DNA of 24,000 bases, taken from the NCBI GenBank assembly GCA_002238585.1, contig MPMQ01000001.1:117771-141770 (forward strand), given 5' to 3'. This stretch comes from Kistimonas sp. bin40. GTDB lineage: Bacteria > Pseudomonadota > Gammaproteobacteria > Pseudomonadales > Endozoicomonadaceae. This document shows positions 1 to 24,000 of the stretch, in pieces. Every line of letters starts with the position of its first letter. Within the stretch, counting starts at the first letter, position 1. The position numbers were made by a program, and so were the translations under genes. The notes under the pieces are model-generated. The model saw only the letters and a list, made by a program, of their open reading frames with translations, was not told the origin of the DNA and ran no database searches.

Positions 1-68
1 GCTTGAAAACACTGGTCCCGGCCCCCAGTTCACGGGGGCTCTCTCCGTTAACGCCAAGGGTTGTTGTA

Positions 69-944
69 ATGAAACGCGTCTTCCTCCTTCTTGCCACCAA
101 TCTGGCTGTGGTTCTGGTTCTTGGCCTGGTTACCAGCCTTGTGTTGCCCGCACTGGGCCTCAACACCCGTGGCTATGGTGGTTTGCTGGTATTCGCACTG
201 ATCTTTGGTTTTGGCGGAGCGTTCATTTCTTTGGCCATGTCTCGCTGGATGGCGGTTCAGTCGACCGGCGCCAGCATCATCGACCAGCCACGCAACCAGA
301 CAGAGTATTGGCTTATGGAGACGGTTGCCCGCCAGGCAGAGGCTCTGGGTGTCGCTATGCCCCAGGTGGCTACCTACGATTCTCCCGAAATCAATGCCTT
401 TGCAACCGGGCCGGGACGCAACAGCTCGCTGGTTGCTGTCAGCACCGGGTTGCTACATGCCATGAATCAGGATGAGGCCGAGGCTGTGCTGGCACATGAA
501 ATGTCGCACGTTGCCAACGGTGACATGGTCACCCTGACGCTGATTCAGGGAGTGGTGAACACTTTTGTTATCTTTATCGCACGCGCCATCGCCATGCTGG
601 TCGACAACGTCTTGCGTCGTGGTGATAACGAAGGAGAAGGCCTTGGTACCTTCGCCTACATGGGGTTGGTCTTCTTCCTGGAAATGATCCTGGGAATAGG
701 AGCCAGCATCATAGTGATGTGGTACTCCCGCCAGAGAGAGTATCGTGCTGACGAGGGGGGAGCGCGGCTGGCAGGACGTGAAAAGATGATAGCCGCACTC
801 AGGCGCTTGCAGCACGGTCATGAATCACAGCTGGACGGCTCTATGGCGGCCTTTGGCATCAACGGGAAAAGGAGTGTTGCAGAGCTGCTGCTCAGTCACC
901 CACCGCTGGAGAAGCGTATTGCTCATCTGCAAAGCCTGCGATAA
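69..944 (+). CDS. htpX: Zn-dependent membrane protease HtpX (peptidase M48)
   Basis: Track ORF 3..944. The internal ATG at 69 gives [19 protein letters not shown]..., collinear by eye with E. coli HtpX over its full length. HExxH zinc site [25 protein letters not shown] block and C-terminal SHPPLEKRI. The 22 codons upstream of 69 are not HtpX-like. Confidence 0.92.
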
Positions 945-1181
945 GCGCGTCTTGTCCCGTCCAGGGCTGTCCTGATGCACGCAGACCGCTTTGACGGAGG
1001 GGCGGTGAGGGTCCCGGTCGAGGCCCGGATGGCAGCAGCCCCTGAGCAGCCAGGGCTTCAGGTGATTCATGTTGGCAGCGCGTACGGGGTGGCAGTCACC
1101 GCACGGGGCAGTGCGCACGCCTGGTACGCAGCCGCCTTGCGGTTTCCTGTGCCCCCGAGGACCGGGGCCAAAGAAACGCAA

Positions 1182-1538
1182 TCAATGCTTGTCGGCACAA
1201 TGGATACACAGGGTGGCACAAGGCATCACTTCCAGTCGCGCCAGCGCTATCTGGCAGTGACAGGTTCTGCACACACCATAGTCTCCGTCCTCAAGTCTCT
1301 GCAGTGCCCGCTGAATCAGGCGCAGTTCGTTGAGCGTTTCATTACCAAGCGCATCAATGACCTCATCATTTTCTCGCTCCTGCGCCTGTTCGGACCAGTC
1401 GGCATTGGCTTTGCGCATGGCGTCCTTCTTTATTTGTTCCAGCCGCTGACGCAGTGTCGCCTGGCGTGCTATGAGTTTGTCATAAAAGGGGGCATACTTC
1501 TCCAGAGTGGGGCCCGTATCTGTAGCTCGTTCTTTCAT
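1182..1538 (-). CDS. DksA/TraR-family C4-type zinc-finger protein
   Basis: Track ORF 1182..1649 (-). ATG at 1538 (MKERATD...) is preceded by GGAAG. A C-terminal CxxC-17-CxxC finger (CRTCHCQIALARLEVMPCATLCIHC) follows a coiled-coil-like segment. It is short (118 aa) with no obvious DxxDxA tip, so I do not call it dksA proper. Confidence 0.7.
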   Translation of the reverse strand: MKERATDTGPTLEKYAPFYDKLIARQATLRQRLEQIKKDAMRKANADWSEQAQERENDEVIDALGNETLNELRLIQRALQRLEDGDYGVCRTCHCQIALARLEVMPCATLCIHCADKH

Positions 1539-1846
1539 TGTCTTGTCTTCCGTTGTGCTGAGGATGGGACCTGCAGGTCGCACCACTGCTATTGGACTAT
1601 TGGGGAAAGCGAACGAATCCCGCTTTCCTTCTGAATTCCGGAAGGCCATGGGTCCCGTGCCAAAAGCCGGACCCGGCCGCCTCTCATGGCTGCCTGTGTC
1701 AGAAAAACATGACCTGCATCAATTCACCACACAGTCTTCTCCCGGGAAAATAACCTGCTGCGCGTCAAGCCTGGCACAGCCTGCCAGACGAGCTCCCATA
1801 CCCCAGTGCGAGGCAAGGAAAGCGCACCCGGGAGCAGGGAAACGGG

Positions 1847-1852
1847 TATAAT
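1847..1852 (+). promoter_or_regulatory. Candidate sigma70 -10 hexamer (TATAAT) upstream of ttcA
   Basis: Perfect TATAAT at 1847-1852, but no convincing -35. It overlaps the TTG start used by the ORF track, which argues for a downstream ATG start for ttcA. Confidence 0.3.
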
Positions 1853-1884
1853 TGAGCACTTTCACGCAATCAATAACGCCGACG

Positions 1885-2895
1885 ATGGTTACCACAAGCT
1901 CCGCTCCTACTTTTGACAGACGCCACATGGACAAAGTTCGCCGAAAGATTCGCCGACTCACAGGACGTGCCATCAAAGACTTCAGCATGATCCAGGAGGG
2001 CGACAGGGTGATGGTATGCCTGTCGGGGGGAAAGGATAGCTACACATTGCTACATATGCTGCTGGGGTTGCAACGAAGCGCACCGGCACACTTCGAGTTG
2101 GTCGCAGTAAACCTGAACCAGCAACAGCCTGGCTTTCCCGCCCATGTCCTGCCCGACTACCTGGAAGAGCTGGGCGTAAGCTATTACGTTGTCAATCGTG
2201 ACACCTGGTCGGTTGTCAAAAGCAGAATCCCGGAAGGCAAAACGGCCTGTGGCCTCTGCTCACGACTACGCCGGGGGGCACTTTACGCTTTTGCTGAACA
2301 AATAGGTGCGACACGGATTGCCCTGGGACATCACCAGGACGACATAGTGGAAACATTGTTCCTGAACATGTTCTACGGTGCCCGGCTCGCCGCCATGCCG
2401 CCCAAGCTGCGCTCGGATGATGGCCGCAATCTGGTGATCCGCCCACTGGCCTATTGCCGCGAGAAGGACATTGCGGCTTTTTCTGCACTCATGAACTTTC
2501 CGATTATTCCCTGCACGCTGTGCGGGTCCCAGGAGAACCTTCAGCGCCAGAATATCAAGGCCATGCTGGCGGAATGGGATACCAGTCACCCAGGACGCAT
2601 TGAATCTATTTTCAATGCCATGCAGAGCATCGCACCCTCCCAGATGGCCGACAGCAATCTGTTTGACTTTGCGTCTCTTGAAATAGACCGTAGTACACCG
2701 CGTCCGACCTGGGAGCACGCTGGCAACCAGATTGTGCAGCAGGGAGGGCCGTCCGGCGAGCAGGGGGCAGGCGAGTCTGACCGGATTGCCCTGCATTGTA
2801 TTGACGCCATGGAGCAGGCATCACAGCCCGCCGCAGAGGCATGCGGAAAGAGCAGTGCCCATGGCGCACCCGTTCAGGCCTGTCAGGCTGAGTAA
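1885..2895 (+). CDS. ttcA: tRNA 2-thiocytidine(32) synthetase TtcA (PP-loop ATPase)
   Basis: PP-loop [16 protein letters not shown], Cys motifs [10 protein letters not shown] and PCTLCGSQ, and LRRxxGxAIxDFxMIxEGDRxMV near the N-terminus as in E. coli TtcA. The start is ambiguous (TTG 1852, ATG 1885, ATG 1927). The ~65-aa C-terminal tail is low-complexity and not TtcA-like. Confidence 0.88.
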
Positions 2896-3259
2896 AATGC
2901 TGTGTGGCGATCCGGGCTGTCACTACGCGCGATGCCTTCCAGGTTGGCTGCGCCAGATTCGTTGGCGTGGCCTTTCTGGTGGTAAGCCTCCGGCTGTCTG
3001 TGAGCAGGAACCTGCGGGAGACTGTGTCTGGTACCAGACAGTCTTCCGGTGCGTTCACATCCGGTGCGGCAGGCTCTTCATCTCTGTGCGACGGGCATTT
3101 ACTGTCACCGGGTCCTGTAGCGGGTGCAGATTCACTGCGTTTCCCCCATAATACTCGCGCGCCGGAGCTGGCGACCGGGATTTCTCCCTGACTTCATCAA
3201 GTCTCTGGCTGCCTGGCACAGACCAGCAATGCACTGCTTCTAGCCCAAGGGAGGAGAAT

Positions 3260-4600
3260 ATGACGGCAGAACCCTACGATGTCCTGATTGTGGGTGGCGG
3301 CGTGTCCGGCACAGCTCTGCTGTATCAGCTGACACGCTATACGGATATTCAGCGTATTGCCCTGCTGGAGAAGTACGACAGCTTGGCACAGGTCAATTCC
3401 AGAAGCAGCAACAACAGTCAAACCATCCACTGTGGCGATATAGAAACCAACTACAGTCTGGAAAAAGCCCTCAAGGTCCAACGCACTGCCGCCATGCTGG
3501 TGAACTACGCCCAGTCTCTTCCTGCGCAAGAGCGCGATACCATTATATTCAAGCACTCCAAAATGGTACTGGGCGTTGGTGCTCGTGAATGTCAATTTCT
3601 ACGACAGCGCTTTGATGTCTTCAGCAAGCACTACAGCGGCATGCGATTAATGGAAAAGGACCAGATTGCTGAACTGGAGCCCCAGGTCGTTGCCGGCAGG
3701 CAGGGCGCTCAGGATGAAGAGCTGGTGGCACTGGCGGTGGTGGATGAGTACACGGCGGTTGACTTCCAGACGCTGTCCGACTCTTTTGTTCGCCAGGCAA
3801 AAGCCAGCGGCCGTGACCCGGCTGTTCACATGAACACCAAGGTCGAGAAGATGAGCCAGGAAGACAACGGCCTCTACCGGGTACACACCAACCGTGGCGA
3901 TTTCGTGACCCGTAGCCTTGTTGTCAGCGCTGGCGGTCACAGCCTGCTGTTTGCGCAGCAAATGGGCTTCGGATTGAATTTCTCCTGCCTTCCGGTGGCC
4001 GGCAGTTTTTACTTTACGCCTGCTGTTCTCAAGGGCAAGGTCTACACCGTCCAGAACGACAAGCTTCCTTTCGCTGCTATCCATGGTGACCCGGACGTAT
4101 GTGTACCGGGGAAAACGCGCTTTGGTCCTACAGCTCTGCTACTGCCTATGCTGGAGCGTTACAACAGCAGCACCATCCCTGAGTTCTTCAAGGTGTTGCG
4201 TCTGGATGCTTCGGTTCTCAAAGTGCTCTGGGATTTGATGCGCATTGCTGATATTCGCAACTATATTTTCAGGAACTTTCTCCTCGAGGTACCTTTCGTG
4301 CGCCGTCTCCTGTTTTTGCGTGACGCACGCAAGATAGTCCCGGGTTTGAAACTGAGCGACATTTCCTTTGCCAAGCGTTTTGGCGGCGTGCGTCCTCAAT
4401 TGATTGACAAGGAAAACAAAAAGCTCATGCTGGGCGAGGCCCGCATAGCACCGGGACAGGGGCTGATTTTCAATATGACGCCGTCTCCGGGGGGTACCAG
4501 CTGTCTCGGCAATGCAGAGAAAGATTTGCGTGAACTGGTGGCCTTCCTGGGAGCCAAGTTTGACGAGAACAGCTTTCGCCAAGAGCTGGAAAACAGCTGA
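3260..4600 (+). CDS. FAD-dependent oxidoreductase, Mqo-like (copy 1)
   Basis: 446 aa with SD GGAGG 5 nt upstream of the ATG. Rossmann FAD motif DVLIVGGGVSGTA. The blocks SSNNSQTIHCGDIETNY, LPVAGSFYF, LPFAAIHGDPD and NMTPSPGGTSCL are ones I recall from the ~450-aa Helicobacter-type malate:quinone oxidoreductase group (recollection, not a search). The CDS call is strong; the substrate assignment is weak. Confidence 0.8.
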   Translation: MTAEPYDVLIVGGGVSGTALLYQLTRYTDIQRIALLEKYDSLAQVNSRSSNNSQTIHCGDIETNYSLEKALKVQRTAAMLVNYAQSLPAQERDTIIFKHSKMVLGVGARECQFLRQRFDVFSKHYSGMRLMEKDQIAELEPQVVAGRQGAQDEELVALAVVDEYTAVDFQTLSDSFVRQAKASGRDPAVHMNTKVEKMSQEDNGLYRVHTNRGDFVTRSLVVSAGGHSLLFAQQMGFGLNFSCLPVAGSFYFTPAVLKGKVYTVQNDKLPFAAIHGDPDVCVPGKTRFGPTALLLPMLERYNSSTIPEFFKVLRLDASVLKVLWDLMRIADIRNYIFRNFLLEVPFVRRLLFLRDARKIVPGLKLSDISFAKRFGGVRPQLIDKENKKLMLGEARIAPGQGLIFNMTPSPGGTSCLGNAEKDLRELVAFLGAKFDENSFRQELENS

Positions 4601-4610
4601 ATTCCATCCT

Positions 4611-4640
4611 CCCCCTGTCTGAAAAAGCAGGGGGTTTGTG
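4611..4640 (+). terminator. Candidate rho-independent terminator after flavoprotein copy 1
   Basis: CCCCCTG (4611-4617) pairs with CAGGGGG (4628-4634), giving a 10-nt loop followed by TTTGTG. It starts 11 nt after the stop codon. The T-tract is short. Confidence 0.45.
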
Positions 4641-4853
4641 CATTCCTTCATCAAGGTTGAATCCCCAACGAGCCAGTGCTGTGCATTGGGCTATACTGCA
4701 AGCGCTCTTCAGGAAAAGCTTGTTTTCAGGCGGGCTTGTCTTCCCTTGCGACGGGGCTGCTTGTTACAGGACAGGTGTTGTTCAACCTGTCTGGCTGGCA
4801 GGTTTTTGTGTTGGTTTTCACGCCGCAACTCTTGATGATGGGAACGGTATGTC

Positions 4854-6479
4854 ATGCAAGTCTTGGGATTCGAACGCCTGATAATGGCCCTCCTTATGTT
4901 GGGACTCATTGCTGTGATGGGCTTCATTCTCTGGGATACTATCCGCCGCAGGAATTCGGGGCGACTCGCCGCATCGATTCTTTTGGCCACGCTGGGGCTG
5001 GGAGCCCTTGGCTTTGTTGTTATCCCTGCACAGCTGGAACGATCGACCGAAGAGTCGCCTCCGGGCCTCTGGCCTGCAGATCAGGCCCGGGAAAATATTG
5101 CGCACAACGCAGACGAGCGGGGTGAAGAAGCGGTCCCCTACGATGTGGTCATTGTCGGCGGAGGCGTATCGGGGACGGCCCTGCTGTACCAGTTGACGCG
5201 CTACACAGACGTTGCACGTGTTGCCCTGTTGGAGAAATACGACAGGCTGGCTCAGGTCAACTCCAGGAGCAGCAACAACAGTCAGACCATTCACTGTGGT
5301 GATATAGAAACCAACTACAGCCTGGAGAAGGCGCTCAGGGTCAAGCGCGCGGCCGCTATGCTGGTGAATTACGGTTTGGGCCTGCCGGCCGAAGAGCGTG
5401 ACGAGATTCTGTTCAAGTTCCCCAAAATGGTGCTGGGTGTCGGCGCCCGTGAGTGCGCGTTCTTGCGGCAGCGCTACGAGACATTCAGAGAACACTACAG
5501 CGGCATGCGACTGCTGGAAAAAGCCCAGATTGCTGAAGTGGAGCCTCTGGTGGTCGCCGGGCGGGAAGGAGAGCAGGACGAGGAGCTGGTCGCCCTGGCA
5601 GTGGTGGACGAGTACACGGCCGCGAATTACCAGAAGTTGTCCGACTCCTTCGTCCGCCAGGCGCAAAAGAGCGGACGGGCCCCGGCGATTCATATGGGCA
5701 CCAAGGTTGCGAAGATAGAAAAGGAAGAAAACGGCCTCTATCGTGTGCGCACCAATCGCGGTGACTTTCGCACACGCAGTCTTGTTGTCAGTGCTGGCGG
5801 GCATAGCTTGCTGTTTGCGCAACAAATGGGCCATGGACTGAATTTTTCCTGCCTTCCGGTGGCGGGCAGTTTCTACTTTGTGCCAGAAGTTCTCAGAGGA
5901 AAGGTCTACACCGTACAGAATGACAAGCTGCCCTTTGCAGCCATTCATGGTGACCCGGATGTGAGCGTGCCGGGCAAGACGCGCTTCGGCCCGACAGCCT
6001 TGCTGCTGCCCATGCTGGAGCGCTACAACAACAGTACCATCGGCGACTTTTTCCAGGTTCTGCATCTCGACTCCTCCGTCGCCGCAGTGCTCTGGGATCT
6101 GATGCGGGTCCCTGATATCCGCAACTACATTTTCAAAAATTTCATGTTTGAAATGCCGCTCATACAACGTCGCCTTTTTCTGCGCGATGCACGCAAGATA
6201 GTGCCGGGCTTACAGCTGGAAGATATCACCTTTGCCAAAGGGTTCGGTGGCATACGGCCCCAGCTGATTGACAGGGAAAAGAAGAAACTTCTACTGGGGG
6301 AAGCGCGCATCGCACCGGGAAACGGACTGATTTTCAATATGACGCCCTCTCCGGGAGGCACCAGCTGCCTGAGAAATGCAGAAAAGGACATGCGCGAACT
6401 GGTGACTTGGCTGGGTGCCAGTTTTGACCAGGAGGCCTTTCACAAAGACTTTTACCAGGAGCGGCAGCAGAGCCTGTGA
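4854..6479 (+). CDS. Fusion of a 2-TM small-membrane-protein module and an Mqo-like FAD-dependent oxidoreductase (copy 2)
   Basis: 541 aa. From PYDVVIVGGGVSGTA onward it is roughly 75-80% identical by eye to the 3260..4600 product. The first ~65 aa (two hydrophobic helices, MGFILWDTIRRRNSGR...LGLGALGFV) match the stand-alone ORF 12688..12888. No in-frame stop separates the modules, and I found no in-frame ATG or GTG close to the flavoprotein N-terminus. Confidence 0.8.
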   Translation: MQVLGFERLIMALLMLGLIAVMGFILWDTIRRRNSGRLAASILLATLGLGALGFVVIPAQLERSTEESPPGLWPADQARENIAHNADERGEEAVPYDVVIVGGGVSGTALLYQLTRYTDVARVALLEKYDRLAQVNSRSSNNSQTIHCGDIETNYSLEKALRVKRAAAMLVNYGLGLPAEERDEILFKFPKMVLGVGARECAFLRQRYETFREHYSGMRLLEKAQIAEVEPLVVAGREGEQDEELVALAVVDEYTAANYQKLSDSFVRQAQKSGRAPAIHMGTKVAKIEKEENGLYRVRTNRGDFRTRSLVVSAGGHSLLFAQQMGHGLNFSCLPVAGSFYFVPEVLRGKVYTVQNDKLPFAAIHGDPDVSVPGKTRFGPTALLLPMLERYNNSTIGDFFQVLHLDSSVAAVLWDLMRVPDIRNYIFKNFMFEMPLIQRRLFLRDARKIVPGLQLEDITFAKGFGGIRPQLIDREKKKLLLGEARIAPGNGLIFNMTPSPGGTSCLRNAEKDMRELVTWLGASFDQEAFHKDFYQERQQSL

Positions 6480-6513
6480 TGCAGTGTTTGGCCGGGAGTC
6501 CGGGGAACGGCAC

Positions 6514-6542
6514 TTGTTTCAGGGGAGGGCTTCGCCTAGAAT
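6514..6542 (+). promoter_or_regulatory. Candidate sigma70 promoter for rplU-rpmA
   Basis: TTGTTT (6514-6519), 17-nt spacer, TAGAAT (6537-6542), about 160 nt upstream of rplU. Confidence 0.35.
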
Positions 6543-6702
6543 GCGCGGGCCGCTGAGCTTGCGACAGGCAGAGGCCCTTTGTCATAAATCCGGATGACGC
6601 CGGTCACGAGGCACTGCCTTGTTGTCGTACAGTCGGTTTTAACCGCAAACGCCGCAGTGCGGCTGCCTTTGACAAAAAGGCTGGAACATGTCGGAGATAT
6701 CC

Positions 6703-7014
6703 ATGTACGCAGTAATAAAAACCGGTGGCAAGCAATACCGTGTCACTGAAGGCGACACCCTGAAAGTTGAGAAGCTCAGTGCCAATGAAGGGGACACTGT
6801 CGAAATTGACCAGGTTCTGATGCTGGCTTCGGGTGAAGAGGTCGCCATTGGCACACCTTTGATCGAAGGCGCCAGGGTTAGTGCCCAGGTCGTGACACAG
6901 GGGCGTGGCAAAAAGATCAATATTGTGAAATTCAAGCGCCGCAAGCACTACCACAGGCAGGCGGGTCACCGCCAGAGTTTCACAGAGATCAAGATTACCG
7001 GCATAACGAGCTGA
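6703..7014 (+). CDS. rplU: 50S ribosomal protein L21
   Basis: [18 protein letters not shown]... is the canonical L21 N-terminus. GGAG sits 6 nt upstream of ATG 6703. The track start at 6688 adds 5 atypical residues. Confidence 0.95.
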
Positions 7015-7026
7015 TGGGAGGCCGTC

Positions 7027-7284
7027 ATGGCACATAAGAAGGCGGGTGGAAGTACCCGTAATGGTCGAGATTCAGAAAGCAAACGTCTTGGCGTCAAGCG
7101 CTTTGGTGGCCAGGCAGTGATTGCCGGCAACATTCTGGTACGCCAGCGTGGCACCCGGTTTCATGCCGGGCATAACGTTGGACTTGGGCGGGATCATACG
7201 CTCTTTGCCAAAGCCGATGGCAAGGTTGTTTTCGAAACCCGTGGACCCCTGAAAAGAAAGTTTGTCAGCGTCACCACGGACTGA
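7027..7284 (+). CDS. rpmA: 50S ribosomal protein L27
   Basis: [24 protein letters not shown]... is the canonical L27 N-terminus. SD GGGAGG lies upstream, and the gene starts 12 nt after rplU. Confidence 0.96.
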
Positions 7285-7615
7285 CACAGGCCGCAGCGCG
7301 TGCAGCCATGTTCCTGGCCAATTGAAACTGGCTTCCGGGAAGTTGGGTATCAGGGCAGGCGATGACTGGGACCGACTGGATATTCCCTGGAAAAGGCTGG
7401 CATCAATCGCGGCGGGAGCTGCCCTTGGCCGATGTGGTGCCGAGGGGTTCTCCTTGGAGTAGGCGGCCTTGCTGCCGGGGGCGAAGGCGGGAGCTGGAGA
7501 CGTAGATGACAGCCATCAGTCTCCCCTGTGTACACTCCTGAAATCGTATCGTTTCTCATTTTGCACTCTCATTGCTACAGGCGCTGCCCCAGGCCAGTCT
7601 CTGCGGGAATTGTCC

Positions 7616-8694
7616 GGTGCGTTCATGTGTTGCCAACGTCCTTTGGGCAGCCTCCTTGTCACTTCCGTTGAGACGCTGTTCGGGTGTTTTCGTGATGGAG
7701 GTCGGCCGTGAGGTTGGTTGATGAAGCGCGCATCCGGGTCGAAGCGGGTTGTGGCGCAATGGATGCATCAGTAAGCGGTGCGTTCATGCGTCGCCAATGT
7801 TCTTGTGGGCTACCCTTTGCCAGCTTCCTTGATGCGCTGTTCGGGTTCTGGCGGTCGGTCGTGAAGCGGGTTGATGAAGCGCGCATCCGGGTCGAAGCAG
7901 GTTGTGGCGCAATGGGTGCATCAGTAAGCGGTGCGTTCATGTGTCGCCAATGTTCTTGTGGGGTACCCTTTGCCAGCTTCCTTGATGCGCTGTTCGGGTG
8001 ATGGCGGTCGGTCGTGAAGCGGGTTGATGAAGCGCGCATCCGGGTCGAAGCAGGTTGTGGCGCAATGGGTGCATCAGTAAGCGGTGCGTTCATGTGTCGC
8101 CAATGTTCTTGTGGGCTACCCTTTGCCAGCTTCCTTGATGCGCTGTTCGGGTGATGGCGGTCGGTCGTGAAGCGGGTTGATGAAGCGCGCATCCGGGTCG
8201 AAGCAGGGCGTGGTGGTGATGGATGTATCAGAAAACGGTGCGTTCATAGGCTACCAATGTCCTTGCGGGGAGCCCCTTGCCACTTCCCTTGAGGTGCTGC
8301 TCGGGTGATGGCGGTCGGTCGTGAAGCGGGTTGATGAAGCGCGTATCCATGTCGAAGCAGGTCATGGCGACAGTGGATGCCTCAGCAAGAGGTGCGTTCA
8401 TGGGCTACCAATGTCCTTGTGGGGTGCCCCTTGCCACTTCCCTTGAGGTGCTGCTCGGGTGATGGAGGTCGGTTGTGAAGCGGGTTGATGAAGCGCGTAT
8501 CCTGGTCGAAGCAGGTCGTGGCGGCAGTGGATGCATCAGCAAGAGGTGCTTTCATAGGCTACCAATGTCCTTGTGGGGTGCCCCTTGCCACTTCCCTTGA
8601 GACGCTGTTCGGATGATGGAGGTCGGTCGTGAAGTTTGTTGATGAAGCTCATATCCAGGTAGAAGCAGGTCGTGGCGGCAGTGGATGCATCAGT
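7616..8694 (+). repeat. Tandem array (153/154-bp unit, 6 full copies plus 1 partial) of the obg leader and first ~22 codons
   Basis: Unit starts (GTGAAGCGGGTTGATGAAGCGCG) are at 7708, 7861, 8014, 8167, 8321 and 8475. The genuine obg GTG is at 8629, and a partial leader-only copy begins at ~7616. Homology to obg ends after codon 22 (~8694). Confidence 0.95.
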
Positions 8695-9828
8695 TTTCGT
8701 CGGGAGAAATACGCTCCCCGGGGTGGTCCTGATGGTGGAAACGGCGGCTCAGGCGGTGACATTTATTTACAAGCGGATGATGATCTCAATACTCTGGTTG
8801 ACTACCGTTACACGCGCCGCTACAGCGCAGGCCACGGGGAACAAGGCCGCGGAGGAAACTGCACCGGGGCACAAGGCAACGACCTGGTACTGCGGGTTCC
8901 GACAGGAACGGCGGTGGTTGATGAAGAAGCCGGGGAGCTGCTGGGGGACCTGACGACAGTTGGCCAAAGATTGCTGGTAGCCAAGGGAGGGCGCAATGGT
9001 GTTGGCAATCACTGTTTCAAGTCCAGCACCAACCGCACGCCTCGCACAGCAACACCAGGACAGCCCGGGCAGGTGCGTCAACTCAAGCTGGAACTGAAAG
9101 TCATTGCTGACGTTGGTCTTCTGGGCATGCCCAATGCTGGAAAATCGACGTTGATACGGGCTGTATCCCATGCCAGACCCCGCGTGGCGGACTACCCGTT
9201 TACCACTTTGTTTCCCAGTCTGGGTGTTGTGCGTGTGCAACAGCACCGCAGCTTTGTCATGGCCGACATTCCTGGATTGATCGCAGGGGCTTCGCAGGGG
9301 GCCGGTCTGGGCATCCGCTTTCTGAAGCACCTTGTTCGATGTCGCGTATTGCTGCACCTTGTTGACATAGCGCCTATGGATGGTTCTGATCCTGTCGAGG
9401 CTGCCCGCACTATTATCCAGGAGCTGGAGACTTTCAGTCATTCCCTGGCAGTGCGGGAACGTTGGCTGGTTTTGAATAAAACGGATCTTCTGCCGGAGGA
9501 TGCCTGTGTTGACAGATGCGAGCGTCTTGTTGAAGCGCTGGACTGGAAAGGCCCTGTGTACAGGATTTCAGCCGAAACCCAACAGGGCATCGCACCCTTG
9601 AGTCAGGCCATTATGACCTGGATCGAAGAGCGTCGTTCCATGGAGAACGAGGACCCTGAGATGGCGCACACGGAAGCCCTCCAGCAAAAAACCATGGAGG
9701 AAGAGGCACGCTTGCGTATCCAGGACTACAATGCCAAGCGCAAGGCAGCCCGAGCAGCACAAGCTGAGGAGCCGTGTACGCAGGAGCAGGATGAGGCGTC
9801 TGACACCCAGGTGCTCTATGTGCCCTGA
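8629..9828 (+). CDS. obg: GTPase Obg/CgtA
   Basis: [44 protein letters not shown] (Obg fold), then G1 GMPNAGKST and [14 protein letters not shown], and an acidic C-terminal tail. GTG start with GGAGG 8 nt upstream. Conserved rplU-rpmA-obg order. Confidence 0.96.
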
Positions 9829-10965
9829 GCTGTTATGGCAGCCTGGCGGGCTCGTGTGGGGGGCGTGACAGGCCCTCTGGCACAGACGCCGTGACGCAGT
9901 ACAGCCTCATGAGCTGGTCAAAGTTCGGAGTGCGCTGCCTCCATGCTCACGGCATCACCAATGAAAGCCGCCCCTTGGGTGTGAGATGTCCCCTTGGCAC
10001 TCCGGTGTTCTACACGCGCTGACCATAGCTGACTGGCGGTTGTCGTGTGGTTTTTCGTCACAGGGTGCCTTGGAAAAGACGCTGTGACGCAGTACAGCCT
10101 CATGAGCTGGTCAAAGTTCGGAGTGCGCTGCCTCCATACTCACGGCATCACCAATGAAAGCCGCCCCTTGGGTGTGAGATGTTTGCTTGGCACTCCGGTG
10201 TTCTACACGCGCTGACCATAGCTGACTGGCGGTTGTCGTGTGGTTTTTCGTCACAGGGTGCCTTGGGAAAAACGCTGTGATGCAGTACAGCCTCATGAGC
10301 TGGTCAAGGTCCAGAGTACGTTGCCCCACATGCTCGTGGCATCACAAATGAAAACCGCCCCTTGGGGGTGTGAAATGTTTCCCTTGGTACTCCACTGCTC
10401 TACGTGCCCTGAGCTGTTGTGGCTGACTGGCGGGCACGAGTAAGTTTTCGTTACAGGGCACTCTGGAGAAGACGGCGTGACATAGTGCTGGATCAAGGCT
10501 CAGAGTGCGTTGCCTCAACGTGTATGGCCTCACAAATGAAAGCCGCTCCTTGGGCGTGAGGTTTTTCCCTTGGAGCTCCGCTGCTCTACGTGCGCTGAAC
10601 ATGGCGGACTGGCGGTTGTCGTGTGGTTGTCGTGTGGTTGTTCGGTGCGGGGCACCCTGGAAAGGGCGCCTTGGTTGAGTACAACCCTCCAGCTGAATCA
10701 AGGTGCAAAATAGATCACCTTGCATGTTCGCGGCCTCATAAATGAAAGCCGCCCTTTGGGAGTGAGGTGTTTCCCCAGGAACTCCGTTTTTCTACGTGCG
10801 CTGAGCATGGCTGACTGGCGGTTGTCGTGTGGTTTTTCGTTGCGGGGACCCTGGAAAGGACGCTTTGGTTGAGTACAGCCCAACAGCTGAATCAAGGTTC
10901 AAAATAGACCACCTGCATGTTCGCGGTCTCATAAATGAAAGCCGCCACTTGGGTGTGAGATGTGT
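9810..10965 (+). repeat. Degenerate tandem array (~185-205-bp unit, ~6 copies) beginning inside the last codons of obg
   Basis: The marker GTGACGCAGTACAGCCTCATGAGCTGG occurs at 9891, 10084 and 10277 (period 193). More diverged copies follow to ~10965. Unit starts at ~10004, 10197, 10394, 10579 and 10784 resemble the obg terminus GGTGCTCTATGTGCCCTGAGCTGTT at 9810. Confidence 0.9.
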
Positions 10966-11482
10966 CTCTTTTCTCAATGAAAAGAGTGGGTGGCGGTATA
11001 AAAAGGCGATGCAATTGTGCAAGTTACGTGATTAGTAGGCTTCGGGGGGTAGAAGCCGCACCATAGCTGGTTAATCCTGAGCCATTGCACCCGAGGCTCA
11101 AGTGGAGTTATGTGACGATAAAAAGTTGCTTCAGAAAACGGGGCGTTTTTTATCAAAATTCATCAGCGAGCGGGGCGGCTCGAGCGGAGTTCGTACTCTT
11201 CGGAGGGGCGGGCCCCACTCCAGCTCGGACGGGCATAAACAGGATTTCAAACTGCATTTCTGTCTGCCAGGCGAGCCCGGGCGGGCCGACAGCTTGTTGA
11301 AAACTGTTTTTCAGCCTTGACCCTGTTGCCCTTGGCTGTAACAATCCGGCAGCCTTGGCGCGTGGCTTGAGTGGAACTGTCAAGTTCTACGGTAAGCTGT
11401 CCGCCCCGGGATGACCGGGGAACGGGCCTGGGCTCTTTTAACATAAAGTTTTTTCACCTGCCAACTTGGAGGAAATATCCAG

Positions 11483-11752
11483 ATGGCCAACTCTCCTTCT
11501 GCCAGAAAGCGTGCCCGCACACAGGAAAAGCGGCGGAAACACAATGTCAGCCAACGCTCTATGGTTCGCACTTACATAAAGAAAGTTCTGGCTGCTGTTG
11601 CCACCGGCAATGCTGAGGAAGCCCGCACAGCCTATGCTGCGGCAGTACCCGTGGTGGATCGCATGGCTGACAAGGGCCTGATTCACAAGAACAAGGCTGC
11701 ACGCCACAAGAGCCGACTCAATGCACGTGTCAAGGCGTTGGCTACGGCCTGA
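11483..11752 (+). CDS. rpsT: 30S ribosomal protein S20
   Basis: [35 protein letters not shown]... is canonical S20. SD GGAGG lies upstream. Confidence 0.95.
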
Positions 11753-11795
11753 TACGACCTGATACGGCCTGAGTAGCCTGCATCCTGTTGTCTCC

Positions 11796-11975
11796 TGGTG
11801 GTGCCCCGCGTGCGCACCGAAGCGAAGATGGGAAAGTTACGGATGCTGAGGCTGGTTGGTGGTGCTTGGGCTCGCGTCGGAGCGAGGACAAAAAAGTCGT
11901 GAATGCTGGGGCAGATTGATGGTGCCTGGCTGCGCTCCGGGGCTGTAGAGCCATCCGGCACGCCCTCTGTGAACC
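11796..11975 (+). repeat. Degenerate ~60-bp tandem repeat (about 3 copies) downstream of rpsT
   Basis: TGGTGGTGC / TGGTGGTGC / TGATGGTGC unit starts at 11796, 11857 and 11917, with shared ...GCG..CGGAGCGA...GATGCTG.GGC... blocks. Divergence is high. Confidence 0.5.
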
Positions 11976-12275
11976 AGCGTGGTCCGTACCCCCTTGCAGG
12001 AAACGGGGATGCAATGTCGTTGCTATACTCCCCCGTTCTGTGAGCGTGCTGGACGTCAGTTCCCTCAGTTCCCTGTGGAGCTGGTGGGGTTGCTCTGTGG
12101 TGAGGAAAGCAGAGAGAGGGGATGAAAGCGCAATCTGACGAGCAGCACTGCGGAGCCTGTTGATCGAGGGAGGACAAGCTTTACTCGCGCTATAAAGAAT
12201 AACGACCTGCTCCCGTTCTTTTGTTTCAGAGGGCGGCTATAGGCTGCAGGCTCGCCAAGGGATAGTGCCCAGACC

Positions 12276-12335
12276 CAGAATATCCAGGGGCAGAATATCC
12301 AGGGGCAGAATATCCAGGGGCAGAATATCCAGAGA
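12276..12335. repeat. 15-bp tandem repeat CAGAATATCCAGGGG x4
   Basis: Units at 12276, 12291, 12306 and 12321 (the last imperfect), flanked on both sides by GATAGTGCCC. Confidence 0.9.
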
Positions 12336-12340
12336 TAGTG

Positions 12341-12366
12341 CCCGGGATACCCGGGATACCCGGAAT
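12341..12366. repeat. 9-bp tandem repeat CCCGGGATA x2.5
   Basis: The sequence CCCGGGATACCCGGGATACCCGGA, read directly. Confidence 0.75.
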
Positions 12367-12526
12367 AAATAATAGTGCCCAGCATAAAGGGAACCCCGGG
12401 CATGTCGCTGACCGCAGCAGTCAGCGTGTGAGCTTTCACAGCTGGATGGCCGCGCGCAGACCAGGTGGTGTAGTCCGCTGGGTCGTCTGTGCGGCACTGG
12501 AAAGATGCAGCCCCGACCAGGAAGCG

Positions 12527-12589
12527 GCATACAGCGCATACAGCGCATACAGCGCATACAGCGCATACAGCGCATACAGCGCATACAGG
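12527..12589. repeat. 9-bp tandem repeat GCATACAGC x7
   Basis: Seven head-to-tail units from 12527 (the last is GCATACAGG), about 100 bp upstream of the small membrane-protein gene. Confidence 0.95.
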
Positions 12590-12687
12590 TGGCCGCTATG
12601 TGAGGACAATTCACCGGGGCCTGGCTCAGTGCCTTGCTGTGACAGGCATGTACGTACTCTCACCGTTATGTCCAGGAGATCTGAGTA

Positions 12688-12888
12688 GTGGATGCTATGG
12701 AATTTGAGCACTTGATGCTGAGTATTCTTTTGCCGACCCTGATCATTGCTATGGGGTTCATCGTCTGGGACATTGCGCGTCGCAGCAAAGCCGGTCGATT
12801 TGGGACATGGATTCTGTTTGGCACTCTGGGGCTGGGTGTTCTGGGTTTTGTGATCAAGGAGCTGATAGCTCTCAGCCTGAAGGTGTAG
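12688..12888 (+). CDS. Small 2-TM membrane protein (DUF2788-like by recollection)
   Basis: 66 aa with a GTG start and AGGAG 9 nt upstream (alternative ATG at 12697). Two hydrophobic helices. About 50% identical by eye to the N-terminal module of the 4854..6479 product (MGFIVWDIARRSKAGRFG...LGLGVLGFV vs MGFILWDTIRRRNSGRLA...LGLGALGFV), which supports it as a real gene. Confidence 0.65.
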   Translation: MDAMEFEHLMLSILLPTLIIAMGFIVWDIARRSKAGRFGTWILFGTLGLGVLGFVIKELIALSLKV

Positions 12889-13344
12889 GGGCGGTCCTCG
12901 TGCCAGGAAGCAGGATCTGACGGGAATGGGGGCACAGCAGGCTCTCTTAAGGTCAGGGTGCTTTGTCTCGTGCAGTCCTGTTCGGGATGTATTCCCTGTG
13001 GCCCTGTGCCAACCCCATCCTGTTTGTGTTGCCGGAGCGCGGCGCGAGCTTTTCGCAGCAAGAGAGGGGCATGTCCGTTCAGTGTGAAAAAGCAGCAGAA
13101 TAGTCAGGCTGTTGCCGTGCTCCATAGCACATGCCCCATGCCCCATGCTGGAGCGGGGACTGTGTAAAGTGAGTGCCTGGCAGAGCCGGGCAATCATGTG
13201 GGCAGCTCCCTTTGTGACAAGGTGTCCTTGGAGGGATGCGTCTTCAAGCAGATCTTTTTCGAAGCGGTGCGCTTGGATTGAGATCCCAACTTGCTGTTCT
13301 AACTGATGTTCCAGGCGGGTCTTATGCTGCGCCGCCATGCGTGC

Positions 13345-14128
13345 GGCCTCGCATTCATTCGTTACCCTTCCGTTTCCTGCTCCGTCACTCCCGCGCCCTT
13401 CTCGTGATTCCTCGCTCCTTATCCTTCCCGCGCCTCCCGTCATTCCCGCGAAGGCGGGAATCCATACTGTACCTCCGTCCTTACAGCTCCACCTTCATTG
13501 GTACTCCCCCTTCGCCCCCTGTCATTCCTGCGCTCCCCGTCATTCCTGCGCTCCCCGTCATTCCCGCGCCCTTCTCGTGATTCCTCGCTCCTTATCCTTC
13601 CCGCGCCTCCCGTCATTCCCGCGAAGGCGGGAATCCATACTGTACCTCCGTCCTTACAGCTCCACCTTCATTGGTACTCCCCCCTCGCCCCCTGTCATTC
13701 CTGCGCTCCCCGTCATTCCCGCGCCCTTCTCGTGATTCCTCGCTCCTTATCCTTCCCGCGCCCCCCGTCATTCCCGCGAAGGCGGAAATCCATACTGTAC
13801 CTCCGTCCTTACAGCTCCACCTTCATTGGTACTCCCCCTTCGCCCCCTGTCATTCCTGCGCTCCCCGTCACTCCCGCGCCCTTCTCGTTATTCCTCGCTC
13901 CTCATCATTCCCGCGAAGGCGGAAATCCATACTGTACCTCCGTCCTTACAGCTCCACCTTCATTGGTACTCCCCCTCCGCCCCCTGTCATTCCTGCGCTC
14001 TCCGTCATTTCCGCGAAGGCGGGAATCCATACTGCACCTCCGTCCGTACAGCCTCACCTTCATTCGTCATCCCTTGCGCTCCCCGTCGTTTCTGCGTCTC
14101 CCGTCATTCCCGCGAAGGTTGGAATTGA
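13345..14128. repeat. Mosaic tandem-repeat region built around a 20-bp palindrome ATTCCCGCGAAGGCGGGAAT
   Basis: Palindrome copies are at 13442, 13615, 13770, 13907, 14007 and 14106 (spacings 173, 155, 137, 100, 99 bp). They are interleaved with reused modules (TACCTCCGTCCTTACAGCTCCACCTTCATTGGTACTCCCCC; 15-bp CCGTCATTCCTGCGCTC sub-repeats; CGCGCCCTTCTCGTGATTCCTCGCTCCTTATCCTTCC). Confidence 0.92.
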
Positions 14129-14748
14129 CCTGGTGCGCGGCAAGCCCCGTCCTTCAGGGCGGGGAAGGATAGCGCGCCTAATCTCACTGGCATTATTCGT
14201 AGACCTGACGTATGCCCCATGGCTCAAGGGCGGGACACGCCCGGCTCGCCCGTGAAGTGAGCGGTGAGGTAATGCCGCCAGCAGCAGGAACCCGCCGAAG
14301 CGACTCACAGGCGGCAGCGTGAAGCTGTCACCTGTGAGCGCAGCAGGAATCCCCGTCCTTCAGGGCGGAGAGGATGTCAACCACTTGATAGCCATCTGTC
14401 TTCGGCGGGGCTTGTCTTCAAGGTGACTTGTTTGACCGAGACGCGCCTGGATTGAGAACTCAGCTGCCGTTCTACTCGGCTCAACAGTTTCGGGCATTCA
14501 AATGACAGGATGTGTTCGGTGCAAGGAAAGCTGGCGCAGAGTGAGCCAGCACAACTGAATACAATCGCGAGGAGCCGGCTTCTGATGGCGGATTGCTCCC
14601 TCTGGTGCACTGTAAAAGCTCAAAGCCGTCGGACCCTGCTGGATGTCTTCCCGGAAAACGGTGAGGCAAAGACGCCCCGGGCCAGTGTTGCCTGGGCGCA
14701 TTTCGAGGCAGAACTGTGCACCGCAAGCGCGATGCCCAGTCCCCGTCC

Positions 14749-15582
14749 TTACACTGCGACGGGCGCCTTTATCGCCGCATGGGACTGATAGTCCTGCAGC
14801 GTGAAATCGGCAGCAGTAAAGTCGAGCAGCTCGTGTATTGCCGGGTTAAGTTCCATCCGTGGCAGTGGCAGGGGAGTGCGCGACAGTTGCTCCCGCGCTT
14901 GCTCCATGTGATTACTGTACAGATGCGTGTCGCCCAGACTGTGCACCAGCTCTCCCGGTTGCAGCTTGCAGACCTGCGCCAGCATCAGCGTCAAGAGCGC
15001 ATAGCTGGCGATGTTGAAAGGCAACCCCAGAAACACATCTGCGCTGCGTTGATACAACTGGCAGGACAACCGCCCTTCGGCCACATAAAACTGAAACAGG
15101 CAGTGACAGGGGGCCAGCGCCTGACGTCCCCGGGCCGCATTTTCCTGTGGGCTGAGAGCCGGGTCCGGAAGGACCGTCGGATTCCAGGAGGAAACGACCA
15201 GGCGACGCGAATCAGGCTGGGTCCTGATGTTGTGCACCAGCTCTGTTATCTGGTCGACCATGGTGCCTTCCGGTCCCTCCCAATGACGCCACTGGGTGCC
15301 GTAGACGGGGCCCAGGTCGCCCTCCTGTGTTGCCCACTCATTCCAGATAGAAACCCCCTGTTCACGCAGACTGGTGATATTGGTCTCGCCACGCAGGAAC
15401 CAGAGCAACTCGTGAATAATCGAGCGCAGATGACAGCGCTTGGTCGTCACCAGCGGAAACCCCTGAGCCAGATCAAATCGCATCTGGTAACCGAAAATGC
15501 TCCGGGTACCCGTTCCTGTTCGATCGTTCTTGTCTACGCCCCGATCCATGACCTGGCGCATCAGTTCCAGATACTGTTTCAT
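14749..15582 (-). CDS. thyA: Thymidylate synthase ThyA
   Basis: [38 protein letters not shown]... with active-site block [12 protein letters not shown] and a C-terminal ...[13 protein letters not shown] at 15582 overlaps the lgt stop (TGATG). Confidence 0.96.
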
Positions 15583-16406
15583 CAATTGGGTCCCTGAGTT
15601 CGTGAGCGGGAAAAGCTGTGGTTAACGGCAGGTCTTGTGTAACTGCGCACCAGCATTACCAGCCCCACCAGCACCATGGGCAAGCTCAGCAGCTGACCCA
15701 TGGTCAGCCCGCCGATCAGATAACCCAGTTGTGGATCAGGCTGGCGGAACAGCTCAACCACTGTGCGCAACAGACCGTAGGTGACCAGGAAAAAGCCGGA
15801 TACTGCCATTTCCGGACGCTGGCGGCGTGAAAAAAGCCAGACAGCCGCAAAGAGCACTACCCCTTCGGCAAAGAATTGATACAGCTGGGAAGGGTGGCGT
15901 GGCAGCTGCAAGGGATCGCCCGGAAACACCATGGCCCAGGGCACATCGCTGGCCCGTCCCCAGAGCTCACCGCCGATAAAGTTGCCGATGCGCCCGGCAC
16001 CGAGTCCAAAAGGTACCAGGGGCGCGATAAAATCGGTCATCTGAAAGAACGACTTTCCCTGACGACGGGCATAGAGGCCCGTAGAGACCAGCACCCCCAA
16101 AAGACCACCGTGGAAGGACATGCCTCCTTGGTCAATGCGCAGCAGCCACAGAGGGTCCTGCAAAAATTGCGGCAGATTATAAAAAAACACATAGCCGAGG
16201 CGGCCACCGAGCACAACGCCCAGCGCACCAAAAAAAATAAGATCTGCCAACTGATCCTCTGTCCAGACGGCGTCCGGGCGCTTGCAGGCTGCACGCCCCA
16301 GCACCCAGGCACCACAAAAGCCCAGCACATACATAAGGCCGTACCAGTGCAGCTGGACAGGCCCGACAGAAAGGATGATGGGATCAATATGCGGGTAGGC
16401 AATCAC
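15582..16406 (-). CDS. lgt: Prolipoprotein diacylglyceryl transferase Lgt
   Basis: Track ORF 15582..16838 is over-extended. Lgt similarity starts at GTG 16406 ([30 protein letters not shown]; cf. E. coli [24 protein letters not shown]) and includes [20 protein letters not shown] and HPSQLY. A GTGA overlap joins it to the upstream gene's stop. The lgt-thyA order matches E. coli. Confidence 0.92.
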
Positions 16407-17257
16407 CTGTGCACCTCGTAACCTGGTTCTGTATCCGGCATGTAGATGCCTGCAAGAAACGTCAGTCCCACGCCGAACAGGAGAGCGATAAACAGAAACC
16501 GCAGGACGGGGAGAGGACAGCGATGCGCCAGCCAGGCGCCGAGTCTGGCGCAGGGCGTGCTCATCAGGGTCACTCCGAAAAACGCCGGCCAGTATATCAG
16601 TCCTGCCGGGAGCGGGAACAGCCCGGTGCCCATGCAGCCGCCAGCGTATTTTGCCTGCAGAATATGGGTGACAGTCGCCAGCAGCGCCACCGGTAACACG
16701 CAGGCTGCCGCAGTACCAACAGCCTGGCGTATAGAGACGCCCATTCGACTGAGAAAAGGGACCATCATCATGCCACCGCCCACACCCAGAACGGCAGAAA
16801 GGCAGCCAATAATGGCACCGCCCACACGCAGTATCCATGCAGAAGGGGGGGGGCGGGGGAGAGCGGTACTGCCTTTGCCATAGCCACCGGTGGCAAGGGA
16901 CAGGCCGAAGACAATGGCGGCACCGCCAAACAGCGCCTGCAGCGTGGAGGCATGCAAGCGTACCGTGATCAGGGCACCCAGCGCGGATCCCAGCATGACG
17001 GCGGGCGCCAGCTGGCGAAACAGAGCCCAGCTCAGGGTCTTGCCGCGCTGGTGTCCCAGGATAGAGCTGATGGCTGTAGGAATCATGCAGGCCAGGGAGG
17101 TGCCCACGGCCAGGTGTGTTGCCGTGTCAGGCGACAAGCCCTTCAGGGAAAATTGAAGCACCAGAGTGGGCACCACGACAAGGCCGCCGCCGATTCCGAA
17201 CAGGCCTGCCAGAATGCCTACCACAGCACCTGCTGCCAGATAACTTGCAAATTCCAC
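16403..17257 (-). CDS. TauE/SafE (TSUP, DUF81) family membrane transporter
   Basis: Polytopic membrane protein with the duplicated glycine-rich motifs LFGIGGGLVVVP and VLGVGGGMMMVP. The start is uncertain: GTG 17257 is preferred because the track start at 17404 would translate a 13-bp (non-triplet) repeat. TTG 17266 is an alternative. Confidence 0.8.
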   Translation of the reverse strand: MEFASYLAAGAVVGILAGLFGIGGGLVVVPTLVLQFSLKGLSPDTATHLAVGTSLACMIPTAISSILGHQRGKTLSWALFRQLAPAVMLGSALGALITVRLHASTLQALFGGAAIVFGLSLATGGYGKGSTALPRPPPSAWILRVGGAIIGCLSAVLGVGGGMMMVPFLSRMGVSIRQAVGTAAACVLPVALLATVTHILQAKYAGGCMGTGLFPLPAGLIYWPAFFGVTLMSTPCARLGAWLAHRCPLPVLRFLFIALLFGVGLTFLAGIYMPDTEPGYEVHR

Positions 17258-17360
17258 CCTGGTCAAATCATCCTGTTGCGCTGTAGAGTGTGTTCGCCGA
17301 CCTGAGCTGGAGGCTGCAGGTTGTGACCGCACAATACAGCCGCCATGCCCGCTGCCATCC

Positions 17361-17420
17361 GCCACTGACAACTGCCACTGACAACTGCCACTGACAATTG
17401 CCAACCGTCACTGACAAACA
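17361..17420. repeat. 13-bp direct repeat GCCACTGACAACT x3 plus a degenerate fourth copy
   Basis: Units at 17361, 17374 and 17387, then GCCAACCGTCACTGACAAAC. It lies in the divergent intergenic region between the TauE-like gene and the NRDE gene, ending 14 nt before ATG 17435. Confidence 0.85.
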
Positions 17421-17434
17421 AGGAGTACAGAACC

Positions 17435-18223
17435 ATGTGCCTGATCGCCTTTCGCTGGGATCCTGCAAGCGAGCATCCGCTGATCATGGGGGCGAACCGC
17501 GATGAATTCTATCAGCGCCCTGCCCAAAAAGCCCACTTCTGGCACGATCATCCTGAGTTGTTCGGGGGAAGGGATCTCCAGGCAGGGGGCACCTGGCTGG
17601 CCATCAGCACCCGCGGACGCCTGGCAGCGCTGACCAACTACCGGGAGCCGGGTAGTGGCGGTGAACGCTCGCGTGGCGAACTGGTGCACCATTTTCTGAT
17701 CGGGCACATGTCTGCCGCTGACTATCTGCAGGAGCTTGAGTCTTGTCAGCAGTTGTATGCGGGCTTCAATCTGCTGCTGGGTGATGCTTCCGGGCTCTGG
17801 TATTTTTCGAATCGTGCAGCGCACATACGTTCCTTGTCGCCAGGTGTGTATGGGCTATGTAACGGCTTGCTGGATACGCCCTGGCCCAAGCTGGTGTCTC
17901 TGAAGAAAGCCCTGCACCACACACTGGATGCCGGCCTGAGCGTCCCGGAGGATATTCTTCCCTTGTTGCACGACAGTGCATGTCCGGAGATCGATGATCT
18001 GCCGGATACAGGTGTGGGTCTGGAGCGGGAAAAAATGCTGGCTCCCTGTTTCATTCGTTCCTCCCACTACGGCACCCGTAATTGTCTGGGCCTGATGATT
18101 GGTGCGCAAGGCCATGTGCACTGGTACGAGCAATACTACGGACCGCAAGGACAGGCAGAAGGACAAATCCGGCAGCAGCTGTCTATCGCGCCGGTCTGGC
18201 CAAGGGGGCCGGAGCTTTCATAG
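17435..18223 (+). CDS. NRDE-family protein (DUF833 / TANGO2-like)
   Basis: MCLIAFRW... N-terminal Cys, the eponymous motif GANRDEFYQRP, and GGTWLAIS. SD AAGGAG lies 8 nt upstream. Confidence 0.85.
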   Translation: MCLIAFRWDPASEHPLIMGANRDEFYQRPAQKAHFWHDHPELFGGRDLQAGGTWLAISTRGRLAALTNYREPGSGGERSRGELVHHFLIGHMSAADYLQELESCQQLYAGFNLLLGDASGLWYFSNRAAHIRSLSPGVYGLCNGLLDTPWPKLVSLKKALHHTLDAGLSVPEDILPLLHDSACPEIDDLPDTGVGLEREKMLAPCFIRSSHYGTRNCLGLMIGAQGHVHWYEQYYGPQGQAEGQIRQQLSIAPVWPRGPELS

Positions 18224-18303
18224 GGCGAACTTTTCGTTGTGACAAGGGTCCACATCTTCATGGAGGTGTTTTACGGATCTGGAATGACAACGGAGGTGCG
18301 TCA

Positions 18304-24000: not shown

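Follow-up and report, generated by a model that had tools for sequence, protein, structure and literature searches.

Here we report a set of long-period tandem arrays in the genome of an uncultured Kistimonas that probably arose through ordinary tandem duplication sparing intact genes, with no new mechanism needed. The arrays are of a kind already known from Ehrlichia ruminantium repeats and Wolbachia VNTRs, their closest known counterparts, here in a new lineage. Of the four long arrays, three are homologous to the end of a coding sequence (CDS) or lie flush against it, and a stop codon falls within one of the short repeats. The sequence seen amounts to about 54 kb, namely a window of 24,000 nucleotides that was picked for its arrays and 30 kb of flanks, the only unselected part.

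Gene map and comparison with relatives

The genes that frame and divide the repeat-rich part of the window (7285-14748) were assigned by Pfam matches:
6688-7014, rplU
7027-7284, plus strand, rpmA (ribosomal protein L27; Ribosomal_L27, 6e-39), the left boundary gene
8629-9828, plus strand, obg/cgtA, with a GTG start (GTP1_OBG, 4e-60, plus MMR_HSR1)
11483-11752, plus strand, rpsT (S20)
12688-12888, plus strand, gene of a DUF2788 small membrane protein
14749-15585, minus strand, thyA

The obg/cgtA gene is intact, encodes a 399-aa GTPase and has arrays on both flanks. The database entry identical to its product is the Obg family GTPase CgtA of a Kistimonas sp. MAG; the window comes from an uncultured Endozoicomonadaceae bacterium, the matching genome is labelled at NCBI as a Kistimonas sp. 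MAG, and identical proteins recovered from metagenomes of Aplysina aerophoba, a sponge, give the locus a host-linked context. A diverged fragment of the DUF2788 gene lies at 4906-5017, in the N-terminus of the second DAO paralogue (self-BLAST, 71% identity). F-box and beta-propeller genes adjoin the locus.

Coding sequence takes up 1,671 nt of the segment 7285-14748 and non-coding DNA 5,793 of its 7,464 nt (78%); the earlier note had correctly described it as mostly non-coding, with a figure (about 5 kb of 7.5 kb) that was too low. Of this non-coding DNA, 3,102 nt are tandem repeats, and none of the 10 further open reading frames (ORFs) of the spacers has a Pfam family match. Self-BLAST between spacers detected no cross-similarity, in agreement with the claim that each spacer carries its own repeat family. 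The description as a window-scale pattern can be kept only in part: the window outside this segment is about 84% coding by a tally of its gene calls, and one more long array (A4) is present in the 30 kb of flanks. A genome-wide tendency to form arrays is not established, because the unselected flanks hold that one long array only.

The lineage specificity proposed in the earlier note is borne out by the relatives. In the three nearest ones (Obg 67-71% identical), the rpmA-obg and obg-proB spacers span 142-286 bp and 18-175 bp, respectively, and contain no arrays; the median spacer length in relatives is about 110 bp, and the spacer downstream of the carbonic anhydrase gene, which matters for A4 below, is 50-67 bp in related loci. 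Long-period arrays number three in 163 other gammaproteobacterial obg loci (2.4 Mb) versus four in about 54 kb here. Alignment revealed a rho-independent terminator 3' of rpmA in the nearest relatives that is missing in this genome, and synteny tables place rpsT on the strand opposite to that in relatives. The genes proB and murJ are missing near rpsT, unlike in relatives, and a tblastn search for their remnants found none.

Anatomy of the long arrays

Four long arrays of similar total length (0.75-1.17 kb) were delineated by TRF, a repeat search (find_repeats), self-BLAST and unit alignment, and all of them consist of several head-to-tail units in non-coding DNA, in keeping with the roughly 100-300 bp expected of intergenic VNTRs in host-associated bacteria:
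7615-8694, plus strand, array A1 between rpmA and obg codon 22, seven head-to-tail units of 151-161 nt (TRF period 154, 6.5 copies)
9800-10966, plus strand, array A2 at the 3' end of obg, six units of about 188-206 nt (about 193; self-BLAST of 9801-10773 versus 9995-10966, TRF)
13382-14127, plus strand, array A3, about five units (173/155/137/100 nt) in which 18-nt sub-repeats are nested (TRF)
15388-16465 of locus L090, about 10 kb beyond the window, array A4, 6 x 180 bp

Alignment of the seven A1 units confirmed that the obg leader and codons 1-22 are reiterated upstream of the gene. Unit 7 is the native leader (about 85 nt) with codons 1-22, of which all six extra copies lie in A1, and units 1-6 are diverged copies with 77-89% identity to the native unit; units 2-4 are mutually 92-97% identical and units 5-6 93%. 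Each unit has a Shine-Dalgarno-like GG(A/C)GG followed by GTG, and the units have no common reading frame because the 154-nt period is not a multiple of 3. A search for a sigma-70-like promoter on the plus strand of A1 found none. The claim that the last obg codons and the stop begin the downstream array also holds: A2 unit 1 opens with the last 28 nt of obg, stop included, the five extra copies of these 28 nt are all in A2, and the ...CTGA is kept in all six units. Identity of A2 units 2-6 to unit 1 drops with distance (82, 75, 71, 67 and 67%). Profile searches with nhmmer returned seven sharp matches for A1 and six for A2, with none elsewhere in the window, and showed sharp array edges. The obg gene thus marks the downstream end of A1, the array with its 5' end, and the upstream end of A2, the array with its 3' end. 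A4 starts at the carbonic anhydrase stop codon; this gene is intact and placed at the upstream end of A4, as obg is relative to A2.

A3 overlaps no CDS and is anchored to no gene. Each of its units holds the palindrome ATTCCCGC-GAAG-GCGGGAAT, which folds as DNA into an 8-bp hairpin, the only strong hairpin among the arrays, and was found in no other locus examined. The plus strand of A3 is C-rich and the minus strand GGA-rich, with a GC skew of -0.5 and about 14 GGA per 155-nt unit by hand count. As a candidate RsmY/CsrB family RNA, the minus strand was rejected: it scored 17.5-23.9 bits with RsmY versus a gathering score of 57, and its hairpin lacks a U-tail and forms no rho-independent terminator.

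Folding of the array units is unremarkable (z-scores from +1.1 to -2.4), no Rfam family reached threshold in the arrays, and the array ORFs have no Pfam or NCBIfam family match. A CRISPR array was rejected as well, the units being contiguous and homologous over their full length, without unique spacers.

Short repeats and an IS200/IS605-like relic

The shorter repeats and related elements are as follows:
11743-11772, plus strand, TACGGCCTGA x 3, a 10-nt unit (TRF)
12276-12588, plus strand, cluster of short repeats: 15 nt x 3.8 (12276-12332), 9 nt x 3 (12341-12367) and 9 nt x 6.9 (12527-12588) (TRF)
14114-14185 (partial) and 14266-14393 (full length), plus strand, two IS-like relics resembling the right-end/omega-RNA region of IS200/IS605 (IS1341-type)
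14741-14750, plus strand, third CCCCGTCCTT, an isolated 10-mer overlapping the thyA stop (14749-14751, minus strand) by 2 nt
17352-17417, plus strand, short repeat between the divergent genes TauE and TANGO2, read as 13 nt x 3.3 or as 20 nt x 3 (TRF)

The rpsT stop codon (11750-11752) and the last 7 coding nt fall inside the first TACGGCCTGA unit, so the stop does lie within a duplication, as previously noted. By TRF, most short repeats are located away from gene ends, and the one at 17352-17417 is 5' of the TauE start and outside 7285-14748. The short repeats are polymorphic in copy number between samples: counts across assemblies are 6/3/4/3/6 for GCATACAGC and 3 versus 2 for the 15-mer, and the repeats in 12276-12588 can be spanned by single reads.

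The 10-mer CCCCGTCCTT occurs exactly at 14145, 14351 and 14741, as the earlier note stated (0.05 occurrences expected); it does not form an array, however, and two of the three sites belong to the hairpins of the IS-like relics. In these relics, the hairpin CCCCGUCC-UUCA-GGGCGG is followed by GAGGAUGUCAAC, and the copies of CCCCGTCCTT at 14145 and 14351 are part of their 29-nt repeated hairpin. The third copy, at the thyA stop, may be a chance occurrence. A stem-UUCA-stem hairpin followed by GAGGAxGUCA is shared with IS200/IS605 right-end RNAs, HgcC and PATEs, and the UUCA tetraloop ties together HgcC, tnpB sotRNAs and PATEs (PMC4615843). The relics differ from IS200/IS605 and HgcC in scoring below the Rfam threshold (HgcC, 26.5 and 19.2 bits versus 50) and in lacking tnpB and tnpA: no tnpB-like ORF or Pfam match was detected at 14114-14393, and the tnpA gene is likewise absent. 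The likeness is confined to this 280-nt stretch and does not include the tandem arrays.

Origin of the arrays and related systems

We propose that segments of 150-190 bp were doubled in tandem via slipped-strand mispairing or unequal exchange. Because the ancestral spacers would have been short, judging from the relatives, a duplication that spares the gene should nearly always straddle a gene start or stop. Over a start, it would place truncated copies upstream of the intact gene; over a stop, it would leave copies of the gene 3' end downstream. More slippage and unequal exchange between units could then have produced arrays of 5-7 units, with adjoining units partly homogenised and outer units diverged, and weak selection against surplus non-coding DNA in this host-associated lineage may have allowed the arrays to be kept. 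Consistent with slippage or unequal exchange, adjoining units resemble each other most, the match to the native unit weakens with distance, assemblies differ by whole units, and the short repeats vary between 3 and 6 copies among samples. As a null model, random duplications of 154-193 bp were placed on the compact gene maps of relatives and CDS-internal ones were dropped; among the remaining duplications, 83-89% include a CDS end. The observed three of four agrees with the expectation from selection alone, and therefore the process acting at transcription-unit boundaries that the earlier note had inferred is not required. With three arrays in 7.5 kb and two of those around one essential gene, however, the clustering is tighter than a uniform random process would produce, and the similar total length of all four long arrays also counts against this origin.

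Several other explanations were considered. The idea that the arrays are artefacts of short-read metagenome assemblers draws on contigs that end inside A1 and A3 in several assemblies and on unit counts that vary between assemblies (A1 5, 6 or 7; A2 5 or 6) by losses of whole units. Since A1 units 2 and 3 are 97% alike, unit 3 being the missing one, and contigs often end in arrays, short-read collapse is possible for the long arrays, which makes their copy number uncertain. Yet the arrays have an identical unit order in at least five independent assemblies (ENA, JGI, Logan and NCBI) from different samples and pipelines, and their junctions to unique flanks recur across those assemblies. An assembler loop would yield identical copies, but the units diverge among themselves by 3-33%, which makes an artefact extremely improbable. 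Repeated insertion of mobile or dispersed elements (REP/BIME, MITE or IS) into the spacers is scarcely more credible, and the exclusion of REP, MITE and IS products in the earlier note stands. Such insertion could account for the relic at 14114-14393 and for the REP-like perfect palindrome in the A3 units, but these palindromes all have the same orientation at unit spacing, unlike REPIN doublets. A1, A2 and A4 are homologous to the adjoining genes' own ends and thus arose locally; no array has copies elsewhere in the sequence examined for this genome, and no terminal inverted repeats or target duplications were noticed incidentally.

A dedicated lineage-specific process at transcription-unit boundaries, for example template switching at a promoter, a terminator or a stalled transcription-replication complex, would seed arrays by mechanism and not by selection. 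It would fit the CDS-end anchoring, the involvement of both obg ends and the peak of identity to the native unit beside the gene, as if new units arise there; arrays dropped randomly into existing non-coding DNA would be flush with a gene with a chance of only about 2/330 to 2/530 each. The proper null, however, is duplication in a compact ancestor with loss of gene-disrupting events, which is already mostly anchored, and ordinary array dynamics would likewise yield an identity gradient when the edge unit is under selective constraint. A3 is unanchored, most short repeats lie away from gene ends, and no sequence or structural motif is common to the units, which leaves a dedicated process unlikely. 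Slightly less plausible still, on sequence features, is that the arrays would act as functional modules. Extra copies of 5' or 3' untranslated regions might tune obg expression, for example through 46-codon mini-ORFs in relay, each closing just upstream of the following ribosome-binding site, that would serve as decoy starts or transcription insulators, or A3 might yield a minus-strand RNA sequestering CsrA/RsmA. In favour of function, A1 units keep the Shine-Dalgarno-like motif, the GTG and a frame that stays open until a TGA about 13 nt upstream of the following GTG, and the stop-codon context is retained throughout A2; the A3 minus strand, with its repeated GGA-rich segments, terminal GC hairpin and repeated weak RsmY matches, resembles CsrB, RsmY and RsmZ. 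It differs from them in scoring less than half the family threshold, in lacking a U-tail and an upstream GacA box, and in being far longer (0.75 kb of 155-nt units). The missing A1 promoter and the lack of a shared reading frame also count against function, the copied codons show no bias towards synonymous changes (e.g., TTT to CGG, CAT to CGC and CAG to CGG), and relatives manage without arrays. A divergence of 11-33% between the units and the native copy indicates that the arrays are old. As bacteria normally purge useless DNA, the persistence of old arrays could mean function.

Gene-sparing tandem duplication, the preferred origin, links the arrays to known systems. Partial tandem gene duplications are usually unstable and soon lost. 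Like them, the arrays double a segment over a gene terminus and leave one intact gene with truncated copies beside it; unlike them, they have grown to 6-7 units at several adjoining loci and lasted until 10-30% diverged. The closest match is with the long-period tandem repeats of E. ruminantium (Collins et al. 2005, PNAS; Frutos et al. 2006, J Bacteriol). Truncated gene fragments are present at array ends here (obg and carbonic anhydrase), and most E. ruminantium pseudogenes are reportedly truncated gene fragments linked to repeats (Collins et al.), a matching CDS-end anatomy. Both bacteria are host-associated and have unusually long non-coding spacers filled by a few head-to-tail units, of about 140-150 bp in E. 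ruminantium, an alphaproteobacterial obligate intracellular pathogen with a 1.5-Mb genome of 27% GC, in contrast to a gammaproteobacterial sponge symbiont of about 57% GC. The E. ruminantium genome contains 201 tandem repeats that cover 6.3% of its length, with a mean period of 139 bp, a copy number of 4.8 and an internal match of 92% (PMC3287509), compared with 154-193 bp, 5-7 copies and 84-91% match here, the former figures being genome-wide and the latter from about 54 kb. The arrays described here look older than those of E. ruminantium because their units are more diverged (down to 67%), and E. ruminantium repeats expand and contract, whereas copy-number change in the long arrays here is putative. 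Wolbachia VNTR-141 (141 bp x 7.3 copies, 1.3 kb) and VNTR-105 (105 bp x 4-5 copies) are likewise intergenic long-period arrays in a host-associated bacterium, with strain-variable copy number for which slipped-strand mispairing was proposed (PMC3287509). Within a strain, the Wolbachia periods share 98-99% identity and carry 23-bp hairpins, versus 67-97% identity and a strong hairpin in A3 only in our genome, and CDS-end anchoring, present here, is not among their described features. Slippage was proposed as the mechanism for both E. ruminantium and Wolbachia repeats (PMC3287509, PMC10710844).

It is also conceivable, though rather improbable, that an active, distinct process copies terminal modules of 150-190 bp outward from gene ends, and that the resulting arrays of about 1 kb tune or insulate essential genes such as obg. 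If so, this outward copying would represent a convergent counterpart of the unexplained expansion and contraction of an "about 150-bp unit" in E. ruminantium.

Gene content and repeat arrays of the rpmA-thyA interval

Between rpmA and thyA (window positions 7285-14748), 1,671 nt are coding and 5,793 of 7,464 nt (78%) are non-coding, in agreement with the non-coding excess that the earlier note had described, and tandem repeats make up 3,102 of these 5,793 nt. By a tally of gene calls, the rest of the window is ~84% coding. The genes, all assigned by Pfam, and the repeats are as follows.

Genes and repeat features of the interval and its flanks (window positions unless stated)
6688-7014, rplU
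7027-7284, rpmA
7615-8694, array A1, seven units of 151-161 nt, the final one being the native obg leader plus codons 1-22
8629-9828, obg, GTG start
9800-10966, array A2, six units of ~193 nt, unit 1 opening with the final 28 nt of obg, stop codon included
11483-11752, rpsT
rpsT stop, short repeat TACGGCCTGA x 3, the stop codon lying inside the first unit
rpsT-DUF2788 gene spacer, short repeats with 15-nt and 9-nt units
12688-12888, DUF2788 gene
13382-14127, array A3, hierarchical, units of 173, 155, 137 and 100 nt, no gene touched
14114-14185 and 14266-14393, plus strand, two putative relics resembling an IS200/IS605 (IS1341-type) right end or omega-RNA region
14749-15585, minus strand, thyA
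L090 15388-16465 (= L177 10589-11666; loci of the same organism in other assemblies), array A4, 6 x ~180 bp, 84% match, ~10 kb past the right end of the window

Several claims of the earlier note on these repeats hold: the obg leader and codons 1-22 are reiterated upstream of the gene, the obg 3' end with its stop begins the downstream array, the rpsT stop lies within a repeat, and each array is a different repeat family, A1, A2 and A3 being mutually dissimilar in self-BLAST. The terminal ...CTGA of obg is retained in all six units of A2, and profile searches with A1 and A2 gave sharp edges, with no decayed or dispersed copies beyond them. The units of A3 consist of 18-nt sub-repeats around a perfect 8-bp palindrome, and its plus strand is strongly C-rich. 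Identity to the native unit, the copy carrying the intact obg end, drops with distance, from 89 and 86 to 77-80% in A1 and through 82, 75, 71, 67 and 67% in A2, and A1 also contains blocks of near-identical neighbours (units 2-4, 92-97%; units 5-6, 93%). Divergence within arrays reaches 33%, a sign of their age, total array lengths are alike (0.75-1.17 kb), and the original duplication junctions are too diverged to be read for microhomology. A suspected 61-nt degenerate repeat at 11798-11935 was not significant (alignment score 21 vs a shuffle maximum of 26). Public gene calls place 57-aa ORFs in A1 (8228-8401 and 8382-8555, minus strand) and a ~200-aa ORF in A3 (13337-14172, plus strand); these lack any family match and are probably not genuine.

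Elsewhere in the window, a tandem pair of FAD oxidoreductase paralogues (L-2-hydroxyglutarate oxidase or Mqo-like; 3260-4600 and 4854-6479, plus strand) shares 76.5% DNA identity, and the second member carries a diverged fragment of the DUF2788 gene at 4906-5017 as an in-frame N-terminal fusion (aa 15-56). This fragment, one more partial-gene copy, is 71% identical to 12743-12851. The length called for the TauE gene (16403-17224/17266, minus strand) is 273 or 287 aa, depending on the assembly, and the divergent TauE-TANGO2 spacer contains a 13-nt x 3.3 repeat at 17352-17417. Two adjacent ORFs with similar 3' ends, 21282-21446 and 22310-22474, are 72% identical.

Occurrence across assemblies and relatives

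An identical Obg protein is encoded on contigs of at least five assemblies (three ENA MEGAHIT and one NCBI MAG among them), and the flanks of the obg locus are covered by JGI, Logan and a second NCBI assembly. The other assemblies have arrays at the same places, with sequence-distinct units in unchanged order. In the A1 and A2 unit alignments the units differ by 3-33%, which argues against an assembly loop as their source. The comparison of copy numbers, which the earlier note had proposed across strains or long reads, is, between samples, informative for the short repeats and ambiguous for the long ones. A1 has seven copies in the window, six in L002 (without unit 3) and five in L001, numbers that may reflect assembly collapse, given the 97% identity of units 2 and 3 and the several contigs that stop within an array. 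The GCATACAGC repeat (region of window 12276-12332 and 12527-12588; loci L001-L004) occurs in 6, 3, 4, 3 and 6 copies between samples, and the 15-mer CAGAATATCCAGGGG in 3 vs 2; both are short enough for one read to span. Slippage is therefore active in this population, and the two repeats are possible strain markers.

The identical Obg is listed at NCBI as 'MAG: Kistimonas sp.'. The organism is found in a sponge metagenome (one source run, SRR8093131, Aplysina aerophoba); some of the genes around the locus code for F-box and beta-propeller proteins, and several are without family match. At window 18304-24000 and L090 9206-13148, genes that match nothing in Pfam or NCBIfam form a run, after which come two F-box and beta-propeller proteins of eukaryote-like character.

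The nearest genomes, which include Sansalvadorimonas, Parendozoicomonas, Endozoicomonas and long-read contigs, share just 65-71% Obg identity; scans of genome and metagenome collections gave none above 65% among the matches listed, and the relatives used for comparison (67-71%) came from a protein search. The three nearest relatives have the canonical compact locus, ispB | rplU-rpmA-(142-286 bp)-obg-(18-175 bp)-proB, beyond which lie rpsT, on the opposite strand, and next murJ; their obg starts with ATG, compared with GTG in the window. A rho-independent terminator, AAAAAGCCCCGCTTGCGGGGCTTTTTT, is conserved 3' of rpmA in all three (L174, L175 and L176) and absent at window 7285-7330, and the alignment of the obg leader with the relatives is restricted to its coding part, the leader itself not being conserved. 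In most of 80 further gammaproteobacteria, rpmA and obg lie 90-260 bp apart. Synteny is broken across window 9829-14748: proB, murJ, ribF and ispB, neighbours of obg and rpsT in the relatives, are absent, and rpsT is inverted relative to the relatives. We considered that the spacers might be pseudogene remnants and rejected this reading, as tblastn with proB, murJ, ispB and the other neighbours of the three nearest relatives found no remnants in the non-coding DNA and ten additional spacer ORFs in the interval had no Pfam match.

Long arrays are rare at other obg loci, with only 3 (defined by a period of 60 bp or more and 2.5 copies or more) in 163 other gammaproteobacterial loci (2.4 Mb). Exact protein look-ups extended the sequence by 10 kb upstream and 20 kb downstream. 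Neither the upstream 10 kb nor the final downstream 10 kb contained a long array; A4 lies in the extension, its gene-proximal unit starting at a beta-carbonic anhydrase stop codon, and in two related species this gene is followed by a 50-67 bp spacer. Four long arrays thus occur in ~54 kb in total, one of them in the 30 kb that were not pre-selected, which hints at a possible genome-wide tendency to long arrays. The sole short repeats of the final 10 kb are at L177 2668-2704 (9 nt x 4), ending 7 nt before the start of a YHS-domain gene, and 3330-3360 (8 nt x 3.9), 7 nt downstream of a phospholipase D gene stop. A 1.1 kb spacer of L177 has a tRNA-like sequence at ~6519-6594.

Tests for function and the repeated 10-mer at thyA

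An Rfam scan of the interval gave no family at threshold, with weak matches solely to HgcC and RsmY, and no tRNA genes were found there. The A1 copies retain a motif resembling a ribosome-binding site, a GTG and an open frame of 46 codons closing just before the start of the next unit. Their copied codons are changed non-synonymously (TTT to CGG, CAT to CGC, CAG to CGG), the 154-nt period leaves the units with no reading frame in common, and the A1 plus strand showed no promoter-like site. The minus strand of A3 (13382-14127) is purine-rich, with ~14 GGA counted per 155-nt unit, and every one of its units matches RsmY weakly over the full length (17.5-23.9 bits vs a threshold of 57), with no U-tail; this resemblance may be either a chance effect of composition or the mark of a CsrA-binding RNA. 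A hairpin common to all array units was sought and not found, and the folding z-scores (+1.1, -2.4, -1.8 and -1.4) are unremarkable. Given the non-synonymous changes, the missing common frame and promoter, the sub-threshold RsmY matches and the unremarkable folding, a function of the arrays, though possible, is unsupported.

The earlier note had also counted among its terminus-seeded repeats a 10-mer overlapping the thyA stop. The 10-mer, CCCCGTCCTT, does occur three times (0.05 expected), and two of the copies lie inside a repeated hairpin of 29 nt, CCCCGUCC-UUCA-GGGCGG(G/A)G, with GAGGAUGUCAAC after it. These hairpins are the weak HgcC matches (26.5 and 19.2 bits, threshold 50), and this UUCA-tetraloop motif has been tied to IS1341-type tnpB elements, at their right ends, and to the PATE elements derived from them (PMC4615843). 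On these grounds an IS200/IS605-type relic is the best reading of 14114-14393; neither tnpB nor tnpA lies nearby. The third copy stands alone at the thyA stop, perhaps by chance.

Origin and significance of arrays at gene ends

The earlier note proposed a duplication process targeted to transcription-unit boundaries. The gene-end pattern looked striking because such flush placement is very unlikely if arrays are dropped at random into existing non-coding DNA. A more suitable null model steps duplications of 154, 180 and 193 bp through all positions of the gene maps of the relatives, whose spacers have a median of 107 bp, and removes those wholly within a CDS; a CDS end is then carried by 83, 88 and 89% of the retained duplications, respectively. 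A duplication across a gene start is harmless, as the array then ends downstream in the intact gene, and one across a stop, equally harmless, leaves that gene at the upstream end. A1, A2 and A4 show the arrangement predicted for such gene-sparing duplications, and the three of four long arrays that carry a CDS end fit the null model, so that a boundary-targeted mechanism is not required. Arrays at gene ends are what random duplication in a compact genome should be expected to leave behind and hence no evidence for targeting. The earlier interpretation is thus partly supported, namely in its lineage-specific load of tandem arrays.

Most likely, the arrays originated by duplication, unequal exchange or slippage, and weak selection. 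A first tandem duplication would have formed via slippage or illegitimate exchange, unequal exchange and slippage between units would have followed, and weak selection against non-coding DNA would have aided persistence. This origin fits the whole-unit differences between assemblies, the near-identical neighbour blocks and the decay of identity away from a constrained native unit.

The arrays of this symbiont belong to a known kind of long-period tandem repeats and are of moderate interest. Closest to them are the long-period tandem repeats of Ehrlichia ruminantium, and Wolbachia VNTR-141 and VNTR-105 are also close (e.g., 7.3 x 141 bp in Wolbachia). The E. ruminantium genome paper reportedly associates truncated gene fragments with repeats. 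E. ruminantium has 201 repeats covering 6.3% of its genome (mean period 139 bp, 4.8 copies, 92% match), compared with 0.38% for tandem repeats in E. coli (PMC3287509). A full-text literature search found no papers joining Endozoicomonas, tandem repeats and intergenic.

In practice, the arrays break short-read assemblies, the contigs of this organism stopping inside them in several datasets, and they yield ORF calls that are probably spurious, among them the 'genes' of 57 and 200 aa; they are also possible strain-typing markers for this symbiont. If this reading of the arrays is right, the heavy load of ~150-bp units known from E. ruminantium and the similar Wolbachia VNTRs would not be specific to Rickettsiales. 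Like anatomy in an unrelated, GC-rich gammaproteobacterial sponge symbiont would make this organism a second, independent case in which to study why such arrays build up, and are tolerated, in some bacteria that live with hosts.

Follow-up and report, generated by a model that had tools for sequence, protein, structure and literature searches.

The translation-initiation region of the essential gene obg is reiterated in this Kistimonas genome, with seven head-to-tail copies of a 153/154-nt segment at positions 7615-8694 of the window (the whole 24,000-nt stretch that was analysed), the seventh of which is the real obg start. The array is probably of the minisatellite type, generated locally and specific to this lineage. 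The most likely view of the organism is accordingly of a lineage prone to amplifying non-coding segments of about 150-190 bp, as opposed to the owner of a purpose-built translational control device. The unusual feature is that both termini of an essential gene have been captured by arrays, including a six-fold reiterated initiation region.

The preliminary description had proposed a six-fold reiteration of the obg initiation region, and the array at the obg start is confirmed. Profile search of the window finds exactly seven copies of the leader plus obg 5′ end, each with E <= 1e-42, starting at 7615, 7774, 7927, 8080, 8234, 8388 and 8542, and the window is otherwise free of copies. TRF reports the same array at 7692-8694 with a period of 154, 6.5 copies, 90% matches, 0% indels and a score of 1348. 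In each unit some 88 nt of obg leader, with the SD element, precede a GTG and the opening 22 codons of obg. The features of the locus, with the further arrays discussed below, are these:

6703-7014, plus strand: rplU (Pfam Ribosomal_L21p in contigs L001/L089, mapped to the window)
7027-7284, plus strand: rpmA (Pfam Ribosomal_L27 in contigs L001/L089, mapped to the window)
7285-7614, plus strand: unique part of the rpmA-obg spacer, 330 nt, with no unit copy by profile search and no promoter or terminator by scan
7615-7707, plus strand: first leader copy (L1), the left end of the array, with 8 extra nt (TGTTTTCG) and the SD GGAGG
7708-7860, plus strand: unit A, 153 nt; GTG, obg-like 5′ part with a 1-nt deletion, and leader; no TGA; strong SD upstream
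7861-8013 and 8014-8166, plus strand: units B and B′, 153 nt each; frameshifted Obg-like start, 46-codon uORFs, weak SD GGCGG
8167-8320, 8321-8474 and 8475-8628, plus strand: units C, D and E, 154 nt each; 41-codon uORFs
8629-9828, plus strand: genuine obg/cgtA of 399 aa, starting with GTG; the seventh copy of the 5′ unit takes in its opening 66 nt (8629-8694)
9809-10975, plus strand: 3′ array, six copies of a unit of about 193 nt, by alignment; six profile-search matches, E <= 1e-48
13382-14116: third array, 3.4 kb further on, units of 137-173 nt
15388-16456 of contig L093: fourth array, about 9 kb past the window end, 180 nt x 5.9

The array lies in the conserved rplU-rpmA-obg cluster, downstream of rplU and rpmA, where it takes up the distal 1014 nt of the 1344-nt rpmA-obg spacer (7285-8628) together with the first 66 nt of obg. 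The pseudo-start GTGs at 7708, 7861, 8014, 8167, 8321 and 8475 and the genuine GTG at 8629 follow one another at 153, 153, 153, 154, 154 and 154 nt. The GTG positions listed in the preliminary description are correct, as are the quoted peptides, namely the Obg-like N-terminus MKRVDEARIRVEAGRGGDGCI... of the 8167 copy and that of genuine obg. The proposed division into two subfamilies also holds: units B and B′ differ by 1 nt and unit A differs from them by 8-9 nt, while units C, D and E are 12-20 nt apart from each other and 23-31 nt from the first subfamily. Every unit carries the junction sequence …ATCAG-NAAR-MGGTGC… where its obg-like part meets the leader. Repetition extends over the full 154-nt unit and leaves no unique spacers, and the array is therefore not a CRISPR array. 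The gene itself is intact, its full-length 399-aa product matching Pfam GTP1_OBG (PF01018), N-terminal, and MMR_HSR1 (PF01926) in precomputed annotation and carrying the name 'Obg family GTPase CgtA [Kistimonas sp.]'. The 3′ array begins within the gene, in the final ~19 nt (9809-9828).

The reading frames that open at the pseudo-starts are as had been described, with one correction. In the 153-nt units A, B and B′ a 1-nt deletion shifts the Obg-like frame after codon 16 and leaves only about 16 Obg-like codons in place of 22. Reading of the uORFs at 8167, 8321 and 8475 gives 41 aa with a stop 28 nt ahead of the next GTG, and 46 aa is obtained at 8014 and from the in-frame GTG at 7861, with a stop 12 nt ahead of the next GTG. 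In the 7708 copy this TGA is missing (GGGTTCTGG in place of GGGTGATGG), and the frame stays open as a 97-aa ORF at 7708-8001. The SD element is GGAGG ahead of 7708, 8475 and 8629 and GGCGG ahead of 7861, 8014, 8167 and 8321, the weakened form arising in all four copies from an identical A-to-C change. The computed SD-anti-SD duplex energy is -5.5 kcal/mol for the GGCGG copies versus -10.0 kcal/mol for GGAGG.

The pseudo-starts show decay, with a frameshift in three copies, a weak SD in four and replacement of invariant Obg residues. Among the copies the non-conservative changes F3R/L, H8R, Q10R/H/L and R15C/H are found, and positions 10, 15, 17, 18, 21 and 22 vary non-conservatively. Phe3 and His8 are common to obg and the six closest relatives examined, and in the copies they are changed to Arg/Leu and to Arg, respectively. 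Other properties run counter to the minisatellite view. All six pseudo-starts keep their GTG, and the next ~27 nt are nearly invariant between copies. Third codon positions are also the most variable: across the 66-nt Obg-like part, variable columns at first, second and third positions number 4/6/9 among the copies (9 of 19 at the third position) and 4/7/12 with obg included. This is the direction expected of translated sequence, and neither trend is significant. Comparison of the 8167 copy with obg places 9 of 15 differences at third positions, with 6 synonymous and 5 non-synonymous codons.

Reiteration of this kind could be produced by an assembler that wrongly joins a single-copy region or strain variants, and the locus does give short-read assembly difficulty: four assemblies have a contig that stops within the array (L003, L004, L091, a JGI metagenome contig, and L092), and the array copy number is 4.5, 6.0 or 6.5 depending on the assembly. 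Most of the compared assemblies, those from ENA, are short-read MEGAHIT assemblies with k=141, at which the 1-nt difference between B and B′ is unresolvable, such that loss of B or B′ could be short-read collapse and the absolute copy number is provisional. An artefact is nevertheless scarcely credible. Contigs from no fewer than five further assemblies encode the identical Obg protein, namely four MEGAHIT assemblies from ENA and NCBI GCA_026712775.1 (Kistimonas sp.). Contig L092 corresponds to window positions 7285-7999 and contig L003 to 7865-8184, both at 100%; units C, D and E with obg are identical in contigs L002, L003 and L004, and unit E with obg is identical in L005. The diverged units A, B, C, D and E thus occur in the same order and with the same sequence across assemblies of different samples and pipelines, which argues that the 5′ array is not an artefact. 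The unit junction is present in every unit, so that reads must span it, and units are 8-31 nt from all but their nearest neighbour, which provides unambiguous 141-mers.

The suggestion that slippage is ongoing and copy number variable finds some support in the same assemblies. Contig L001 has a unit that matches C exactly over positions 1-145 and D exactly over positions 106-154, with E as the next unit, and this corresponds to a clean deletion of exactly one 154-nt unit through a 40-nt identical stretch. We infer that this C/D recombinant is a real allele, because a 141-mer contig holds only k-mers present in reads. Two short VNTRs at 12527 (9-mer) and 12276 (15-mer), both shorter than k=141, also differ between samples, with 6.9/4.9/3.9 and 3.8/2.8 copies, respectively. 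The odd first unit of contig L004, which is G-rich and has 21 differences, was judged to be contig-end noise. The units have diverged by as much as 20% and yet are identical in sequence across samples, indicating that the array is old and persistent. This persistence is a further observation that runs counter to the minisatellite view, as it could reflect selection instead of weak deletion pressure.

Comparison with related genomes indicates that the arrays are a derived feature of this lineage, as they are absent from the rpmA-obg spacers of relatives. The closest Obg proteins available, from Sansalvadorimonas, Parendozoicomonas and other Endozoicomonadaceae, share 68-71% identity over most or all of the length, both termini included, and are encoded in the usual ispB / rplU-rpmA-obg-proB context. 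Comparison of the orthologous spacer had been proposed as a check; in three relatives it measures 142, 286 and 221 nt with no arrays, and the obg leaders align with the window solely at the SD and the start codon, which is ATG there and GTG here. More broadly, among 83 obg loci (80 other gammaproteobacterial species and the three close relatives, nearly 1 Mb in total), arrays with a period of at least 60 are present at only two, and neither of these is at obg. The context downstream of obg also differs in this genome, where proB is absent and a co-oriented rpsT follows after 1.65 kb of non-coding DNA; rpsT is on the opposite strand in one relative (L086). Searching the long non-coding stretches by tblastn for remnants of proB, ispB and murJ yielded none. 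A genome-collection scan with Obg returned, among the matches listed, relatives of at most 65% identity, the species itself being absent. One metagenome pattern scan for the pseudo-start gave 0 matches, and a second gave 64 single, non-tandem matches on scattered unrelated contigs. The F-box proteins encoded just downstream and the GC content of about 57% agree with reports on Kistimonas (PMC12491435).

The array at the obg start is one of four long-period arrays (137-193-nt units) within about 55 kb of this genome, all mutually unrelated and confined to their loci. The mirror image of the 5′ array is found at the other end of the gene, where the unit of about 193 nt takes in the final five codons of obg, the TGA and some 174 nt of trailer, and the genuine gene end serves as copy one. 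Translation of the copies gives VLYVP, VFYTR, LLYVP, LLYVR and FFYVR, each followed by the stop. Full-length alignment of Obg to relatives shows conservation of the N-terminus MKFVDEAHI and of the C-terminus V[FLV]YVP with its stop; VLYVP is ancestral Obg sequence in relatives. The 3′ array carries no initiation signals, and no similarity between the 154-nt and 193-nt units was detected when they were compared for a common element. The fourth array extends exactly to the stop codon of a carbonic anhydrase gene. No copy of the 154-nt unit occurs elsewhere in the ~55 kb examined (window, contigs L089 and L093). A tally of public gene calls puts the coding fraction at about 64% for the window and at only about 22% for 7285-14750. 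A joint origin of both obg arrays by whole-gene amplification and internal deletions was considered and rejected, because it predicts units in which obg 3′ end, trailer, leader and 5′ end occur together; at the junctions seen here the 5′ part passes straight into leader, and trailer straight into the 3′ part. The presence of two arrays of similar copy number around one essential gene is perhaps beyond coincidence and counts as another observation against the minisatellite view.

The preferred minisatellite-type origin would proceed in several steps. A segment of about 154 nt, reaching from 88 nt upstream of the obg start to codon 22, would first have been duplicated once, in an event of illegitimate recombination or slippage. 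Expansion to seven copies would have followed through unequal homologous recombination and slipped-strand mispairing, and the copies would later have diverged by 1-20%. Tandem duplication across a gene boundary is expected to leave an intact gene at the array edge, which would be the last copy in the 5′ array and the first copy in the 3′ array. Duplications inside an essential gene would not be tolerated; arrays at gene ends are, because one intact gene copy survives at the edge, and obg is left unharmed because the promoter-distal copy (8629) continues into the full gene. Acting separately, the same process would have multiplied the obg stop region and populated adjacent intergenic regions with unrelated arrays of 137-193-nt units. 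In this case the six copies upstream of the gene would be decaying relics of the initiation region. The anatomy, the second array and the others, their absence in relatives, the differences between assemblies and the signs of decay are direct observations; the recombination mechanism, the neutrality of the array and co-transcription with rplU-rpmA are what we infer from these patterns.

Array function in the form of an RNA or protein product is very improbable. The proposal would be that the array is transcribed into a structured or protein-titrating RNA, such as a sponge for a regulator binding SD or GGA elements, or that it is an internally repeated protein gene on either strand. Because units A, B and B′ repeat every 153 nt, a number divisible by three, long ORFs extend across them on both strands, including a minus-strand ORF of 177 aa at 7659-8192 and the plus-strand 97-aa ORF, and public gene callers have annotated ORFs of 57, 83 and 97 aa inside the array. 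The 154-nt units, however, interrupt every reading frame, and Pfam searches of the array ORFs on both strands return nothing above threshold, the sole meaningful sub-threshold match being GTP1_OBG on a 41-aa uORF at 20.6 bits versus a cut-off of 27. At the RNA level each unit junction is able to form a 10-pair stem including three G-U pairs. Set against this, folding of single units and of the whole array is not more stable than dinucleotide shuffles (z -2.0 to +1.7), Rfam gives nothing relevant either at the gathering threshold over the whole window or at E <= 1 over 7200-11500, and GGA is present in only three of the seven SD elements. Some 'terminator-like' matches in units A, B and B′ were set aside as weak hairpins that have no proper T-run and are not conserved in C-E.

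The preliminary description had raised the possibility that the series of start sites affects obg translation or mRNA stability, and a selected cis-regulatory ladder of uORFs, which would deliver reinitiating ribosomes to obg, provide ribosome cover for the 1.3-kb spacer or act as decoys lowering or buffering Obg synthesis, merits more consideration but is still unlikely. In its favour, besides the GTG retained in six of six copies and the non-significant excess of third-position variation, the copies at 7708 and 8475 pair with the anti-SD as strongly as the real start (-10.0 kcal/mol) and have similar opening energies. The stop of uORF E at 8598-8600 lies 28 nt ahead of the obg GTG and those of the B-type uORFs 12 nt ahead of the next GTG, and this 12-28 nt geometry is compatible with reinitiation; it too is an observation counter to the minisatellite view. 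Neither the spacer nor the unit shows a plus-strand sigma-70-like promoter in the scans, rpmA is not followed by a terminator, and for this reason the spacer may belong to the rplU-rpmA-obg transcript. The plus strand has 35% G versus 24% C and is therefore not C-rich in the manner of Rho loading sites, which are typically C-rich. There is also the precedent of MIRUs, whose repeats carry ORFs that are coupled to the gene behind them (PMC12548453).

The evidence against such a ladder comes from the copies themselves and from their surroundings. Four of the six pseudo-start SDs are weakened by the one shared change, three copies are frameshifted, the encoded peptide is not conserved, and no alternative RNA structures were detected in the folding analysis. 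The weightiest point is that initiation signals are lacking from the mirror array at the 3′ end of obg and from the unrelated arrays in its vicinity, so that no role in translation is required to explain how arrays form. In addition, arrays are absent in the three closest relatives examined and at the 80 other obg loci. A regulatory reading is therefore unnecessary and disfavoured. Less probable again is that the ladder has been selected as a device that sets Obg output or protects a translated 1.3-kb spacer, or, in a broader form, that the lineage has a dedicated process amplifying units of about 150-190 nt at gene boundaries, convergent with that of Ehrlichia ruminantium. Under the favoured minisatellite-type origin, incidental translation of the uORFs is possible, above all at 7708 and 8475, and is plausible because their predicted SD-anti-SD pairing is as strong as that of the real start. 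Ribosomes probably still load at these two copies and, in a transcribed spacer, would make short junk peptides there, as a side effect and not as the cause of the array. An effect of uORF E on initiation at obg is likewise plausible as a side effect; the ORF listing contains no ORF of at least 20 aa that terminates at the GTGA of 8629.

On sequence grounds, the array appears to belong with the long-period intergenic tandem arrays of host-associated bacteria and not with leader-peptide attenuators, CRISPR or known RNAs. As in minisatellite-type arrays, the period falls in the range of about 100-200 bp with several copies, the unit is local within the ~55 kb examined, and it is absent in relatives. 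The closest parallel is Ehrlichia ruminantium, which has long intergenic regions with tandem units of about 150 bp that expand and contract (PMC10710844; PMC6547736, the latter citing Frutos et al. 2006) and a coding density of about 64% (PMC10710844); expansion of such ~150-bp units has been called seemingly specific to this species (PMC6547736). The two organisms have in common a host-associated life, long intergenic regions, coding of about 64% (here in the window), and head-to-tail arrays of ~150-bp units local to their loci; copy number shifts between isolates there and may do so here (4.5/6.0/6.5 by short-read assembly). The Ehrlichia ruminantium repeats reportedly also duplicated and truncated gene ends (Collins et al. 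2005); to our knowledge, capture of both termini of one essential gene, including its initiation region, is undescribed in that species. In contrast to Ehrlichia ruminantium, which belongs to the Rickettsiales and has a GC content of about 29%, the present organism is a member of the Endozoicomonadaceae (Gammaproteobacteria), is apparently sponge-associated and has a GC content of about 57%, and the divergence of its units by up to 20% makes the arrays look older or less homogenised.

The Wolbachia VNTR-141 and VNTR-105 loci are likewise long-period intergenic arrays with hairpin-forming sequences within the units. Their periods are 105-141 bp with at most 7.3 copies, a number reached by VNTR-141, and copy number differs between close symbiont strains, for which slipped-strand mispairing has been proposed (PMC3287509). 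Unlike the units described here, the Wolbachia periods are 98-99% identical within and between strains (PMC3287509), and the start or stop of a neighbouring gene has not been reported within them, whereas the units here include the obg start and stop. MIRUs are short, dispersed and apparently mobile units whose insertion targets start codons and creates a -4 overlap (PMC12548453). The resemblance to them lies in tandem repeats placed just upstream of an operon gene and in a unit ORF whose translation can be coupled downstream, so that insertion is tolerated. The present unit differs in being found at one locus only, with no dispersed family in the ~55 kb examined, in deriving from the downstream gene itself, and in the absence of a -4 overlap, uORF E ending 28 nt before obg. 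With bacterial leader peptides the array shares short SD-bearing ORFs in a 5′ leader with stops near the main start. Known leader peptides, however, occur singly, show conservation between related species and depend on alternative RNA structures or stalling codons. The array displays no such feature, and the leaders of relatives are unalignable beyond the SD and start.

Taken together, the data point to a second, phylogenetically distant case of the expansion of ~150-bp units in long intergenic regions as seen in Ehrlichia ruminantium, and obg shows plainly how an essential gene can have its two ends engulfed by such arrays without harm. Arrays of this type break short-read contigs and yield spurious gene calls, as with the 57-, 83- and 97-aa ORFs, and they could serve as strain markers for this symbiont. 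The obg locus also represents a natural construct, with 0 to 6 graded copies of an initiation region, for the effects of uORFs and reinitiation.

The seven units of the array in front of obg meet at a junction (window 7755-7785 and the equivalent site of each unit) that reads …ATGGATGCATCAG TAAGC GGTGCGTTCAT… and can form a stem of 10 pairs, seven Watson-Crick and three G-U; in five of the seven single-unit folds these segments close the entire unit. Judged from sequence, this imperfect inverted repeat may have helped to trigger the first duplication. The genuine obg start is GTG (8629), as are all six upstream pseudo-starts, versus ATG (position 4001) in the three closest relatives examined (L086-L088), and therefore, as read from these sequences, the ATG-to-GTG change is older than the amplification. 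Public gene callers have placed 'genes' of 57, 83 and 97 aa on both strands of the array, where the following ORFs lie:

7659-8192, minus strand, ORF in the window
8228-8401, minus strand, ORF in the window
7708-8001, plus strand, ORF in the window
L002 9600-9773, L004 1-556 and L092 10051-10342, ORFs in the same array of other metagenome assemblies

Because the three calls belong to no family and track the repeat period, they probably represent gene-calling artefacts caused by the array.

In the closest relative, the rpmA-obg spacer is 142 nt long (L086 3859-4000) and carries an unambiguous intrinsic terminator (CCCCGCTTGCGGGGCTTTTTT); a long, almost perfect hairpin (AAGGTCTTTTAAGGAGAG…CTCTTCTCCTAAAAGACCTT) comes after it. 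The window has neither. The 3′ side of obg mirrors the 5′ side:

9809-10975, six tandem units of ~193 nt, each opening with the last five obg codons and the stop

This array is one unit shorter in assembly L003 than in the window. The obg-rpsT interval (9829-11482) spans 1.65 kb with zero genes; proB, located after obg in each of the three relatives examined, is missing here, and tblastn found no remnant of it. The rpsT gene has the same orientation as obg here and lies on the opposite strand in L086, the relative where it was seen.

Long-period repeats also occur away from obg:

13382-14116, ~5 copies of a unit of 137-173 nt
L093 15388-16465, 5.9 copies of a 180-nt unit, ~9 kb past the right end of the window

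The former has a plus strand rich in C (GC skew -0.5) and contains sub-repeats of 18 nt (CCCGCGCTCCCCGTCATT) as well as a REP-like hairpin (TTCCCGCGAAGGCGGGAA); its length in L001, another assembly of the locus, departs by ~330 nt from that in the window. The 224-aa ORF spanning the former array, which the public annotation gives as 202 aa, has no Pfam match and is probably not a real gene. The final unit of the latter enters the stop codon of a minus-strand beta-carbonic anhydrase gene exactly (TCA on the plus strand, 16463-16465).

The remaining features include several genes, among them one paralogous pair, and two short VNTRs, both perfect:

3260-4600 and 4854-6479, adjoining paralogous DAO/Mqo-family oxidoreductase genes in the same orientation
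12276-12332, 15-mer VNTR CAGAATATCCAGGGG
12527-12588, 9-mer VNTR GCATACAGC
12688-12888, stand-alone DUF2788 gene, 66 aa
L093 9206-13148 (beginning around window 22950), a tandem pair of large F-box-like proteins, 639 and 589-656 aa

The oxidoreductase paralogues share 78% identity across 300 nt (repeat family D6), and the second has a weak DUF2788 match. The F-box-like proteins are eukaryote-like and typical for Kistimonas (PMC12491435); several ORFs upstream of their genes (18082-22784) match no Pfam family. The 15-mer is present in 3.8 copies in the window versus 2.8 in four other assemblies, and the 9-mer in 6.9 copies versus 4.9 or 3.9 in others. These differences look like genuine strain-level polymorphisms, and the two VNTRs could serve as strain markers.
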